Below the pieces are notes generated by a model, which saw only the letters and a list, made by a program, of their open reading frames with translations, searched no databases and had not been told where the DNA came from. Of a stretch of DNA of 64,000 bases, positions 1 to 64,000 are shown in pieces. The number at the start of each line of letters is the position of its first letter. Within the stretch, counting starts at the first letter, position 1. The stretch spans positions 1,716,235 to 1,780,234 of the forward strand of contig OY762634.1 of the NCBI GenBank assembly GCA_963666185.1. Direction: 5' to 3'. The translations under genes and the position numbers were made by a program. The stretch comes from Dehalococcoidia bacterium. Its GTDB lineage: Bacteria > Chloroflexota > Dehalococcoidia > Lucifugimonadales > UBA1123.

Positions 1-75
1 ACGGAGTTCGGCGGATGATTCGCACTATGTTTATTATGTAAAATCAGTAGCTAAAGAGGAGAGGGCTAAAGCAAC

Positions 76-594
76 ATGGTATGGAAGTGGATCAAGGACA
101 ACATAATCGGCGATCTGGCTGAGGAACGCCGCAGGTACGAGGCCGAACGTACAAAGCAGACGGAGGCTTGGAAGGAACTCAAGACTCGAGTGTTCAGCAC
201 GCGAGATTTTGACGTCGCAATTGTTGGAGAGTCGAACTACCAAGACGCACTGAGGCGGTCAAAGCGCGAAGCTAAGGACTACGGCGGGAAAGCATATATC
301 ACCGCAATCGTGGTACGAGAGCCAGACAACAAGTTTGATTCGGGTGCTGTCAAGGTGATGAACGGAAGACTTGAAACGATAGGCTATTTGGGACGAGCAG
401 TTGCTGCAAAGTATGGAGAATCCATTGAACTCTGGGAAGCAGAGGGATACTCCTTGCGCTGCCAAGCAGTTCTTGTCGGCGGTGCTGGGAAACGAGAAAG
501 CATCGGAGCATGGCTAGACCTCGCCAGTCCCAATACTCTCAAATGCACCTTCCAAGAAGTACAGTCGCGCACCCGTGGTCGCAGGCTCTCATAA
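76..594 (+). CDS. HIRAN domain-containing protein
   Basis: 172-aa ORF. 'VAIVGESNYQDAL ... VREPDNKFDSGAVKV ... IGYLGR' fits the HIRAN pattern (VG..Y / NP.D.NA..V / iGyl). Lower-GC neighbourhood. Confidence 0.5.
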   Translation: MVWKWIKDNIIGDLAEERRRYEAERTKQTEAWKELKTRVFSTRDFDVAIVGESNYQDALRRSKREAKDYGGKAYITAIVVREPDNKFDSGAVKVMNGRLETIGYLGRAVAAKYGESIELWEAEGYSLRCQAVLVGGAGKRESIGAWLDLASPNTLKCTFQEVQSRTRGRRLS

Positions 595-772
595 TGTCCA
601 CAATCAGCAAGTTGACGGGAGATGTGGAGGGCACGAAGGAGATTCCAGTGTAGAGCCACTGCTTCCGGGCTAGACTACCTGGGAGAATACCTAGAAGTCT
701 TGGAATCGACGCAGGCACGGCTCAAGGGCGGCAGTGGGCCGCTGCTCGGACTCGGTAGAGGAGAGTTCCCTA

Positions 773-1366
773 TTATTCCTGAGCCAACTGAGGTATGTCC
801 TCTCGTAGCCATTCAGTGAGTGAGCCTATATACTCAGAAGATACAAGACTCCTTGAAATGGTACTCTTGCCCGTCGTCGACATGAGGTAGGCGGCGTATC
901 TTGGGAATGGTCTCCAATCTGAAGGCTCGTGAGGCGATCCCATTGACCTTGTTTCATACCTAGCGTTGCCATCTTCAAAGGTTAGAGTTGCGATCCCAGC
1001 TTCCGTAGCAGCTTCAATCGCTCCTCGCTGAAATCCTGATGTCGAAAAGATGAATCCCTTGTGTGAAGCGGTATTGCGAAGTTTCTGGGTGTGAGCAAGT
1101 ATAACATCCCGGTCCACCCGTCTTCTCCAGCGTTTGCACTCAACAAGAATCCTGATCTGGGCGCCCCGAAGAAGAGACATCTCCCCAACCACGTCTATCT
1201 CGTAATTACCACCACGTCCGGGTGTGACTACTCTACTCTTCCAGTCAATTCTGTTGGGGGCTGTTGCCTGGGATAACCAGGCGCATACTTGGTCCTCATA
1301 TTCGCGGGGAGTGACCTCAGCAAGTTCGCGTGGGTTCCATGGTTCGGGCCTGCGCAGGTCTGTCAA
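773..1366 (-). CDS. Mrr-like restriction endonuclease domain protein
   Basis: 197-aa ORF. 'YEIDVVGE...ILVECKRWRRRVDRDVILAHTQKL...GFIFSTSGFQRGAIEAA' matches the Mrr_cat D...(E/Q)xK core followed by the 'feature-rich S/T-G-F' segment. Confidence 0.6.
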   Translation of the reverse strand: MTDLRRPEPWNPRELAEVTPREYEDQVCAWLSQATAPNRIDWKSRVVTPGRGGNYEIDVVGEMSLLRGAQIRILVECKRWRRRVDRDVILAHTQKLRNTASHKGFIFSTSGFQRGAIEAATEAGIATLTFEDGNARYETRSMGSPHEPSDWRPFPRYAAYLMSTTGKSTISRSLVSSEYIGSLTEWLREDIPQLAQE

Positions 1367-1691
1367 TTCCGCCTGTCTCCTGTGTGGCTATGCAATTCCG
1401 GTAGACTGTGTAAGTGTCCGTATTCTCTTCCCATATTAAGTATCCGAGGGGTAGACTGTCAGTGTATTTGGATGCCATCTATCGAGCCAATGGGATATTA
1501 TGCCGCCAAATGTCTCATTCCCCAAGCCTCTCCATAGCTGAGCCATGTCCTTAATCCTGTCAGTCTCTGCCCATATTAGGCCAATCGCTCACGGAGAAAA
1601 TGTGTTCTCTGCCTGCCCCACGAAGGCACCTCCCAAACACACGGGTACTGTGAGCACCAAAGTGGACGCGGCCTGTTCTTGCGGTAAGAAC

Positions 1692-1781
1692 CTAGTGGGC
1701 CAGAGGGACGATTTTCGAGTTGCGAATGTTTCTGTCCCGGGGGACTAATGGGATGAGAATGTGGGTGTCAAGATTCAGCAT
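1692..1781 (-). pseudogene. Truncated VapC (PIN-domain) toxin remnant
   Basis: Hand translation: the ATG at 1781 overlaps the antitoxin 3' end and gives 'MLNLDTHILIPLVPRDRNIRNSKIVPLAH*'. 'LDTHILI' is the typical PIN N-terminus. The ORF stops after 29 codons. Only weak PIN-like fragments occur in other frames down to about 1440. Confidence 0.4.
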
Positions 1782-1992
1782 TCGCGTCCCAGCGGATTCC
1801 GGTTGTGAGGATGTCGCCTCTTATCGTGATCTTTTGACTGAGGCTGCCTATCAGGTCGGAGTCGTTGTCGCTGTATGGGATGACGCGCGCGACGGGCTTG
1901 CCTCTCTTGGTGACTATCAGGCCCTCCGGCTCAAGATGGTCCAGTAGAGACAAGCATTGTTGCTTGAATTGTGTCGCTCCAATGGTCTTCAT
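1768..1992 (-). CDS. Phd/YefM-family type II antitoxin
   Basis: 74 aa. 'MKTIGATQFKQQCLSLLDHL..GLIVTKRGKPVARVIP' is the classical Phd/YefM N-terminal fold signature. The C-terminal tail 'GDILTTGIRWDA' is typical of VapC-partnered antitoxins. Confidence 0.6.
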   Translation of the reverse strand: MKTIGATQFKQQCLSLLDHLEPEGLIVTKRGKPVARVIPYSDNDSDLIGSLSQKITIRGDILTTGIRWDANAES

Positions 1993-2061
1993 GGCTTTTC
2001 CCCGTTTGGGATGGCTATATTGTATAACTGGACATTAGAACTGTCCAGTTAAGGGTATGGA

Positions 2062-2961
2062 TCACGCTCGTGAGCGGAGGTGGGCGCGGAGCATTAGGCG
2101 CTGGCCGAGTAGGGTGACGCTCAGGGCGGTGATGAATATGGCCGCGCCGGGTATCAGGGTGAGGGTCGGCACGCGGCGCATATAGGGCTGCGCTTCCCAG
2201 AGCATCGCGCCCCAGTCCGGGGTCGGGGGCTGAGCGCCGACTCCAAGGTATGAGAGGCCGGCGATGGTGATGATGAGTTGGCCGAAACGAAGGAATCCCA
2301 TCGCCAGCACGGGGTCCATGATGTTCGGGAGGATGTGTTTGCGAAGGATGAATAAGGGGGTGGAACCCAGCGCTACGGCGGCTTCCATGAATTCTCGCGT
2401 GTTCACTTCGAGCGTCACCGCCCTGGCCAGGCGCGCGTAGGGAGTCCAGGCGAAGATGGTCACGGCGAGGACGATGGTTGAGAAGCCCTGTTGGAGCATG
2501 GAGGCCAGCGCGAAGGCGACCACCAGGTCGGGGAAGACGAGAACTACGTCCACCACGCGCATGGCGGCTTCGTCGGTCGCGCCGCCGGCCCTCCCCGCGA
2601 ACGCGCCCACAAGCGTGCCGAATACGCCGGAAATCAGAACCGAGACCGTCGTTATCGCCAGGGAGAAGCGGCTGCCCATGAGAAGCCGCGACAGCACGTC
2701 TCGACCGAGATGGTCTGTTCCAAGAGGGTGGGCCAGGCTCGGAAGTTCCAGCCGGGCGGTTAGATTCTGGTCGTTGGGGTCGTAGGGCGCGAGAAGGGGC
2801 GCGAATAGGGCGATGAGAGCTATGAGCGCGAGGGTGGCGAACAGAAATGCCGCCGACACGGATAGGCCGAGAGAGTCGAGTTTTCGCCGAACCGATTTGA
2901 GGTTCGCAGCGAGGGAATTTTTCGAGGCGATTCCGCCCATAGCTTTCCTTTCCCCGCTCAA
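2062..2961 (-). CDS. ABC transporter permease (peptide/nickel, DppC/OppC type)
   Basis: 299 aa, polytopic. N-terminal 'PYDPNDQNL..RLELPSLAHPLGTDHLGRDVLSRLL' and an EAA-like loop 'EFMEAAVALGSTPLFILRKHILPN'. Confidence 0.85.
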   Translation of the reverse strand: MSGERKAMGGIASKNSLAANLKSVRRKLDSLGLSVSAAFLFATLALIALIALFAPLLAPYDPNDQNLTARLELPSLAHPLGTDHLGRDVLSRLLMGSRFSLAITTVSVLISGVFGTLVGAFAGRAGGATDEAAMRVVDVVLVFPDLVVAFALASMLQQGFSTIVLAVTIFAWTPYARLARAVTLEVNTREFMEAAVALGSTPLFILRKHILPNIMDPVLAMGFLRFGQLIITIAGLSYLGVGAQPPTPDWGAMLWEAQPYMRRVPTLTLIPGAAIFITALSVTLLGQRLMLRAHLRSRA

Positions 2962-2992
2962 GTATTACGATTCGTCAGAGCGGCAACACATA

Positions 2993-3038
2993 GATTCCCG
3001 CTTTCGCGGGAATGACGGTAGGCGCGCGGGAATGACGG
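2993..3038 (-). repeat. REP2 hairpin repeat (GTCATTCCCGCGAAAGCGGGAATCC family), 1.5 copies
   Basis: 'gattcccgctttcgcgggaatgacgg' plus a partial 'gcgggaatgacgg'. The same palindrome recurs at 39744, 51609, 56561 and 57702. Confidence 0.7.
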
Positions 3039-3089
3039 ATGGTTGGCGGCTTCTGGGATTTCCGATAATTGAAGTCACGCTTCGGGCTC

Positions 3090-4028
3090 TCAGCGTTCAA
3101 GACGTATGGCGGGGTTCAGGACGACGTATATCACGTCTGTCGCGGTGTTTATGAGAACTGCGATTATGACAATCGTCATGAGGCTGCCCTGTATCAGTGG
3201 GAGGTCGCTGGCGTTGATGGCGTCGAATAGTATTCTGCCGATTCCCGGCACGGAGAAGATAACCTCGACTATCAGCGCGCCGCCTATCAGTCCGGCCAGC
3301 CACATACTTGACAGGGTAACGACCGGGATCATCGCGTTCCTCAGCGCGTGTCGTCGGACCATAAGCGTCTCTCCCAGACCCTTTGCCCTGGCCGTTCGCA
3401 TATATTCCATCGAGAGGGCTTCAATCATCGAAGCGCGCACGACCTGGGTGAAGAAGGCGGTCGCCCCCGACGCGAGGGTTAGACAGGGCAGCGCCAGATG
3501 CAGAGGGCTGCGCCATCCGGCGGAGGGCAGCCAGCCCAGCTGAATGCCGAAGACCAGTATCAGGGTCGGCGCGAGCACGTAGGCCGGAATCACCACTCCC
3601 AGCTGGGACGCGACCGCGACGAATGTGTCCAGCAGCGTCCCCGGCTTCATGGCGGCGAGTATTCCCAGGGGCAGGGCGACGCCCAGGGAAATGGCGAGGG
3701 TAACTATGCTGAGCGTCGCGGAGACTTTCAGCCCGTCGAACACCTTCTCGCTGACTGGGACGCGCCCCATGTATGAGCGCCCCATGTCGCCTTGGACGAC
3801 TCTCCATAACCATGCGGCGTACTGGACTAAGAGATGGCGGTCAAGGCCAAGCTCCGCTTTGAGGCGCTCAACGGCTTCGGGAGTGGGCTGGCGGTCCAGC
3901 ACCTGGGCCTGGAGTACCGCCGTGGCGGGGTCAATGCCGCTCACCAAGGGGGCCAGGAAGATGAGGAATGAGACGACCGCGACGATGAAGGGAATGAGGA
4001 GCAGCCGGCGCAGAATTATCCTGTACAA
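3090..4028 (-). CDS. ABC transporter permease (DppB/OppB type)
   Basis: 312 aa. 'MYRIILRRLLLIPFIV...', an EAA loop 'EYMRTARAKGLGETLMVRRHALRNA', and C-terminal 'DVIYVVLNPAIRLE'. Confidence 0.85.
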   Translation of the reverse strand: MYRIILRRLLLIPFIVAVVSFLIFLAPLVSGIDPATAVLQAQVLDRQPTPEAVERLKAELGLDRHLLVQYAAWLWRVVQGDMGRSYMGRVPVSEKVFDGLKVSATLSIVTLAISLGVALPLGILAAMKPGTLLDTFVAVASQLGVVIPAYVLAPTLILVFGIQLGWLPSAGWRSPLHLALPCLTLASGATAFFTQVVRASMIEALSMEYMRTARAKGLGETLMVRRHALRNAMIPVVTLSSMWLAGLIGGALIVEVIFSVPGIGRILFDAINASDLPLIQGSLMTIVIIAVLINTATDVIYVVLNPAIRLER

Positions 4029-4085
4029 TGCCGCTCCCTTTCCGAGGGGTAGGCGCAGAAGATGACCGCGCTTGAAATTGCGATT

Positions 4086-4124
4086 TCACCCCCATCCTAA
4101 CCTTCCCCCGTCAAGGGGGAAGGG
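4086..4124 (-). repeat. REP1 hairpin repeat (CCCTTCCCCCTTGACGGGGGAAGG..GGATGGGGGTGA subtype), inverted orientation
   Basis: 'tcacccccatcctaaccttcccccgtcaagggggaaggg' is the reverse complement of the copies at 27909 and 37018. Confidence 0.75.
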
Positions 4125-4185
4125 AATTTGCCTGCCCCGATCCGCTTTTCCCTACGATAGTAATTGCCGCCTTTCGTTCTTTCGC

Positions 4186-5898
4186 TCAGTTCGAGACGTC
4201 CAGTTCGGTAGTCAGCATATAGTATTCCAGCATATGCGACTGCCAGTTCTTCACATGGTTGGCGTATGCGTAAATCTGCTCCGTGTAGTTTATGAACGGA
4301 TGCGCCGCGTCCTCATGGAGTATCTGCTGTATCTGCCGGAAGATGTCGTATCTGGCCTCCGTGTCGCTCAAAGGGCGCGCCTGTTCCAGCAGTTCGTCAA
4401 CCTCGGGATTGCAGTAGTTGGCATAGTTGCTGACGTCCATAGAGGAGCAGGAGTAGTCGGCGGTGAAGAAGCCCTCCGGGTCGTAGGCGTCAATGAGGTG
4501 CCCTCTGGATACGAGGAACATATCGAAGTCGCCAGCGAACACATCGTCCACCAACGCGCCCCAAGGCGCGAGCCTTATCTCAGCGCTGAATCCGGCGTCG
4601 TTGAGCATCTCGTGGATGGCGACGGACATAGCCGGGAACTCCGCGCGACTCGGGTACGTCCACAGGGATACGTTCAGTTCGCCTTCCTCGTATCCAGCGC
4701 TGGCGAGGAACTCTTTGGCTGTCTCAGGGTTGAACTCATACGCCTGGAGGTTGGAATTGACCCATGCCTCGCTCGGCGCGAACGGCCCAATGGCGGGCTG
4801 CCCGATCCCTTCCAGCACGGAGTCAACGAGGGCGCGTCGGTCAATCGCGTGCTGAGCCGCCTTTCGGACGTTGACATCCGAGAATGGCCCATTCCTGTTG
4901 TTGACATACAGGGTAACCGTTCTGGGCTGCTGCTCTCTGTATATGGTGAAATCCGAGTTGTCCATGAAGATCGGAAGCTGAGAAATCGGAAGGTGTCTCA
5001 CGAAGTCCACCTCGCCCGTTTCCAGCATCGCGGAGCGCACCACTCCGTCAGGAACGAAAAAGAACTCCGCCGCGTCAAGCGTCGCGCCGCCACCCCAATA
5101 GTCTCCGAAGCTCACCATGCTGATGCTCTCGATAGACACCTCGTCTTCGATGATGAAGGGGCCGGTTCCAGCGTCAATGACGCTTGGCGAGGCGCTGCCC
5201 GCGCCTTCATACGCCGCGGGCGTCAGGATTCCGGTGGTTGGCACGGCCAGCCTGGTTGGCAGAAGCACGTCAGGCGCGCCACTCTCGACAATCACCGTAT
5301 AGGAATCCGCGGCGGTGACGCTCTTCAGCGTGTCCTCGGTGAATCCCCTGGGCGGGTTCGGGACCCCGCGAAGATATTCGAGCGCCATGACGACGGACGC
5401 GCTATCGAAAGCGGCGCCGTCTTGGAAACTCACATCTTCCCGGAGCTTGAACTCCCAGGCGTTGCCATCTCGGAGGCTCCAGGAATCGGCGAGATAAGGC
5501 TTTATCTCGCCGTCGAAGTCAATTTTGACCAGGGTCTCCGTAACGCCTGCCCTCGACACTATGAAAGAGTCGTCTGTCTCGACAGCGCCGTTGTTCGAGG
5601 GCGCGAACGGAGCCGATGTCGTGATCTTGGATGGGCCGGTGTCGCTCTTCACAACCGGCGGCTGGGTGGCGGGCGCAGGTCTGGCAGTCGGCGCGGGGGC
5701 CGCCGTGGGGGCCGCGGGCATGGCGGTCGGAGCCGGGGCCGCAGTGGGGGCAACCTGCGCCACAGGCGCGGTTGTCGGCTGTGGCGCTGGCGAAGCGGTT
5801 TCGCTCTCGGAATCGCCGCAGGCCACGATGGCCAGGGAAAGCAGCCCTATGACGATACAGAGGCCGGCAACCCTGAGTAGCGTACGCAATTTGGTCAT
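4186..5898 (-). CDS. ABC transporter substrate-binding lipoprotein, family 5 (DppA/OppA-like)
   Basis: 570 aa. Signal peptide plus lipobox 'LAIVACGDS', a roughly 55-aa Pro/Ala/Thr linker, then family-5 SBP features. Sits upstream of the two permeases. Confidence 0.85.
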   Translation of the reverse strand: MTKLRTLLRVAGLCIVIGLLSLAIVACGDSESETASPAPQPTTAPVAQVAPTAAPAPTAMPAAPTAAPAPTARPAPATQPPVVKSDTGPSKITTSAPFAPSNNGAVETDDSFIVSRAGVTETLVKIDFDGEIKPYLADSWSLRDGNAWEFKLREDVSFQDGAAFDSASVVMALEYLRGVPNPPRGFTEDTLKSVTAADSYTVIVESGAPDVLLPTRLAVPTTGILTPAAYEGAGSASPSVIDAGTGPFIIEDEVSIESISMVSFGDYWGGGATLDAAEFFFVPDGVVRSAMLETGEVDFVRHLPISQLPIFMDNSDFTIYREQQPRTVTLYVNNRNGPFSDVNVRKAAQHAIDRRALVDSVLEGIGQPAIGPFAPSEAWVNSNLQAYEFNPETAKEFLASAGYEEGELNVSLWTYPSRAEFPAMSVAIHEMLNDAGFSAEIRLAPWGALVDDVFAGDFDMFLVSRGHLIDAYDPEGFFTADYSCSSMDVSNYANYCNPEVDELLEQARPLSDTEARYDIFRQIQQILHEDAAHPFINYTEQIYAYANHVKNWQSHMLEYYMLTTELDVSN

Positions 5899-6111
5899 TT
5901 GTTATTCCTTTCGCAATGACGATATTTAGTATCAATTAAACTCAGATAGAAATGCTACACCAATTCGCGTATCTATATCAATTGAAATTTAATATCATTT
6001 AATACACGGCGCAATCGCGCTGGCAATTCATCCGTTGAAATAGCGAAAGAGCTATGGAAGCCGCGAGGAAAGAGGTAGGTTCATAGAGCCCGGCGCAGGA
6101 AACTCGCCCTC

Positions 6112-7281
6112 TTACATAAGCCTGCTGAAGTGGGGGATGTCGCCTGCGAGGGGTTTGAGGTATTGGATGAAGGCGTCGGTGACGAAGTTGTCTGAGGGGG
6201 AGAGGTATTCTGGGGGCATGGGGCGGACTTTGCCGCCGACCTGGGAGAGGGGGGCGAGTCCTGTTCGGCATTCGTAATCGTCGCCGTCTTCGCGCTCCAG
6301 GGTGATTATTGCGTCGCGGAGGCCGTCGCGGGCGGCGGTGACTGCGGCTCTGCCTACCATCTCGGCTTCGTGGACATCGGATTCGGAGGCGGCCCACACT
6401 AGGGAGCGCTGGATGGTTCCGGGCTTTTCGTAGCGGGCGCGGACTCCGAGGGCGCGACTGACGCGGGCCGCGAGGTAGCGGGCTGGGCCGTCGTGGTATT
6501 CGTGTCCGAAGTCGTCCACGAACCAGGGGTCGGACATTGCCCCGATAACGCCGTCCGCGGAGCGGGAGTTTTCGGAGACGACGGCGACTGCGTATCCATA
6601 CCTGGCGTAGGCGTCCTGGACGCTGGCGACGAACTTGTCTTCGTCCACCAGCGTTTCGGGGACACATACCAGATGGGGAGGGTCGCGCAGGTCGCGCCGG
6701 GCAAGGGCGGACGCGGCGGCCAGCCATCCGGCGTCGCGGCCCATGACCTCGAATATGGTTATGGGAGAGGCGCCGGTGAGCGCCTCGGCGTCGAGGCCGG
6801 AACCGACTACGGCGGTGGCGACGAACCGCGCCGCGCTGCCGTAGCCCGGGCAGTGGTCGGTCAGCACCAGGTCGTTGTCAATGGTCTTGGGGACGTTTAT
6901 CACGGAGAGGTCGTAGCCTATCTCGTCGGCGCGCGTTTGGAGCGTGTGACCGGTCTCGGCGGAGTCGTTGCCGCCGATGATGAACCAGTAGCGGACGCCG
7001 CGCTTGTCGAGATAGTCGAAGATCGGCCCTACGTCGTCGTCCCTGAGTCGGCGGCGGGTGGAGCCTATGGCGGCTCCGGGGGCGTCGGCAACGCTCATCC
7101 AGAGGTCGGGCGGGACCTCGGACAGGTTTATGGCGCGGTCCCGGAGTATCCCTTCAAGTCCGTTGGGCGCGCCGTAGAGGGTTCCCGAACCAGTCTTGGC
7201 GAACTCGGACGCGATTCCGTACAGGCTGCGGTTGAGTACGTGGGTACACCCGCCGGACTGCATTACGAGCGCTGAGTTCAT
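6112..7281 (-). CDS. Phosphofructokinase, PfkA family (probably PPi-dependent)
   Basis: 389 aa. 'FIIGGNDSAETG', 'INVPKTIDNDL' and 'VMGRDAGWLA' are PFK motifs. GGNDS instead of GGDGS (Asp at the Gly104-equivalent position) suggests PPi use. Confidence 0.75.
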   Translation of the reverse strand: MNSALVMQSGGCTHVLNRSLYGIASEFAKTGSGTLYGAPNGLEGILRDRAINLSEVPPDLWMSVADAPGAAIGSTRRRLRDDDVGPIFDYLDKRGVRYWFIIGGNDSAETGHTLQTRADEIGYDLSVINVPKTIDNDLVLTDHCPGYGSAARFVATAVVGSGLDAEALTGASPITIFEVMGRDAGWLAAASALARRDLRDPPHLVCVPETLVDEDKFVASVQDAYARYGYAVAVVSENSRSADGVIGAMSDPWFVDDFGHEYHDGPARYLAARVSRALGVRARYEKPGTIQRSLVWAASESDVHEAEMVGRAAVTAARDGLRDAIITLEREDGDDYECRTGLAPLSQVGGKVRPMPPEYLSPSDNFVTDAFIQYLKPLAGDIPHFSRLM

Positions 7282-8030
7282 GTGCCCATCTTGAGCGCGA
7301 GGTCCTCGAAGTCTGAGGCCACCACGTCAATCCAGTCCTCGGGCGAGGTGTCTATCTCGCGGCGGGGGCCGTGTTCGAGCGGGCGGGGGACGAAGGCGGT
7401 CTTGAGTCCCTGCGCTCGGGCGGCTTTGAGGTCGTTCTTGTGGGCGGCGGTCATCATCACCTCGCCGGGTTCGAGTCCGAGTATGTCGGCGGCCATGAGA
7501 TAGGTTTCGGGGTCGGGCTTGTAGTGGTGGGCGAGTTCGGCTGAGAGGATGCAGTCCCAGGGCAGGCCGGCCCACTTAGCCATGTTGGTGAGCAGCGCGA
7601 CGTTGCCGTTGGATAGGGTGGCTATGACGTAGCGCTTCTTGAGGCGGGTGAGTCCGGGAGGGGAGTCGGGCCATGCGTCTAGTCTGTGCCAGGCTTTGTT
7701 GAAGTCGCGCTTTTCGTCCTCGCTCAGTCCCTCGATGCCGCGCTTGTCGAGCAGTTCGTCGAGAATCATGCGGTGGAGGTCGTCAATCCGCGTCCAGGGG
7801 AGTTCGCCGGTTCTGACCTTGTTCATGGACGGGCCGTAGCCGGAACGCCATTCGTCGGCGAATTCCGGCCAGTCCACGCCGGCAATGCCCTTGCGCTTGG
7901 CTAGGTCTTTGCCTTCGCGGGCGATGCTCATGCGCCAGTCCACGACGGTGCCGAACACGTCGAAGACCAGGGCTTTGACTTCGTTGATTAGCATATTGGG
8001 GCCTCCGAGGGAATTCCGAATTAGAGTCAC
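7278..8030 (-). CDS. Haloacid dehalogenase type II (HAD superfamily hydrolase)
   Basis: 250 aa. 'ALVFDVFGTVVDW' (nucleophile Asp motif), 'TLSNGN', 'AAHKNDLKAA'. 4-nt overlap with the pfk start. The true start may be the internal Met 'MLINEV'. Confidence 0.75.
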   Translation of the reverse strand: MTLIRNSLGGPNMLINEVKALVFDVFGTVVDWRMSIAREGKDLAKRKGIAGVDWPEFADEWRSGYGPSMNKVRTGELPWTRIDDLHRMILDELLDKRGIEGLSEDEKRDFNKAWHRLDAWPDSPPGLTRLKKRYVIATLSNGNVALLTNMAKWAGLPWDCILSAELAHHYKPDPETYLMAADILGLEPGEVMMTAAHKNDLKAARAQGLKTAFVPRPLEHGPRREIDTSPEDWIDVVASDFEDLALKMGT

Positions 8031-8152
8031 ACTATATCGCCCGGGTAGTGTATCAGAATGCTAGAAGGTGGTGGCGGGAGAAGACCGAGCCGAAATGTGA
8101 TAGACCTCGCCGGATTGGGAGCGGCGGGGTCTTTCACATGGAGATCCGTTAC

Positions 8153-8527
8153 TCACCTCTGGACAACAGGGCTGTTGAAGATTGCGTCACCATCATCGTT
8201 GTGGGTGTGGTTGGCAAGCGCATCCAGCATTCGCAGGTTTGATTCCTTGATTTCTTGATTAGTGTCCTCAAGCGCCGCCAGAATTTCCCGGCGTGTGTCG
8301 GAGATCTCCTGCCTGAGTTCATCTCTAACGTCTTTGAGTTCTTGCCTGACGTCTTTGACCTCTTGCCTGACTTCCACAATAGCCTGCCTGTTTCGCTCAA
8401 CATCGGAGTTGAGTTCGCCCAGCCAGAAAATTCCAGCGACAACAATCGCAATAAGCGTGAGTACAGCTGTTACCGCCATAATTAAGTTGGCGATGATAAG
8501 AATAGTTCTTCCGTATCTCTCAAACAT
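8153..8527 (-). CDS. Membrane-anchored coiled-coil protein, unknown function
   Basis: 124 aa. N-terminal TM helix 'ILIIANLIMAVTAVLTLIAIVVAGIFW', then the heptad-like repeat 'EVRQEVKDVRQELKDVRDELRQEISDTRREI'. Lower-GC segment. Confidence 0.4.
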   Translation of the reverse strand: MFERYGRTILIIANLIMAVTAVLTLIAIVVAGIFWLGELNSDVERNRQAIVEVRQEVKDVRQELKDVRDELRQEISDTRREILAALEDTNQEIKESNLRMLDALANHTHNDDGDAIFNSPVVQR

Positions 8528-8807
8528 GGCCTACACTCCAGCAACTCTGTACACCTTCCAGTTTACATCAGCCTGTCAAGGATATGTCAAATATCTGTCA
8601 GTGTGCTACTATCACGCTTGGACTGATTCACTATTCTCCCCAAACCCCCCGAACCGTTCCGGCCCTGTACGTTCCGAGGAGTGAACTTCCGATTATCCAC
8701 ACAGGGATGATACTCAGCCGTCAGAAATGTTTATAATCTATCGGTGAGTTGTGGATGTTGTGTCTAGGGGCTGCGATAGGCCATATTCAACAGGCTAGCG
8801 AGGGATT

Positions 8808-9770
8808 ATGGAACAGGCGAGCAACGGCGTGGCGCGGATCCAGGAGATGGCTTCCGTACTGCGCGAGAGTATTCAGAAGGTAGTGGTCGGCAAGTCGGAG
8901 GTGATAGACCTCGCGATAATCGCGCTCATCTGCAAGGGGCATATTCTGGTGGAGGACGTGCCGGGGACGGGCAAGACCACTATGTCCAAGGCGCTGGCGC
9001 AGTCGCTGGGATGCGCGTTCAACCGCATCCAGTTCACGCCGGACCTTATGCCGACGGACGTGCTTGGCGTGAATTTCTACAACCAGAAGTCGGGGGACTT
9101 CGAGTTTCGGGCCGGGCCGATATTCAGCCAGGTACTGCTGGCGGACGAGATAAACCGCGCGACGCCGCGCACGCAGTCGGCGCTGCTGGAAGCGATGCAG
9201 GAGCGGCAGGCGACGGTTGACGGGGTTACGCGGCGTCTCCGGGAGCCGTTCCTGGTGATGGCGACGCAGAATCCGGTGGAGCTGGAAGGCACGTTCCCGC
9301 TGCCAGAGGCGCAGTTGGACAGGTTCATCGTGCGGATAAAGCTGGGGTATCCGAGCGCGGAGGAGGAGTCGGACATACTGCTCAGGTTCGAGAGGGACAC
9401 GGTTCTGCCCGACTTGGAAGCGGTTACGAGCGAGGATGAGCTTGTCGAGACGCAGGAAGCGGTGACGCGGGTCGAGGTGGACGACATCGTGCGCGACTAC
9501 ATTGTGGCGATAGCGCAAAGCACGCGGACGAACGACGCGCTGGAACTGGGCGGCAGTCCGAGGGCTACGCTGGGGCTGTACAAGACCTCGCAGGCGCGCG
9601 CCGCGCTGGACGGCCGGGACTTCGTTACCCCGGACGACGTGAAGGCTATGGCCGAGCCTGTTCTGGCGCATCGGCTGATACTGACGTCGGGCGCGAGGCT
9701 GCGCGGACTTGCCCCGGAGCGGATAGTGGCGGGTATTCTCAATTCCCTGCCCGTGCCAATCGAAAGGTAG
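8808..9770 (+). CDS. MoxR-family AAA+ ATPase
   Basis: 320 aa. Walker A 'DVPGTGKTT', Walker B 'VLLADEINRA', 'ATQNPVE.EGTFPLPEAQLDRF' (AAA_3 signature). Confidence 0.9.
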   Translation: MEQASNGVARIQEMASVLRESIQKVVVGKSEVIDLAIIALICKGHILVEDVPGTGKTTMSKALAQSLGCAFNRIQFTPDLMPTDVLGVNFYNQKSGDFEFRAGPIFSQVLLADEINRATPRTQSALLEAMQERQATVDGVTRRLREPFLVMATQNPVELEGTFPLPEAQLDRFIVRIKLGYPSAEEESDILLRFERDTVLPDLEAVTSEDELVETQEAVTRVEVDDIVRDYIVAIAQSTRTNDALELGGSPRATLGLYKTSQARAALDGRDFVTPDDVKAMAEPVLAHRLILTSGARLRGLAPERIVAGILNSLPVPIER

Positions 9771-9776
9771 CCGCCG

Positions 9777-11012
9777 TTGTTCAACAAGGTTTGGCACGAT
9801 ATTTGGATAGGGATGTTCGCGCTGCTGATAGTAGTGGGCGTCATCGCGGGGCAGAGTCTCGTCATCGGACTTGGGGCGATGGGCCTTATAGTGGCGGGGG
9901 TGTCCTGGGTGTGGAACAGGCTCTCGCTGGAAGAGGTGCATTACGAGCGGACGATAGAGCAGCCTCGCGTATTCATAGACGAAGAGACTAGCATGACCAT
10001 ATCGGTCGTGAATCGCAAGCCGCTGCCGCTGGGAAAGCTGAGCGTGGTGGACGAGATACCGGACGAGGTGGAAGTGGCGGACGCCAGGACGGCGCTCAGT
10101 TCCAGTCCGAACGCCAAGATAATAATGCACAACACGTCGCTGGCGTGGTACGAGCGCATCCGCTGGGAGTACAAGATAAAGGGGAACAGCCGGGGATTTT
10201 ACAGGATAGGCCCGGCGAGGATGGAGAGCGGAGACCTGTTCGGCTTCTTCGAGAGCCACAAGCCGGTTGACAGGAACGACTATCTGCTGGTCTATCCCAA
10301 GGTGGTTCCGCTGCCGGAGCTTGGGATTCCGGCGGTGAGGCCGCTGGGCGAGACGCGGGGCGGTATCAGGATATTCCAGGACGAATCCCGCCCGTCCGGT
10401 CTGCGCGACTACGAGGTGGGCGATCCGCTGAAGATAGTGGACTGGAAGGCGACCGCCAGGATGCAGGGCCTCCAGGTACGCACGTACGAGCCGAGTTCGG
10501 CGTTCACGGTCATACTGGTCGTGTTGGTAGAGACTTCCGAACGCACCTGGCAGGGCTATTCGCCCGTCAACCTGGAGCGGGTGATAACGAGCGCGGCTTC
10601 GGTCGCCAGCTACGCCACCGAGCGGCAGTACAGCGTAGGGCTGTTCTCGAACGGAACGCCGATTCTGGCCGAACGTCCCATGCGTCTGGAGCCGTCGAGG
10701 AATCCCGAGCAACTGACCATAATTCTGGAAGCGCTGGCCACCATCAGGCCGCTCGCCATAGGCCCCATGGCGCCGCAGCTGGAGCAGAATTCGAGGCGGT
10801 TCCCGCTGGGTTCGACGCTGGTGGTGATAGCGGCGATACTGACGCAGGATATGATGTCGGTCATATCGGACCTGCGCGCGAAAGGGCATCGCATGGTGGT
10901 AATCTTCGTCGGGGACACCGACCCGCCCGATATGCCGGAGGGCGTGATCTTGCACGATCTGAGAAGCTATTTCGAGAACATGGAGTTGGCGAGTGAGTTC
11001 GGCCCAAGATAG
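9777..11012 (+). CDS. DUF58 domain-containing protein (MoxR partner, vWA-like)
   Basis: 411 aa. Two N-terminal TM helices and 'GLRDYEVGDPLKIVDWKATAR' (DUF58 hallmark). Immediately downstream of moxR. Confidence 0.8.
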   Translation: MFNKVWHDIWIGMFALLIVVGVIAGQSLVIGLGAMGLIVAGVSWVWNRLSLEEVHYERTIEQPRVFIDEETSMTISVVNRKPLPLGKLSVVDEIPDEVEVADARTALSSSPNAKIIMHNTSLAWYERIRWEYKIKGNSRGFYRIGPARMESGDLFGFFESHKPVDRNDYLLVYPKVVPLPELGIPAVRPLGETRGGIRIFQDESRPSGLRDYEVGDPLKIVDWKATARMQGLQVRTYEPSSAFTVILVVLVETSERTWQGYSPVNLERVITSAASVASYATERQYSVGLFSNGTPILAERPMRLEPSRNPEQLTIILEALATIRPLAIGPMAPQLEQNSRRFPLGSTLVVIAAILTQDMMSVISDLRAKGHRMVVIFVGDTDPPDMPEGVILHDLRSYFENMELASEFGPR

Positions 11013-12399
11013 GCTCATCCTGATAGCCTGCATAATAGTGGAGAGCGTGTGGCTCTACGTCATCATCGCCCTGCTCAGCGTTCTGCTGCTGCAGGGAATC
11101 AACGCGGTTCCCTGGATAGTGGGGGTCGCCATAATGGGCGGCTCTTTCATGGTGGCGCGCGCGAGCCTGATGATCATAATGCCGCTGTGGACGCAGTACG
11201 CGATACAGATGGGTACGGGCATAGTCGTCATATACCTGGCTCTCAGCGCGTATATACTAGCCTCGTCCGCGCCGGGCGTGGACCTGGGCTGGCTGAGCGC
11301 CGTCATGTCGGACGACTCGACCACGAACGACCGGACGCGGGCCGTCCTGTCCGCGCTCTGCGCCGCCTTCCTGTGGTGGAGGGGCGGCAGGATGGCGTCC
11401 ATAGAGTTTCCCACCGACCATCTTTCGACGACGTTCAGGGTGGGGCTGATAGCGCTGTCGCTGGGCGCGGTGGTGGATATATTCCACCCGGCCAATCTGC
11501 ATATATTCCCGCTGATGTTCACCTACTTCGCGGTGGGGCTGATAGGTCTGAGCATAGGACACATCCTGCCCTCGTCGAGCGGCGAAAAGACGCAGCGGAG
11601 GTGGACGCGCATCATAGGCGGCGTGGTGGGCGGAATAGTGCTGGTCGGGCTGGTATTCAGCATCCTTCAGAAATCGTTCCTGGAATTCATAACCAGGCCG
11701 CTCGGAGCGGCGTTCGACCTGCTGGTCACCGTCGTGCTGTACGTCGTCGTCCTTCCCATCGCCTACGTGGCCACCTTTATAGTGACCTGGCTGTTCAGGC
11801 TCATATTGGCCCTGGCGGGAGAGCCGCCCGAACAGACGCAACTGGAATTGGAAGGGGGGAGTTTCTTGCAGGAGCTCCGCGAGGAGGCGGCTTCGTCCGA
11901 ACCGTCCATCTGGGGCGACGTAATCGAGTGGACGATAGTCGCGCTTCTGGCGATAGCGGCTCTGGCGCTGCTGGCCTGGGGGTTCAGGCGCATAACGCGC
12001 TGGCGCAGGGTTGACGACGACGGCGAGCGCGAATCAATAGCCGAAGACGTTGATCCGGGCCTGGACCTGGCGCGCCTTCTGTTCGGCCTTCTGCCGGAAC
12101 GATTCAGGCGTCGGAGGGGCGCGACCGGGCTGAGACTGCCGGAGGACGAGCGGGATATAGTGGACGTGTTCAGGATATACTTCGGGATGCTTAGCGTCGC
12201 CGAAGAGAAGGGCTTTCGGCGTTCGGGCAACCAGACGCCGAACGAACATCGCCCCGCGCTGGCGAGGGTGTTCCCGGCGCGAATCGCGAGCATGGCTACG
12301 ACCGCGTTCAACCGCGCCTGCTACGGGCGTCGTCCGGCGTCGCGGGAGCGGATCGAGGAGATGAGGGAAGTTCTGGAAAAGGTGGCTTCTTCCAAATGA
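10993..12399 (+). CDS. Polytopic membrane protein with C-terminal DUF4129-like domain
   Basis: 468 aa, GTG start overlapping the DUF58 3' end, 6 or more hydrophobic helices. The C-terminal 'VFRIYFGMLSVAEEKGFRRSGNQTPNEH...RACYGRRP' resembles DUF4129. No Cys-His-Asp transglutaminase core was seen. Confidence 0.55.
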   Translation: MSSAQDRLILIACIIVESVWLYVIIALLSVLLLQGINAVPWIVGVAIMGGSFMVARASLMIIMPLWTQYAIQMGTGIVVIYLALSAYILASSAPGVDLGWLSAVMSDDSTTNDRTRAVLSALCAAFLWWRGGRMASIEFPTDHLSTTFRVGLIALSLGAVVDIFHPANLHIFPLMFTYFAVGLIGLSIGHILPSSSGEKTQRRWTRIIGGVVGGIVLVGLVFSILQKSFLEFITRPLGAAFDLLVTVVLYVVVLPIAYVATFIVTWLFRLILALAGEPPEQTQLELEGGSFLQELREEAASSEPSIWGDVIEWTIVALLAIAALALLAWGFRRITRWRRVDDDGERESIAEDVDPGLDLARLLFGLLPERFRRRRGATGLRLPEDERDIVDVFRIYFGMLSVAEEKGFRRSGNQTPNEHRPALARVFPARIASMATTAFNRACYGRRPASRERIEEMREVLEKVASSK

Positions 12400-13217
12400 G
12401 TACCGATCTCGATATATGGCAGTTGCTTGTCCTGACGGTCATATCCTTCGGAGTCGGGATACTGGGCGGATTCGTGGGTCTGGCGCTGGGGACGATACGG
12501 CTGCCCGCCATGCTGCTGATAGGGATGCCGCCGCCGATAGCGGGCGGCACGAACATCCTGGTGTCCGCGCTCTCGGCTATCAGCGGCGCGATACGCCACT
12601 ACCGCGAGGGGCGGGTGGACAACCGCATCCTGCTGGTCATGGGTGTCCCGGCGTGCGTGGGCGCGTTGCTGGGCGGGTTCGCCAGCGAGTGGACGCCGGA
12701 GTGGATTCTGCTGATAGGCGCGGGGGCTCTGGTGTTCTGGCAGGGCGTCGAGTTTCTCATCCTGATAAGGAATCAGCGACGCACAGGCGGGCCGCATATA
12801 TTCGGCGCGGATCTGGAAGGCGCGGAGGGCGAGTTCACGCCAAAGCGCGTGTCGCTGGAAGCGGGCATAGGCTTCGGCGTGGGCGTTCTGGGCGGCGCGG
12901 TGGGGCTGATACTCGGCAGCATCCGCCTGCCCGCGATGATCCGCATCTTGCGAGTGGACCCACGCATCGCGGCTGGGACGAACCTGTTCATCGGCTTCTT
13001 CATGGGGACGCTGGGCTGGGTCGGACACGTGGCGGTCGGCGAGGTGGACTACGTAACGCTGATAGCGATGGGCGCGGCCGCGATGATAGGCAGCAATCTC
13101 GGCGCGCGGCTGACCGGGCGCGTTCGGCTGGACACTCTGATTCTGAGTATGGGCGTCGTGCTGATGGTGGTCGGCGCTCTGCTGGTATGGCGCGGTGTCG
13201 AGGCTCTGGCGGGCTAG
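12396..13217 (+). CDS. TauE/SafE-family (sulfite exporter-like) membrane protein
   Basis: 273 aa. Internally duplicated 4-TM halves, each with a 'G.G.LGG.VGL.LG.IRLPAM' motif. ATGA overlap with the upstream gene. Confidence 0.7.
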   Translation: MSTDLDIWQLLVLTVISFGVGILGGFVGLALGTIRLPAMLLIGMPPPIAGGTNILVSALSAISGAIRHYREGRVDNRILLVMGVPACVGALLGGFASEWTPEWILLIGAGALVFWQGVEFLILIRNQRRTGGPHIFGADLEGAEGEFTPKRVSLEAGIGFGVGVLGGAVGLILGSIRLPAMIRILRVDPRIAAGTNLFIGFFMGTLGWVGHVAVGEVDYVTLIAMGAAAMIGSNLGARLTGRVRLDTLILSMGVVLMVVGALLVWRGVEALAG

Positions 13218-13224
13218 GCCCCGC

Positions 13225-13590
13225 TCACAGCGCCCGCCCTACGAGTATGCCCGCGAACGCAGCCGCCAGTCCGACGGCCACGCTGCCCAGTATGTTCAGC
13301 GTGGCCCGCGCTATGTCCCCCTCTTGCGCCAGCTGGACGGAGGCCACGGTCAGCGTGGAGAAAGTAGTGTAAGACCCAAAGAAACCCACCGCCACAAGAA
13401 GCCGCGTTGACATCGGCCATCCGTGCGCGTCATACGCCGCGACGAACGCCCCCAGCAGGAACGACCCGATTATATTGATCAGGAATATGCCGAGGACGTT
13501 AGGGCCGATATAGGCGGCGACGGCGCGGTCAATCGCGTACCTAGACAACGCCCCAAGCGCGCCGCCCACCGCTACCAAGAGCCAGTGCAT
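13225..13590 (-). CDS. crcB: Fluoride ion channel CrcB/FluC
   Basis: 121 aa. 'VAVGGALGALSRY', 'NIIGSFLLG', 'GFFGSYTTFSTL' are CrcB signatures. Confidence 0.85.
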   Translation of the reverse strand: MHWLLVAVGGALGALSRYAIDRAVAAYIGPNVLGIFLINIIGSFLLGAFVAAYDAHGWPMSTRLLVAVGFFGSYTTFSTLTVASVQLAQEGDIARATLNILGSVAVGLAAAFAGILVGRAL

Positions 13591-13595
13591 CGGAA

Positions 13596-13955
13596 TTACC
13601 GACTATTCCCCATTGTCTGAAGGTTATCGCTAATTATTACGATAATCGCTTCCAGTATCTCATTGTATTTAGCTGCGTTGAGTTGCCCCGCCGTTCCTCG
13701 CATGATCACTTGGTTCCCAGTGAACAACTTGCCCGGTCTCACGTAGCTAACCCTATGGAGTGAACCTGACTCGAAATCGGCATCCGTTATTCTGATTGTC
13801 GCGTTATCTCCATACGGGTTGCTGGTTACCTGGCAGAGTATCCAGTCGTTAAGTCCTATATCCGCAATGACTACCGCCGGACGTAATCTGGATTCCGTCA
13901 AGTCGGAAAACGGAAACGGCGTTATTACTACTGATCCGGCTGAAGGTGGGCCCAC
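13596..13955 (-). CDS. MazF/PemK-family type II toxin (endoribonuclease)
   Basis: 119 aa. 'GSVVITPFPFSDLTESRLRPAVVI' and 'SYVRPGKLFTGNQ' match the PemK fold pattern. Overlaps the upstream antitoxin-like gene by 28 nt. Confidence 0.7.
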   Translation of the reverse strand: MGPPSAGSVVITPFPFSDLTESRLRPAVVIADIGLNDWILCQVTSNPYGDNATIRITDADFESGSLHRVSYVRPGKLFTGNQVIMRGTAGQLNAAKYNEILEAIIVIISDNLQTMGNSR

Positions 13956-14242
13956 GCTTCATCCTCCTCTGGTCGGTTCCAGTCGCCGAGGGCAATTTCG
14001 CTAAGCAACGCGGTATCGGGTATGCTACTCCGCAAAGTCGTAAGTCGGCTGGCGAATTTCAGACAGGCGGTCACGTCTTTCTGCTCCAGGTCTGGCAATT
14101 CCTCCAGTACCTCGAATACGCTGAGGCCATGCGCCATCAGGTCTATGACGTCCGAGACCCTGATTCTCATTCCCCTGATACAGGGCCGCCCGCCACACTT
14201 TTCAGGGTCAACGGTTATTCTCGGCGCTATCTCTCTTTCCAT
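13928..14242 (-). CDS. DUF433 domain protein with MazE-like acidic C-terminal tail (putative antitoxin)
   Basis: 104 aa. 'ITVDPEKCGGRPCIRGMRIRVSDVIDL...G.S..EVLEELPDLEQKDV.ACL.FA' is DUF433. The tail 'SEIALGDWNRPEEDEAWAHL' resembles toxin-neutralising tails of PemK-partnered antitoxins. Confidence 0.6.
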   Translation of the reverse strand: MEREIAPRITVDPEKCGGRPCIRGMRIRVSDVIDLMAHGLSVFEVLEELPDLEQKDVTACLKFASRLTTLRSSIPDTALLSEIALGDWNRPEEDEAWAHLQPDQ

Positions 14243-14244
14243 TT

Positions 14245-15579
14245 CTATATCAGCCCTATCCCTCTAATTTCGTCGAACGCCCTCTCGTATGCCCCTATCG
14301 TGTGCGCTATGTCGTCCTCGGTGTGGGCGGCGGTCAGGATGAAGCGGTTGCCGCTCTGGACACCGTGGTTGAGCAGCGACAGCGTGAGCTGGCGGACGCG
14401 CTCCGGCTCCATTGACTCGGCCATCTGCTCGGGGGAGAGGATGCAGTATTCCCTGTCGCCTTCCGGGACGTCCACGCCGAGCCTCAGGAACATGAGCGAC
14501 GCGATTCCGGTCACTCCGCCCGGTATCTCCATGCGTCCCATCAGGTCGTTCAGGCCGTCCTTTAGCTGCGCCGCGCGGAGGTTCGCGGTGTCGTTGATGG
14601 GTTCGTTGGCGACGATTTCCAGCGCGGCGATTCCGGCGGCGGCTGATATGGGATTGGCGTTGAACGTGCCGTTGTGCGCTATTCGACTGTCGCGGTTGTA
14701 GTCGGCGTCGCCCGGCCTGTCCTCTATCATGTTGATGATGTCCGCCTTGCCGGTAACGGCTCCGCCCGGAAGTCCGCCGCCCAGAATCTTGGCGAGCGTG
14801 GTGAGGTCGGGGCGTATGCCGAAGTATTCCTGCGCTCCGCCCCTGGAGACGCGGAAGCCGGTCACCACCTCGTCGAATATCAGGACAACGCCGTAGCGCT
14901 CTGTCACCTCGCGCAACTGGTGGAGGAACTCGGGCAGGATAGGCTCAAGCCCCATGTGCGCGCCCGTCGGCTCCAGGATTACGGCGGCTATGTCGTCGTC
15001 GTTCTGGAGGGTTCTCTCGAATGTCTCTATGTCGTTGGGGGGCAGCACTATCATGGTGCTGAGCGTCTCGGCGGGTATGCCCCCGATGCCCTCGGAGCCG
15101 GCCACCAGGTAGTCGCTCCAGCCGTGGAAGTGGTCCTCGAACTTGATGACCTTCGTCTTGCCGGTGTATGCGCGCGCCATGCGTATAGCCATCATGTCGG
15201 CCTCGGTGCCGGAGCTGTGGAAGCGCACCTTCTCTGCGGTCGGTATGAGTTCTCTGACCCAGTTGCCCCACTGCATCTCAAGCTCGGTGGAGCCTGAGAA
15301 GTGCGTTCCCCTGGCCATCTGCTCCTGGACGGCGCTGACGACCTCCGGGCGCGAATGGCCCAGGATTAGCGCGCCGTGTCCGGGGAAGTAGTCCAGGATG
15401 CGGTTGCCGTCCACGTCGTACTTGGCCGCGCCCTCGGCGTGGGTGTAGTAGAGCTGGAACGGGTTCTGCCGTCGCGCGTCGTGCGTGACTCCGTTCGGGA
15501 ACAGGGAGCGGGCCGACTCGTGCATCTCGGCGGACTTTGGGTGAAGTTCGTAGAAGCGTTGTTCGATTGAGGTGGGCAT
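14245..15579 (-). CDS. Class-III (PLP) aminotransferase, glutamate-1-semialdehyde aminomutase-like
   Basis: 444 aa. 'FDEVVTGFRV', 'PDLTTLAKILGGGLPGGA' (PLP-Lys motif), 'HNGTFNANP'. Confidence 0.8.
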   Translation of the reverse strand: MPTSIEQRFYELHPKSAEMHESARSLFPNGVTHDARRQNPFQLYYTHAEGAAKYDVDGNRILDYFPGHGALILGHSRPEVVSAVQEQMARGTHFSGSTELEMQWGNWVRELIPTAEKVRFHSSGTEADMMAIRMARAYTGKTKVIKFEDHFHGWSDYLVAGSEGIGGIPAETLSTMIVLPPNDIETFERTLQNDDDIAAVILEPTGAHMGLEPILPEFLHQLREVTERYGVVLIFDEVVTGFRVSRGGAQEYFGIRPDLTTLAKILGGGLPGGAVTGKADIINMIEDRPGDADYNRDSRIAHNGTFNANPISAAAGIAALEIVANEPINDTANLRAAQLKDGLNDLMGRMEIPGGVTGIASLMFLRLGVDVPEGDREYCILSPEQMAESMEPERVRQLTLSLLNHGVQSGNRFILTAAHTEDDIAHTIGAYERAFDEIRGIGLI

Positions 15580-15656
15580 GATGGCCGTCCTTTAGTTGGG
15601 AATCGTGGGGGTTATTGTAGCGTAATCAGCGCGGATACGACTGGCGCGATATGTCG

Positions 15657-15699
15657 CAAGCGGGAAGGCCGCGCCGTATCCAACGCGCCTTCCCGCTTG
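15657..15699. terminator. Stem-loop between convergent/tandem genes (13-bp stem)
   Basis: 'caagcgggaaggc'-17 nt-'gccttcccgcttg', 16 nt after the stop of the LRR gene. No clear U-tract. Confidence 0.35.
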
Positions 15700-15714
15700 T
15701 CCTTCATTCACTTA

Positions 15715-18228
15715 TCAGTCAATCACCTTGACCGGCATCCGTATCGGACTTTCCACGCCCGCGCCCATGTTCGTCGAAGCTCCATCGCCGGAGGCCTCTT
15801 GATCCGAACCGCAGAACTGCAGCTCGGGGTCTAGCTCCGCGAAGTCGTTGTCCGAAATGTCCTGGAGACTTGTCGGGATGCAGCCCGTGAACTGGTTGCC
15901 GCTGAGGAAAAGCGTATCCAACTCTGGGGGGTTGCCCAGTTCCGCCGGTATCTCGCCTGTCAACTGGTTGTTGTTGATGTAGAGCCATTCCAGCTTCGCG
16001 AGGTTGCCCAGTTCCGGTGGTATGGGGCCGCTCAACTGGTTGTTCCTGATAGACATTCCCTCCAGGTTGGGGAGGTTGCCCAGTTCCGGCGGTATGGGGC
16101 CGCTCAACTGGTTGTTCCTGATAGACATCCACACCAGGTTGGGGAGGTTGCCCATTTCCGCGGGGATGGCGCCGGTCAGTTTGTTACTGTAGAGCGTCAA
16201 CCCTTCCAGTTGGTCCAGGTCGCCGATTTCCGCCGGTATCTCGCCGCTCAACTCGTTACTGGAAAGATAAAGCGCCACCAGTTGGTCCAGGTCGCCGATT
16301 TCCGCCGGTATGGAGCCGCTCAACTCGTTGTAGTAGAGCGCCAGCCGTTCCAGATTAGCCAGGTTGCCCAATTCGGGCGGTATCTCGCCGCTCAGCCTGT
16401 TCTCTGAGAGATACATCCATTCCAGTTTGGAGAGGTTGCCCAATTCGGACGGCATGGGGCCGCTCAACTCGTTATCGTAGAGCATCAGCACTCTCAGTTC
16501 TGTGAGGTTGCCAAATTCAGACGGTATGGGGCCGCTCAGCTTGTTTCTCGCAAGCCACAGGTTTTCCAGTTCTGTGAGATTGCCCAGTTCCGCCGGAATC
16601 TCGCCGGTAAAGGCGTTGTTGTCAAGGTCCAGCGTCTTCAGGTTGGTCAGCTCCGCCAGCCAGGCCGGAATCTCGCCGCTCAGGTCATTCGAGTAGAGCA
16701 GAAGACTCTCCAGATTGGTCAGGTTGGCGAGTTCGGGGGGAATCTCTCCGCTTAATTCGTTCCCAAACAGGCGCAGCGACGTCAGGCTGGAGAGGTTGCC
16801 CAGTTCGGTGGGGATATCGCCGCTCAGCGAGTTTCTGCGAAGGTCCAGATGGGTCAAACTGGCGAGATTGTCCAGTTCGGCGGGCAGCGGGCCCGTCAAA
16901 TCGTTGTCGGGCAACTCCAATCTTGTAACCCGTCCCGAGATGTTGGTGGTTATGCCGTGCCATTCGGAAATCGGCTCGTCGGTTAGCCAGTTGTCGCTTT
17001 TCTCCCAGTTCGGCCCGTCCGTGGAGTTGTACAGCGCGACCAGCGCGGCCCTGTCCGCCGCCGGCCCTTCGACCGCGACCCTATATACGACCTCATCCCT
17101 GGTCTCGCCCGTATTCAGCGTTATCAGGCTTTCAATGAACAGGTTGACGAACAGGCCGCTCAGCGTGTCGGACAGGTAGCCGCTCTCGTATGCGTCGCTG
17201 AGAATCGCGACCAAGATGCCGAACGGGTTTTCCGCTATCACTTCGTCCACGTCTATGGGCTCGGGCGTCGGGGTGGGCGTTGGAACGCTGGTGGCGGTGG
17301 CCGTGGGAGTGGGGGTTGGCTGCGCTACCTCGCCTGTGAAGTAGCCGGACGAGAATATGTACCCGTCATGCCGAATCGCCCACACATTTATCCTGGTGAA
17401 GCCCGCTTCGGGGCCTCTGGGGAACGCCATCTGGAACCAGTAGCCGTCCTCGGTCGCGTCTAACAGCGCCTGTCCGAAATTGAATCCTTCCGGATCGGTC
17501 AGGTCTGTGGCGTTCGCTCCCACAAGCAGGTTCGGAGGCAGCCCGTCAGCCAGCACCGTCTCGTCGGCCACGCTTACCAGCCTCAGATACCACTGATTGT
17601 CCAGGCTATCGCTACTGTTGTAGTGGGCGACCGTCGCGTCCAGACCGTCGCTGTCGTACTTATCTATCGCCTTCTGGACGTAGTTCTGAGTGTACGCCGC
17701 GGGTTCGCCGGGGACGGGATAGTAGCCCGACGCGAACACGTATCCGTCGTGCCGCTTGGCGTAGGCCACCTTCGGAACCTCGATGAGCGTCGCCGGGTGC
17801 GGCCACAGGTAATCTATCCGGCGACCTTCCTCCGTCGCGTTGGCGATTTCCTTGCCCAGTTCCTTTCCGGTCGAGTCAACCACGAGCTTGATGTCCGTGC
17901 CGATGAGGTGGGGCAACAGGGGATGGACGATGTATATGTCGTTCTCGTCTATCGCGAACAGATACCACTCGCCCTCATAACTATCCTTGCTGTTGTAGTA
18001 CGTCTTCATCGCCTCCAGACCGCGCTGGTCGTAAAGTTCTATCGCGCGGTCCACGTAGTCCACCGTGTAGTCCCACCAGTCCGTATATGTGGGGGTGGAA
18101 GTTGACGGGCCGGCCTGCCCATTCGGAGCCGCGAGGATAACTCTATCCGTACTCCCCGCCACCGCTATGACTACGACCAGCAACAGGCTGAAAGTAGTCG
18201 CTAACAGAAAACATTTCTTGAACGTCAT
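15715..18228 (-). CDS. Secreted protein: 2x Cache-like domains + PT linker + 15 plant-type leucine-rich repeats
   Basis: Start moved to the ATG at 18228 (GGAGG 7 nt upstream, 'MTFKKCFLLATTFSLLLVVVIAVAG' signal/anchor). Two segments 'Y.NS.DS..G.WYLF...IVHP...G.D...' ending 'HDGY.F.SGY' are sCache-like. The cap 'LVALYNSTDGPNWEKSDNWLTDEPISEWHGI' is followed by 15 x 24-aa 'L.L..N.LSGEIP.ELGNL.NL..' repeats. Confidence 0.75.
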   Translation of the reverse strand: MTFKKCFLLATTFSLLLVVVIAVAGSTDRVILAAPNGQAGPSTSTPTYTDWWDYTVDYVDRAIELYDQRGLEAMKTYYNSKDSYEGEWYLFAIDENDIYIVHPLLPHLIGTDIKLVVDSTGKELGKEIANATEEGRRIDYLWPHPATLIEVPKVAYAKRHDGYVFASGYYPVPGEPAAYTQNYVQKAIDKYDSDGLDATVAHYNSSDSLDNQWYLRLVSVADETVLADGLPPNLLVGANATDLTDPEGFNFGQALLDATEDGYWFQMAFPRGPEAGFTRINVWAIRHDGYIFSSGYFTGEVAQPTPTPTATATSVPTPTPTPEPIDVDEVIAENPFGILVAILSDAYESGYLSDTLSGLFVNLFIESLITLNTGETRDEVVYRVAVEGPAADRAALVALYNSTDGPNWEKSDNWLTDEPISEWHGITTNISGRVTRLELPDNDLTGPLPAELDNLASLTHLDLRRNSLSGDIPTELGNLSSLTSLRLFGNELSGEIPPELANLTNLESLLLYSNDLSGEIPAWLAELTNLKTLDLDNNAFTGEIPAELGNLTELENLWLARNKLSGPIPSEFGNLTELRVLMLYDNELSGPMPSELGNLSKLEWMYLSENRLSGEIPPELGNLANLERLALYYNELSGSIPAEIGDLDQLVALYLSSNELSGEIPAEIGDLDQLEGLTLYSNKLTGAIPAEMGNLPNLVWMSIRNNQLSGPIPPELGNLPNLEGMSIRNNQLSGPIPPELGNLAKLEWLYINNNQLTGEIPAELGNPPELDTLFLSGNQFTGCIPTSLQDISDNDFAELDPELQFCGSDQEASGDGASTNMGAGVESPIRMPVKVID
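15842..16922 (-). repeat. 72-nt periodic coding repeat array (15 LRR units)
   Basis: 15 consecutive 24-codon units. Units 12 and 13 ('MSIRNNQLSGPIPPELGNL...') are nearly identical at the DNA level (about 15998-16130). Confidence 0.7.
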
Positions 18229-18368
18229 GGAACATCCTCCATTGTGGGGAATCAAGGGTTATGAGCGAGTTAATCGCAGAGGATATGATATATCAAAGCG
18301 CGGCGTTGCCGCAATTGCCGATTTATGTCAATCCGCCCGTTCAACTCGAACCCGAAGGGCGACGGCGC

Positions 18369-19205
18369 TTACTCCTGAACTTCCGCCGGACGCCCGCGTC
18401 CGCGCCTGAATATCACCGCCGCCGCGAACATCAGCGTCGCTACCAGCGCCATAGCGGGGCCGGAGGGCAGGTCGGCGTGGTAGGACAGGTAAAGCCCGAT
18501 TATCGCCGAGACCACCCCGATTATCGCGCCCAGAAACATCACTCCGACAAAGCGGCGGGCTATCAGGTAGGCGGTCGCGGCGGGCGTAATCAGCATCGCC
18601 ATGACGAGCGCGATTCCGGCGGCCTGTATGCCTATCACGATGACCAGCGCCAGCAGCGTCAGCAGGATGTATTCGACCAGGCTCGTCCTGACGCCCGCGA
18701 CGGACGCGCCAACCGCGTCGTGGGTGGTGTAAACGAGTTGGCGGTGGAAGGTGTACAGACCGCCCACCACGAGTACGGTCAGACCAATCGAGATATAGAC
18801 GTCGGTTTGGGTGACGCCAAGCACCTGCCCAAGCAGAAGGTCCTCGATGTTGACGTTTATGCCGCTCGCTTTGGACAGCATGACCAGTCCCAGCGCGAAC
18901 ATTCCGGCGAACACTATGCCGATGGATGTGTCTTCGGTCAAACCCGTCCGGCGGCTCAGCGCGCCCATGATAAGCGCTATCACGATTCCGGCCGGCACCG
19001 CGGCGAAGAACGGGCTTATGCCCAGCATGAACGCGACGACCATGCCCGGGACGACCGAATGGGAAAGCGCGTCTCCCAGGAAGGCGTTCCCGCGAGTGAT
19101 TACGTAAGCGCCGAGAACCGGGCAGGTGATTCCGACAAGCGCCGACACTATCAGCGCGCGCCTCATGAAGTCGAACTGGAAAGGGTCTATCAGGTATTCG
19201 ACCAT
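18369..19205 (-). CDS. znuB: Metal (Zn/Mn) ABC transporter permease
   Basis: 278 aa. 'FMRRALIVSALVGITCPVLGAYVITRG.AFLGDALSH' is the ABC-3 family signature. Confidence 0.8.
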   Translation of the reverse strand: MVEYLIDPFQFDFMRRALIVSALVGITCPVLGAYVITRGNAFLGDALSHSVVPGMVVAFMLGISPFFAAVPAGIVIALIMGALSRRTGLTEDTSIGIVFAGMFALGLVMLSKASGINVNIEDLLLGQVLGVTQTDVYISIGLTVLVVGGLYTFHRQLVYTTHDAVGASVAGVRTSLVEYILLTLLALVIVIGIQAAGIALVMAMLITPAATAYLIARRFVGVMFLGAIIGVVSAIIGLYLSYHADLPSGPAMALVATLMFAAAVIFRRGRGRPAEVQE

Positions 19206-19218
19206 GCGACTCCCCTAA

Positions 19219-19962
19219 TCAACCGAGATGTTCTGAGGCGAGTTCCCGGACATGGGAACCGTACAGTTTTTCCAGAACGTCGGGGGTGAGCGTCTCGTCG
19301 GGCGGACCGTAGGCGCTCACGCCGCGGTTGACGCACAGCAACTTGTCGAAGCGTTCCGTCATATTCGTCAGGTCGTGAGTTGACACGAGCGCTATCCTGT
19401 CGGCGGCGACGCAAGCCTGGAGTATCTCGATTATCCCCTCCTGAGCGCCCACGTCAATGCCGCTGAACGCCTCGTCCAGCAGGATGACGCTCGCTTCCTG
19501 CGCCAGCGCGCGCGCTATCCCTACCCTCTGGCGCTGACCACCGGACATTTCAGTTACCAGCGACTCGCGATAATCCCACAGGCCAACCCTGTCGAGGGAT
19601 ATTCGCGCGAACTCCCTGTCCCGCTCGCCGGGCTGTCGGAACCATCCTATCTTCTGGTAGCGTCCCATCATAACCACGTCCAGCGCGGTGGCGGGAAAGT
19701 TCCAGTTTATATTGTCGCGCTGCGAGACATAGGCCACTCCGCCGGGCCGGGCCGCCGACCCCAACAACTCCATGTTGCCCCGGGTGACCGGCAATAGCCC
19801 GGCCACCGTCTCGAACAGCGTGCTTTTGCCCCCGCCGCTCGGCCCCAGCACGCCCAGCATCGTGTTCGGCTCCACCTCGAAGGATACGTCAGTCAGGACG
19901 GCTACCCCGCCCCGCTCGACCGTTACGTTCTCCAGCCTTATGCCCGGAGGTGAGTCGTTCAT
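19219..19962 (-). CDS. znuC: Metal ABC transporter ATP-binding protein
   Basis: 247 aa. Walker A 'GPSGGGKST', signature 'MSGGQRQRV', Walker B 'ILLDEAF'. Confidence 0.85.
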   Translation of the reverse strand: MNDSPPGIRLENVTVERGGVAVLTDVSFEVEPNTMLGVLGPSGGGKSTLFETVAGLLPVTRGNMELLGSAARPGGVAYVSQRDNINWNFPATALDVVMMGRYQKIGWFRQPGERDREFARISLDRVGLWDYRESLVTEMSGGQRQRVGIARALAQEASVILLDEAFSGIDVGAQEGIIEILQACVAADRIALVSTHDLTNMTERFDKLLCVNRGVSAYGPPDETLTPDVLEKLYGSHVRELASEHLG

Positions 19963-19987
19963 TTGCCCAATCCCGCCGTCTGATGGA

Positions 19988-21160
19988 TTACTCCAACGCC
20001 TCGACTATGAGCGACACGTTGGTCCGAATCATCTCGATGTAAGTCTCCGCGCCGTCGCCTTCCGCGCTGAGCGATTCGGAGTGCAGCTTGACGAGCGTCG
20101 CGCCGGCCTCCGACGCCACCGTGGCCGCCAGACGCTCGCTTATCGTCACCTCTCCGAACACGGCGGGGACGCCGTACCCTTCGACCTTGAGGCTCAACCG
20201 GGCTATGTCGTCCGCCGACGGCTCCGCCTCGGTCGCGGTGGACAGAATCACGCCCAGCACCTTGAATCCATAAGCGTCCGCGAAATAGCCCATGCTGTCG
20301 TGCGACGTCACCAGCAGCCTGCGCTCTTCGGGAATTCGCGCTACCCGATCCACAATCCATGAATGAAGTTCGTCTAGCTGGGCGCTGTACGATTCGGCGT
20401 TGCTCCGGTAGGTCTCCGCGCCGGGCGGGTCCAGTACGCTGAGCCGCGCGGATATGTCCCACACCGCCTTCTTCACCCGGAGCGGGTCGTGCCAGAAGTG
20501 GGGGTCAAGCGGGCCATGTTCGTGGTCGTGATCGGCGTCGTCATTCTCGTGGTCGTGATCATGGTCTGCGTCGCCATCTTCATTCTCGTGGTCGTGATCG
20601 GCGTCGTCATTCTCGTGGTCGTGATCATGGTCTGCGTCGCCATCTTCATGCTCATGATCCGCGTCGGCGTCCTCGTGGTCATGGTCGTCCGCGTGAGCGT
20701 CGTGGATTTCCACGAACTCTATGGGGTCAACCACATCGCCCAATTCGACGACCGTCGAAGGGTCGCGGGCCGCGTTCTTGACAAGCTCCTCAAGCCAGTG
20801 CGCTTCCAGTCTCAGCCCGATAGTCAGCGCCAGGTCGGCCTCGGCTATCTCAGCCACCGCGCGCGGGCCGGGCTGGAAGGTGTGCGGATCCGAACCTATG
20901 GGCATCAGGCTGGTCACCTCCACGCGGTCGCCGCCGATGTTCTCAACCCAGTCTCCGATGATATTGAGGCTGGTCACCACCTTCACCGGCTCTGCCGGTT
21001 CGGTATCCGGCTGAGCGGGTGTCGGGACGGTACGCGGCGTCTGAGTCGCCGCGCTCGACGGCGCGGGTTCGGGGGAATCGTCGGAGCAGGCGAACATGAA
21101 GAAAAGCAACCCAACCGCGATTACCTTCATACACAGAGATTTAGAGACGATAGGGATCAT
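19988..21160 (-). CDS. znuA: Metal ABC substrate-binding lipoprotein with long His/Asp/Glu-rich loop (ZnuA-like)
   Basis: 390 aa. Lipobox 'MFACSDDS', PT-rich linker, cluster-9 SBP core 'DPHFWHDP' and 'SHDSMGYFA', and a roughly 65-aa loop 'HDAHADDHDHEDADADHEHEDGDADHDHDHENDD...'. The start may be the internal 'MKVIAV' (21130). Confidence 0.8.
   Translation of the reverse strand: MIPIVSKSLCMKVIAVGLLFFMFACSDDSPEPAPSSAATQTPRTVPTPAQPDTEPAEPVKVVTSLNIIGDWVENIGGDRVEVTSLMPIGSDPHTFQPGPRAVAEIAEADLALTIGLRLEAHWLEELVKNAARDPSTVVELGDVVDPIEFVEIHDAHADDHDHEDADADHEHEDGDADHDHDHENDDADHDHENEDGDADHDHDHENDDADHDHEHGPLDPHFWHDPLRVKKAVWDISARLSVLDPPGAETYRSNAESYSAQLDELHSWIVDRVARIPEERRLLVTSHDSMGYFADAYGFKVLGVILSTATEAEPSADDIARLSLKVEGYGVPAVFGEVTISERLAATVASEAGATLVKLHSESLSAEGDGAETYIEMIRTNVSLIVEALE
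20521..20648 (-). repeat. Perfect 62-nt core tandem duplication (66-nt period) inside the znuA His-rich loop
   Basis: 20521-20582 and 20587-20648 are identical. Each encodes 'DGDADHDHDHENDDADHDHENE'. Confidence 0.8.
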
Positions 21161-21340
21161 ATATCTGCGCCATTTCCCTTGCGCTTGTTCCAGCGCAGGT
21201 TATCATAGCACAGGCACGAATATGTCCATAGTTATATTGCGCGCCCTTGAGGATAATGGTCTTGTTCCATGTGGAGACATGGATCATCGCGAGGCTGTCG
21301 GAGCGGACGCAATGAGCGTGGCCATGACGAGCGCGTTCTG

Positions 21341-21508
21341 TCAGGCTTGGCGCGCCTGCTGAAGCAAGTGACCGACATGGTGGTCTTCAGCGCATCCTTC
21401 GACCGACTGCTCCGCCTGGATGGTGACGTGAGCTATAAGGCTGCTGCCGCTCGCGTCCCTGAAGTCGTGAGCGTGTCCTCTGTGGTCGTCGTGGCTGCGC
21501 TGAGTCAT
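21341..21508 (-). CDS. Candidate small His-rich ORF (55 aa)
   Basis: Hand translation: 'MTQRSHDDHRGHAHDFRDASGSSLIAHVTIQAEQSVEGCAEDHHVGHLLQQARQA*'. GGGAGA lies 2 nt upstream of the ATG. Located between the His-rich peptide gene and znuA. Below the ORF-track length cut-off. Confidence 0.25.
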   Translation of the reverse strand: MTQRSHDDHRGHAHDFRDASGSSLIAHVTIQAEQSVEGCAEDHHVGHLLQQARQA

Positions 21509-21590
21509 AGTCTCCCAAGACAGCTAATGGGGTTGGAGATTGGATTCGCCCCGTCAGTGATGGCGCTGACGGGGATGTTCGTCTCTAGCG

Positions 21591-21788
21591 CTAGGCTGCG
21601 TGGTGTTCGTGCTCGTCGCACTCGTGGATGTCGTGGACGTGGGCATGATGTTCATGCTCGTCGCACTCGTGGACGTCGTGGACGTGACCATGCTCGTCGG
21701 CGTGGTGTTCGTGTTCGTCGCACTCGTGGGTGTCGTGTTCGTGAGCGTGGTGTTCGTGTTCGTCGCATTCGTGGATGTCGCGCGGCAT
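21591..21788 (-). CDS. His/Glu/Asp/Cys-rich repeat peptide (putative metal-binding protein)
   Basis: 65 aa with 23 His and 4 Cys. Four copies of 'HECDEHEHHA'. Strong RBS GGAGGTG 4-5 nt upstream of the ATG. Same strand as, and upstream of, the znu operon. Confidence 0.5.
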   Translation of the reverse strand: MPRDIHECDEHEHHAHEHDTHECDEHEHHADEHGHVHDVHECDEHEHHAHVHDIHECDEHEHHAA

Positions 21789-21880
21789 AAATCACCTCCA
21801 GATTATCTGACCGCAGGTTCCTGAACGGATACTCGATAGACCTGTATTATCTCACATATTGAGTCATTTCACAATGTTTT

Positions 21881-21977
21881 ACACTACTGATAATATATAT
21901 CAAATTGGAAAAACACTACTATCGTATGCCAACGCGCTACTGAGAATGTATATCACCCTGATGAAAAACGCTACTAC
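21881..21977. promoter_or_regulatory. Four direct repeats (A)AAC(A/G)CTACT in an AT-rich divergent intergenic region
   Basis: 'acactactga' 21881, 'aaaaacactacta' 21909, 'gcgctactga' 21934, 'aaaaacgctacta' 21964. Lies between the divergent genes starting at 21788(-) and 22096(+). Confidence 0.3.
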
Positions 21978-22095
21978 CGCAGCCATGTCAGCGCTTCGAT
22001 AGAAGACTTCTTTCCTGGAATCACGAGCTCCGCGCTTTTGCAATTGTTCCTTGTGGTATCCTATTATCCGCTCAGAATGGCGTAGGGGGATATTC

Positions 22096-22740
22096 ATGAC
22101 GACCATTATCGAAAACTCGGAGGACTTTCTCCGCGCGATGCGTGAAAACGACGAATTTCGCCTGGCGGCGAGGCGAGAGTTGCTGAGCGAAGAACTTCTG
22201 GCGCTGCCCCAGCGCTTCGCGGAGTACTCGCAAACCACGGACAGGAAACTGGACAGGCTGAGCGACAACATAGGCGAGGTGAAGGGGCCGTTCATGGAGA
22301 GAGCGGCCCGCGAAGACGCGCCTATCATCGCCAGCGAAATGGGGCTGGTCTGGAAGAAGTCCCTGGAACGGAATGAAGTGGTCGAAATCGCCGATGAAGC
22401 GAACCGAAAAAGTCTGGCGTCCGGTGTCTCGCGTGATAATATGCGAACGTTCCGACGCGCCGACCTGGTGATCGAAGCGGTGGATGATGGCGGGCGTATC
22501 TGCTACATCGCGGTGGAAATCTCCTATACGGCGGATAGCCGGGACACCATCAGGGCAATACGCCACGCCGAGTTCCTCACTCGGTTCACCGGAATTCCCG
22601 CCTACGCGGCCATCTCAAGCGTTCATATAGATAACAGGATCAAGGACATCCTCACGGAGGACAGTCCAACGCCGCTCGACGTCAATCAGGAAACAAAGGT
22701 GTTCTGGTCGAGATTGCCGGAGTTGGAGCCGCCTGAGTAG
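22096..22740 (+). CDS. Hypothetical protein with coiled-coil N-terminus and PD-(D/E)xK-like C-terminal domain
   Basis: Start moved to the ATG at 22096 (AGGGGGA upstream). 'RADLVIEAVDDGGRICYIAVEISYTADSRDTIRAIRHAEFL' has the D...E.S/K spacing of restriction-endonuclease-fold proteins. Confidence 0.45.
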   Translation: MTTIIENSEDFLRAMRENDEFRLAARRELLSEELLALPQRFAEYSQTTDRKLDRLSDNIGEVKGPFMERAAREDAPIIASEMGLVWKKSLERNEVVEIADEANRKSLASGVSRDNMRTFRRADLVIEAVDDGGRICYIAVEISYTADSRDTIRAIRHAEFLTRFTGIPAYAAISSVHIDNRIKDILTEDSPTPLDVNQETKVFWSRLPELEPPE

Positions 22741-22763
22741 CGACAGGATAGAGGTAGTTTTCA

Positions 22764-23987
22764 TTGACTCAATACGCGCTGTCCGACATAAAGATTCTGG
22801 ACTTCACCCACCACATCGCCGGGCCGTACTGCGCCAAGCTGCTGGCCGACTACGGCGCGGACGTCATAAAGGTCGAACGCCCCGGAACGGGCGACGTCGC
22901 CCGCCGCGTTGGACCCTTCCCGAACGATACCCCGCACCCTGAGAAGAGCGGAACGTTCCTGCATCTCAACACCAACAAACGCTCCATAACCCTCGACCTC
23001 AAGACGGACGAAGGCCGACGCATAGCGCTCGACCTCGCCGCCCGCGCCGACGCCGTTATCGAGAGCTTCCACCCCGGAGTCATGGACGGCTTCGGACTCG
23101 GCTGCGACGCGCTCTCAGAGGCCAATCCCGCGCTGGTTATGACTTCCATATCCAACTTCGGACAGACCGGCCCCTACCGCGACTGGCGCGGCTCGGAGAT
23201 CATCTTCTACGGCATGGGCGGCGAACTCTACTCCACGGGCGTCAGCGAGAAGGAGCCGCTCAAGCTGGGCGGAACGGTTGGCCTATACCAGTCCGGAACC
23301 GCCGCCGCCTACGCCACGCTCGGCGCTATATTCGCTTCCCGAGACAACGGCGCAGGCCAGCAGGTTGACGTATCCATAATGGAGACGCAGGCGGGATCCA
23401 TAGACCGGCGCATGAGTATGCTGCTCGCCTACCAGTACAACGGCGAGATAACCGAGCGTACCCCTCTCGGAGCGGCGTCCGGTTCGGGCGGCTATCCGGC
23501 CGGCGTCTATCCCTGCGCGGACGGCTTCTTCCAGTTCACCGGAGGCGGCAACTACTTCACTCGTGTCCTGGATATGCTGGATTACCCGGAAGAACTGGTG
23601 GGCGACGAGTGGACCACCCCCGAAGCGCAAGCCGACGAGGATATGCAGGGCCTGTTCGACGCCGTGTTCTACCCCTGGCTAATGGAGCGGAACAAGGCCG
23701 CGATATGGGAGCGCGCTCAGCAATCCCGCGTCCTCAGCGGACCGCTGAACACGATGGAAGACCTTCACAACGACCCCATCTTCCACGAGCGTGGCGCGTT
23801 CGCCGAGGCCGAACATCCCGAAGCCGGAACGCTCAGATACCCGGGCAGGCCGTTTATCATGGGCGCGACGCCCTGGGCCATAAGGCGGCCCGCGCCGCTG
23901 CTCGGCCAGCACACCGACGAAATACTCGCCGAACTGGGCCTTTCGGACTCCCAGATCGGCTCGCTGAGAGAGGGAGGAATAGTGTGA
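22764..23987 (+). CDS. Family III CoA-transferase (CaiB/BaiF)
   Basis: 407 aa. 'LSDIKILDFTHHIAGPYCAKLLADYGADVIKVERP' is the canonical CaiB/BaiF N-terminus. Confidence 0.85.
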   Translation: MTQYALSDIKILDFTHHIAGPYCAKLLADYGADVIKVERPGTGDVARRVGPFPNDTPHPEKSGTFLHLNTNKRSITLDLKTDEGRRIALDLAARADAVIESFHPGVMDGFGLGCDALSEANPALVMTSISNFGQTGPYRDWRGSEIIFYGMGGELYSTGVSEKEPLKLGGTVGLYQSGTAAAYATLGAIFASRDNGAGQQVDVSIMETQAGSIDRRMSMLLAYQYNGEITERTPLGAASGSGGYPAGVYPCADGFFQFTGGGNYFTRVLDMLDYPEELVGDEWTTPEAQADEDMQGLFDAVFYPWLMERNKAAIWERAQQSRVLSGPLNTMEDLHNDPIFHERGAFAEAEHPEAGTLRYPGRPFIMGATPWAIRRPAPLLGQHTDEILAELGLSDSQIGSLREGGIV

Positions 23988-25285
23988 GCGACCGCCTGCC
24001 GCTGGAAGGAATCCGCGTGCTGGACATGACCGTGGTGTGGGCGGGGCCGTACTGCACTACGCTGCTGGCCGACCTGGGCGCGGAGGTCATCCGCGTCGAG
24101 TCCATACAGGTATTCGGCCCGCCCACTCGCGGCTCCTCGGCGCGTCCGCCGGAGTTCGTCATCCAGAACCTGCCCCCATTCATAGGCGGTATGCCCAACC
24201 GCGAGGGCGGCGCTCGTCCCTGGAACCGCTACCCGCTGTTCAACGCCCACGCGCGCAACAAGCTCAGCATGACCGTTGACCTGCTGAGGCCGGAGGGCAA
24301 GGACATATTCAACCGCCTCGTCGCCATCAGCGACGTCCTCGTCGAGAACAACCCAACCGAGACCATGCAGAAACTCGGCATATCCTACGACGAACTCAAG
24401 AAGATAAATCCCGCCTTCATCATGCTCCGAATGCCCGCCTACGGCAACACCGGCCCCTACCAGAACCACCGCTCCCTGGGCATCCACATCGAGGGCGTCA
24501 TTGGACACAGCCTGCTCAGGGGCTACACCGACCTGGACGCCTCCGCGAACACGCAGGTCTATATGGCCGACGCCGCCGCCGGAGTGGGCGGCGCGTTCGC
24601 CGTCGCCTGCGCCCTCAACCACCGCCGCCGAACCGGGGAAGGCCAACTCATGGAACTCTCTCAGGCCGAGAACGCCGTGCCGTTCCTGGGCCAGGCGTTC
24701 ATGGATTACTCGATGAACGGACGCAGCCAGACCACGCTCGGCAACCGCCACCCCACCGCCCTCCAGGGCGTCTATCCCTGCAAAGGCGAAGACCGCTGGA
24801 TAGCCATAACCATCTTCGACGAACGAGACTGGGAACTCTTCCGAGAGTCCATCGGCAACCCCGACTGGACGCGAGAGCCGCGCTTCGCCACCCACGAACT
24901 CAGGCGCGAGAACCACGACGCCCTCGACGGCCACGTCTCCGACTGGACGCGCCGCCACGACCACCGCGAAGCCATGTCCCTGCTCCAGTCATACGGAGTC
25001 GCCGCCGGCGCCGTCCTCGACCAGCGAGACGCCGCCCAAGACCCGCACCTTGCGGCCCGCGCCATGTTCGAGGAGGCGTACCAGTCCGACGTCGGAACCC
25101 ACCTCTATCCCCGCGCGCCCTTCAAGATGTCCCAGAGCGACGTCCGCATCCGGCGCGGCCCCGTAACCCTCGGCCAGGACAACGAATACGTGTACAAGAC
25201 CCTGCTAAACCTCTCCGACGCCGAATACGCCGCGCTCGTAGAATCCGGCCACATCGGCGACGAGTACGCGGAACACGTGCCATAG
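23984..25285 (+). CDS. Family III CoA-transferase (CaiB/BaiF), second subunit/paralogue
   Basis: The GTG start at 23984 overlaps the upstream stop (GTGA). 'LEGIRVLDMTVVWAGPYCTTLLADLGAEVIRVES'. The ORF-track extension upstream of 23984 overlaps gene 1 and was rejected. Confidence 0.85.
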   Translation: MSDRLPLEGIRVLDMTVVWAGPYCTTLLADLGAEVIRVESIQVFGPPTRGSSARPPEFVIQNLPPFIGGMPNREGGARPWNRYPLFNAHARNKLSMTVDLLRPEGKDIFNRLVAISDVLVENNPTETMQKLGISYDELKKINPAFIMLRMPAYGNTGPYQNHRSLGIHIEGVIGHSLLRGYTDLDASANTQVYMADAAAGVGGAFAVACALNHRRRTGEGQLMELSQAENAVPFLGQAFMDYSMNGRSQTTLGNRHPTALQGVYPCKGEDRWIAITIFDERDWELFRESIGNPDWTREPRFATHELRRENHDALDGHVSDWTRRHDHREAMSLLQSYGVAAGAVLDQRDAAQDPHLAARAMFEEAYQSDVGTHLYPRAPFKMSQSDVRIRRGPVTLGQDNEYVYKTLLNLSDAEYAALVESGHIGDEYAEHVP

Positions 25286-25287
25286 CT

Positions 25288-25422
25288 ACTACAAGCCATC
25301 TCATAAATACCGACACGTCCCTTATGGGGCCCTAATCCCCTCTCCCTTGATGGGAGAGGGCTAGGGTGAGGGTGAAAACCTACGGATCCTACCGAGGGCT
25401 GATGTTTATGAGATAGCTTCTA
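25288..25422 (+). mobile_element. 135-bp MITE-like element, copy 1 (contains a REP1 hairpin at 25337-25375)
   Basis: Near-identical to 51898-52032 (a few mismatches). Terminal inverted repeats 'AGCCATCTCATAAAT' and 'GTTTATGAGATAGCT'. Confidence 0.65.
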
Positions 25423-25453
25423 GTGTGATATTCTATGTAGAAAGGGAGACAGC

Positions 25454-25894
25454 ATGGCAGAGAACTCAAATCTCAACGCCGAATCCCAGTCGGTTCAGAC
25501 CCATGTCACCATCATGCAGGGCGTAATCCAGCGTATGGCCGAAAACAGCCGCTCATGCAAAGTATGGTGCGTAACAATTGTGGCCGCAGTCCTCGTCTTG
25601 GTCGCGAGGACAGAGAAACCCGACCACGCCCTCATAGCCCTCGTCCCCGCAATCCTCTTCCTGATTCTGGACACCTACTACCTGTCGCTCGAACAGAGAT
25701 TCCGCAAATCCTACAACGCCTTCATCGGAACGCTTCACAAAGGCGAGTTGTCCGAGTCAGCCCTATACGAAGTGAAGCCGACCGGTTCTGTATGGCGTCA
25801 TGCTTGGAGAAGCGCGCGGTCGTTTTCGATCTACCCGTTCTACATTCCGCTTGGGTTGACAGTGATAATCGTCTGGCAAGTCGTAATTCCATGA
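25454..25894 (+). CDS. Small 3-TM membrane protein, candidate effector of the adjacent TIR protein
   Basis: 146 aa. RBS AAGGGAGA. Hydrophobic helices at about aa 36-51, 59-77 and 124-145. 'ILDTYYLSLEQRFRKSY' motif after TM2. Low-GC island. Confidence 0.6.
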   Translation: MAENSNLNAESQSVQTHVTIMQGVIQRMAENSRSCKVWCVTIVAAVLVLVARTEKPDHALIALVPAILFLILDTYYLSLEQRFRKSYNAFIGTLHKGELSESALYEVKPTGSVWRHAWRSARSFSIYPFYIPLGLTVIIVWQVVIP

Positions 25895-25921
25895 GCATGT
25901 CTTGAGGAAGGGAGGATAACT

Positions 25922-26491
25922 GTGGCTCAAATCCCAAGACACAACGTTTTCATCAGCTATCACGATGAAGATAGAAAGTACAAAGAGCGATTCATCAGGC
26001 TTATGAATGGACGTATCATTGATAAATCGGTGAACGTTAATGATATAGACGATACTAATATCAAGACAGACACGGTTCGCCGGAAAATTCGCGATGAATT
26101 CATTCGTGATGCAACTGTGACCATTGTGCTGATAGGTCCCTGTACCTGGCAGCGGAAGCACGTGGATTGGGAGATAGGTTCAAGCCTGCGCGATACTAAG
26201 AGAAATTCTAGGTGCGGCTTGTTGGGCATATTGCTTCCCAATCATCCCAACTACAAATCAAAAAGGAGACAACCCAACCGCCGTCTAGTGCCTCCGAGGT
26301 TGGTAGATAATCGTGGTGGTAAAGATCCATACGTGCATATCTATAAGTGGCCGAACCCGTGGGCGCCCGCTCGCATCCAGCAGTGGATTCATGAAGCTTT
26401 TGAAAGAAGGGACGGGATACCGCCCAACAACGGACGACCTCAATTCAAGCGCAATAGAAGCGGCGACTGTTTGCGAGGTTGGCGAAGTTAG
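25922..26491 (+). CDS. TIR-like domain protein (ThsB / DUF1863-like)
   Basis: 189 aa. GTG start with GGGAGG upstream. 'HNVFISYHDEDRKY' and 'VTIVLIGPCTWQRKHVDWEI' parallel 'FFSFHYQD' and 'VTCVLIGSQTFNRRWVRYEI' as I recall them from Bacillus ThsB, including the conserved Glu. 27 nt downstream of the 3-TM gene. Confidence 0.7.
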   Translation: MAQIPRHNVFISYHDEDRKYKERFIRLMNGRIIDKSVNVNDIDDTNIKTDTVRRKIRDEFIRDATVTIVLIGPCTWQRKHVDWEIGSSLRDTKRNSRCGLLGILLPNHPNYKSKRRQPNRRLVPPRLVDNRGGKDPYVHIYKWPNPWAPARIQQWIHEAFERRDGIPPNNGRPQFKRNRSGDCLRGWRS

Positions 26492-26494
26492 ACA

Positions 26495-26782
26495 TCACTC
26501 TTTGTATCCAGCCTCGCGCTCAGCCAGAAATCGCGCCAACGCGCCGGGCGAAGGCTTCCCGGGCTTGAAAGGTCGGCGAGGTTCTCCTGAACTCTTGAGA
26601 AGCCCCCTGTGCCGCAGTTCTTCCATACGCTGCTCCATAGTGTACTTCCGCGGCTCCACCGGACGAATCTCAGCGATGATTTCATCACCGCAAGCTATAT
26701 TCGCCGCCTTGCCATCACGAACGTGCTTCAGAACGCCGGGAAGGTCTGCTTGCAAGTCTTCTATTGTGAACGTAATCTTCAT
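26495..26782 (-). CDS. Orphan Phd/VapB-like antitoxin-like protein
   Basis: 95 aa. N-terminal 'ITFTIEDLQADLPGVLKHVRDGK...IAEIRPV' is a Phd-like fold pattern. No toxin ORF lies downstream (it is convergent with the TIR gene, 3-nt gap). Confidence 0.4.
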   Translation of the reverse strand: MKITFTIEDLQADLPGVLKHVRDGKAANIACGDEIIAEIRPVEPRKYTMEQRMEELRHRGLLKSSGEPRRPFKPGKPSPGALARFLAEREAGYKE

Positions 26783-26855
26783 GCCTCTATGATAACCAGG
26801 CGAAACAGCCCGCGCAACGCCGACTCAGACTCCCCTGACACCCCAGTAGAACCCC

Positions 26856-26890
26856 GGCCCGCGCCGAGCGTTCCTCACCCGGCGCGGGCC
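26856..26890. terminator. GC-rich stem-loop (11-bp stem) after the aldolase gene
   Basis: 'ggcccgcgccg'-13 nt-'cggcgcgggcc', 17 nt past the stop at 26907. No U-tract. Confidence 0.3.
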
Positions 26891-26906
26891 CTAGAACCGC
26901 CTCCGC

Positions 26907-27800
26907 CTAAACCGGCATCGTCCGTCCGCTGTGAGCGCGGCCCGCCGTCGCCGTCGCCTCGCCCAGCGGCCCGCCCGAGGATACCACTCGGACGCCCTCA
27001 TCAATCTTCGACGCCACCGTGTCCGGCGTCGCGCCCTCCAGGAACGCGATTCCCGCGCTCTTGCACGCTTTCCGAACGCGCTCCCTCGCCTCCCACAACT
27101 CGTCCGGCCACGGCTCGCCCGGAGCGTTCTTGTAGCCCATGGACATACTCATGTCGCCCGGCCCCCACTCCGCGAACGCTATGCCCGGCACCTGCGTCGT
27201 AACCTCCACGTTCACCAGCGCGCGGGTGTTCTCTATCTTCAGGCCCAGCATAAGCTCCCCGTCCGGGTTCAGAGGCCACGGATCCGCCTTGTCCAGGTAC
27301 TCATCTATGGACACCCCCCAGATTGGAGCCGCCGACGCCTGCCCCGCCGACCCGCGCCTGCCCACGTCCAACCCCTTGCCCACGCCGATGGTCTGGAACG
27401 GGTAGCGGCACGACTCCACGAACGCCTTAACCGCGTCCGGCGTCTCCGCGTGGCACATAAGGATGCCGTGTACGCCGCGCGCCAGTATCTGCCTGAACTG
27501 CCACGAGTTGGCGCGAACGATGTCCCCGCTCGCGCCGTCCACAGGCACCTCCACCACCACCGCCGGCGTCCGGTGGCCGCTGCTCGTCGGGCCGCCCTCC
27601 ACCAGCCCCTCCATGAACTCTTGCAGGCCCGGCATATCGAAAGAGCCGTGTTCCATGCCCACGTTGATATAGTCCGCCCACGTGGAGGCCATCTCCTTGC
27701 CGCCCTCGCGGCTCAGGTTGGCGCCCGTATGTCCGCCCGTGTAGTAGATAGGCTGATCTTGCGCCAGAAGTTCTATCGCTCGGTTGATTCGACTCATCAT
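26907..27800 (-). CDS. HpcH/HpaI-family aldolase / lyase
   Basis: 297 aa. 'INVGMEHGSFDM', 'VPVDG....IVRANSWQFRQILARGVHGILMCH' and 'IENTRALVNVE' fit the HpcH/HpaI (TIM-barrel, divalent-metal) aldolase pattern. Confidence 0.7.
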   Translation of the reverse strand: MMSRINRAIELLAQDQPIYYTGGHTGANLSREGGKEMASTWADYINVGMEHGSFDMPGLQEFMEGLVEGGPTSSGHRTPAVVVEVPVDGASGDIVRANSWQFRQILARGVHGILMCHAETPDAVKAFVESCRYPFQTIGVGKGLDVGRRGSAGQASAAPIWGVSIDEYLDKADPWPLNPDGELMLGLKIENTRALVNVEVTTQVPGIAFAEWGPGDMSMSMGYKNAPGEPWPDELWEARERVRKACKSAGIAFLEGATPDTVASKIDEGVRVVSSGGPLGEATATAGRAHSGRTMPV

Positions 27801-27893
27801 TCACCTCTCGGTTGATTTTCGCGCAAAGTCTATCACGCAATCCCACAATTGGGAATTTGCCCACCGCCTTTCACAAAACTGACCACTGACCGA

Positions 27894-27980
27894 GATGATT
27901 GCAAAAGTCCCTTCCCCCTTGACGGGGGAAGGTTAGGATGGGGGTGAAACCGCAAGCGCGTCATTGCTTATGCAATCGTC
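27894..27980 (+). mobile_element. 87-bp MITE-like element with a REP1 core (27909-27947)
   Basis: Inverted termini 'GATGATTGCA' and 'TGCAATCGTC'. The 12-nt 'ACTGACCACTGA' is present on both flanks (27878-27889 and 27984-27995). Confidence 0.4.
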
Positions 27981-28049
27981 TCCACTGACCACTGAAAATT
28001 GAATCAAACCTACTCCGTCCTGTACTATTCCAGCATACGGAGATGAACT

Positions 28050-29120
28050 ATGCTGGAACGAATGAGAGCGGTTGAAGATCGGTCCGAAGAACTGGACCGC
28101 ATGATGGCCGACCCTGAGATAGCTACGGACTATACCCGCATCCAGGACTTGGCCAAGGAACAGGCGCAGTTGCGCGAGGTCGTCGAACTCTCCCGCGAAC
28201 TGCGCGCCATCGAGTCCGAGATGGGCGACCTCCAGACAATGCTCAGGGATGAATCCGACCCCGAGTTGACCGAACTCGCGCGCGAAGAACTCGCCGAGTT
28301 GGAGACGCGCCGCGAGAATACCGAACAGGCGCTCAAGCTCGCGCTCGTCCCCAAAGACCCCAACGACGACAAGAACGTCATCGTGGAGATACGCGCCGGA
28401 ACCGGCGGAGACGAAGCCGGCCTGTTCGCCGCCGACCTGTACAGGATGTACAGCAGGTACGCCCAGCGCAGAAGTTGGAAGACCGAGGTAATTGACCTCA
28501 ACGAGACCGGCATCGGCTCGGTGAAGGAGATAGTCTTCGAGGTCAAGGGCAGGGGCGCGTACTCCCGCCTCAAGCACGAGAGCGGCGTCCACAGGGTGCA
28601 GCGCGTCCCCGTCACCGAATCCAGCGGACGCATACACACCTCAGCCGCCACAGTCGCCGTCCTGCCCGAAGCGGAAGAGGTTGACGTACAGGTTAGCAAC
28701 GAAGACCTCCAGATAGACGTGTTTCACGCATCGGGACACGGCGGCCAGAACGTCCAGAAGGTCGCCACCGCCATACGCATCACCCACAAGCCCACCGGCA
28801 TAGTCGCGGTATGCCAGGACGAGCGCAGCCAGCTCAAGAACAAGGAAAAGGCCATGTCCGTCCTGCGCTCCCGCATCTACGCTCAGGAAGTCGAGCGCCA
28901 GCGCCGCGAACGCTCCGACGCGCGCCGCTCCCAGGTCGGCAGCGGCGACAGGTCCGAGCGCGTCCGAACCTACAACTTCCCCCAGAGCCGCATCACCGAC
29001 CACCGCATCGGCCTCACCGTCCACAGCCTCGCCCAGTCCCTCGACGGCGACATAGACACGATAATCGAGGCGCTTCTCGAAGAGGAACAGACCCAGAAAC
29101 TCGCCAACGTCCAGGCCTGA
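28050..29120 (+). CDS. prfA: Peptide chain release factor 1
   Basis: 356 aa. 'PVT' tripeptide ('RVQRVPVTESSGRIHTS') and GGQ ('SGHGGQNVQKV'). Confidence 0.95.
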   Translation: MLERMRAVEDRSEELDRMMADPEIATDYTRIQDLAKEQAQLREVVELSRELRAIESEMGDLQTMLRDESDPELTELAREELAELETRRENTEQALKLALVPKDPNDDKNVIVEIRAGTGGDEAGLFAADLYRMYSRYAQRRSWKTEVIDLNETGIGSVKEIVFEVKGRGAYSRLKHESGVHRVQRVPVTESSGRIHTSAATVAVLPEAEEVDVQVSNEDLQIDVFHASGHGGQNVQKVATAIRITHKPTGIVAVCQDERSQLKNKEKAMSVLRSRIYAQEVERQRRERSDARRSQVGSGDRSERVRTYNFPQSRITDHRIGLTVHSLAQSLDGDIDTIIEALLEEEQTQKLANVQA

Positions 29121-30022
29121 TGCGCGATAGCCAATCGGAGCGATCCGCCACCCTGCGCCAAACCCTCCAATCCGTCCGCGCCCAACTGCGAGCGCGCGGC
29201 ATCCCCGAATGGCGAATCGAAGCCGACGTCCTTCTCAGACACATACTCGGAATATCCCGTTCCGACTTCCTATCCCTCGTGTACGGCGGAGAAAGCCGTC
29301 TCACCCATGCCCAGGCGCTAAGATTGCGCTCACTCACCGAAAGAAGACTCGACCGCGAGCCGCTGGCCTATATCGTCGGGCGGCGCGAGTTCTATGGCCT
29401 AGACCTGGCGGTGAACGAAAGCGTCCTGATACCCCGCCAGGAGACTGAACTTCTGGTAGAACTCGCGCTGGAATATCTAGCGAACAGGGACGCGAGCCAA
29501 CCGACGCCGACGCTGGTTGACGTGGGAACCGGCTCCGGCGCGATAGCCCTTGCCGTAGCGTCGCATTACGAGAACGTGAGAGTGGTTGGCGTGGACATAA
29601 GCAGGGACGCGCTGGCCGTGGCAATCAGGAACCGGGACAGGCTGCTAGGCGGCGGCGTGGAGTTCATATTGGGCGATACGCTGACCTCGATAGCCGCGCC
29701 CGTTGACCTCATCCTATCCAACCCGCCCTACATACCCAGCGCGACCCTCCCATCCCTCGCCGTAGAGGTGCGCCGCGAACCGACCATCGCCCTGGACGGC
29801 GGCGCTGACGGCCTGGATCACTTCCGCAGGCTGACGGCGCAGGCGAACGGAATACTCGCGCCCGGCGGCGTATTGATAGTGGAACTCATGCCCGAGCAGA
29901 TGGCCGCCGCCATCCAAATCGCGCGCCAAACCATCCCCAACATCGCCTCAGTCAGTACCCACTCCGACCTGATGGGGAACAGCCGCGCTCTTGTAGCCCA
30001 AATGACAGGGCCGCGGCTCTGA
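29120..30022 (+). CDS. prmC: Release-factor glutamine N5-methyltransferase
   Basis: The ATG at 29120 overlaps the prfA stop (TGATG). 'VDVGTGSGAIAL' SAM motif and 'ILSNPPYIP' catalytic NPPY. Confidence 0.85.
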   Translation: MRDSQSERSATLRQTLQSVRAQLRARGIPEWRIEADVLLRHILGISRSDFLSLVYGGESRLTHAQALRLRSLTERRLDREPLAYIVGRREFYGLDLAVNESVLIPRQETELLVELALEYLANRDASQPTPTLVDVGTGSGAIALAVASHYENVRVVGVDISRDALAVAIRNRDRLLGGGVEFILGDTLTSIAAPVDLILSNPPYIPSATLPSLAVEVRREPTIALDGGADGLDHFRRLTAQANGILAPGGVLIVELMPEQMAAAIQIARQTIPNIASVSTHSDLMGNSRALVAQMTGPRL

Positions 30023-30038
30023 ACCGCGGCCCTCTTTC
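30008..30038 (+). terminator. Rho-independent-type terminator hairpin at the prmC 3' end
   Basis: 'gggccgcgg'-ctctgaa-'ccgcggccc' followed by 'tctttc'. The prmC stop codon lies in the loop. Confidence 0.45.
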
Positions 30039-30105
30039 AACTCCCAGCCAAAGCGTCCCTACCCCTTACCGGGTAGGAAACTAAGAACTAACCACTGAAG
30101 ACCAG

Positions 30106-30510
30106 CTAGCGCTTCGTCCACTGCTTAGCCTTGCGCGCGCGGGCGAGACCGTACTTCTTGCGCTCCTTCTCTCTCGCGTCTCGCGTGAGCAGGCCGGCCC
30201 TCTTGAGCGGCGTCCTCAGAGACGGGTCCGCGACCTGGAGCGCCCGCGCGATTCCGTGGCGCAGCGCGCCCGCCTGGCTCACCACCCCGCCGCCGCGTAT
30301 CCTGGCGACGATGCGGAACTGGCCGTGCGTGCCTGTCACGTCCATCGGCTGGTCAATGAGCTGCTGCCACGAATCCCAGGGGAACACTTCTTCGAGCGGC
30401 TTGCCGTTCACCTGGTTCGCGCCCGAATCGGTATAGAGCCGAACCTGGGCGACCGAAGTCTTTCGCTTTCCGATTGCGTAGTAGTAGTGCTGCTGGCTCT
30501 GCTGAACCAT
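30106..30510 (-). CDS. rpsI: 30S ribosomal protein S9
   Basis: 134 aa. 'GKRKTSVAQVRL', 'GGGVVSQAGALRHGIARAL', C-terminal '...KQWTKR'. Confidence 0.95.
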   Translation of the reverse strand: MVQQSQQHYYYAIGKRKTSVAQVRLYTDSGANQVNGKPLEEVFPWDSWQQLIDQPMDVTGTHGQFRIVARIRGGGVVSQAGALRHGIARALQVADPSLRTPLKRAGLLTRDAREKERKKYGLARARKAKQWTKR

Positions 30511-30951
30511 TTACTCCCCCTTCCCAGCCGATACCTGAGCCTCGTGCGGATGGCTCGTTCCGGTGTATATCTTGAGTCGCTTCAACATCTTCCTGCCCAG
30601 CGAGTTCTTGGGCAGCATACCCTTCACCGCCTGCCGAATCACCCGATCCGGGTGCCTGTTCATCACCTGCTCCATGGTACGCTCGGTCAGACCGCCGTGA
30701 TAGCCGCTGTGCCGGTAGTACATCTTCTGGCTCATCTTGTTTCCGGTAACCCGTATCTTGTCCGCGTTCAGCACGACCACGTAGTCGCCGGTGAGCAGGT
30801 GCGGCACGTACAGCGGGTTGCGCTTGCCGTTCAGAACCGCCGCTATCTCAGACGCCAGCCTTCCCAGCGTCTCGCCCTCCGCGTCCACCACGTGCCACTT
30901 CGGGTTCAGGTCGGACGCCTTGGTCTCGTATGGCTTGGAACTTGTAACCAT
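30511..30951 (-). CDS. rplM: 50S ribosomal protein L13
   Basis: 146 aa. 'KWHVVDAEGETLGRLAS', 'YYRHSGYHGGL'. Confidence 0.95.
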   Translation of the reverse strand: MVTSSKPYETKASDLNPKWHVVDAEGETLGRLASEIAAVLNGKRNPLYVPHLLTGDYVVVLNADKIRVTGNKMSQKMYYRHSGYHGGLTERTMEQVMNRHPDRVIRQAVKGMLPKNSLGRKMLKRLKIYTGTSHPHEAQVSAGKGE

Positions 30952-30957
30952 CTTGAT

Positions 30958-31728
30958 CTATTCCTCATGTCGCGGAGGAAAGTCCGCGTACTTCACTTGT
31001 ACCAGGCGCAAACCCCGCGCCGGCAGGGATCGCGCCACCGGAGCGTCCTCCGCTCTCGATAGCTGTTTCTCAATATCCTCTATTTTCAATCTTCCCGCGC
31101 CCACATCCACGAGCGCGCCCATCATCCGCCTAACCTGTTTCGGCAGAAAGGCGTTCCCCTCCACGTCCGCGTGGACGAAAGCGCCGTCCGCGACCAGGTC
31201 TATCTCGTATATACGGCGAATCGTACTGGCCTCTGGACGCTCCAACGGCCCGCCGAAATTGGCGAAGTCGTGAACGCCTACCATCAGCGCCGCCGCGTCG
31301 CGCATCGCGTCCACGTCCAGGGGCGGGCGAATCTGGTGAGCGCCGCGCCTCCACGCCGGCGACCTGACCTTCGACACGAGCAGCGTGTATCGGTACAGGC
31401 GGCTTATCGCGTCGCGCCTCGGGTCGAAGTCCGACCTTGCCCTGTACGCCTCTTTCACCGCTACGTCCATCGGCAGCCGCGCGTTCAGCGCGTTCAGAAA
31501 GACCTCCGGGGCATAGCCCGCGTCCGTGTCGAACGCGATGACCTGTCCGAGCGCGTGAACGCCCGCGTCCGTGCGGCCCGCCGCCTTTATCCTGGCAGGC
31601 TGGCCGGTGAGCGCTTCTATCGCTTTTTCAATCTGCTGCTGTACGGTGGGAGCGTTCTTCTGATACTGAAACCCGCTGTATCCCTCTCCGTCGTATTCGA
31701 CGATCATCGCCAGGCGCGTCATCGCCAA
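30958..31728 (-). CDS. truA: tRNA pseudouridine(38-40) synthase
   Basis: 256 aa. 'VEYDGEGYSGFQYQ', 'AAGRTDAGVHALGQV'. Confidence 0.9.
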   Translation of the reverse strand: MAMTRLAMIVEYDGEGYSGFQYQKNAPTVQQQIEKAIEALTGQPARIKAAGRTDAGVHALGQVIAFDTDAGYAPEVFLNALNARLPMDVAVKEAYRARSDFDPRRDAISRLYRYTLLVSKVRSPAWRRGAHQIRPPLDVDAMRDAAALMVGVHDFANFGGPLERPEASTIRRIYEIDLVADGAFVHADVEGNAFLPKQVRRMMGALVDVGAGRLKIEDIEKQLSRAEDAPVARSLPARGLRLVQVKYADFPPRHEE

Positions 31729-31755
31729 TTCCCGTATTGATTGCCTTCCGCCGTT

Positions 31756-32106
31756 CTACACCAATTCCACCAGCGCCATGTCAGCCGCGTCGCCCTTCCT
31801 CTTGCCCAGCTTGTACGAGCGGGTGTATCCCCCCTCGCGGTCCTCGTATCTCTCCGCCAGTTCGTCGAAGACCTTCCGAACCGCTTCCTTGTCGGTCAGC
31901 AGAGCGGCGGCCTGCCTGCGATGGTGAAGCGATCCCTTCTTGCCCAGCGTTATGACCTTCTCGGTCATGCGCCGCGCCTCGGTGGCCTTCGCCTCGGTCG
32001 TCTTCAGAGTCTCGTTGAGAATCAGGTTGGTCGCCATGCCTCTGAGCATCAGAAGCCGATGCTGCGTGGGGCGTCCCAGCTTCTTCCCTGATAGCCGGTG
32101 TCTCAT
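31756..32106 (-). CDS. rplQ: 50S ribosomal protein L17
   Basis: 116 aa. 'MRHRLSGKKLGRPTQHR', 'GGYTRSYKLG.RKGD'. Confidence 0.95.
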   Translation of the reverse strand: MRHRLSGKKLGRPTQHRLLMLRGMATNLILNETLKTTEAKATEARRMTEKVITLGKKGSLHHRRQAAALLTDKEAVRKVFDELAERYEDREGGYTRSYKLGKRKGDAADMALVELV

Positions 32107-32123
32107 TTTGGATAAACTCCCGC

Positions 32124-33155
32124 TTAGTCGCCGGAAGCGACAGCTTCCTTTTCCTCTTCCTGCGCCGCCGGGTCGTCCTCCGGGGGCAGCAGGTCGTTAT
32201 CTCTCAGTTTGTCGTACAGTTCGTTGTAGGACTTCTCGCCGAAGTTCCTTATGTTCATCAACTCGGCCTTGCTTCTCTCAAGCACCTCGCCCACCTTGTT
32301 TATGCCGTCGCGCTTGAGGCAGTTGAGCGTGCGAGAACTGAGGTCGAGCCTCTCTATCGGTATGTTGTACTGCTCCGCCTGCAACTTGTTGGCGACGATT
32401 GTCACCCCCTCGGTCACGGCCTGGACGCCCTCGGTTATGTTGGTGAACAGGAAGAACTGGTTGACCAGTATGTTCGACGCGCTCTTGAGCGCTTCGACCG
32501 GCCTTATCGAGCCGTCGGTCCATATTTGAAGCGCCAGCCTCTCGAAGTCGGTGCGCTGCCCGACACGGGTGCGCTCCACCGTATAGTTCACCTTCCTGAT
32601 GGGCGTGAAAATCGCGTCTATCGGCAGCACGCCTATGGCCTGCCCCTCGTCCTCCGAGGCGTCTTTGTAGCCCTTGCCCCGCTCGACGTTCATCTCCAGG
32701 GACAGCTTGGAGTCCGCCGAAGCCAGCGTTGCCAGGTGCAGGTCCGGGTTCACCACGTCGAAGTCCGCCGACGCCATTATGTCCGCCGCGCTCACCTGCC
32801 CTTCGCCCGCCACTTCCAGACGCAGCTTGCCGGGTCTGTCAACCTCAGACCGCAGCCTGATCGCCTTGACGTTCAGCAGTATCTCGGTCACCTGCTCCTT
32901 GACGTTCGGTATCGTCTGGTATTCGTGCTGCACGCCCTCTATCTTGACCGACGTTATCGCCGTTCCTTCCAGACCGCTGTACAGTATGCGGCGCATCGGA
33001 TTGCCGAGCGTAACGCCGTACCCCGGCTCCAGCGGCTCGATCACGAACTCGCCGTACCTATCCTCGTCCACCTCGACCCGTATGCTCGGGTCAAGCGCCA
33101 ACTCTTCTTCCTCGTAGGGAATCTCCGGCATAAATGTAGTCATGTCATAGACCAT
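32124..33155 (-). CDS. rpoA: DNA-directed RNA polymerase subunit alpha
   Basis: 343 aa. 'GYGVTLGNPMRRILYS', C-terminal domain 'LDLSSRTLNCLKRDGINKVGEV', acidic tail. Confidence 0.95.
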   Translation of the reverse strand: MVYDMTTFMPEIPYEEEELALDPSIRVEVDEDRYGEFVIEPLEPGYGVTLGNPMRRILYSGLEGTAITSVKIEGVQHEYQTIPNVKEQVTEILLNVKAIRLRSEVDRPGKLRLEVAGEGQVSAADIMASADFDVVNPDLHLATLASADSKLSLEMNVERGKGYKDASEDEGQAIGVLPIDAIFTPIRKVNYTVERTRVGQRTDFERLALQIWTDGSIRPVEALKSASNILVNQFFLFTNITEGVQAVTEGVTIVANKLQAEQYNIPIERLDLSSRTLNCLKRDGINKVGEVLERSKAELMNIRNFGEKSYNELYDKLRDNDLLPPEDDPAAQEEEKEAVASGD

Positions 33156-33201
33156 GCGCCACCCTCCTTAACGAAACATCGGGACAGCAATTGTAGGGAG
33201 G

Positions 33202-33840
33202 CTACTTCGAGTAGAACTCGATAACCAGCCTGGCGTCTATTCCCGTCTCTATCTCAGCTATGTCCGGCAGAGAAGCCACCTCGCCCGTCAGATTGGCGAC
33301 GTCCAGCCTCAGCCAGGGCGGAACCGGCCTCTTGGGAAGCCCGTCCGTCAGGTCCTGTATGAACTGCGGCGGAGACGCCCCGTTAGATCCGACCCGCTTC
33401 CACGCCACCACGTCCCCCGGCTCCACCAGGTACGACGGAATATCCATCCGCCGCCCGTTGATAGTGAAGTGGCCGTGGTTCACAAGCTGCCTGCCCTGCT
33501 GCCTGGAGTCGGCCATCGAAAGCCGGTATATCACGTTGTCCAGGCGCGTCTCCAGTATCTGGAGCAGGTTGTCGCCCGTCACGCCCGGCCGGTTTCGCGC
33601 CATGTCGAAATACTTCCTGAACTGCCGCTCAAGCACTCCGTAGGTGAACCGCGCCTTCTGCTTCTCCCGAAGCTGAATCGCCCAGTCCGAGGGCCTGCGA
33701 CGCCTGGGAGTCGAATCTCCCGGCGGCCTTCTTCTGCGCTCCACCGCGCAGCGGGGCGTGTAGCAACGCTCCCCCTTCAGAAAGAGTTTCTCGCCTATGC
33801 GCCGGCATTTCCGGCAAACCGCGTCCTTATATCTCGCCAT
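33202..33840 (-). CDS. rpsD: 30S ribosomal protein S4
   Basis: 212 aa. 'MARYKDAVCRKCRRIGEKLFLKGERC', 'LESRLDNVIYRL'-like segment, S4 RNA-binding domain. Confidence 0.95.
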   Translation of the reverse strand: MARYKDAVCRKCRRIGEKLFLKGERCYTPRCAVERRRRPPGDSTPRRRRPSDWAIQLREKQKARFTYGVLERQFRKYFDMARNRPGVTGDNLLQILETRLDNVIYRLSMADSRQQGRQLVNHGHFTINGRRMDIPSYLVEPGDVVAWKRVGSNGASPPQFIQDLTDGLPKRPVPPWLRLDVANLTGEVASLPDIAEIETGIDARLVIEFYSK

Positions 33841-33867
33841 CAGCCTTCCTTGTCTCTTTTCCTTCGA

Positions 33868-34749
33868 CTACGCGCGCTCATATCCCATTTCAGTGGACAA
33901 GCGCTCTATGTCGTAATTCTCTTTTCTCACTCTAAGATCGTAGTAAAGCAAAGTTGTCGCTATAAAAGTAACCGGCGCTATCACTATCGAAGCTATCCTG
34001 TTCAGAACTATCCCGATTGCCAAAACCGGGAACGATTGCGCCTCTCCCGAGGCCGCCGCCGACCCCAGAAACAAAGACGGTATGGACAACACGAAGAACA
34101 GTCCCAGAACCACGAAACCATATACCAGCAGGTGACCCACAACTCGCCACTTGCTCCCCCGGAGCAGTTCGGCTCCCCGTCCGAACGCGCTTCCCGAACG
34201 GTGTCCCTCGACTATTATGGCGGGCATTATCGCCACCAGGTAGATGCTGAATATCAGCATGGCCACCAGGGCCGCCATTACTATTCCCGCCCCCAGCAGT
34301 ACGCCCGTCGCTAGCTCGGGTTCCACGGTTTCCGTCGCGGGTTCCACCACTCCCTGTATGTTGATGGCCTGCCATATCAGTACCGCGAACAACGCGCCCA
34401 CTATAAGCGCGGGAATCGCCACCGACACTATGCGCCAGACAACCCGGACATAGCAGCGTTCCACCGATACGTCTTCAACCAGGAAGTGCTGTCCCACCGC
34501 GAATATCGCCGCGCCGTACACCAGCATCGAGGCCATGGCGTCTATGACGCTCACGCCCACCAGCGCCCAGTCGCTGTCCGGCGCCGCCAGGCTCACAAGC
34601 AGTTCGATAACCACCACCGGAACCTGTATGACCGCTACCAGGACGATGAACTTCCTGAAGTGACGCCAGTAGATGCCGAACGTATCCCCCAGTATGTCCA
34701 TCACGCCGCGTTCTATAAGCTGTCTGTCCCTCCTCTGTTCCTCTAACAT
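33868..34749 (-). CDS. Polytopic membrane protein (GP-PDE membrane-domain / DUF-type), inserted in the alpha operon
   Basis: 293 aa, about 6 TM helices. N-terminal 'ILGDTFGIYWRHFRKFIVLVAV' and C-terminal 'TTLLYYDLRVRKENYDIERL' resemble the glycerophosphodiester-phosphodiesterase membrane-domain family. 24-nt and 27-nt gaps to rpsK and rpsD, same strand. Confidence 0.6.
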   Translation of the reverse strand: MLEEQRRDRQLIERGVMDILGDTFGIYWRHFRKFIVLVAVIQVPVVVIELLVSLAAPDSDWALVGVSVIDAMASMLVYGAAIFAVGQHFLVEDVSVERCYVRVVWRIVSVAIPALIVGALFAVLIWQAINIQGVVEPATETVEPELATGVLLGAGIVMAALVAMLIFSIYLVAIMPAIIVEGHRSGSAFGRGAELLRGSKWRVVGHLLVYGFVVLGLFFVLSIPSLFLGSAAASGEAQSFPVLAIGIVLNRIASIVIAPVTFIATTLLYYDLRVRKENYDIERLSTEMGYERA

Positions 34750-34773
34750 TCGACTACTCGCGTCACGCCCGCG

Positions 34774-35160
34774 CTACACCCGGCGACGCTTGGGAGGTCT
34801 GCATCCGTTGTGCGGAATCGGCGTCACGTCCCTGATGGACGTCACCAGTATTCCCGCGCCCTGGAGCGCTCGGATGGCCGCCTCGCGTCCCGAACCCGGC
34901 CCGCGAACATACACGTCCACCTGCCGGATGCCGTGTTCCATGCCCCTGCGCGCCGCGTCCTCGCCCGCGCGCTGCGCCACGAAAGCGGTTGATTTCCTGG
35001 AACCTCGGAAGCCCACCGTCCCCGAACTTCCCCACGCTATCGGGTTGCCCTGCGGGTCGGTTATCGTAATTATCGTGTTGTTGAACGTGGACTGAATATA
35101 CGCCCGGCCCACCGGAATGGACTTGCGCTCTCTGCGTCTCGCTCTCGGTCTTCTCGCCAT
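34774..35160 (-). CDS. rpsK: 30S ribosomal protein S11
   Basis: 128 aa. '[16 protein letters not shown]', '[14 protein letters not shown]'. Confidence 0.95.
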
Positions 35161-35220
35161 ATCCTCGCTAAATCCTTACTTCGCTTCTCGATCTTACGCG
35201 CCCGGGCGCGATCCCCTGAT

Positions 35221-35259
35221 CCCCTCTCCCTTGATGGGAGAGGGCTGGGGTGAGGGTGA
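35221..35259 (+). repeat. REP1 hairpin repeat
   Basis: 'cccctctcccttgatgggagagggctggggtgagggtga' in the rpsM-rpsK spacer. Confidence 0.8.
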
Positions 35260-35266
35260 CTCACCT

Positions 35267-35650
35267 CTACTTCTTGTTCGTAGTCCGTCCGCGTCCGGCG
35301 ACAGCCACCCGCTTGCTGCGCTTGGCCCTCGCGTTCGTCTTCGTGCGCTGTCCGCGCACCGGAAGGTTGCGCCTGTGCCTCAGCCCGCGGTACGAACCTA
35401 TGTCAATCAGGCGGCGGATGTTCATGTTCACCTCGCGCCGAAGATCTCCCTCGACCGTCTTCTCGCGGTCTATGATCTCACGAATCCGCGCGAGCTGATC
35501 GTCCGACAACTCCCGCACCTTCGGATTGTCCAGAACGCCCGCCTTGTCGCAAACGTCCTTCGCCTGGCGCGGCCCGATGCCGTATATGCTTCTCAGCGAG
35601 ATTTCCACCCGCTTGTTGTCAGGAATGTTCACTCCCGATACTATCGCCAT
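35267..35650 (-). CDS. rpsM: 30S ribosomal protein S13
   Basis: 127 aa. 'GVNIPDNKRVEISLRSIYGIG', 'YRGLRHRRNLPVRGQRTKTNAR'. Confidence 0.95.
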   Translation of the reverse strand: MAIVSGVNIPDNKRVEISLRSIYGIGPRQAKDVCDKAGVLDNPKVRELSDDQLARIREIIDREKTVEGDLRREVNMNIRRLIDIGSYRGLRHRRNLPVRGQRTKTNARAKRSKRVAVAGRGRTTNKK

Positions 35651-35711
35651 GATATTCCCTCCTGATAAGCCTCTCCCATCGCGGAACGGGAAACTTTCGC
35701 AACCGTTCCCC

Positions 35712-35746
35712 TTAATTCCAAATTTCTAATTCTAAATTCACAATTG
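35712..35746. repeat. AT-rich 'AATTCCAAATTTCTAATT' motif family
   Basis: 'ttaattccaaatttctaattctaaattcacaattg'. 18/19 nt are shared with 48984-49002. Related copies at 37784, 48228 and 49421. Confidence 0.6.
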
Positions 35747-35750
35747 CTCC

Positions 35751-35864
35751 CTACCCCTGCCGCTGCTTGTGCCTGGGGTTCTCGCAAATGACCATCACAC
35801 GTCTGTGGCGTCTGATCACCTTGCACTTGGCGCATCTAACCTTAACCGATGCCGAAACCTTCAT
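35751..35864 (-). CDS. rpmJ: 50S ribosomal protein L36
   Basis: Hand translation: '[37 protein letters not shown]' (37 aa). Below the ORF-track cut-off. In the expected infA-rpmJ-rpsM position. Confidence 0.9.
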
Positions 35865-35920
35865 GTCAGCCTCTTCCCAATCGGCCTTCAAGCCTGATTA
35901 TTTCGCTTTGATACCCGGGA

Positions 35921-36145
35921 CTACCTGAAGCGGTAGGTGATCCTTCCGCGCGTCAGGTCGTAGGGCGACAGTTCCACCAGAACCTTGTCCCCCGGCAGCA
36001 CGCGGATGAAGTTCAGCTTCAGCTTGCCAGACACATAGGCCAGAACCTTGTGCTCGTTGGCGAGCTCAACCCTGAAACTGGCGTTGGGCAGGGACTCCGT
36101 CACCGTGCCCTCTACCTCGATAGCCTCTTTCTGCTTCTTCGCCAT
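35921..36145 (-). CDS. infA: Translation initiation factor IF-1
   Basis: 74 aa. '[31 protein letters not shown]....[22 protein letters not shown]'. Confidence 0.95.
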
Positions 36146-37008
36146 CAGTCTCCTTTCGGGAAGCCCGCCGCCTGAATCAGGCGGGTCGTTATCACCGGGC
36201 CCCTATCCGTAACAATAACCGTATCTTCAAAATGCGCCGATAGGCTTCCGTCCGCGGTGGACACCGTCCACTCGTCCTCCAGAACCTTCGTCTCGGCGGT
36301 TCCTATATTCAGCATCGGCTCGATTGCCAGCCCCATACCCTTGCGAATAAGCGCGCCGTCGCCCGCCTTTCCATAGTTCGGAACCTGCGGCTCCTCGTGC
36401 ATCGCGTACCCGATTCCGTGTCCCACGTACTTCTTTACCAAATAATAACCAAGACCCTCCGCGTATCTCTGTATCGCGTTGGATATATCCCCGATTCTAG
36501 CCCCGGCCCTTACCTTCGCTATACCCCTGTCCAGCGACTCTTTGGTCGCGTCCATGAGACGCTGCTGGTCTTTGTTCATCTTGCCTATTCCCATAGAAAA
36601 CGCGCTGTCCCCGTGAACCCCGCCGTAGAACGCGCCCACGTCCACGCTCAGAATGTCCCCTTCCTTCAGCCTTCTCCGGCTCGGTATGCCGTGAACTATC
36701 TCATCGTTCACCGACGCGCATATCGTCGCCGGAAATGCGTAGGGCATGGACATCCCCGGGTTATATCCCTTGAACGAGGGAACCGCGCCCAACTTCCGGA
36801 TAGTGCTTTCGGCTATGGCGTCCAACTCCCGCGTCTCTATTCCGGGCGCCGCCGCCTCCATCATATTCGCCTTCGCGTGCGCGACTATCTGCCCCGCCTC
36901 GATCATCATGTTCAGGTCGCGGCGCGACTTTATAGTTATTCCACCTGACCTCCGGTTACGGCGGGCCATATAAGCTATCTTCCTCCAGGCTGACCTTAAT
37001 TTATCCAT
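36145..37008 (-). CDS. map: Type I methionine aminopeptidase
   Basis: 287 aa. '[14 protein letters not shown]', '[16 protein letters not shown]', 'GHGIG...HE.P.V.NY'. The start is uncertain (37008 or the Met at 36969). Confidence 0.9.
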
Positions 37009-37017
37009 TCACTTTAT

Positions 37018-37056
37018 CCCTTCCCCCTTGATGGGGGAAGGCCAGGATGGGGGTGA
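37018..37056 (+). repeat. REP1 hairpin repeat (CCCTTCCCCC subtype)
   Basis: 'cccttcccccttgatgggggaaggccaggatgggggtga' in the adk-map spacer. Confidence 0.8.
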
Positions 37057-37127
37057 AACCCCAGCCGCCCGCGCTCTCACTTCAAGATAGACGACAATTC
37101 TACATAAAATCCTATATCTTCAACAAA

Positions 37128-37769
37128 TCACCCGCTCACCGCCGCCTCCAGCGCCTCCCCCACCGCCTCCACCGACCGCTCCCCGTCCACGTCCGACAAT
37201 ATCCCCGCGCCCCGATAATAGTCCAGAATCGGCTGCGTCTCCTCGTTGTAAACCTCGATGCGCCGCGCCACCACCTCCGCCTTGTCATCGTCGCGCTGGT
37301 ACAGGCTTCCGCCGCAATCGTCGCACTCCCCCTCCACCGACGGCGGCGACGTGTTCAGGTTGTACGGAATCTGGCACTCTGTACATATAATCCGGCCGCC
37401 CAGCCTGCGAACAAGCTCGTCGTCCGACACGCTTATCAGCGCCACGTGGTCAATCCCGCCCCGCTCCGACAGCGCCTCGTCGAGCGCTTGCGCCTGCGCC
37501 TGCGTCCTCGGAAACCCGTCCAGCACGAAGCCGGACGAATGAGCCGGATCGTTTATCCACTCCATTATCATCCCGATGGTAACGTCATCCGGCACATACG
37601 CGCCGCGCTCCATGTAAGACCGCGCCAACTGACCGAGCTCGGTATCCCGTCGCTGGTGATCCCTGAACAGGTCCCCCGACGACACCGCGCTCACTCCAAG
37701 TTTCTGCGCCAGATTCGCCGCCTGCGTCCCTTTCCCGGACCCCGGCGGCCCCATCAGTATCACGTTCAA
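37128..37769 (-). CDS. adk: Adenylate kinase (zinc-lid type)
   Basis: 213 aa. P-loop 'GPPGSGKGTQA', lid 'CTECQ...CDDCGG'. Confidence 0.95.
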   Translation of the reverse strand: MNVILMGPPGSGKGTQAANLAQKLGVSAVSSGDLFRDHQRRDTELGQLARSYMERGAYVPDDVTIGMIMEWINDPAHSSGFVLDGFPRTQAQAQALDEALSERGGIDHVALISVSDDELVRRLGGRIICTECQIPYNLNTSPPSVEGECDDCGGSLYQRDDDKAEVVARRIEVYNEETQPILDYYRGAGILSDVDGERSVEAVGEALEAAVSG

Positions 37770-37783
37770 TTCAGTTTCAACCC

Positions 37784-37816
37784 CAAATTCCTAATTCTTA
37801 ATTCCCAATTCCAAAT
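37784..37816. repeat. AT-rich AATTC-motif repeat
   Basis: 'caaattcctaattcttaattcccaattccaaat' between the secY stop and the adk start. Confidence 0.55.
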
Positions 37817-39157
37817 TTAGCGTATGAACCCTTCGTAATTCCGCATCAACAACTGCGCCTCCAGCTGCCGCATCGTATCCAGCGCCACGCCCACCATGAT
37901 AAGCAAACTCGTGCTGGAAAGCGTCAGCGCCCTGACGTCCGTCGCCAGTGTAACGAAGTACGGAATGATAGCGATGACACCCAGGAACAGCGCGCCGCCC
38001 CAGGTTATCCTGATTATCACCCGGTTCAGATATTCCTGAGTCGGCCTGCCCGGCCTTATCCCCAGGATGAACCCTCCGTTCCTCTGCAAATTCTCCGCAA
38101 GGTTCTGCTGCTGGAATATCACCAGCGTATAGAAGAACGTGAATATCACCACAAGGATGAACACAGCTATCCAGTACGGGAAGTTGGACGGATCCAGCGT
38201 GTCCGTGAAGAATCTCGCCAGCCGCGTAAAGAACGAGTCCGATAGCGGATTCTGGAAGTAGCTGAATATCGTCGCCGGCAGAATGATTATGCTGAACGCG
38301 AAGATGAGCGGAATCATGCCCGCGCTGTTCACCCGCAGCGGCAGGAACGTCGAACCCGACTGCCTCTGCATCTGGCCGCCCCTGTATATGCTGCGTCCGT
38401 ACTGCACGGGTATCCGCCGCTGGGCCTCGTTGAACAGCACTATCACGTATATGATGCCGAACGCGAACAGCGCCAGAAGCAGCAGTCCGGCGGTCGCGTT
38501 GTTCTCAAGCATACCCTGGCCTATTATCGTCGGGAATCCCGCCACTATGCCGCCGAATATGATAAGCGAGATGCCGTTGCCCAGTCCGCGCTCAGAGATA
38601 AGCTCTCCAAGCCACACCAGGAACATAGTCCCGGCCACCATCGAGAACAGCATGGCGAAAGTGCCGATGTTCAGCCCGAAGTCCACGCCGGGAAGAACGC
38701 CCGACTGTCTCAGCAGCGTAAGCTGTCCCCAGGATTGCAGGAACGCGATTGGCACCGTCGCGTAGTGCGTTATCTGGTTTATCTTCTGCCGTCCGTAGTC
38801 CCCTTCCTGGGACAGCGCCTTCAGGCTCGGAACGGCTGGAACCAGTATCTGCATTATGATGGACGCCGTGATGTACGGATACACCCCAATCGCCGCCACG
38901 CTCAGATTCGCCAGCGCGCCCCCGCTGAACAGGTTCAGGAATCCAAGCAATTCCTGCTGCTGGAACGCCTGAGACAGCGCCTGCGTATCCACCCCCGGCA
39001 CCGGAACCTGCGCCACGAACCGGAAGATGACCAGCATCCCCAGCGTGAACAGTATCCGCGCGCGAAGGTCGGGCACCCGCATCGCGTCTATCATGGACTG
39101 TATCAGCTGCGGCCTCGATGACTGCTGCTGCGCTCTCGCCGCCTGCGCCTGGCGCAT
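37817..39157 (-). CDS. secY: Preprotein translocase subunit SecY
   Basis: 446 aa, 10 TM. 'GIYPYITASIIMQIL', 'GTMFLVWLGELISERGLGNGISLIIF'. Confidence 0.95.
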   Translation of the reverse strand: MRQAQAARAQQQSSRPQLIQSMIDAMRVPDLRARILFTLGMLVIFRFVAQVPVPGVDTQALSQAFQQQELLGFLNLFSGGALANLSVAAIGVYPYITASIIMQILVPAVPSLKALSQEGDYGRQKINQITHYATVPIAFLQSWGQLTLLRQSGVLPGVDFGLNIGTFAMLFSMVAGTMFLVWLGELISERGLGNGISLIIFGGIVAGFPTIIGQGMLENNATAGLLLLALFAFGIIYVIVLFNEAQRRIPVQYGRSIYRGGQMQRQSGSTFLPLRVNSAGMIPLIFAFSIIILPATIFSYFQNPLSDSFFTRLARFFTDTLDPSNFPYWIAVFILVVIFTFFYTLVIFQQQNLAENLQRNGGFILGIRPGRPTQEYLNRVIIRITWGGALFLGVIAIIPYFVTLATDVRALTLSSTSLLIMVGVALDTMRQLEAQLLMRNYEGFIR

Positions 39158-39203
39158 TAACCGGACTCCTTGCTATTCACCATTCGGGAATTGGTACGCC
39201 GCT

Positions 39204-39662
39204 TCACTCTATAACCGTCGCCGTGCCGCCCGCCGACTCTATCTTCTCACGCGCAGACGCCGAAAAGCGCTGCGCCGAGACACTGATAGCCGCGTCTATC
39301 TCGCCACGCCCAAGAATCTTGACCGGACTCCTCAGATCCTTCACGAACCCGACTTGTTTCAGCAATTCGGGCGTAACCTCGCTGTCTTCGGGAAGATGGT
39401 CGGCCAACAGAGAAAGTTGTTCAATGTTCACAACGCTGTATTCCTGTCGGAATATGTTGTTGAACCCGCGTATGCTCGGAAGCCGCTTGAGCAGCGACAA
39501 CTGCCCGCCCTGGAACTTGGTCATGGGCCCCTTGCCGCTGCGCGACTTCTGCCCCTTAAGACCGCGCCCTGAGTACGTGCCTCTGCCGCTCCCGTCGCCC
39601 CGGCCAACGCGCCTTCTATTCTTCTTAGCCCCTTTCGGGGATGTCATAAGATGCTGCTGCAT
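39204..39662 (-). CDS. rplO: 50S ribosomal protein L15
   Basis: 152 aa. 'RVGRGDGSGRGTYSGRGLKGQKSRSG'. Confidence 0.95.
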   Translation of the reverse strand: MQQHLMTSPKGAKKNRRRVGRGDGSGRGTYSGRGLKGQKSRSGKGPMTKFQGGQLSLLKRLPSIRGFNNIFRQEYSVVNIEQLSLLADHLPEDSEVTPELLKQVGFVKDLRSPVKILGRGEIDAAISVSAQRFSASAREKIESAGGTATVIE

Positions 39663-39743
39663 TTTGATACTGTCGCCCTATTCTTAAACTATGTCCTGTG
39701 GAACAGCCGCGAACGGCCTCCACTCATCATTACCGCCTCACCA

Positions 39744-39770
39744 CCGTCATTCCCGCGAAAGCGGGAATCC
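39744..39770 (+). repeat. REP2 hairpin repeat
   Basis: 'ccgtcattcccgcgaaagcgggaatcc' in the rpmD-rplO spacer. Confidence 0.8.
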
Positions 39771-39792
39771 ACATGAGACGAAACTGACTCGC

Positions 39793-39990
39793 TCAATCCG
39801 AATCCTCCGACTCCACCGGCCTAACCTCTACCAGGTGCCGAACCTTCTGGACAACCCCCATTATCGAAGGCGTATCCTCATGCTCGACCGTCTGGTGAAG
39901 CCGCCTCAGTCCGAGGCCCTCGATAGCCCGCTTCTGCGAACTCTCGTATCCAATCGCGCTCTTCTTCCAGGTTATAGCTATCTTCGCCAT
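39793..39990 (-). CDS. rpmD: 50S ribosomal protein L30
   Basis: 65 aa. 'IAITWKKSAIGYESSQKRAIEGLGLRRLHQTVEHEDTPSIMG'. Confidence 0.9.
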   Translation of the reverse strand: MAKIAITWKKSAIGYESSQKRAIEGLGLRRLHQTVEHEDTPSIMGVVQKVRHLVEVRPVESEDSD

Positions 39991-40013
39991 ACTTATGAAC
40001 TTTCTTCCTGAAT

Positions 40014-40051
40014 CCCCTCTCCCTTGATGAGAGAGGGCTAGGGTGAGGGTG
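40014..40051 (+). repeat. REP1 hairpin repeat
   Basis: 'cccctctcccttgatgagagagggctagggtgagggtg' in the rpsE-rpmD spacer. Confidence 0.8.
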
Positions 40052-40063
40052 TTCCCCCTCTTC

Positions 40064-40696
40064 CTAAGAACTTTCCTGCTGAGGCTGGGGCGTCGCCGCT
40101 GCCGCGGCGGCTGCCGCGGCCGCCTCTCTCTCGGCCTGTCGCGCCGCGCGGCGTTCGGCCTGTATCCTCTGTCGTTCCTTCACTTCCTCGACCGTCTGCC
40201 GCCTTCTGGCGAACTCATCTTCGGGAAGTCTCAGCTTCTTCAGCCCCTCGAACGTCGCCTTCACCACGTTCACCGGGTTGTTGCTGCGCCTCGACTTGGT
40301 GAGTATGTCTCGCACGCCCGCCAGTTCCACCACCGCGCGCACCGACCCGCCCGCTATAACGCCCGTGCCGGGCGCCGCCGGCTTCAGCATCACCAGCGAA
40401 CCGCCGTACTTGGACATTATCTCGTGCGGAATCGTCGAGCCTTTGAGCGGAACGGTTATCATGTTCGCCTTCGCCTTCACCGTGCCTTTTCGCACCGCGT
40501 CGGGAACCGCGTCCGCCTTGCCCATGCCTATGCCCACGTGGCCCTCGCCGTCTCCGACCACCACCACGGCGTTGAACCTCAGATGGCGACCGCCCTTCAC
40601 GACCTTCGCCACGCGGGATATTCGGACGACCCTCTCCACCAGGGCCATCTCATCCTGGTCTTCCTGATCCCGCCTCTGCGAGAAATTCGTAGTCAT
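40064..40696 (-). CDS. rpsE: 30S ribosomal protein S5 (with about 50-aa Arg/Ala/Gln-rich C-terminal extension)
   Basis: 210 aa. '[34 protein letters not shown]', '[11 protein letters not shown]'. The tail is '...[29 protein letters not shown]'. Confidence 0.95.
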
Positions 40697-41067
40697 TAGA
40701 AAACAAGCCCTCCCTTGCGCGCCGCCTCAGCCAGCGCCTTCGCCCTGCCGTGATACTTGAAGCCGCCCCTGTCGAAGACCACGCTCTTTATGCCCTTCTC
40801 AAGCGCGCGCTCCGCTATGACGCCGCCCACCAGCGCCGCGACCTCGGACTTGGGCTTGCCGCCGTTCACCCGCGCCTTCACGTCCGGGTCCAGGCTCGAC
40901 GCAGCCGCCAATGTATGGCCGCTCGCGTCGTCTATTATCTGGACGTATATGTTGTTCAGGCTGCGGAACACCGCCATGCGCGGACGCTCCGCGCTCCCGA
41001 ACACCTTCCTGCGGACTCGCTTGTGACGCACCTGACGGCGCGTCTTTCGCACTCTTGCCTTTGCCAC
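40696..41067 (-). CDS. rplR: 50S ribosomal protein L18
   Basis: 123 aa. '[20 protein letters not shown]', '[20 protein letters not shown]'. Confidence 0.95.
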
Positions 41068-41068
41068 C

Positions 41069-41611
41069 CTATGCTCTCCTGGCGCTCTTGCCGGGCTTCA
41101 GATGCACGATCTCGCCCGAGTATCGAATACCCTTGCCCGTATATACGTTGGGCGGGCGCACCTTCCTTATCTCGGCGGCCAACTGCCCAACCGCTTGCTT
41201 GTCTATTCCATTCACCCGGATACGGTTGTTCCCCTCCACCGTCAGCGTTATCCCCTCCGGCGGAGCGATGTCAACCTGGTGGCTCAGCATCACGCTCAGC
41301 GTAATGCCCTTGCCGTTCTGCGCCACGCGGTATCCCACGCCCACCAGGTCAAGAACCTTCTCGAACCCGGCGCTGGTGCCCAGAACCATGTTGTTTATCA
41401 GGCTGCGCGTCAGCCCGTGCAGAGCCTTATGCTCGTTCGAGTCGCTTGGCCTTCCCACCACCACCGCGCCGTTGTCCTTGGACAGCGACATTTCGGGGTG
41501 AAAAGTCTGGCAGAGCTCGCCGCGAGGCCCCTTCACGGTCACCTGCTGGCCGCTGATCTGCGCGTCCACCCCCGTCGGGAGCGGTATCGGCTGATTTCCT
41601 ACTCTGGACAT
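41069..41611 (-). CDS. rplF: 50S ribosomal protein L6
   Basis: 180 aa. '[14 protein letters not shown]', 'GVGYRV', '[14 protein letters not shown]'. Confidence 0.95.
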
Positions 41612-41621
41612 ACCAATCTCC

Positions 41622-42023
41622 TTACCAGACGTAACACAGAAGCTCGCCGCCGACTCCCAGCCGCCACGCCTGCCGTCCGGTCATAACCCCCTGCGAGGTC
41701 GAGAGCATCGCCACCCCCAGCCCGCCGAAGTACCTCGGTATCTCGCCCTTGCCCACGTAAACCCGCAGGCCGGGCTTGCTCACCCGCTTGAGCCCCATTA
41801 TCGAAGGCTCGCTGCGGCTTCTGTAATGGAGCCGTATCCTGATGGTCGCCTGCGGCGTTCCCTGCCTCACGAGGTCATAGCTCTCTACGAAACCCTCTTC
41901 CGTCAGGATTCGGGCCATCTCGCCCTTTATCCTTGAGGCCGGTATATTGACCGTCTCGTGCCGAGCGTTTACCGCGTTGCGAATCCGCGTGAGCATATCC
42001 GCTATCGGATCTGTTACTGACAT
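41622..42023 (-). CDS. rpsH: 30S ribosomal protein S8
   Basis: 133 aa. 'VTDPIADMLTRIRNA', 'GVAMLSTSQGVMT...A....VGGELLCYVW'. Confidence 0.95.
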   Translation of the reverse strand: MSVTDPIADMLTRIRNAVNARHETVNIPASRIKGEMARILTEEGFVESYDLVRQGTPQATIRIRLHYRSRSEPSIMGLKRVSKPGLRVYVGKGEIPRYFGGLGVAMLSTSQGVMTGRQAWRLGVGGELLCYVW

Positions 42024-42080
42024 ACTACTTTCCGTCCCTCTATCCAGGGTCTTTCGGTTATTTCCCGATACCGCTTCTGT

Positions 42081-42168
42081 CGTTCGTCCTGAGCTTGTCG
42101 AAGGGCCGCTCGTTCATGGTTCGCTCGTCCTGAGCTTGTCGTCGAAGGGAGCTTGTCGAAGGGCCGCC
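42081..42168 (+). repeat. REP3 repeat (CGTCCTGAGCTTGTCGAAGGGC family), 2-3 tandem/partial copies
   Basis: 'cgttcgtcctgagcttgtcgaagggccgc' and 'cgctcgtcctgagcttgtcgtcgaagggagcttgtcgaagggccgcc' in the rpsN-rpsH spacer. Another copy at 62686. Confidence 0.75.
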
Positions 42169-42181
42169 ACTAGGGGTCCCC

Positions 42182-42487
42182 CTACCAACTCGCCTTCCGA
42201 ACCCCGGGAAGCATACCCTTCAGAGCCATGTCCCGGAACGATATGCGCGACAGCCCGAAGTGCCTTATATAGCCGCGCGGTCTGCCCGTCGCCGAATCCC
42301 GATTGCGTATCCGGTTCGGATTCGAGTCCCTCGGCAAACGCGCCAGCGCCCGCCGCGCCTCCATCCTGTCTTCCTGGGGCAGTCTCATGTCGTTGGCTAT
42401 CGCCTTCAACTCCGCCCTCACAGGCGCGTACTGGGCCACCAGCCTCTTCCGACGCTCATTCTTCGCTACCGCGGACTTCTTCGCCAC
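42182..42487 (-). CDS. rpsN: 30S ribosomal protein S14 (long, non-zinc type)
   Basis: 101 aa. '[17 protein letters not shown]', 'RNRD..TGRPRGY.R.FGLSRI.FR..A..G.LPGV.KASW'. No CxxC pairs. Confidence 0.95.
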
Positions 42488-42510
42488 TGTCTCTTCTCCA
42501 CAAAATTTAT

Positions 42511-42657
42511 CCCCTCTCCCGCGATGGGAGAGGGCTAGGGCGGAGGGTGTTTCCCCGTCCCTAAAATTCCTTGTATCCCTCTCTCCTTTGAAGGAGAGGG
42601 CGCTTCCTTGTCCTTTATATCCCCTCTCCCTTGAGGGAGAGGGCTAGGGTGAGGGTG
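42511..42657 (+). repeat. Cluster of three REP1 copies (42511-42549, 42578-42602 hairpin-only, 42621-42657)
   Basis: They fill most of the 178-nt rplE-rpsN spacer. The stems are 'cccctctccc/gggagagggg' variants. Confidence 0.8.
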
Positions 42658-42665
42658 TATCCGTC

Positions 42666-43295
42666 TCAGAACGCCCTTTGGCTCTGGCCGGGCCGCGCGA
42701 ACGGCATACCCATCAGTTCCAACAGCCGCAGCCCCTCCGCGTCGTTCGGCGCGGTATTCACTATCACTATCTGCAAACCGCGCATACGATCCACCGAGTT
42801 ATAGTCAATCTCCGGGAACATAACCTGCTCCCTCAGACCGAGCGAATAGTTTCCCCGCCCGTCGAAAGAACTTCTGGAAACTCCCTGGAAGTCCCTTATC
42901 CTGGGCAGCGCCGAACTCACCAGCCGGTCGTAGAACTCGTACATCCGCCTGCCCCTGAGCGTAACGCTCAGGCCGACCGGCATACCGTCCCGTATCTTGA
43001 ACTGCGCTATGGACTTCTTAGCCCGCGTCACCATAGGCTTCTGGCCGCTGATCGCAGTCAGGTCGGCTGTCGCCGCCTCCATCGCGCGAGCGTTCTGGAG
43101 AGCCTCGCCCATCCCGATGTTCAGCACGATCTTCTCCAGGCGCGGTATCTGCATCGGGCTTGTGTACCCGAACTCCTGAACCATCTGGGGGCCGATCTCG
43201 TTCCTGAGCCGTTCCAGCAGGCGGGGCATCGGCCTTGCAGCCGTCCCGTTGCCATTCGCCGAATTGCCGTTGTTTTGTCGCTTTTGCTGCGTCAT
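42666..43295 (-). CDS. rplE: 50S ribosomal protein L5 (with N-terminal Asn/Gly-rich extension)
   Basis: 209 aa. '[15 protein letters not shown]', '[16 protein letters not shown]', '[11 protein letters not shown]'. Confidence 0.95.
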
Positions 43296-43603
43296 TCGAT
43301 CACTTCACCGGATTTCTTGAAAACTCTGGCCTTCGTCCCGTCCGCCAAAAATCGGTAGCCTATCTTCCCCGACGTCTCAGACTGTTCATCGTAAAACGCC
43401 AGGTTGGACACCGGCAGAGCCGATTCCTTCTCTATTAGGCCGCCCTGCTGGAAAGCGCCGGTCGGCTTCTGGTGGCGGGTTACTATGTTTATCCCCTCCA
43501 CGACCGCCCTGTGGCGCTTCCTGTCCACTCCTATCACGCGACCGGTCTTGCCCTTGTCGCGCCCCTTGGTGACGATAACCATGTCGTTGGTTCGGATACG
43601 CAC
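43292..43603 (-). CDS. rplX: 50S ribosomal protein L24
   Basis: 103 aa. '[22 protein letters not shown]', KOW motif. Confidence 0.95.
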
Positions 43604-43971
43604 TAGAGCACCTCCGGGGCCAGCGACACGATTCGCATGAAGTTCTTGTCCCTCAGTTCTCGCGCCACCGGGCCGAATATCCGCGTGCCGCGTGGCATAC
43701 GGTCCTCGTTCACTATCACCGCCGCGTTGTCGTCGAACTTGATGTGAGACCCGTCCACCCGTCGCGTCGGATGCTTCGTGCGAACAACCACCGCCCGCAC
43801 CACTTCGCCCTTGCGTACCTGGGCCGCCGGAGCCGATTCCTTCACGGAGGCCACTATTATGTCGCCCACGTGCGCGTACTGCCTTCCGCTTCCTCCCGGA
43901 ACGCCGATGCAGCTAATCGTCTTAGCCCCCGAATTGTCCGCCACCTTCAGCCTTGAATATATCTGGATCAT
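43603..43971 (-). CDS. rplN: 50S ribosomal protein L14
   Basis: 122 aa. '[17 protein letters not shown]', '[10 protein letters not shown]', '[11 protein letters not shown]'. Confidence 0.95.
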
Positions 43972-43984
43972 CGCCTGTCACGCT

Positions 43985-44335
43985 TCAACTTTCGTCTTCT
44001 GCCGCTCTCTCCGCGCTGGCCGAAGCCGCGTAGGACAACACGTCCTCGTCCACCGAAATCTCTTCCGGCTGAACCTCGGCTATCTCTATGCTCGACAATA
44101 TCTCCGTCACCTTCCAACGCTTGGTCTTCGAGCGAGGACGCGACTCGATGACTCTCACCGTGTCGCCGAGCGAGCAGCGGTTCTCAGGGTCGTGAGCGTA
44201 CAATCTCGTCCGCCGACGCACCGCCTTCTTGTATATAGGGTGCGGCCGGCTCCACTCGTAAACCACAACGGCGGTCTTGTCCATCTTGTCGCTGACCACG
44301 CGGCCCACGCGAACTTTTCTTCTCTCGTAACTCAT
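43985..44335 (-). CDS. rpsQ: 30S ribosomal protein S17 (acidic C-terminal extension)
   Basis: 116 aa. '[33 protein letters not shown]', 'SKTKRWKV'. Confidence 0.95.
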
Positions 44336-44535
44336 TACACCATGCTTTCGAGTTCGCGCTCGCGCATCACAGTAAGTATCTGCGCGACGCGCTTCTTCGT
44401 CCTGTTCACTTCATTAACGTCCGACAGTTGCATCGTCGCGGCCCGAAACCGCAGATTCATAAGCTCGCGCCTCGTGTCATACAACTCCGCGGCCAGATCC
44501 TGGTCCGCCATTCCTCTCAGATCATCTACCGCCAT
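44335..44535 (-). CDS. rpmC: 50S ribosomal protein L29
   Basis: 66 aa. '[25 protein letters not shown]'. Confidence 0.9.
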
Positions 44536-44562
44536 GGCAATTCCTTATCTCATCCCGATTTC

Positions 44563-44976
44563 CTAAAGCGCGTGCCTGGAAACTATCTTCGTCCCCATCG
44601 GCAATTTCGACGACGCCAGTCTCAGCGCCTCTCTAGCCGATTCCTCCGGCACGCCCGCTATCTCGAACAGCACCCGGCCCGGCTTCACCACCGCTACCCA
44701 GTGGTCAACCGCGCCCTTGCCGCTGCCCATCCGCGTCTCAGCCGCGCGCGCCGTAACGCTCTTGTCCGGGAATATCCGAATCCACATCTTCCCGCCGCGC
44801 CGGGCGTAGCGCGTCATCGCGCGCCGAGCGGCCTCTATCTGGCGCGAACTCACCCACGCCGACTCCGTGGCCTTCAGCCCGAACTCGCCAAAACTGATCT
44901 TGCTGCCCGCGACCGACACGCCCTTGCGCCGGCCCCTGTGCATATTCCTAAACTTAACTCTGTTGGGTTGAAGCAT
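44563..44976 (-). CDS. rplP: 50S ribosomal protein L16
   Basis: 137 aa. '[19 protein letters not shown]', '[22 protein letters not shown]'. Confidence 0.95.
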
Positions 44977-45721
44977 CTTCCACCGCCTCTTGCGCCGCCG
45001 CCGTCTGGGCGACAGGCTCAGGGTTTGCCGTCAGCGTCACTTCGATTGGGGAAATCTCCTCTTCCTCCACCTCCGGCTCCGGAGCCGTCTCGGGAAGAAT
45101 GTCCCCCTTGTATATCCAGACCTTCACGCCGATGCGCCCGAACTCGGTCGCCGCCTCGGCCAGGCCGTAGTCAATGTCCGCCCTCAGCGTGTGAAGCGGA
45201 ACGCGACCGTCCATCGCCTTCTCCGACCTCGCTATGTCCGCGCCTCCGAGCCTGCCGGAGCAGATAATCTTGATACCCTCGGCCCCCGCCTGCATCGTCC
45301 GCGTCAGCGTCTGGCGGATAGCCCGCCTGAACGCGATTCTGCGCTCAAGCTGGTCGGCCACGTTTCGCGCCACCAGGAAAGCGTCCAGCTCCGGCTGGCG
45401 TATCTCCTGCACGTTCAGCCTCGCGCGCCGGTTTATGAGCGCCACGATGTCCTTCCGCAACTCTTCCACTCGCTGGCCGCCGCGCCCGATCACGATGCCC
45501 GGACGCGCCGTATGTATCGTGATGGTTACGTCGTTGTTGCTGCGCTCTATATCCACCCGCGATATGCCCGCGTCAGGGTAGCCGTCCGCGATCAGCCTGC
45601 GTATCTGGAGGTCTTCGAACACCAGGTTGCGGTAGTCCTCCTGCTTGTCGGCGAACCATTTCGCCTGCCAATCCTTGACGATTCCCAGTCGGAATCCTAT
45701 CGGGTGAGTTTTCTGGCCCAA
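44954..45721 (-). CDS. rpsC: 30S ribosomal protein S3 (acidic C-terminal extension)
   Basis: 255 aa. '[18 protein letters not shown]', KH domain '[18 protein letters not shown]', '[12 protein letters not shown]'. Confidence 0.95.
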
Positions 45722-45722
45722 G

Positions 45723-46064
45723 CTATAGCTCCTCGATCTCGTCCACTACCACCGTTACGTGGCTGCTGCGCTTCAGTATTCTGGACGCGCGTCCCCGCGC
45801 CCTCGCGCGAAACCTCTTCAGGCTCGTCGCCTGGTTCGCGTATATCTCCGTTATTATCAGGTCCGCCGGACGCGCGAAGATCTCGTTCTCTGCGTTCGCC
45901 GCCGCCGACCTCACCACCTTCGCCACCTCCGCCGCCGCCACGCCCGGCTGGAACGTCAGCAGATCCAGCGCCTCTTCGACACTCTTGCCGCGCACCAAAT
46001 CCACTACGGGCAGCATCTTCTTCACGGAGATGCCGGTATTCTTGGCTGTTGCGCTGATAGCCAT
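45723..46064 (-). CDS. rplV: 50S ribosomal protein L22
   Basis: 113 aa. 'GISVKKMLPVVDLVRGKSVEEAL', 'KRFRARARGRASRILKRSSHVTVVV'. Confidence 0.95.
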   Translation of the reverse strand: MAISATAKNTGISVKKMLPVVDLVRGKSVEEALDLLTFQPGVAAAEVAKVVRSAAANAENEIFARPADLIITEIYANQATSLKRFRARARGRASRILKRSSHVTVVVDEIEEL

Positions 46065-46074
46065 TTCCGCTCCC

Positions 46075-46359
46075 TTATCTCACTGCCGAGGCGCGCTCGG
46101 ACTTCGACGAATGGCCGCGGAACGTCCGCGTCGGAGCGAACTCCCCCAGCTTATGCCCCACCATGTTCTCCGTGATGAACAGAGGCACGTGACGCCTGCC
46201 GTCATGCACCGCTATCGTCAGGCCGAGCATATCCGGCATGATGGTCGAAGCCCGCGACCAAGTGCGAATCACCTGCTGAGCGCTGCTGCGCCTCGCGGTG
46301 TCCACCTTCTTCGCCAGCTTTTCATCTACGAACGGCCCCTTTTTGATAGACCTCGACAT
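46075..46359 (-). CDS. rpsS: 30S ribosomal protein S19
   Basis: 94 aa. '[12 protein letters not shown]', '[34 protein letters not shown]'. Confidence 0.95.
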
Positions 46360-46412
46360 CTTCCATTCCTCGCTGAATCGCCGCCGACCCGGACAACGGG
46401 CCGTCCGCGACT

Positions 46413-47243
46413 CTACCTGTTATACCTTCTCCGCACGATGAACCTGTCCGTGCGCTTGTTCTTCCGCGTCCTCCGACCAAGCGCGGGCTTGCCCCACGGC
46501 GTCTTCGGACTCGGCATACCGATGGGCGAACGGCCCTCGCCGCCTCCGTGCGGATGGTCTCTCGGCGACATAACCACGCCCCGCACCTCCGGCCTCCGCC
46601 CGATGTGCCGTTTGCGGCCCGCCTTGCCCAGCTTCGTGTTCTTGTGATCCAGCGCGCTCAACTGCCCGACCGTCGCCATGCAGTCGCTCAAAACGTTCCG
46701 CATCTCGCCGGAAGGCAGCCGCAGAAGCGTGTACCTGCCCTCTTTAGCCAGCACCTGCGCGCTCGTTCCCGCGCCCCGAACTATCTGGCCGCCCTGTCCG
46801 ATATGCAGCTCCACGTTGTGAACCTGCGTGCCGGCGGGTATAGCCCTCAGCGGAAGCGCGTTTCCGACCCTTATCTCGGCCCGCTCTCCGGCTTCGACCG
46901 TCGCGCCCACCTCCAGCCCGTTCGGAGCCAGGATGTAGCGCCAGTCCCCGTCCGGGTACTTTATCAGCGCGATGCGCGCCGAGCGGTTCGGGTCGTACTC
47001 TATCGAGACCACCTCGCCGGGAACCCCCGGCTTGTTCCGCTTGAAGTCAATCACCCGGTAGCGGCGCTTGTGTCCGCCCCCCCGGTGACGCACCGTGATG
47101 CGTCCCTGATGATTCCTGCCGGAGCGCTTCTTCAGCGGCTTCAGCAGAGACTTCTTAGGCTTCGACGCAGTTATGTCGTCCCGCGTCTGCCGCACCTGGC
47201 CGCGCTGGCCGGGCGTCATGGGTTTCTGTACTTTAAGAGGCAT
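46413..47243 (-). CDS. rplB: 50S ribosomal protein L2
   Basis: Start set to the ATG at 47243 ('[15 protein letters not shown]'), 2 nt after the rplW stop. '[19 protein letters not shown]', '[17 protein letters not shown]'. Confidence 0.95.
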
Positions 47244-47245
47244 AT

Positions 47246-47536
47246 CTACACGCCCTCGAATATCGTTATCGTGTTGCCCGGAGCAAGCTGGACGATAGCC
47301 TTCTTCCAATTCTTCGCGGTAGCGAAGCGAGGCCCCATCCTCTTGCGCTTGCCCTTCACCATCATGGTATTCACCTTCAGCACTTCCACGCCGAAAGCCT
47401 CTTCCACCGCCTCTTTAACCTGGTGTTTGGTGGCCGAAACCGCCACCTCAAAAGTGTAGCGTCCTCTGTCCTGCAAGAGCGTGCTGCTCTCGGTAACCAC
47501 CGGACGCCTGATAATCTCGAAAGGATGCAAGTCCAT
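47246..47536 (-). CDS. rplW: 50S ribosomal protein L23
   Basis: 96 aa. '[11 protein letters not shown]', 'YTFEV...[23 protein letters not shown]'. Confidence 0.95.
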
Positions 47537-47540
47537 CGTC

Positions 47541-48206
47541 TTATTCCTCCGCCCCCGCGCCGACCGCGGCCGGCTTGCGCTCGAACCTGCCGCCCCAGAT
47601 CGCCTCCGCGTTCCTCACCGCCCGCTCGGTCATTATCACCGTGCGATGATTCAGCAAGTCAGTCGCGTTCAGCGTGTGGCTCGGTCCCATCTTCAGGCGC
47701 GGTATATTCCGCGCCGCCCGCAGAACCTCGGCGCTAGCGCCGTCCGCCACCAGAAGAACCGACGGCCCGGCGCCCAGGCTGCTCAGAGCGTTCGCCACCG
47801 CTTTAGTCTTCGCCTCCGGCTCGAAACTGTCCACCACCACCAGGCTGCCCTCTCTAGCCTTGCCCGAAAGAGCGCTGATGAGCGCCCCGCGGCGCATCCG
47901 CTTCGGAGTGCGCTGGCGATAGCTTCGTGGACTCGGCCCGAACGTGACCCCGCCGCCCTTCCATATCGGCGAGCGGATGGAACCATGCCGCGCGCGGCCG
48001 GTGTACTTCTGCGGCCTCGGCTTCGCGCCGCCGCCAGACACCTCCGCCCGCGTCTTCGTCTTCGCCGTCCCTTGCCGGCGATTCGCCAACTGTCCGACGA
48101 TAGTCTGGTGAATCAGCGCCGGATTCAGCTTCGCGCCAAACACGTCATCCCGAACCTCGACGCTGCCCGTAACCTCGCCGCTTATATTTCTAAGTTCCAG
48201 TTCCAC
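47541..48206 (-). CDS. rplD: 50S ribosomal protein L4
   Basis: 221 aa. 'RQGTAKTKTRAEVSGGGAKPRPQKYTGRARHGS', 'GGGVTFGP.PRSY'. Confidence 0.95.
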   Translation of the reverse strand: MELELRNISGEVTGSVEVRDDVFGAKLNPALIHQTIVGQLANRRQGTAKTKTRAEVSGGGAKPRPQKYTGRARHGSIRSPIWKGGGVTFGPSPRSYRQRTPKRMRRGALISALSGKAREGSLVVVDSFEPEAKTKAVANALSSLGAGPSVLLVADGASAEVLRAARNIPRLKMGPSHTLNATDLLNHRTVIMTERAVRNAEAIWGGRFERKPAAVGAGAEE

Positions 48207-48227
48207 TTTTCACATTCTCGCTTCAAG

Positions 48228-48256
48228 TCTAATTGATAATTCTCAATTCACAAATT
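48228..48256. repeat. AT-rich AATTC-motif repeat
   Basis: 'tctaattgataattctcaattcacaaatt' between the rplC stop and the rplD start. Confidence 0.5.
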
Positions 48257-48904
48257 CTAATTTCCGGCCAACCTCCGCTTCCGACTCCCCGACCTCTTCA
48301 CCAGCGCCACCGAATTTCGAGCGCCCGGCGCCGCCCCCTTCACGAACAGCAGATTGCGCTCCTCGTCCACCTCCACCACTTCCAGCTTGCGAACCGTGAC
48401 CCGATGGTCTCCCATGTGTCCCGCCATTCGCAGGCCCTTGATAACCTTGCCCGGAGTGCTGCCCGCGCCCACCGAACCCGGCGCGCGGTGCCTGTCCGAC
48501 TGCCCGTGCGTCTTCGGACCGCCGCGGAAATTATACCGCTTCACGCCGCCCTGGAATCCGCGACCCTTCGAGTTCGCGGTCACGTCAACCAGATCGCCCG
48601 CGTTGAACAGCCCGACGCCTATCTCCTGCCCAAGCTCAACCTCAGACAAGTCATCCACGCCGAACTCACGAAGAACCCGGAAATTCTTGTCCACGCCCTT
48701 CAGATGCCCGGACGCCGGCCTGTTCAGAGACTTCGCCTCATCATACCCAAGCTGCACCCCGACGTACCCGTCCGACTCTTCCGTCTTCACCTGCGTCACA
48801 GTGCATGGCCCGGCCTGTATGACCGTAACCGCGTCCGCCCTTCCGTCCTCGCGGAACATCTGGGTCGTACCTATCTTCTTTCCGATTATTCCGTGTACTG
48901 GCAT
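48257..48904 (-). CDS. rplC: 50S ribosomal protein L3
   Basis: Start set to the ATG at 48904 ('[17 protein letters not shown]'). '[31 protein letters not shown]'-like motif is present. Confidence 0.95.
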   Translation of the reverse strand: [215 protein letters not shown]

Positions 48905-48937
48905 CTCAACTCTTGCCGTCTCTCTCACTCAGATTTT

Positions 48938-48969
48938 CTCCCCCCTCCCTTGATGGGAGAGGGCCGGGG
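48938..48969 (+). repeat. REP1 hairpin repeat (truncated tail)
   Basis: 'ctcccccctcccttgatgggagagggccgggg'. Confidence 0.7.
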
Positions 48970-48970
48970 C

Positions 48971-49003
48971 AATTCTTAATTGCCAATTCCAAATTTCTAA
49001 TTT
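48971..49003. repeat. AT-rich AATTC-motif repeat
   Basis: 'aattcttaattgccaattccaaatttctaattt', sandwiched between two REP1 copies. Confidence 0.6.
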
Positions 49004-49042
49004 CCCCTCTCCCTTGATGGGAGAAGGTTAGGGTGAGGGCGA
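49004..49042 (+). repeat. REP1 hairpin repeat
   Basis: 'cccctctcccttgatgggagaaggttagggtgagggcga'. Confidence 0.8.
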
Positions 49043-49090
49043 TTCCACACCATCCCATACATCCCCACATCTCGCGAATCCTGATTCAGA

Positions 49091-49408
49091 CTAAAGTTTA
49101 ATCTGAATATCAACCCCCGCCGGAACATTCAGCCGCGTAAGCTGGTCTATCGTCTTCGACGTAGGCTCCAGTATCTCGATAAGCCGATTGTGCGTCCTTA
49201 TCTCGAAATGCTCCCTGGAATCCTTGTCAATGTGCGGAGACCTGATTACGCAGAACCGCTTCTTCGACGTCGGCAGCGGCACAGGCCCGGACACCCGCGC
49301 CCCGGTGCGCTCCGCCGCCTCCACGATCTGCCCAGCCGACTGGTCCAGAATCCTGTGCTCGAAAGCCTTCAGGATTATCCGTATCTTCTGTTGACTCTCT
49401 GTTACCAT
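49091..49408 (-). CDS. rpsJ: 30S ribosomal protein S10
   Basis: 105 aa. '[40 protein letters not shown]', 'RLIEILEPT'. Confidence 0.95.
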
Positions 49409-49420
49409 CGCATACCTGTC

Positions 49421-49456
49421 TCAATTGAGAATTTAGAATTGAAAATTGCCAATTCC
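49421..49456. repeat. AT-rich AATTC-motif repeat
   Basis: 'tcaattgagaatttagaattgaaaattgccaattcc' between the fusA stop and the rpsJ start. Confidence 0.55.
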
Positions 49457-51529
49457 TCACACCGCCTCCACCAGTTCCTTCGCCACCTCAACGTAATTGT
49501 CGAACTCCATCGTGTAGCTCGCGCGCCCCTGGGTCAGCGACCTCAGCGCGTTCGCGTACCCGAAACTCTCCGCCAGCGGAATGACGGCCCGCGCCGACTG
49601 TATATCCCCCTCGCCCTCTATGTTCGTGATCTGCGCCCGCCGTCGCCCCAGGTCGCCCAGAACGTCCCCCAGGAACTCGCCCGGCGTCACCACCTCCAGC
49701 TTCATCACGGGCTCCAGCATTATCGGCCTGCCCCGCGACACCAGAGACTTCGCGGCCATCGAACCCGCTATCTGGAAGCTCATCTTCGACGAATCAACCT
49801 CGTGATAGCTCCCGTCAATCAGCGTCATCTTCGCGTCAACCACAGGGAAACCCGACAGCGGCCCAGTCTTCAGAGCGTCTCGCGCGCCATCCTCCACCGA
49901 CGATATGAACTCTTGCGGAATCGCGCCGCCCCTTATCTTGTTCTCGAACTGGATTCCGCCACCTCTGCCGAGCGGCTCTATCTCCATCCAAACGTGGCCG
50001 TACTGCCCGTGTCCGCCCGTCTGCCGAACGAAGCGACCCTCCGCCCGCGCCGACGCGCCCACCGTCTCGCGGTAAGACACCCTCGGCCTCCCCACGTTCG
50101 CCTCCACGCTGAACTCGCGCCGTATCCTGTCCACTATGATGTCCAGGTGCAACTCGCCCATACCCGATATGACCGTCTGACCCGTCTCGCCGTCGTAATT
50201 CACCTTGAACGTCGGATCCTCGTCCGACATACTCACCAGCGAATCGCTCAGCTTATCCTGGTCGCCCCTCGAACGAGGCTCTATCGCTACCGAAACCACC
50301 GGCTCAGGGAACGTGATAGTCTCCAGCACAACCGCGTCGTCCGCGCTTCCGCAGATGGTATCCCCCGTCGTCGTCTCCTTCAGCCCAACCGCCGCCACTA
50401 TCTGCCCAGCCGTAACTTCCCCTATCTCCTCCCGACGATTCGCGTGCATCTGAACCAGCCGACCCAGCCGCTCCCTGCGGCCCTTCGTCGCGTTGAACAC
50501 CATCGAACCGCTCTTCGCGCTCCCCGAATACACTCGGAAATACACCAGCCTGCCTATATACGGATCCGAAACCGTCTTGAAAGCGAGCGCGGCGAACCCC
50601 GAATCCGGGTCCTCTGGGTGTCTGCTGGTCGGCTCTTCCTTCAGATAGGAATGGCCTAGGGTGGGGGGAACGTCGAGGGGGGAGGGGAGATAATCGCCGA
50701 TAGCGTCGAGTAGGGGTTGGATGCCGCGATGCCTGAGCGCCGTGCCGCACAATACAGGCACTATCTTATATTCAAGCGTAGCCCTTCGCAGCGCGTCCTT
50801 GATTTCGTCCTTCGTTATTTCGTCGTCTTCCAGGTACTTCATCAGCAGGTCGTCGTCCGTCTCCGCCACCTTCTCCACCAGCGCGTCCCGATAGTCCCTG
50901 AACTCTTCTATCATCTCTTCCGGAACAGGCCCCTCGCGCGGCACTACCGGCCCTTCCTCGTCATAGAAGATAGCCTTCTCGTCCACCAGGTCAATGATGC
51001 CCTGGAACTTATCCTCCTCCCCTATGGGAATCTGGATGGCCACCGGATTCGCTTCCAGCCGATGCGCGATAGAGTCAATCGCCCTGAAAAAACTTGCCCC
51101 CACTCTGTCCATCTTGTTGATGAAGCAAATGCGGGGGACATTATACTTGTCTGCCTGTCGCCATACAGTCTCGGACTGCGGCTGCACTCCGGCCACCGCG
51201 TCAAAGACAACGACGCCTCCGTCTAGTATTCGGAGGCTTCTCTCCACCTCTGCGGTGAAATCAACGTGGCCGGGCGTGTCAATGATATTCACGGCGTACT
51301 GTTTCCAGGAACACGTAGTCGCCGCCGACGTAATCGTAATCCCGCGCTCCCGCTCCTGCGCCATCCAGTCCATAGCCGTCGTGCCTTCGTCAACGCCGCC
51401 TATCTTATATATGCGGCCCGCGAAATAAAGCACGCGCTCGGTCACCGTCGTCTTCCCGGCGTCAATATGAGCTATGAACCCGATATTCCGGGTATTTTCC
51501 AGCACTCCGTTATTCATGTCATCCTTCAA
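49457..51529 (-). CDS. fusA: Elongation factor G
   Basis: 690 aa. '[14 protein letters not shown]', '[10 protein letters not shown]', 'INKMDR'. Domains IV and V are recognisable. Confidence 0.95.
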
Positions 51530-51535
51530 ACTAAA

Positions 51536-51575
51536 CCCCCTCTCCCTCTATGGGAGAGGGCTGGGGTGAGGGTGA
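51536..51575 (+). repeat. REP1 hairpin repeat
   Basis: 'ccccctctccctctatgggagagggctggggtgagggtga'. Confidence 0.8.
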
Positions 51576-51608
51576 TCCCACCCTTCCCCGTCAACCGTTT
51601 CTCTCAAT

Positions 51609-51655
51609 CGTCATTCCCGCGCTCGCCACCGTCATTCCCGCGAAAGCGGGAATCC
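51609..51655 (+). repeat. REP2 hairpin repeat (one partial + one full copy)
   Basis: 'cgtcattcccgcgc...ccgtcattcccgcgaaagcgggaatcc'. Confidence 0.8.
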
Positions 51656-51675
51656 ACCCTTCCCCGTCAACCGTA

Positions 51676-51705
51676 GTAGGGGCGGGTCCGCAAACCCGCC
51701 CCTAC
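51676..51705. repeat. Perfect 12-bp-stem hairpin GTAGGGGCGGGT-ccgcaa-ACCCGCCCCTAC (REP4-type)
   Basis: Read directly from the sequence. A single copy in this window. Confidence 0.6.
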
Positions 51706-51800
51706 CGAGGCGTATTGCCGTAATTCTGTCGCGCTGTCTGCAAACAGCCCTTAATTCTGCCAGATTTCGCTTGTCCAAATAAAGAGCAGATTGCGGCGTA

Positions 51801-51841
51801 CCCCCTCTCCCTCGACGGGAGAAGGCCGGGGTGAGGGGTGA
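51801..51841 (+). repeat. REP1 hairpin repeat
   Basis: 'ccccctctccctcgacgggagaaggccggggtgaggggtga'. Confidence 0.75.
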
Positions 51842-51897
51842 TTCGCCCCAAACCCGTCCGGTTATCGCCATCCAGTCCGGCCCTCTAAGAACTAAAA

Positions 51898-52032
51898 ACT
51901 ACAAGCCGTCTCATAAATACCGACACGCCCCTTATGGGGCCCTAATCCCCTCTCCCTTGATGGGAGAGGGCTAGGGTAAGGGTGAAAACCTACGGATCCT
52001 ACCGAGGGCTGATGTTTATGAGATAGCTTCTA
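51898..52032 (+). mobile_element. 135-bp MITE-like element, copy 2 (REP1 core at 51947-51985)
   Basis: Near-identical to 25288-25422, with the same terminal inverted repeats. Lies 9 nt downstream of rpsG. Confidence 0.65.
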
Positions 52033-52040
52033 ACGACTCC

Positions 52041-52511
52041 CTACCACCGATAATGCGCGAACGCCCTATTCGCCTCCGCCATCCGGTACAGATCCTCCCG
52101 ACGCTTCACCGCCGTCCCCTGTCCGCGAGCCGCCTCCACCAGTTCCGCCGACAGCCGCTGAGCCATCGGCCTGCCCTTCCGCGCCCGCGACGCCTGCACT
52201 ATCCAGCGCATCGCCAGCGCCTGCCTCCGCTCAGGACGAACCTCCGCCGGAACCTGGTACGTCGCGCCTCCGACCCGCCGAGACCGAACTTCCACCATCG
52301 GAGTCGCGTTCCGTATCGCCTGCTCGAAGACCTCTATCTCAGGACGCCTCACCTCTTGCGAAGCGATCTCCAGCGCGTTATACACTATCCGCTGAGCCAC
52401 GGTCTTCTTACCGTTCAGCATCACGTAGTTTATGAAATGCGACAGTTCCACGCTCCGGTACTTAGGGTCCGGCGTGACCTTGCGCCTCTCCGCTCGTCGT
52501 CTTCGCGCCAT
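52041..52511 (-). CDS. rpsG: 30S ribosomal protein S7
   Basis: 156 aa. '[10 protein letters not shown]...PDPKY', '[16 protein letters not shown]', 'RAFAHYRW'. Confidence 0.95.
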
Positions 52512-52529
52512 CGAAACTTTCCTTATAAT

Positions 52530-52568
52530 CCCCTCTCCCTCAATGGGAGAGGGCTAGGGTGAGGGTGA
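52530..52568 (+). repeat. REP1 hairpin repeat
   Basis: 'cccctctccctcaatgggagagggctagggtgagggtga'. Confidence 0.8.
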
Positions 52569-52604
52569 ACCCCTCAGCCCATCGCTGATTGTCTTTCCTT
52601 GAAT

Positions 52605-52640
52605 CCCCTCTCCCCCAGGGAAGAGGGCCAGGGTGAGGAT
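52605..52640 (+). repeat. REP1 hairpin repeat (diverged)
   Basis: 'cccctctcccccagggaagagggccagggtgaggat'. Confidence 0.7.
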
Positions 52641-52642
52641 AA

Positions 52643-53065
52643 CTACCGTACCCCCGGATCCCGCTTCGCCCCATACTTGCTCCGACCACGCTTCCGGTCC
52701 ACCACACCCTCCGTATCCAGCGTCCCCCGAACCACGTGATACCGAACCCCGGGCAGATCCTTCACGCGACCTCCCCGTATCAGCACCACCGAGTGCTCCT
52801 GAAGATTATGCCCCTCGCCCGGGATATACGCCGTAACCTCCATCTGGTTCGTCAACCGAACCCTCGCCACCTTACGCAGCGCCGAATTAGGCTTCTTCGG
52901 CGTCTGGGTCCTCACCTGAACGCACACCCCCCGCTTCTGCGGAGAGCCGGGCCCTCTGCTAACCCTATTCTTCAACGAATTGAACGAATAGCGCAGCGCC
53001 GGCGCCTTATCCTTCTTGCCCTTCGAGCGTCTGGGCTTTCTCACAAGCTGATTTACTGTGGGCAT
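52643..53065 (-). CDS. rpsL: 30S ribosomal protein S12
   Basis: 140 aa. '[10 protein letters not shown]', '[17 protein letters not shown]', '[28 protein letters not shown]'. Confidence 0.95.
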
Positions 53066-53140
53066 TGCGAACCCCTGTCAGTCCCTTGGGAAATTTGAAT
53101 CACAAACATACGTGTCGCCACAATTTGGCGACAATGAGTA

Positions 53141-53169
53141 ATACTAGCAACCCCCAACCAGCGTGTCAA
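53141..53169 (-). promoter_or_regulatory. Candidate sigma-70-type promoter for rpsL
   Basis: The minus strand reads TTGACA-17 nt-TAGTAT, about 75 nt upstream of the rpsL ATG. Confidence 0.35.
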
Positions 53170-53254
53170 ATTCCAAAACTTCAATTTGACCGCCGACTAA
53201 CAACTGACCACTAGAAACTGATGACTAACAACTAAAAACTGGTACAATCCCCCC

Positions 53255-54280
53255 ATGACCCAACCACAGCGCATAGTCTCAGGAACAGTCCAGGACGAAG
53301 ACCTCCAGGACACCAGCCTGCGCCCCCGCAGGCTCCAGGACTACGTGGGACAGAACCTGCTCAAATCCAACCTCGAAATCTCCGTCAAAGCCGCCCGCCA
53401 GCGCGGAGAACCCCTCGACCACACCCTCCTCTACGGCCCCCCCGGACTCGGCAAGACCACCCTCGCCAACATCCTCGCCACCGAAATGGGCGTCCGCGTC
53501 AAAACCACCTCCGGCCCCGCCATCGAGCGCGCGGGCGACATGGTAGCCACCCTCACCCAGCTCCGCGAAGACGACATCCTCTTCATAGACGAAATACACC
53601 GTCTCAGCCGCGTCGTCGAAGAAGTCCTCTACCCCGCCATGGAAGACGGCTTCGTATCCTGGGTCATAGACAAGGGACTCAAAGCCCGCTCCATGAACCT
53701 CACCCTCAAACCCTTCACCCTCGTCGGCGCGACAACCCGCTTCGGAATGGTCAGCGCCCCCTTGCGAGACCGCTTCGGCTCAGTCCACCGCCTCGACTTC
53801 TACGACCCCGACGCCATGCGCGTCATCGTAGCCCGCTCCGCCCGCATCATGGACATCCAGGCCGACCCCGAAGGCATGGACGAAATAGCCCAACGCTCCC
53901 GAGGCACCCCCCGCGTCGCCAACCGCCTCCTCCGCCGCGTCCGCGACTACGCCCAGGTCATGGCCGACAACATCATCACCGCCGACGTCGCCCGCGAGGC
54001 CCTCGCCCGCCTCCAGGTCGACGAACTCGGCCTCGACGAAACAGACCGCCGCGTCCTCGTAGCCATCATAGAAAAATTCGACGGCGGCCCAGTCGGCCTC
54101 GACACACTCGCCGCCTCCATCAGCGAAGACCCCGACACCATAGAAGACGTCTACGAACCATATCTTCTCCAACTCGGCTTCCTGGACCGCACCCGACGCG
54201 GACGCATGGCCACCCGCCGCGCCTACCGCCGCCTAGACTACCCCTACACCCCCGACCCCGGCCAACCAACCCTGTTCTGA
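53255..54280 (+). CDS. ruvB: Holliday junction branch-migration helicase RuvB
   Basis: 341 aa. '[12 protein letters not shown]', Walker A '[11 protein letters not shown]', 'LFIDEIHRL', 'GATTR.G..S.PLRDRFG'. Confidence 0.95.
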
Positions 54281-54318
54281 TATGATACACTTGGGCGACA
54301 AAATCCTGGAGGTGTCGC

Positions 54319-54636
54319 ATGGCGCTAACCCCTGAACAGAAGAAACAGATGCTGGAAGCCAGCCGCGCCGCCATAGACCGCGCAGGAGGCATTGAGGTCA
54401 TCAGGGCCCAGCACGATGAACTTCACAAGATATATCTCCGTGTGGACGCCGAATATCCCCAATTGCGAGACAAGTATCCCAACCACTGGATATGTATGGG
54501 CAAAGACGGCGTGCTTGCCACAGGCCATTCTCAGGAAGAAGTCATGGAAACGGTCCGGCGCAAGGGCATAAGCGCAAGCGCGTCCGAAGTCGTCTTCGAA
54601 TACATCGACGCCGAAGACACCATCGTGATAGTATGA
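54319..54636 (+). CDS. DUF5678-like small protein
   Basis: 105 aa. 'YPQLRDKYPNHWICMGKDGVLATGHSQEEVMETVRRKG' resembles my recollection of the DUF5678 pattern (..kY.gkWVAi..g.Vva.g.d..e). ATGA overlap with the downstream protease gene. Confidence 0.45.
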   Translation: MALTPEQKKQMLEASRAAIDRAGGIEVIRAQHDELHKIYLRVDAEYPQLRDKYPNHWICMGKDGVLATGHSQEEVMETVRRKGISASASEVVFEYIDAEDTIVIV

Positions 54637-55064
54637 TCCGAGGATACTTCAACGGCAGAAATCGGCCCTATGTCGAATGCCGACTCTATATCCAACGTTT
54701 CGATATAGACAGGCCGATACGCTTGCTGTTCGACACCGGCGCGGATCGCACCTGCCTGAACCCTAGCGCCATAAACCGGATAGGAATACCGAAAGATTTG
54801 TTGGAAAACCCCCTGGATGTGGCCGGCGTCGGCAGGGACAGAGCCTCCTTCTATCGGGAGAGCGCCGTACTCACCTTCTTCGACACCGATGGAGATAGGC
54901 AATACAACTACCCCATCGAACTGCTCATAGCCGAAGAAACCACCGTAAACCAGTCTCTCGACTCAGTTCTCGGACGAGACATCTTCGACCACTGGAACAC
55001 GATCTACTACCCCTCCGAAAACCGCCTTGACTTCACCGTCGTCGAGAGCGTCCGACTTCCATAG
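54633..55064 (+). CDS. Retropepsin-like (clan AA) aspartic protease
   Basis: 143 aa from the ATG at 54633. 'RLLFDTGADRTCLNP' (the D-T-G-A catalytic motif) and 'SVLGRDIFDHW' (the hG+D flap/terminal motif). Confidence 0.65.
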   Translation: MIRGYFNGRNRPYVECRLYIQRFDIDRPIRLLFDTGADRTCLNPSAINRIGIPKDLLENPLDVAGVGRDRASFYRESAVLTFFDTDGDRQYNYPIELLIAEETTVNQSLDSVLGRDIFDHWNTIYYPSENRLDFTVVESVRLP

Positions 55065-55101
55065 CGAATAACGTCTGGGCAATCAGCGAGAGAACCCACC
55101 A

Positions 55102-55551
55102 ATGCGCGCAGACCTCCAGGACATCGCCGAACAACTCGCGGTCCTTCTCGCCCGCGCCGCCCTCGCCCTCTTCCTCTCCCTCACACTGGGCGTCGGACTA
55201 TACATCGTCCTCATCATCCCCATCATCCACTCCTTATGGCAAGTCAAAGACATCAACTTCGCGCTGGTGGCCGTCCTCACAATCGGACTCGGCGTCGCCG
55301 TCGGCAGCTTCCTCGCCTGGCTCAACCGCGACCTCGCCCGCCCCACGCTGCTGCTCATCCTCTTTCTCACCATCGCCGCCGCCCTCATTGGCGCGTGGAT
55401 AGGACTTCACGACAGCCGCGACACATTCAAGCTGGTTGGTCAGCCAGGAAGCCCCGCCCTCACCGGAATCACCCTAGGAGCCATCATCGGCGCCAACATC
55501 CTCAACCTCCCCCTCTGGATACTCAAGACCATACGCCACCCGCGCCTCTGA
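55102..55551 (+). CDS. Hypothetical 4-TM membrane protein
   Basis: 149 aa with four hydrophobic helices. No recognisable family motif. Confidence 0.45.
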   Translation: MRADLQDIAEQLAVLLARAALALFLSLTLGVGLYIVLIIPIIHSLWQVKDINFALVAVLTIGLGVAVGSFLAWLNRDLARPTLLLILFLTIAAALIGAWIGLHDSRDTFKLVGQPGSPALTGITLGAIIGANILNLPLWILKTIRHPRL

Positions 55552-55617
55552 CCGCCCGCGCCGCGCCAATTCACAAACCCACCGCCTACTAACAACTAAC
55601 GACTAAAAACTATCCCC

Positions 55618-56547
55618 CTAAAGCTGCCTCAGCCTCGGATCGAACCTGTCCCGCATCCAGTCCCCCAGGAAATTCAGCGACATCACCACCAGGAATATCG
55701 CCAGCCCCGGGAAGAACGTGCTCCACCACGCCGTCGTCACATAAGACCGCCCCTCCGATATTATCAGCCCCCACGCGGGCGTCGGAGCCGGAATCCCCGC
55801 CCCGATGAAGCTCAGCGTAGCCTCGGTCAGTATCAGCTGCCCCACCCTCAGCGTCGTTATCACGATGACCGTGTTTATCACCCCCGGAAGAATGTGCCGC
55901 GTCATTATCCGCGTCGTGGACGCGCCCGCCACCCTCGCCAGCGCGACGTAATCCCGCTCTTTCAGAGACAGCACCTCACCCCTCACGAACCGCACGAACG
56001 ACGGCCAAGTGAAGAACGCCAGCAGACCCATCACCAGCAGCAAACTCGGCTCCAGAACTATCACCGCCACCAGCGCTATCAGCACGAACGGCAGCGAGAG
56101 AAACACGTCCACCATCCGCATTATGAGCTCGTCCACCAGGCCGCCCACGTAGCCCGCCGTCAGACCCAGCGACGTCCCCACCAGCACCCCGGTGGTCATG
56201 GACACCGCCAGCACCTGGAGCGATATGCGCGCCCCGTGAATGATGCGGCTCAATATGTCCCTGCCCACGTGGTCAGCCCCAAGCAGGCGCGATCCCGCCT
56301 CGAACTCATCCTGCTCGCCCCAGTACTCCCCGTACCAGAACGGCGGCGCGTTTCTCAGGCTCAGCTCCTGCTTCAGAGGGTCGGCCGGCGATATGAGCGG
56401 CGCGAACACTCCCGCCACTACCAGAAGCGCCAGAACCAGCAGCGGCAGGATAGGCCAGCGCCTGAGCGCGTGCCACACCTTGCCGGCCAAGCTGTCCGAA
56501 ATCAGCTTGACTTCCCTCGATTGGATAGGACTTGCCTGATCTGCCAT
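55618..56547 (-). CDS. ABC transporter permease (DppC/OppC type)
   Basis: 309 aa. 'LLGADHVGRDILSRIIHG', EAA loop 'DYVALARVAGASTTRIMTRHILPG'. Confidence 0.85.
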   Translation of the reverse strand: MADQASPIQSREVKLISDSLAGKVWHALRRWPILPLLVLALLVVAGVFAPLISPADPLKQELSLRNAPPFWYGEYWGEQDEFEAGSRLLGADHVGRDILSRIIHGARISLQVLAVSMTTGVLVGTSLGLTAGYVGGLVDELIMRMVDVFLSLPFVLIALVAVIVLEPSLLLVMGLLAFFTWPSFVRFVRGEVLSLKERDYVALARVAGASTTRIMTRHILPGVINTVIVITTLRVGQLILTEATLSFIGAGIPAPTPAWGLIISEGRSYVTTAWWSTFFPGLAIFLVVMSLNFLGDWMRDRFDPRLRQL

Positions 56548-56560
56548 GTTCTACCTATAT

Positions 56561-56586
56561 CGTCATTCCCGCGAAAGCGGGAATCC
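56561..56586 (+). repeat. REP2 hairpin repeat
   Basis: 'cgtcattcccgcgaaagcgggaatcc' between the two permease genes. Confidence 0.8.
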
Positions 56587-56662
56587 ATACCCGAGGATTA
56601 TGGCCTGGCCGGTTGCGATTTAGCTCGATTGGGGAGTTCATTTTTCCAAATGTCCACAGAAC

Positions 56663-57616
56663 CTAGTTGTAACGTATCCTGGGATCAACCCAGCCGTACA
56701 GAACGTCCGCCACGAAGTTGAAGAACGTGTACGCGACCGCGAAGAACAGCACGATGCCCGTCAGCAGCGCGAAATCGTTGTTGTTCACCGCCGTCAGCGC
56801 CAGACGCCCGATGCCCGGCCACGCGAATACTAGCTCCACCACCGTCGCCCCCGTAATGAATCCCGCCAGAAACAGGCTCGAGTACGTGATGGGCGAGATA
56901 AGCGCGTTCCTCAGAGCGTGCTTCCAAACCACCTTCCACGCCGGTACCCCCTTCGCCCGCGCCAGCTTCACGAACTCCGAGTCCAGAACCTCCAGCATGG
57001 ACGAGCGCATCAGCCGCAGGTACGTCGCCGAGCCGAGCCATCCCAGCGTCACCGTCGGCAGTATGAAGTGCCTGATCTGCTTCCAGATGTCGTCCCCCGG
57101 AAGCGCCCGACCCGACGCCGGCAGCCAGTCCAGGTACACCGCGAATATCACTATCGCCATAATCGCTATCCAGAACTGCGGCAGCGCCTGCCCGAACAGC
57201 GCGAACGTCCTGCCCGCGTAGTCCATCAGGCCGCCGCGCCGCGTCGCCGACAGCACGCCCAGAGGAATCCCCGTAATCACCGCGAACAGCCACGCCGCTA
57301 TCGCAAGCTGCGCCGTCGCCCCCAGCTTCCCCTTTATCAGCCCGTAAACCGGCGCCCGGTCCAGCAGCGTCTTCCCGAAGTCCCCCCTCAGAGAATTCCC
57401 GACCCACACCAGGTACTGGACCGCCAGAGGCTTGTCCAGCCCCAGGTATCTGGAAATCTCTTCCTTCTGCTCTTCGCTCAGACCGTATCCGCCCCCCTCC
57501 TGGGTATAGACCAGGAGAGGGTCGCCGTACACCCTGGACAGCCCGAACACGATCATCGTCGCCGCTATCAGGGACAAGATAGCGAAGTACGCCCGCCTGA
57601 CTAGGTAACTTCTCAT
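56663..57616 (-). CDS. ABC transporter permease (DppB/OppB type)
   Basis: 317 aa. 'MRSYLVRRAYFAILSLI', 'EFVKLARAKGVPAWKVVWKHALRNA', 'DVLYGWVDPRIRY'. Confidence 0.85.
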   Translation of the reverse strand: MRSYLVRRAYFAILSLIAATMIVFGLSRVYGDPLLVYTQEGGGYGLSEEQKEEISRYLGLDKPLAVQYLVWVGNSLRGDFGKTLLDRAPVYGLIKGKLGATAQLAIAAWLFAVITGIPLGVLSATRRGGLMDYAGRTFALFGQALPQFWIAIMAIVIFAVYLDWLPASGRALPGDDIWKQIRHFILPTVTLGWLGSATYLRLMRSSMLEVLDSEFVKLARAKGVPAWKVVWKHALRNALISPITYSSLFLAGFITGATVVELVFAWPGIGRLALTAVNNNDFALLTGIVLFFAVAYTFFNFVADVLYGWVDPRIRYN

Positions 57617-57701
57617 CGTCGCTCTCTGTCAGGCTGCTGACCCGACCCCGCATAATTCGCCCGCGCTCACCCCGCGAAGACAGGGTGAGGCAGCGCCCCA
57701 A

Positions 57702-57727
57702 CCGTCATTCCCGCGAAAGCGGGAATC
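57702..57727 (+). repeat. REP2 hairpin repeat
   Basis: 'ccgtcattcccgcgaaagcgggaatcc' between the SBP and permease genes. Confidence 0.8.
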
Positions 57728-57778
57728 CATCCCCCGACTCCGTATGGACGAGGGATGGAGCTATCAATTTCTATCCGC

Positions 57779-59764
57779 CTATCTATCCGCCGGAACGATG
57801 TTCCAGAACGCCGACGTGCCGAACGGCGTCGGCTCCATCACCCACTCGTCTATCGAGTTCGGGTTATAGATAGTCAGATTCGGAACCGCCACCACTCCCG
57901 GCTTCAGCGCCCAGAAGTGCATATTGTCGAAGTATTGCCTGTTCAGGTCTATCCGCTTCTGAGGATCGTTCTCCGCCGCCACGTCGAGATAGATCTCGCT
58001 GATCCACTCCGTCTCGTAGCACATACAGTAGCCGCCCCTCGAAAGGCTCGACTCCTCGATGCCCTTCGGCCAGTCGAACGGGTAGATGGTCTGACCATCG
58101 TCGCCCGAAGTCAGCCTCGGCACCGTCGCGCTGCGGTTCACCAGGCCCGGACGATACACCGCGTAGGGATACTTCAGCACCGCGCTCTCGATGCCTATGT
58201 CGGCCATCATCCCGCCGATTGCGTCCCCGATCTCCTCGCCAAGTCCGCCCGTATGACCGGATGATATGAACAGCGGCATCTGCATCCGGACACCGTTGCC
58301 CTTCCTCGGGAAACCCGCCCTGTCCAGGTATTCCTCGGCCATCGCAGGGTCGTAAGGATACTCCCACTTGCTGTCCCAGAACTCGCTCTTCTCGTCCACG
58401 TATCCCACGTGAACCGGCCAGCCCAGCCCGTTCAGCAACTGCTCGTTGATCTTCTCTTTGTCAATCGCCATCGCCACGGCCCAGCGCACCAGCCGCGCCT
58501 GCTCCATGTCGCCGCAACTCTGCGCCATGTCCATAGGATTCGCCCCGTCCGGGCAGGCCAGCGCGTCCGGGTTGTTCCCGTCGTTCGGACTGTACGGATT
58601 GCCTATCCACTCGATGTCCCGCGCGTAAACGCCGTTCGCCGGCGTGTTCAGGTCCTCCCCCGTCAGCGCGTTGTGCGTCTCCCACAGGTTGCCCGAGAAG
58701 ATGATCCCCTGCTGGCTCGCGTTCCCCGAACCAGTGCTGGCGAACCCCGCCTCCAGAGCCTCCGGCACGCTCTTGATAGCCAGTTCCGCCGCGTCCAGTT
58801 CGCCCGTCCTCAGCGCCGCCACCCGCGTCGCGTCCTCAGGCATAGCCTGCACGATGATTCGTTCCACCGCCGGGTCGAACTCCCAGTGATGCCCCGACTT
58901 CGTGAACACCGCCCGGTCGTCCCTTATCCACTCCTCCACCTGGAACGGGCCTGTCCCGATGAAGTTCTCCCGCATCCAGTCCTCGCCGTTCTCCTCCTGC
59001 GCCTTCTGCGGATGAACCACCATCCCCACGTAGCCGTTGCCGTTCATCATGTACGTGTGCCAGTGCGAATCAACCGCCGCGAACCTGTACTCGATAGTGT
59101 CATCGTCAACCGCCACCGCCGGATTCTCCCCGAACAGCGTCGAGAAGTAAGACGCACTCGGAGCGATGCTGTGCTTCGTAATCAGCGGATTCACCTGGTT
59201 GTAGCTCCAGGCTACGTCCTGCGCCGTCATCGTCCCCCAGCCCTTGTGGAACTCCGCGTCCGTTCTCACGTCAACCGACACGCTCAGCCCGTCCGAAGCC
59301 AGGTCCCAGCCCGTCGAAAGCTGACCGGTCGCGTACTCCACGGTCCCGTCGTCTCGCCACCGCCAGGTGAACAGGTCTTCGCCCACGCCCCACGCCACCG
59401 CGTTGTACTGGCCGCAGAACACCGAACCCGCGCCCGGATTGCAGGGCAGATTCGACCGCGCGAATATAATCGTCCCCGCGTCATTCTTAGGCTCAGGCGC
59501 TTCCTCGCTCGTCATCGGGGCCGGAGCCGCCGTCGGCTGTATCGAAGCCGGTATCTGCGTCGGAGCCGCCGAAGCCGGAGCGCTGGTAGCCGCCGGGGCC
59601 GGGGCAGTCGTAGGAGCCGGAGCCGGAGGCGTCGTAGGCGCTGGAGCCGGCGCAGTCGTCGGCTGCGGCGCGGGAGCCGGTTCCGGCTCATCATCCCCGC
59701 AAGCCACCACAAACAGCATCGCCAGCGCAGCCGCCATCAATAAACCAATATACCTTGCCTTCAT
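57779..59764 (-). CDS. ABC transporter substrate-binding lipoprotein, family 5
   Basis: Start set to the ATG at 59764 (GGAGG 5 nt upstream). 'MKARYIGLLMAAALAMLFVVACGDD' signal plus lipobox, a roughly 75-aa Pro/Ala/Thr linker, then a large family-5 SBP body. Confidence 0.8.
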   Translation of the reverse strand: MKARYIGLLMAAALAMLFVVACGDDEPEPAPAPQPTTAPAPAPTTPPAPAPTTAPAPAATSAPASAAPTQIPASIQPTAAPAPMTSEEAPEPKNDAGTIIFARSNLPCNPGAGSVFCGQYNAVAWGVGEDLFTWRWRDDGTVEYATGQLSTGWDLASDGLSVSVDVRTDAEFHKGWGTMTAQDVAWSYNQVNPLITKHSIAPSASYFSTLFGENPAVAVDDDTIEYRFAAVDSHWHTYMMNGNGYVGMVVHPQKAQEENGEDWMRENFIGTGPFQVEEWIRDDRAVFTKSGHHWEFDPAVERIIVQAMPEDATRVAALRTGELDAAELAIKSVPEALEAGFASTGSGNASQQGIIFSGNLWETHNALTGEDLNTPANGVYARDIEWIGNPYSPNDGNNPDALACPDGANPMDMAQSCGDMEQARLVRWAVAMAIDKEKINEQLLNGLGWPVHVGYVDEKSEFWDSKWEYPYDPAMAEEYLDRAGFPRKGNGVRMQMPLFISSGHTGGLGEEIGDAIGGMMADIGIESAVLKYPYAVYRPGLVNRSATVPRLTSGDDGQTIYPFDWPKGIEESSLSRGGYCMCYETEWISEIYLDVAAENDPQKRIDLNRQYFDNMHFWALKPGVVAVPNLTIYNPNSIDEWVMEPTPFGTSAFWNIVPADR

Positions 59765-59878
59765 ACCATCCTCCACGTATGAATTCATGTCCCGACCCTG
59801 TGCCAGAGCCATAGTGCGCCAATTATGTAGCAAATCCCCCCGTATGTCCACACCCACCCAACTTTGCCCATAGCGTAG

Positions 59879-59909
59879 AGAGACCCTGCCAATGAGTGGC
59901 AGGGTCTCT
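59879..59909. terminator. Perfect 13-bp-stem hairpin (AGAGACCCTGCCA-atgag-TGGCAGGGTCTCT)
   Basis: Read directly from the sequence. Lies between the 60094(-) gene and the SBP gene. No U-tract, so its role as a terminator or regulatory element is uncertain. Confidence 0.35.
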
Positions 59910-60093
59910 TGGTCATTGACAACGTGACGAGTTGGAGACCTACTTTTTCTCATCCTCCATATACCGCCATTCCTTCTTGAACGGAACAGACAGGACAGTG
60001 CGGGCTATCTCTTGGGGAGAGGCGTCTATCCTCGGAGGCATGGGCCTGGGGGACGGCCTACTGGACGCTTTGACTTGGGTTCGGTCGCCATGT

Positions 60094-60330
60094 CTATTCC
60101 TCCAGGTCTTCGGGCCAGCCGTGATGTCGCGCGAACGCTATCCAGATTTTCTGTGTCTGCTTATTGTCCCTGCGGATTTCCTCAAGGATCTGTTCATTCT
60201 GCTGGATACGGCGTTCATTCTGCCGGATTTGCCTTCGGTCTTCCTCAATCCAGGTTGTGAGCAGTTCAATCAAATCCAGAATACGGTCCTGTGTATCCTC
60301 GACTGTCGAGAGCCGTTGCTCAGTAGTCAT
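60094..60330 (-). CDS. Small coiled-coil hypothetical protein
   Basis: 78 aa. 'IEEDRRQIRQNERRIQQNEQILEEIRRDNKQTQ'. Adjacent and divergent to the terminase module. Confidence 0.35.
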   Translation of the reverse strand: MTTEQRLSTVEDTQDRILDLIELLTTWIEEDRRQIRQNERRIQQNEQILEEIRRDNKQTQKIWIAFARHHGWPEDLEE

Positions 60331-60373
60331 TCTGTTCCCCCTCTATATATGGCATCTTAGTCAATAGTTGCCC

Positions 60374-60402
60374 TTGACGCCACAGAACGCCTTTGCTACC
60401 AT
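60374..60402 (+). promoter_or_regulatory. Candidate sigma-70-type promoter for the terminase module
   Basis: TTGACG-17 nt-TACCAT, about 60 nt upstream of the ATG at 60462, which has a GAGGAGGAGGAG RBS. Confidence 0.3.
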
Positions 60403-60461
60403 ACATCCCACGACATTGAAAACATAATATCTGCCGGGAAGAGGACGAGGAGGAGGAGACC

Positions 60462-61310
60462 ATGTGCAGCGACGCAGACCCGCGTACCGCGCTCGCCGAA
60501 TACATCCGTCACAAGACGGACAACGGCAACCAGGTCGTCGACTACCTACACGACGTCCTCCACGAAAACCTCGACGGCGTAAAGCATGGCCATCGCACCA
60601 GGGCCGCCGGCATCCTCTCCGAGTACGGCGACCTCGCCGCCATTCGCTTTCAGGAAAAGAACAAGGAAGAAAAGAAGGCCAGGCCCTCCGCCAAGCCGCG
60701 CGAGCGCCAAGAGCGCGAGGATTCCGAATTCGACGCCGCCCTGGCCCGCGTCATAAGAGACAAGACCAACGACACCCAGGACGTCGCCGACTACCTCATA
60801 GATACCATGAACGGCGTGGACTCCAACATCGAATCCGGTCTGGGCAAGATCCGTCACCAGCAAAGGGTGTCCGCCGCCGTCGAGCTACTCAGACGCGCCT
60901 ACGACCACGACCCCAGGTACGCCCACAAATCCACCGCGCCCACGCTTGCCGCGTCCGGCCCGGAACCCGACGCCGGCGCTCAATCTGTGTCCAACGACAC
61001 CCAACCTGCGTCCGACGTCGCCCCCGACCCTGACGAACAGGCCCAGATCCGCAAGGTTCTGGACATAATCGAGCGCCGCGCCGCCGAGATAGACCCCTCC
61101 GAGTGGGAGGAAGAAAATCCTTCAGGCTACAAGCCCGACCTCTCCATGTGGGAGATCATCAAGCGCAAGCCTCAACCTGTAATCACCGAAGAACACGCCA
61201 GAATCGGGGCCGCCCTCTTTCACGAAGCGGTCGAACGACAAAGAATCTCGAAACGGTCCGGCATAAAGATACCCACAAGGAAAGACCATGACAACTACGA
61301 CGACGGCTGA
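60462..61310 (+). CDS. Phage-related protein with duplicated helical module (possible small terminase subunit)
   Basis: 282 aa. Two copies of 'I(R)xKTxxxxxVxDYLxD....(18-25 aa)...R..AA..L...Y'. Overlaps the large-terminase gene by 23 nt. Confidence 0.35.
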   Translation: MCSDADPRTALAEYIRHKTDNGNQVVDYLHDVLHENLDGVKHGHRTRAAGILSEYGDLAAIRFQEKNKEEKKARPSAKPRERQEREDSEFDAALARVIRDKTNDTQDVADYLIDTMNGVDSNIESGLGKIRHQQRVSAAVELLRRAYDHDPRYAHKSTAPTLAASGPEPDAGAQSVSNDTQPASDVAPDPDEQAQIRKVLDIIERRAAEIDPSEWEEENPSGYKPDLSMWEIIKRKPQPVITEEHARIGAALFHEAVERQRISKRSGIKIPTRKDHDNYDDG

Positions 61311-62649
61311 ACTCGAATCCGCCAATCCGATTATCGAACAACTCATGACGGTCCCGCTCTCGCGCAGACAAGATATGTTTGACGAGATCGAGAGCGAACT
61401 GCCGCGTCACGTCGCGACCCATGTCAAATACGACTGGTCCCTATGGGCGAGGAGCGAACAACTCCCGCCCGACCACCCCTGGCATATTTGGACGCTTCTC
61501 GCCGGCCGCGGCTTCGGCAAAACCCGCGTCGGCGCGGAATGGGTACGCGCTCGCGCCGAATCCGGCCTGTCACGCAGAATCGCCCTCGTCGCCCGCACTC
61601 CGCACGAAGCCGAATCCGTCATGATAAACGGCGAATCCGGCATACTCGCCGTCTGCCCGCCTTGGGACAAGCCCAACTGGGAACCCACCAAGCGACGCCT
61701 CACATGGCCCAACGGAGCCATGGCCTTCGTATTCTCCAGCTACGAACCCGACCAACTCAGAGGCCCTCAGTTCGACGCCGCCTGGTGCGACGAACTCGCC
61801 TCATGGCAATACCCGCAACTCACCTGGGACAACCTCGCCTTCGGACTGCGGCTCGGCCCAAGCCCGAAGTGCGTAGTAACCACAACCCCAAAACCCATAG
61901 ACCTCGTGCGCGAACTCGCCAACCGCCAGGACGTCACCCTCACCACCGGGTCATCCTACGACAACTCCCGCAACCTGCCCCCCGGCTACCTCCAGGCCAT
62001 CCGTGGCCGCTACGAAGGAACGACCGCCGGACAACAGGAAATCTACGCCCAACTTCTCGACGAAGCCGACGGCGCGCTCTGGAAACGCGAATGGATAGAC
62101 CAAAACCGCGTCGAATCCGTCCTCGACGAGCTATACATGAAAGTCCTTGCCATAGACCCCGCCGTCACCTTCAACCCAAACCGCAGCGACGAAACCGGCA
62201 TCATCGTCGCCGGCATCAGCCACGACTCGACAAAGCCGCCCCACGAAAGGCGCTGCTACGTCCTCGAGGACGCCTCCGGCATAATGACCCCCGACGGCTG
62301 GGCGCGCCGCGCCGTCCAACTCGCCAGGAAACACGACGTCCGCTACATCACCGGCGAAACCAACCAGGGCGGCTCCCTAATCGAATCCGTCATCAGGCAC
62401 GCCGAAGGAGGCAGAGAAGTCAGATTCAAGGGCGTCCACGCCACGCTCAGCAAACGCGCCCGCGCCGAACCCATCGCCGCCCTCTACGAACAGGGCCGCG
62501 TCCGCCACGTCGGACGATTCCCCCAACTCGAAGACCAGATGTGCGGCTGGACTCCCCAATCCTCCAACTCCCCCGACCGCATGGACGCCCTCGTCTGGGC
62601 CATCACAGCCCTAACCGAATTCAAAACCGGCCTCCACCTCTGGGTCTGA
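61288..62649 (+). CDS. Phage terminase large subunit (GTA/HK97-like family)
   Basis: 453 aa. Walker A-like 'LLAGRGFGKTRVGAEWV', Walker B 'AAWCDELASW', and C-terminal nuclease-type 'LAIDPAV...DETGIIVAG' and 'SPDRMDALVWA'. Confidence 0.7.
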   Translation: MTTTTTAELESANPIIEQLMTVPLSRRQDMFDEIESELPRHVATHVKYDWSLWARSEQLPPDHPWHIWTLLAGRGFGKTRVGAEWVRARAESGLSRRIALVARTPHEAESVMINGESGILAVCPPWDKPNWEPTKRRLTWPNGAMAFVFSSYEPDQLRGPQFDAAWCDELASWQYPQLTWDNLAFGLRLGPSPKCVVTTTPKPIDLVRELANRQDVTLTTGSSYDNSRNLPPGYLQAIRGRYEGTTAGQQEIYAQLLDEADGALWKREWIDQNRVESVLDELYMKVLAIDPAVTFNPNRSDETGIIVAGISHDSTKPPHERRCYVLEDASGIMTPDGWARRAVQLARKHDVRYITGETNQGGSLIESVIRHAEGGREVRFKGVHATLSKRARAEPIAALYEQGRVRHVGRFPQLEDQMCGWTPQSSNSPDRMDALVWAITALTEFKTGLHLWV

Positions 62650-62685
62650 CCCAGGGTCTTTCCGTTTTCGCCTCGTGTTCGATCT

Positions 62686-62724
62686 CTCGTTCGCCCTGAG
62701 CTTGTCGAAGGGCCGCCACGAACG
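62686..62724 (+). repeat. REP3 repeat
   Basis: 'ctcgttcgccctgagcttgtcgaagggccgccacgaacg', with 'cgttcg/cgaacg' inverted ends, 37 nt after the terminase stop. Confidence 0.75.
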
Positions 62725-62838
62725 TAATTGGTTGATAATCGAAAGACCCTCGGGTGAAACCACCAACCACCGACCACTGACAACCGACCACTAATAACTG
62801 TAAACTAATAACTAACAACTAAACACCAAGGCGGAAAC

Positions 62839-63771
62839 ATGAAACTCAACGATTTCCTATGGCTCGGCGACCTCGCCTCCGACGAGATAGCCGAGATAGT
62901 AGCCAAGGCCCGCGCCATGAAGGAAGGCGTCACCCCGAAGGCCATGGACGGCAAAGTCGCCGCCCTGCTCTTCGAAAAACCCTCCCTCCGAACCCGCGTC
63001 AGCTTCGAGGTCGGCGTAAAGCAGATGGGCGGCTCCTGCATATACCTCAGCCACTCCGACGTCGGACTCGGAACGCGCGAACCCGCCGAGGACGTAGCCC
63101 GCGTCCTAGACCGCCTCGTGGACGTCATAGTAGCCCGCGTCTTCTCCCACCGAAACCTGGAGCTGCTCGCCGACTACTCCGCCGTCCCCGTCGTCAACGC
63201 CCTCTCCGACCTGGCCCACCCCTGCCAGGCAATAGGCGACCTGCTCACCATGAGCGAACATAAAGGCGACCTGAACGGCCTGAACGTAGCCTACGTCGGC
63301 GACGGCAACAACATAGCCTCCAGCCTCGCCATAGCCTGCTCCTCCGTCGGCGCGAACTTCGCCATCGCCTCCCCTCCCAGGTACAAGGTGCCGCCTATAT
63401 CCTGGGAAGCCGCCGAGCGCCGCGCCGCCGAGAAGGAAACCAAGCTCCGCTGGACCGAAGCCCCCGAAGCGGCCGTCGAGGGAGCGGATATAGTCTATAC
63501 TGACGTATGGATTAGCATGGGCGACGAGGAAGAAGCCGACGAGCGCCGCCGCATATTCGAAAGCTACCGCGTCGGCTCAACCCTCATGGAACGCGCCGAC
63601 AAAGACGCCGCCTTCATGCACGATATGCCAGCCCATCGCGGCGAAGAGATTGAAGACGATATGCTTGACCACCCTCAATCCATCGTCTTCGACCAGGCCG
63701 AAAACCGCCTCCACGCCCAAAAAGCCATCCTAGCCGAACTGCTAACCAAACCACCGACCACTAGCCACTAA
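62839..63771 (+). CDS. argF: Ornithine carbamoyltransferase (non-canonical motifs)
   Basis: 310 aa. 'SLRTRVSFE', 'HPCQ', 'DVWISMG', 'FMHDMPAHRGEE', 'VFDQAENRLHAQKA'. Confidence 0.85.
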   Translation: MKLNDFLWLGDLASDEIAEIVAKARAMKEGVTPKAMDGKVAALLFEKPSLRTRVSFEVGVKQMGGSCIYLSHSDVGLGTREPAEDVARVLDRLVDVIVARVFSHRNLELLADYSAVPVVNALSDLAHPCQAIGDLLTMSEHKGDLNGLNVAYVGDGNNIASSLAIACSSVGANFAIASPPRYKVPPISWEAAERRAAEKETKLRWTEAPEAAVEGADIVYTDVWISMGDEEEADERRRIFESYRVGSTLMERADKDAAFMHDMPAHRGEEIEDDMLDHPQSIVFDQAENRLHAQKAILAELLTKPPTTSH

Positions 63772-63805
63772 CCACTAAAAACCAGGAACTAAGGACTAAA
63801 AACTA

Positions 63806-64000
63806 ATGCCCAAGCCCGTAGTAGCCATAGTCGGACGACCAAACGTCGGCAAGTCCACCCTGTTCAACAGGCTGGTCGGGCGAAGCGTGGCCATCGTATC
63901 CAAGCAATCCGGCACAACCCGTGACCGCGTCACCATGGAAACCACCTGGGCCGACCACCCCTTCATACTCGTGGATACCGGCGGCCTCGAACTCTTCCCC
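63806..64000 (+). CDS. der: GTPase Der/EngA (5' part, runs off the window)
   Basis: '[23 protein letters not shown]' (G1) and 'LVDTGG' (G3). Confidence 0.85.

Follow-up and report, generated by a model that had tools for sequence, protein, structure and literature searches.

A gene for a 65-aa protein of extreme composition lies on the minus strand of the window (the whole 64,000-nt stretch of DNA analysed), upstream of znuA-znuC-znuB, which are read from the same strand (Table 1), as an earlier note on this DNA had stated. The product, MPRDIHECDEHEHHAHEHDTHECDEHEHHADEHGHVHDVHECDEHEHHAHVHDIHECDEHEHHAA, contains 23 histidines (35.4%), 4 cysteines, 14 glutamates and 9 aspartates, and is organized around four HECDEHEHHA units whose first residues are 6, 21, 40 and 55; a recount reproduced the composition and the four repeats given in that note, and its GGAGGTG ribosome-binding site was found at 21799→21793. 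Each repeat carries one cysteine, no two cysteines are adjacent, and the longest run of histidines is two residues. The gene is present as a single copy in the 3.5-Mb source genome, where, among 12,524 ATG-initiated open reading frames (ORFs) of at least 50 aa, its histidine content of 35% is followed by 19% for the runner-up. Neither a signal peptide nor a transmembrane (TM) segment was found in the protein. The promoter-like site upstream of the gene is a consensus-scan prediction and not a proof of function, and the hairpin downstream of its stop codon is not followed by a T-run.

Table 1. Features of the mini-protein locus, in window positions
Feature	Position	Strand	Remarks
znuB, ABC-3 permease	18369..19205	minus	PF00950, E=2e-72
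znuC, ABC ATPase	19219..19962	minus	PF00005, E=1e-24
znuA, zinc ABC substrate-binding protein with His/Asp-rich loop	19988..21160	minus (21160→19988)	PF01297, E=5e-78
Relic of a ZitB/CzcD-type CDF gene (55-codon ORF)	21341..21508	minus (21508→21341)	in-frame internal deletion
GC-rich hairpin, 9 bp (CCCCGTCAG / CTGACGGGG)	21549..21574	minus	16 nt past the stop of the 65-aa gene
His/Cys/acidic repeat protein gene	21591..21788	minus (21788→21591)	65 aa; span includes stop codon
Shine-Dalgarno (SD) sequence GGAGGTG	21793..21799	minus	4 nt 5′ of the ATG of the 65-aa ORF
Promoter-like site	21846..21874	minus	-35 TTGTGA, 17-nt spacer, extended -10 TGaGATAAT; consensus scan
Fur-family (Zur-like) box TGATAATATATATCA	21888..21902		exact TGATA-N5-TATCA, 13 nt upstream of -35-like TTGTGA
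Second, weaker box TGAGAATGTATATCA	21941..21955		9/10 specified positions

The three znu genes form one operon with all the components of a ZnuABC importer; the best NCBIfam match of znuA is AztC, below the cut-off. The 55-codon ORF between the peptide gene and znuA had been read as a second, independent His-rich peptide. The ORF exists and contains the residues quoted from it, and alignment identifies it as a deleted CDF gene: it matches residues 86-117 and 381-408 of a 412-aa orthologue, the middle being missing, and these two parts correspond to the end of the His tail (...HAH..R.AS..SLI) and to HVTIQ.EQSV..C.EDHHV.HL, respectively. None of the six TM helices and little of the C-terminal domain is left after the deletion, and the DNA matches to the two CDF ends, which are about 1.3 kb apart in a related genome (G011), are about 150 nt apart in the window. 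The same deletion was found in none of the 25 relatives searched. A functional CDF was rejected for this ORF, which has no six TM helices, HxxxD sites, ZT_dimer domain or Pfam match and is a homologous remnant. The CDF that follows the peptide gene in relatives is about 400-470 aa long and comprises Cation_efflux and ZT_dimer domains preceded by a very long (HDHxxH)n N-terminal tail; the orthologous CDF carries HMLTD in TM2 and HVLAD in TM5, an HxxxD/HxxxD pattern that we take to be the characteristic site of exporters of Zn, Co and Cd, ZitB and CzcD among them. One other CDF is encoded in the source genome (C1:1909508) and is more distant (47-48% identity). As a result of the deletion, the peptide gene of the window now adjoins znuA.

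Coding status and repeat architecture

Orthologues with 77-90% identity to the 65-aa protein occur in 12 of 24 genomes of the same genus and extend to three further families within the order; in an alignment with 14 orthologues, the window protein is 75-86% identical to them and 44 columns are invariant. A scan for the HECDEHE pattern in a sample of one genome per GTDB species gave 157 places confirmed by tblastn, and the best 80 of these all belong to Chloroflexota metagenome-assembled genomes (MAGs) of the Dehalococcoidia, the SAR202 cluster and the Tepidiformaceae, with sponge-type bin names borne by several carriers. In an even sample of the class, carriers amount to 41 of 401 genomes and 10 of 223 genera. 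No homologue outside Chloroflexota was found in the pattern scan or in the searches of protein libraries.

Pairwise Nei-Gojobori comparisons gave dN/dS values of 0.015-0.06 (pS 0.37-0.71) in homogeneous orthologue groups and 0.17-0.34 in same-length groups that mix subfamilies. Of the two unconstrained core positions of the repeat, one is D and the other is E, each in 378 of 379 units; the mean entropy is 0.78 bit at the third position, compared with 0.03 at the first and 0.07 at the second. The number of repeats shifts by whole units only, with the frame kept across 2-10 repeats, and the start and stop of the family genes are conserved across orders. In most of the 84 distinct family genes, a GGAGG-type SD sequence is visible within 20 nt 5′ of the ATG (judged by eye, uncounted). 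The similarity of the DNA to same-genus genomes is limited to the peptide coding region and the CDF fragments. The earlier note had raised the alternative that the DNA repeat alone might be conserved; the dN/dS values of 0.015-0.06 point to conservation of the ORF. On these comparisons of sequence, the 65-aa ORF is a real, strongly conserved protein-coding gene.

A chance frame over a DNA repeat, or a true product encoded antisense by a 173-aa Arg-rich ORF (21269-21790, plus strand), would be in keeping with the low complexity and repetitiveness of the sequence, with the absence of the peptide, the CDF relic and two antisense ORFs from a collection of 15 billion proteins in an exact look-up, and with the small number of relatives, 16 and 27, in two large protein libraries. 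The low dN/dS in the 65-aa frame, the SD sequences before most family members, the conserved starts and stops with changes always of whole repeat units, and the confinement of DNA identity to the coding region argue against this reading, which appears strongly disfavoured and is scarcely credible.

The family unit is HxHDxHECD(E/D)HEHH, 14-15 residues long, and units are set in pairs across a short turn that is usually GDEPG. Members contain 2, 4, 6, 8 or 10 units, with a few odd-numbered exceptions, and range from 35 to 167 aa; a member is recognized by at least two HECD(E/D/G/T)HEHH units in a small ORF with a short linker between the pairs, and the window protein has four such units. Each unit offers one Cys, approximately six His and three or four carboxylates, so that a pair of units provides 2 Cys, approximately 12 His and approximately 8 carboxylates. 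Cys, His and carboxylate ligands are no guide to whether the metal is Zn, Ni, Co, Cd or Cu. At three positions that are at least 90% conserved in its 14 closest orthologues, the window copy has a different residue (H3R, G30A and P33H), and its turn reads ADEHG in place of the usual GDEPG; similar linkers, AGEH(I/L/M)H, are found in other subfamilies. With its CDF partner gone, the window copy may be taking on a role tied to ZnuABC or starting to decay.

Neither of the small ORFs matched a Pfam or NCBIfam model at E≤0.1, and a sequence profile search of the PDB with the 65-aa protein found no relative. None of the 16 and 27 relatives in the two protein libraries is named, the 27 being the yield from 1.84 billion cluster representatives, and no description of an HECDxHEHH repeat family was found in the literature searched. 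The initial impression that the peptide belongs to no recognized named family was thus upheld by the Pfam, NCBIfam, PDB and literature searches. The best reading is that the HECDxHEHH repeat mini-proteins form an unnamed family that is new by sequence and would be, in function, of a known kind, namely the small His/Cys-rich metal-sequestering proteins. AlphaFold2, run with an alignment of 15 sequences, gave a pLDDT of 47 and no secondary structure for the peptide, so a fold search was not worthwhile; the predicted disorder fits an apo metal-binding peptide that orders only around metal.

Zur-like boxes and transcription signals

The two boxes upstream of the peptide gene fall within a cluster of CTACT-containing direct repeats (21880-21976), two of which prove to be the boxes' own extended left arms. 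The box is a 15-bp inverted repeat, TGATA-N5-TATCA, with the extended consensus TACTGATAC-N3-GTATCAGTA. Two regions had been singled out beforehand as places for a Zur box: the one upstream of the peptide gene (21789-21900) yielded the exact box at 21888-21902, and the one before znuA (21161-21340) contained no Zur-type box with a position weight matrix (PWM) score of at least 4 bits. Boxes matching at least 9 of the 10 specified positions occur in 33 of 84 peptide upstream regions, compared with 1.1% of shuffles, and usually lie 95-125 nt 5′ of the peptide ATG; approximately 60% of the peptide upstream regions have no box. Exact sites number five genome-wide against 0.8 expected, and the strongest PWM matches precede a second znuA (two boxes), a Peripla_BP_2 binding protein and an SBP_bac_5 binding protein; the ABC operon of the latter (NikA/Opp-type) lies within the window and is preceded by a box at 5917-5937. 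In relatives, a box stands before znuA at seven loci (L108, L114, L115, L044, L045, L094 and L110). Because boxes are located before znuA genes both here and in relatives, and because three Fur-family genes are present in the source genome, TGATA-N5-TATCA is read as a Fur-family operator, most probably of the Zur type. A box is absent from the Fur-headed ZnuA-like operon (C1:414245) and from the other CDF gene (C1:1909508) of this genome. Further PWM hits at C1:1880360, 2345329, 1609376 and 836253 lie inside or beside unrelated genes and were taken as chance.

A Zur box normally indicates induction under zinc starvation. As an observation that counts against a buffer for excess zinc, the Zur box fits a role in zinc acquisition or allocation better.

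In Streptomyces coelicolor, Zn-Zur switches on zitB, a CDF gene, by binding just 5′ of the -35 element, and at high zinc its footprint extends further upstream (PMC5472717). The zitB system resembles the loci described here in its ZitB-type exporter, in the Fur-family 15-bp palindrome upstream of -35 and in the presence of the box also at znuA (PMC5472717), whereas no small His/Cys protein belongs to the Streptomyces system. The subgroup of the family with 42-aa products has two boxes, and exactly 8 nt separate the proximal one from a downstream TTGCCA/TTGTCA hexamer, which is the spacing of zitB activation in S. coelicolor; the corresponding gap is 13 nt in the window, the promoter elements being predicted in both.

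As no box was found directly before znuA in the window, znuABC would possibly be read from the peptide promoter, and the peptide gene and znuABC may thus be co-transcribed in the source genome. Terminator-like hairpins followed by a T-run were identified after the peptide stop in 31 of 84 loci, compared with 1.7% of shuffles; the combination of its own SD sequence and a frequent terminator fits the production of an abundant binder, followed by that of a scarcer transporter. When scanned against Rfam, neither the window region nor any of six related loci gave a match to a riboswitch, to the NiCo/czcD motif or to any further known RNA close to the gene.

Genomic partners across relatives

The neighbourhood of the peptide gene was compared among 77 species-representative loci, with a reach of 6 kb. 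A ZitB/CzcD-type CDF exporter gene is the next gene in 59 of these, directly downstream on the same strand in 46 and convergent in 13; the CDF gene lies elsewhere in the locus in 2 and in another arrangement in 1, and is absent within 6 kb in 15. znuA/B genes occur within 6 kb of the peptide gene in 18 of the 77 loci, in three arrangements: divergent and upstream of the peptide-CDF pair; downstream of the CDF on the same strand (L108, L114 and L115); or upstream, with the peptide gene placed after znuB. The search for similar peptides beside znu loci that the first reading of this DNA had suggested was therefore successful in 18 of 77 loci, and znuA did not prove to be the main partner: the primary genomic partner of the family is the CDF exporter, and adjacency to znuA is secondary. 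Some stand-alone copies of the peptide gene have housekeeping or transposon-rich surroundings.

The two genes also tend to be retained or lost together. Among the 41 nearest genomes, an intact orthologous CDF (at least 60% identity) is present in 13, and the peptide accompanies it in 12; in the 13th (G023), 159 nt lie between the start of the CDF gene and a contig end, and the peptide gene may be located beyond it. Two more genomes without the peptide have decayed CDFs, one truncated (G002) and one in two pieces (G022), and the peptide is kept without a CDF in the source genome (G000), G013 and G019. Moreover, in one locus (L082), a two-unit module is inserted in frame within the N-terminal tail of the CDF, between the start region and the HDH repeats, and a separate gene for a 136-aa peptide lies upstream of the fused CDF. 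A HECDxHEHH module is also fused inside a RecQ-like protein (L095).

A small ORF that lies upstream of a CDF gene on the same strand in 46 of 77 loci, and that in many loci is followed 15-30 nt past its stop by a terminator-like hairpin (31 of 84 in total), could be a regulatory leader peptide, in which ribosome pausing on the His/Cys repeats would control the downstream terminator and hence the expression of the CDF or znuABC genes. This explanation is very improbable: purifying selection extends over every residue, including the turn, and is not confined to regulatory codons; lengths range from 35 to 167 aa; the module is fused inside two larger proteins, the L082 CDF and the L095 RecQ-like protein; 28 of the 77 loci have no same-strand downstream CDF; and the window hairpin has no T-run. 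A transcription-attenuation leader was rejected on the last two of these points together with the selection on the whole sequence. A precursor of a ribosomally synthesized and post-translationally modified peptide (RiPP) or of a metallophore was likewise rejected, as no MbnBC, YcaO or radical SAM-type maturation domains were found in the window or the sampled loci.

Proposed function and comparison with known systems

The link in gene order, the pattern of co-loss and the fusion with a ZitB-type CDF lead us to regard the protein, with fair though incomplete confidence, as a cytosolic Zn(II)-binding buffer that is probably also a relay to the CDF exporter. The placement of the gene within zinc-homeostasis loci agrees with the buffering or chaperone peptide suggested in the earlier note. 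The apo-protein would be disordered and fold round several Zn(II) ions, giving high-capacity buffering of cytosolic zinc by a mini-protein, and Zn(II) would then probably be passed on to the ZitB/CzcD-type CDF encoded by the following gene, at its His-rich cytosolic tail. The occurrence of the peptide with ZnuABC and alone points to a buffering role independent of the CDF. In the source genome, the CDF partner has been destroyed, and the intact peptide gene, with its SD sequence, promoter-like site and two Zur-like boxes, is now placed directly upstream of znuABC. We infer zinc as the metal, the binding of several ions, the hand-off and the direction of control by Zur from sequence and gene context.

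The regulatory and positional data can also be arranged into a role in zinc scarcity, in which a Zur-repressed, starvation-induced protein serves as a cytosolic acceptor, reservoir or allocator that takes Zn(II) from ZnuBC and shares it out, in the manner of Zur-regulated COG0523 chaperones. Zur-like boxes are found upstream of the peptide gene in 33 of 84 loci, including the window; the gene of the 71-aa subgroup lies downstream of znuB on the znuABC strand (e.g., L071, L077, L079 and L105), and the peptide gene follows znuB by 170-320 nt in L044, L045 and L112; the window gene precedes znuABC with no separate box before znuA; and the peptide persists without a CDF in three genomes. On the other side, the exporter outnumbers the importer as a partner (59 versus 18 of 77 loci), L082 has the module fused into the tail of the exporter, and loci with the order peptide-CDF-znuABC have the box ahead of znuA, not of the peptide gene. 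Furthermore, the boxes lie upstream of, not over, the -35-like elements, a geometry known for activation (PMC5472717). We therefore judge a scarcity role unlikely.

A store or detoxifier with the same architecture for another metal, whether Ni(II), Co(II), Cd(II) or Cu(I), as Hpn is for nickel, is improbable. In its favour, the ligand set has no specificity for one metal, Co and Cd are further substrates of CzcD-type HD-HD CDFs, and the same box precedes the SBP_bac_5 (NikA/Opp-type) operon of the window (5917-5937). The recurrent neighbours, however, are ZnuABC-type importers (PF01297), no urease, hydrogenase, cobalamin or copper genes recur near the peptide loci examined, and the Rfam scan yielded neither a NiCo riboswitch nor any different known element.

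A narrower form of the favoured buffer-and-relay explanation, drawn by analogy, is that the mini-protein might be a dedicated zinc metallochaperone for the CDF exporter, a zinc counterpart of the CopZ-CopA pair. It would dock onto the His-rich tail and hand over Zn(II), the module being either free or fused, and in some lineages the whole unit would be activated by Zur from the box upstream of -35. We put this forward only tentatively, as a possibility that is more doubtful than probable; the 15 of 77 loci without a CDF and the 13 convergent ones indicate that a strict role as a chaperone for the CDF cannot be universal. As in the present loci, the CopZ-CopA system has a gene for a small soluble metal-binder beside an exporter gene, and the exporter can itself carry the module as its N-terminal domain (a Rosetta-stone fusion). 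CopZ, unlike the present peptide, has a ferredoxin-like fold and an MxCxxC motif and handles Cu(I) for P-type ATPases. We know of no zinc chaperone described for a CDF transporter, and none was found in the literature searched.

Among His-rich proteins, the nearest parallels are Hpn and Hpn-2 of Helicobacter pylori, which function in Ni storage and are, like the present protein, approximately 60 aa long, cytosolic, composed of more than one-third His, with few Cys and many acidic residues, devoid of an enzymatic domain and presumed to bind or buffer multiple ions. Hpn contains poly-His runs and paired-Cys pentapeptides, whereas the present family has the strict 9-residue HECDxHEHH, with a single Cys, arranged in pairs round the GDEPG turn; the partner here is a CDF exporter or ZnuABC, which points to zinc rather than nickel and urease, and the taxon is Dehalococcoidia. 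Membership of the Hpn or Hpn-like group was rejected, since His runs in the protein do not exceed two residues, its Cys are never adjacent, and no homologue was found outside Chloroflexota; Hpn was compared by description.

Metallothioneins are known from few bacteria. Those of the SmtA/BmtA type (PF02069) resemble the present protein as small, cytosolic, zinc-sequestering products of zinc-responsive loci with a disordered apo-form. SmtA is dominated by Cys (a Zn4Cys9His2 cluster) and regulated by SmtB, of the ArsR family, in contrast to the dominance of His and carboxylates, the one Cys per 15 residues and the Fur-family box found here. Membership of PF02069 was rejected, as no Pfam or NCBIfam match was obtained at E≤0.1 and the protein has 4 Cys in 65 aa against a core of approximately 9 Cys. 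The His-rich tails and loops of CDF/ZnT proteins and the His loop of ZnuA share the composition of the peptide and a presumed role in Zn(II) capture beside a transporter; the present protein differs from the CDF tails in being free-standing, with its own SD sequence and often its own terminator, and in its invariant Cys, which is missing from (HDHxxH)n tails. What appears to be new here is a distinct repeat grammar and a partnership with a CDF, neither found described in the literature searched, in proteins for which no sequence relationship to metallothioneins or Hpn was detected.

The buffering of cytosolic zinc and its delivery to exporters are poorly understood in bacteria. In this respect, the family is attractive for its compactness (35-167 aa), its sharply defined motif and its close association with one CDF clade, in gene order as in phyletic distribution, and the natural fusion with a CDF makes the hypothesis of a hand-off directly testable. 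The dense His/Cys/carboxylate repeat could also serve as a metal-binding tag. The family is largely invisible to annotation: the few relatives in protein libraries and the absence of the window copy from the protein collection indicate that small-ORF-aware annotation of Chloroflexota MAGs is needed to see it. The distribution of the family is patchy and several carriers have bin names of sponge type, so that adaptation to the metal regime inside a host may be reflected here.

Fur-family boxes in the window

Four direct repeats of the form (A)AC(A/G)CTACT(A/G) were identified upstream of the gene for the 65-aa His/Cys/acidic repeat peptide, and the extended left arms of the two Zur-like boxes, Fur-family 15-bp palindromes of the form TGATA-N5-TATCA, constitute two of these four CTACT repeats; the remaining two may be half-sites. 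The sites form an array that extends over ~100 bp upstream from the promoter-like site, reminiscent of the Zur footprint that spreads upstream at zitB of Streptomyces coelicolor (PMC5472717). A divergent 214-aa ORF in this region gave no match to Pfam or NCBIfam.

A strong copy of the Fur-family box found before the peptide gene, with the core CGATATTTAGTATCA, is also present at a gene for an SBP_bac_5 (NikA/Opp-type) binding protein, near which further GATA/TATC half-sites are located. The SBP_bac_5 operon may serve metal or metallophore uptake and may belong to the same regulon as the peptide gene.

Coordinates of the features described (C1 and C4, contigs of the genome concerned)
Feature	Location	Strand	Remark
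SBP_bac_5 gene	window 5898->4186	-	Fur-family box 19-39 nt upstream
Fur-family box	window 5917-5937
GATA/TATC half-sites	window 5960-5998
znuA tandem duplication	window 20515-20671
Direct repeats	window 21880-21976		at 21880, 21912, about 21934, 21967
Divergent ORF	window 22096-22740
Second ZnuA-type gene	own genome C1:2572679-2575195		outside window
Third ZnuA-like operon	own genome C1:414245-417484		outside window
Truncated CDF	G002 C1:1913016-1913636
Split CDF	G022 C4:2807084-2807926
CDF ORF with module	L082, OY763089.1, about 5860-7300
RecQ-like ORF with module	L095, OY282371.1, about 5943-8100

ZnuA-type loci of the genome

The His/Asp loop of znuA in the window is lengthened by the tandem duplication of 66 nt within it (95% match, 2.1-2.4 copies). 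Elsewhere, the genome encodes a second ZnuA-type protein, about 800 aa long; znuC and znuB come after its gene, and a pair of Zur-like boxes, including the perfect TGATACATAGTATCA, lies before it. The PF01297 domain of this protein is interrupted by an insertion that, by eye, looks beta-propeller/AztD-like. The third ABC operon of the ZnuA-like type is more distant (33% identity) and begins with a gene for a Fur-family regulator; the TGATA-N5-TATCA box is absent upstream of this operon, where an inverted repeat of another kind, TATTCGC-N4-GCGAATA, can be seen.

Probable decay, and grafting, of the module

In two genomes of the same genus in which the peptide is absent, the orthologous gene for the CDF (ZitB/CzcD-type) zinc exporter is truncated (G002) or in two pieces (G022), which suggests that the peptide-CDF module decayed independently more than once. 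At L082, a related locus, the N-terminal tail of the CDF ORF holds one in-frame two-unit HECDxHEHH module, so that peptide and CDF are naturally fused in this ORF; about 660 nt 5′ of it there is also a separate gene for a 136-aa peptide. At L095, the two-unit module HDIHECDEHEHHGDHPEYERDIHECDTHEHHAH lies within a RecQ-like helicase ORF, inserted directly past the DEAH / WGH.FRPEY region, and the HECDxHEHH module is therefore graftable into unrelated proteins.

Follow-up and report, generated by a model that had tools for sequence, protein, structure and literature searches.

A probable two-gene type V Thoeris anti-phage system, thsF-thsB, in an uncultured Dehalococcoidia genome

Background

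Among Thoeris anti-phage systems, the combination of ThsB with ThsF has been validated as type V and that of ThsB with a SLATT protein as type VII (Yirmiya et al., bioRxiv 10.64898/2025.12.03.692087). The validated type V systems come from Bacillus thuringiensis DAR 81934 and Bacillus sp. 1NLA3E, and a pair homologous to the one described here was shown by experiment to protect against phage, with the TIR protein signalling to the membrane protein. ThsF has three transmembrane segments (three-TM) and is activated by 3'cADPR; it is predicted to assemble as a homo-heptameric channel whose positive pockets lie between neighbouring protomers. When added to cells, 3'cADPR is toxic only where the type V system is present, and a signal-sequestering sponge protein lowers type V defence. 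Of the sponge proteins Tad1 and MoTad2, the former is reported to bind both 3'cADPR and 2'cADPR and the latter 2'cADPR and not 3'cADPR. The DefenseFinder rule for type V consists of ThsF plus any ThsB, and the published examples include loci in which ThsF comes first (all bioRxiv 10.64898/2025.12.03.692087).

Related types differ in their effectors and signals. Type VI Thoeris is composed of ThsB and ThsG/DUF6650, and its validated ThsG-linked members use 2'cADPR, the signal in validated type V being 3'cADPR; a type VI system encoded on a Gammaproteobacteria scaffold defends against phage, and added 2'cADPR leads to growth arrest (bioRxiv 10.64898/2025.12.03.692087). Type VII pairs ThsB with ThsH/SLATT and uses canonical cADPR, and type II pairs ThsB with a Macro-TM effector and uses His-ADPR. 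Independently of this classification, the phage-defence-candidate set of PADLOC-DB v2 contains PDC-M50, a computationally predicted candidate for which no mechanism has been described and a literature search by name found no paper; embedding in restriction-modification (R-M) operons is the logic that yielded candidates of the PDC type (Payne et al., bioRxiv 10.1101/2024.01.29.577857).

In this study we examined a gene pair of a Dehalococcoidia metagenome-assembled genome (MAG) within a stretch of 64,000 nucleotides, hereafter the window. Our analyses indicate that the region is, with good probability, a type V Thoeris anti-phage system made up of two genes, thsF followed by thsB. As type V Thoeris has recently been described and validated, the pair would represent a further member of a known system.

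Results and discussion

Organisation of the gene pair and homology to validated type V Thoeris

The two co-directional open reading frames (ORFs) recognised by the sequence-only reading were recovered at the same positions on the forward strand, 25454-25894 and 25922-26491, with a spacing of 27 nt. The first, a thsF-like gene, starts with ATG and encodes 146 aa; the second, thsB, starts with GTG and encodes a TIR protein of 189 aa, the predicted sensor and signal synthase. As had been claimed, each gene reads as having its own ribosome-binding site, GGGAG 7 nt 5' of the ATG in thsF (Shine-Dalgarno region 25437-25453, forward strand, identical in the related locus L002) and GGGAGG 6 nt 5' of the GTG in thsB (25903-25921, forward strand, inside the intergenic gap), and the shortness of the 27-nt gap suggests an operon. 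An Rfam scan of positions 25000-27000 returned no RNA family, and promoter and terminator scans gave counts no higher than in shuffled sequence.

Sequence comparison established the membership of the two proteins in the ThsF and ThsB families, respectively. In the PADLOC screening the first protein was identified as PDC-M50A (PDLC04686, E 1.8e-28; it matches all four PDC-M50A models) and the second as PDC-M50B (PDLC04688, E 8.7e-12), the latter also matching PADLOC ThsB models. The connection to the validated system is provided by protein P0391, 100% identical to the validated type V ThsB of B. thuringiensis DAR 81934 (IMG 2624526259). An ORF coding for 141 aa (L085:4773-5198) lies 14 nt downstream of P0391, and its IMG identifier is consecutive and is that of the validated effector (2624526260); from the consecutive identifiers, the gene order and the 100%-identical ThsB, we infer that this ORF encodes the validated effector ThsF. 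It is 34% identical to the window ThsF in a BLASTP comparison (E 4e-17) and was scored at 89 bits (E 2e-20) by a family profile built from 101 diverse relatives of the window ThsF, with E computed for Z = 1.84e9, corresponding to a database of 1.8 billion proteins. It also matches PDC-M50A (E 1.8e-48). Since the PDC-M50A models recognise the validated effector, and the window pair is recognised by both PDC-M50 models, PDC-M50 can be tied to type V Thoeris.

The window pair thus shares with the validated systems a homologous small three-TM effector (34% identical, matched by the same PADLOC models and with invariant residues in common), placed next to a TIR gene of the ThsB type and devoid of SIR2, SLOG or Macro domains, and it satisfies the published rule of ThsF plus any ThsB. 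It differs from them in gene order (thsF-thsB, as opposed to thsB-thsF in B. thuringiensis), in its ThsB, a 189-aa protein of another TIR clade than the 252-aa ThsB of B. thuringiensis, and in its host, a Dehalococcoidia MAG. The sequence-only reading had proposed a Thoeris-like module with a membrane effector; the ThsB-type TIR protein, the membrane partner in the place of ThsA and the predicted defence role were supported, whereas the attribution to SLATT and the claim of an uncharacterised architecture did not, the pair having been listed as candidate PDC-M50 since PADLOC-DB v2 (2023) and type V Thoeris having been validated in December 2025.

The TIR protein

The TIR assignment made for the second gene was corroborated by Pfam, in which the protein belongs to ThsB_TIR (PF08937; E 7.9e-17, with 61.9 bits where the cut-off is 21.2), and by its AlphaFold2 model (pLDDT 85), which Foldseek matched to a B. 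cereus TIR protein, ThsB, EcThsB, RUN1 and the MyD88 TIR domain. The glutamate of the 'DWEI' motif (E84), which had been predicted to be catalytic, is conserved without exception across 45 homologues and corresponds in alignment to the 'YEI' glutamate of ThsB chain 6LHY. Beyond the TIR domain the protein carries a conserved C-terminal extension.

The TIR protein also has a validated relative in type VI: the ThsB of the Gammaproteobacteria scaffold is 38% identical to the window ThsB (E 5e-31). Unlike type VI, the effector here is ThsF and not ThsG, no ThsG-like ORF lies beside thsB, and the ThsF profile showed no cross-match with the ThsG-like family (A5). ThsBs linked to ThsF and those linked to ThsG-like genes fall into two distinct clades without admixture, that of the window ThsB being sister to the ThsG-like-linked one; among alignment columns, none discriminated between the two groups at 90% consensus in both.

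Several observations count against the type V assignment. Similarity between the window ThsB and the validated 252-aa type V ThsB of B. thuringiensis was not detectable; metagenome relatives of the window ThsB (47-64% identity) neighbour ThsG-like genes and not ThsF; and one of the validated type V systems is itself unresponsive to 3'cADPR (bioRxiv 10.64898/2025.12.03.692087). The position of the pair among metabolic genes, with no defence island in the window, is a further point of this kind.

The membrane protein ThsF

The three hydrophobic helices described for the first gene were recovered by hydropathy analysis as segments at about residues 34-53, 56-78 and 125-146, and its AlphaFold2 model (pLDDT 79.6) contains helices at 12-53, 56-96 and 127-144. 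Thirteen positions are invariant in an alignment (A4) of the window protein, the B. thuringiensis 141-aa protein and eight other family members, and the family alignment shows R27, N31, S32, K36, D73, E80 and R84 to be invariant. These residues adjoin TM1 and TM2 at their cytoplasmic ends, and the location of R27, K36 and R84 near those ends is consistent with a positively charged pocket between protomers, as far as can be predicted from sequence.

Members of the family are very numerous, in Chloroflexota as well as outside it: the family profile is matched at E <= 0.001 by at least 4,354 clusters formed at 50% identity. Pfam DUF2270 (PF10028), the name under which the preprint labels ThsF, does not match the window ThsF at E <= 10, a further point against the assignment, and among its 101 diverse relatives 14 gave only weak, sub-threshold matches (best E 0.0012). 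The validated B. thuringiensis ThsF likewise lacks a DUF2270 match, so that this domain is unusable as a criterion for ThsF. Sequence-profile searches of PDB chains returned no match for the protein.

Conservation and genomic context

Adjacency of the two genes, anticipated as a mark of a functional module, is widespread: of 80 ThsF loci, at least 73 are accompanied by at least one neighbouring ThsB_TIR gene and 36 by two or more, and the ThsBs concerned belong to four TIR families. A ThsB of the window type lies 13-84 nt downstream of ThsF in 57 of the 80 loci. A single conserved effector together with several ThsBs that vary is characteristic of Thoeris and supports the type V reading. Type I R-M genes adjoin 32 of the 80 loci by motif count, many loci being embedded in type I R-M operons, a likeness to PDC-M50 in addition to the match of both genes to its models. 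The cassette has a lower GC content than its flanks in 75 of the 80, as expected of mobile DNA.

The GC fractions that had been counted by hand in the window proved exact (0.383 at 25981-26040 and 0.65 at 24001-24060); over whole genes they are 0.537 for thsF and 0.479 for thsB, compared with 0.656 and 0.666 in the flanking genes. The neighbours in the window are CoA-transferases, an HpcH lyase, RF-1 and PrmC. As had been noticed, none of the neighbouring ORFs is a ThsA-type gene, and in the Pfam-annotated syntenic locus L001 neither a SIR2-SLOG ThsA nor a Macro-TM gene occurs within 6 kb.

Between the stop codon of the CoA-transferase gene and thsF lies a MITE-like repeat at 25288-25424 (strand not assigned), outside the system. 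The element itself is genuine, with 137 bp and 20-nt inverted ends of 90% complementarity; a second full copy, 98% identical, is located at 51898-52032, and the window contains at least 14 occurrences of its core hairpin, as against 0 expected. It had been taken as the start of the low-GC island, a delimitation contradicted by the 92%-identical relative L002, which has the same pair at the same site and an empty insertion site; the element was therefore inserted after the pair was in place. Downstream, a convergent ORF of 95 aa, also outside the system (26495-26782, reverse strand; full-length in L002), had been labelled a Phd-like antitoxin, a label that its searches did not sustain, as no Pfam, NCBIfam or PADLOC match was obtained. 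In L001 the C-terminal half of its homologue lies directly upstream of a PIN gene, and on this synteny it is possibly an antitoxin bereft of its PIN toxin partner; neither a PIN gene nor a PIN relic was found beside it in the window.

This neighbourhood bears on the reading that the pair is an inactive relic, or has a role other than defence, and is passed on vertically at a single locus surrounded by metabolic genes within this Dehalococcoidia lineage. The same CoA-transferase and HpcH-lyase genes flank the pair in L001/L003 and L002, the window is devoid of a defence island, the antitoxin-like neighbour may have lost a former PIN partner, and in L004 the ThsB match is restricted to residues 1-75 of 189. 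Nevertheless, both ORFs are intact in the window, with ribosome-binding sites, and keep all family-invariant residues including E84; the syntenic copies have diverged from those of the window (ThsF 78-92% and ThsB 58-89% identical) with their ORFs intact, which is consistent with continued selection; and elsewhere the cassette is located inside type I R-M loci. We regard this reading as very unlikely.

Proposed mechanism and alternatives

By analogy with the validated Bacillus homologue, from which signalling, membrane toxicity and oligomerisation are inferred, the 189-aa ThsB, with its TIR domain, Glu84 and C-terminal extension, would detect phage infection and turn NAD+ into a cyclic ADP-ribose-type signal. 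The three-TM ThsF, assembled as a ring-shaped homo-oligomer, would take up this signal on its cytoplasmic face and then disrupt the membrane, leading to growth arrest or death of the cell before the phage cycle is completed. The logic would be similar to that of types VII and II, where a membrane-disrupting effector responds to a TIR-made signal, and from which the window pair is distinguished by the lack of SLATT and Macro domains in its membrane protein.

Alternatively, the genes might form a non-signalling abortive-infection pair, in which toxicity comes from the NADase activity of the TIR protein itself, with the membrane protein serving as sensor, anchor or regulator and not as effector. 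Bacterial TIR domains can act as NAD+-depleting effectors, a caveat stated for the unverified Thoeris types (bioRxiv 10.64898/2025.12.03.692087), and the membrane protein has no recognisable ligand-binding domain; no SIR2, SLOG or Macro domain was found in it. Against this, the toxicity of 3'cADPR in the validated homologue needs the system to be present and the sponge protein cuts its defence, while the occurrence of one conserved ThsF with several different ThsBs per locus fits multiple sensors converging on one effector rather than multiple effectors. Such a pair therefore appears very unlikely.

Least probable is the proposal of the sequence-only reading that the membrane protein belongs to the SLATT pore effectors, in a type VII-like Thoeris or as a CBASS-style effector. 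In its favour, SLATT effectors and the window protein are both small helical membrane proteins beside TIR genes, TIR plus SLATT systems exist as type VII Thoeris (bioRxiv 10.64898/2025.12.03.692087) and SLATT_6 gave a weak match (E 0.0077) in one of 101 diverse relatives. Against it, with Pfam SLATT_1-6 and related models neither the window protein nor any of 33 close relatives was matched, even at E <= 10, there is strong homology to ThsF and PDC-M50A, and the fold search against the PDB was uninformative (generic helical bundles, all E > 0.4). The sequence tests have already largely refuted it in favour of a ThsF homologue.

The '3TM' effector class, an unverified one in the preprint, was also considered and set aside. 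Its TIR proteins ('YNLFISHSWSYS…') are unlike the window ThsB, whose motifs appear in none of the rows listed; as the class was compared by TIR rows only, its effector sequences not being given there, identity of its effector with ThsF is possible.

Under the type V reading, the sister position of the window clade to the ThsG-like-linked ThsBs implies that the signal, and with it the ligand of ThsF, may differ from the validated case. We tentatively raise the possibility, which we hold to be rather doubtful, that the large Chloroflexota branch of ThsF, whose partner ThsBs are those of this sister clade, senses a signal other than that of Bacillus ThsF, e.g. 2'cADPR or an undescribed ADPR derivative, and not 3'cADPR.

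Conclusions

For specialists the existence of such a system is no surprise since the preprint of December 2025. What the present results add is a predicted function for two hypothetical genes of an uncultured Dehalococcoidia genome, together with a warning for annotation, given that Pfam DUF2270 misses both the validated ThsF and the ThsF of the window. They also place one TIR subfamily, through sister clades, alongside two unrelated effectors, ThsF and ThsG-like proteins, a split that could show co-evolution of signal specificity and effector choice. If the Chloroflexota branch does sense another signal, ThsF would constitute a family of minimal membrane receptors with diversified ligand specificity, and few known receptor-effectors responding to a cyclic ADPR isomer would be smaller than this protein of about 146 aa.

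Organization and composition of the gene pair

The two genes lie on the forward strand, where the sequence-only reading had placed them: gene 1 (25454-25894, +; 146 aa, ATG start) and gene 2 (25922-26491, +; 189 aa, GTG start) are separated by 27 nt, and both have a GGGAG-type ribosome-binding site ahead of the start codon. GC content is 0.43-0.55 over the pair vs 0.64-0.70 in the flanks (gene 1, 0.537; gene 2, 0.479; CoA-transferase gene, 0.656; HpcH gene, 0.666), and the hand counts behind the earlier claim of low GC were reproduced exactly upon recomputation (0.383 and 0.65). The reported lack of a ThsA-type gene also held, as no SIR2, SLOG or Macro genes were found in the neighbourhood of the pair, either among the window ORFs or in the related locus L001.

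Gene 2 encodes a ThsB-like TIR protein

Gene 2 matched the Pfam family ThsB_TIR (PF08937) with an E-value of 7.9e-17 (61.9 bits; cut-off 21.2), as well as the PADLOC model PDC-M50B (E 8.7e-12) and the PADLOC ThsB models. Its predicted structure (pLDDT 85.2, pTM 0.85) resembled 8FZ9 (a Bacillus cereus TIR protein), 9B7D (ThsB), and 8WCF and 8V6T (EcThsB) in a structure search, the TIR domains of RUN1 and MyD88 being also among the matches. The proposal of a ThsB-like TIR protein was thus borne out by family and fold, and so was that of the glutamate in 'DWEI' as counterpart of the catalytic residue: E84, within 'HVDWEI', is invariant in 45 homologues and aligns with the 'YEI' glutamate of 6LHY (ThsB chain).

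Gene 1 as a ThsF-family protein and the affiliation of the pair with type V Thoeris

The three hydrophobic helices described for gene 1 were recovered as segments at about residues 34-53, 56-78 and 125-146, and its AlphaFold2 model (pLDDT 79.6) contains only helical structure, the helices spanning 12-53, 56-96 and 127-144. Gene 1 had no match in Pfam or NCBIfam, and neither the fold search nor the sequence search against the PDB returned anything useful. Nevertheless, it matched each of the four PDC-M50A models of PADLOC (best E 1.8e-28); together with the PDC-M50B match of gene 2, this means that the pair was already listed among phage-defence candidates. Clustering at 90% identity gives at least 1,410 clusters for this large family, and its profile matches at least 4,354 clusters at 50% identity (E <= 0.001).

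A recent preprint (Yirmiya et al., bioRxiv 10.64898/2025.12.03.692087, December 2025) presents 29 predicted Thoeris configurations and the validation of types V-XI. In type V, ThsB is combined with ThsF, which has three membrane-spanning helices, carries the annotation DUF2270 and is predicted to assemble into a homo-heptameric channel whose protomers have positive pockets between them; in the system of B. thuringiensis DAR 81934, ThsF is triggered by 3'cADPR (10.64898/2025.12.03.692087). Type VI combines ThsB with ThsG (DUF6650) and uses 2'cADPR as signal, and type VII combines ThsB with a SLATT protein (10.64898/2025.12.03.692087).

We retrieved a ThsB (P0391) with the same sequence (100% identity) as the validated type V ThsB of B. 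thuringiensis in Tables S1 and S2 of the preprint. The gene located 14 nt downstream on the same contig (L085:4773-5198, 141 aa) was taken as the validated effector, a position that fits the consecutive IMG identifier. Four links to this protein identify gene 1, by homology, as a ThsF-family protein: the effector matches PDC-M50A (E 1.8e-48); it is 34% identical to gene 1 over 125 aligned residues (E 4e-17); a profile built from 101 diverse gene 1 relatives recovers it with 89 bits (E 2e-20, scaled to a database of 1.84 billion proteins); and an alignment of both with eight other family members (A4) contains 13 invariant positions (R27, A29, N31, S32, K36, V43, L72, D73, E80, R84, S123, F129 and Y130). 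A Terribacillus plasmid homologue adjoining a related ThsB behaved in the same way. Since the PDC-M50A models match the validated effector, PDC-M50 is tied to type V Thoeris. The SLATT-like identity formerly proposed for gene 1 found no such backing, with matches in none of 33 close relatives (E <= 10) and, weakly, in one of 101 diverse relatives.

Pfam DUF2270 (PF10028) was reached neither by gene 1 nor by the B. thuringiensis effector, the latter even at E <= 10, and only 14 of the 101 gene 1 relatives gave weak matches. Annotation pipelines based on PF10028 would therefore miss this effector; the preprint itself cautions that its effector labels derive from cluster representatives (10.64898/2025.12.03.692087). 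On the L085 contig (FNYB01000013.1, Bacillus cereus group), the system adjoins three further genes: an OLD-TOPRIM/AAA_15 gene and a UvrD-helicase gene, whose domains make them a Gabija-like pair, and one with a DAC domain.

The DefenseFinder rule for type V requires ThsF and any ThsB, and its examples include the ThsF-first order and loci with two ThsBs (10.64898/2025.12.03.692087). The window pair fits this rule and shares the ThsF-first order. Its ThsB has no detectable similarity to that of the validated B. thuringiensis system. From these homologies we assign the pair to the known type V architecture as a further member, with ThsF as effector. The Thoeris-like module of the sequence-only reading thus survives in its functional outline and as a real gene pair, but not in its SLATT effector nor in its novelty: the architecture has been a PADLOC candidate since 2023 and was validated as type V Thoeris in the December 2025 preprint.

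Elements bordering the pair

The MITE at which the island was said to start is real as a MITE-like element (25288-25424, 137 bp) with 20-nt inverted ends and a second full copy, 98% identical, at 51898-52032. Its core hairpin (about 40 bp, CCTCTCCCTTGATGGGAGAGGGCTAGGGTGAGGGTGA) occurs in at least 14 copies in the 64-kb window vs 0 expected, nearly always on the plus strand (further copies at 35214, 37016, 40011, 42509, 42619, 48939, 49003, 51534, 51802, 52526, 52602, 27908 and, on the minus strand, 4084), and also in the Chloroflexota loci L004, L010, L015, L050, L062 and L068. It is not the island border, however. In L002, whose ThsF is 92% identical, the pair lies between the same genes as in the window and the element site is empty ('TTAGCTCCTAGTGTGATATTC', vs 'ATAGCT[element]ATAGCTTCTAGTGTGATATTC' in the window). 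The element therefore inserted once the pair was in place, and this comparison of sites shows the copy at 25288 to be a recent insertion.

On the other side, a convergent 95-aa ORF (26495-26782, -) had been read as an orphan Phd-like antitoxin. It matched no family in Pfam, PADLOC or NCBIfam, but in L001/L003 a PIN-domain gene, missing from both the window and L002, directly follows the counterpart of its C-terminal half. It may accordingly be placed, weakly, as a putative antitoxin without its toxin partner. In the region 21650-22740, a second low-GC dip (0.42-0.48 at 21650-22100) is followed by a 229-aa ORF (22051-22740, +) with no significant match in Pfam, PADLOC or NCBIfam.

The gene 2 clade and its ThsG-like neighbours

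Gene 2 shares 38% identity (E 5e-31) with a ThsB whose type VI system was taken from a Gammaproteobacteria scaffold. That system confers phage defence, with growth arrest on added 2'cADPR (10.64898/2025.12.03.692087). The window effector is ThsF, not ThsG. A second sample of 80 metagenomic loci, in which the TIRs share 47-64% identity with gene 2, was collected with a gene 2 profile. A thsF gene was present in only one of the 44 evaluable loci, and an unannotated family of about 160-230 aa accompanied the gene-2-type ThsB in 33 (L094-L162, alignment A5; e.g. L118:3519-4217), directly downstream in 32 of them. This family had no match in Pfam, DUF6650 included. Because its profile matched L168:1068-1790 (96.7% probability, E 4.3e-10), a TM-containing Priestia plasmid protein encoded upstream of a ThsB that shares 51% identity with a validated type VI ThsB of E. 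coli, we consider it ThsG-like and probably ThsG.

In a neighbour-joining tree, 55 ThsF-linked and 34 ThsG-like-linked ThsBs formed two pure clades (mean identity 58-61% within each, 47% between), a split to which taxonomy may add, given that the two groups come from different collections. ThsB clade is a weak predictor of the signal product, since one and the same TIR cluster can include members of several Thoeris types (10.64898/2025.12.03.692087).

Further neighbours or fusions were seen for this ThsB clade: a ThsB fused to a fragment of SLOG cluster 2 (LD_cluster2; P0237), a type IX-like 721-aa TIR+SLOG protein (L163:3517-5679, -), a DUF4062-TIR protein (L147:1960-2961) and a class III cyclase-like protein (L108:725-1888). 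An apparently disrupted type VI-like system was observed on an E. coli plasmid (L167, NZ_CP019257.1, 814-1702): its ThsB shares 98% identity with the validated one of E. coli ACN001 and is interrupted, forming two ORFs, and only a 90-aa C-terminal piece is left of the ThsG-like gene.

Conservation of the pair across genomes

The sample of 80 ThsF loci came from species-representative genomes. Almost all of these are MAGs of Dehalococcoidia or Chloroflexota; a few belong to Gemmatimonadota, Latescibacterota and Ca. Spongiisociaceae. Cassette GC was below flank GC in 75 of the 80, and type I R-M motifs were found in 32, the cassette often lying between hsdM and hsdS. An Nmad2-type motif was observed in seven loci (L063, L011, L049, L061, L073, L077 and L080); in L063, the Nmad2 gene (6955-7569; PF18753, E 1.2e-66) follows a ThsB of the 'FISHIHEDDEG' family, itself downstream of thsF, and may represent an accessory gene or a second TIR-linked module. 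In L004 (ThsF 78% identical), the ThsB match at 6465-6689 is limited to residues 1-75 of 189, and this thsB may have decayed.

Co-occurrence of the two genes proved widespread: a gene-2-type ThsB lies 13-84 nt downstream of thsF in 57 of the 80 loci, at least 73 have a minimum of one TIR ORF next to thsF, and 36 have two or more. The TIRs beside ThsF belong to four distinct families, all over the ThsB_TIR threshold. A single conserved effector, with ThsBs that vary and often number more than one, is the pattern of Thoeris.
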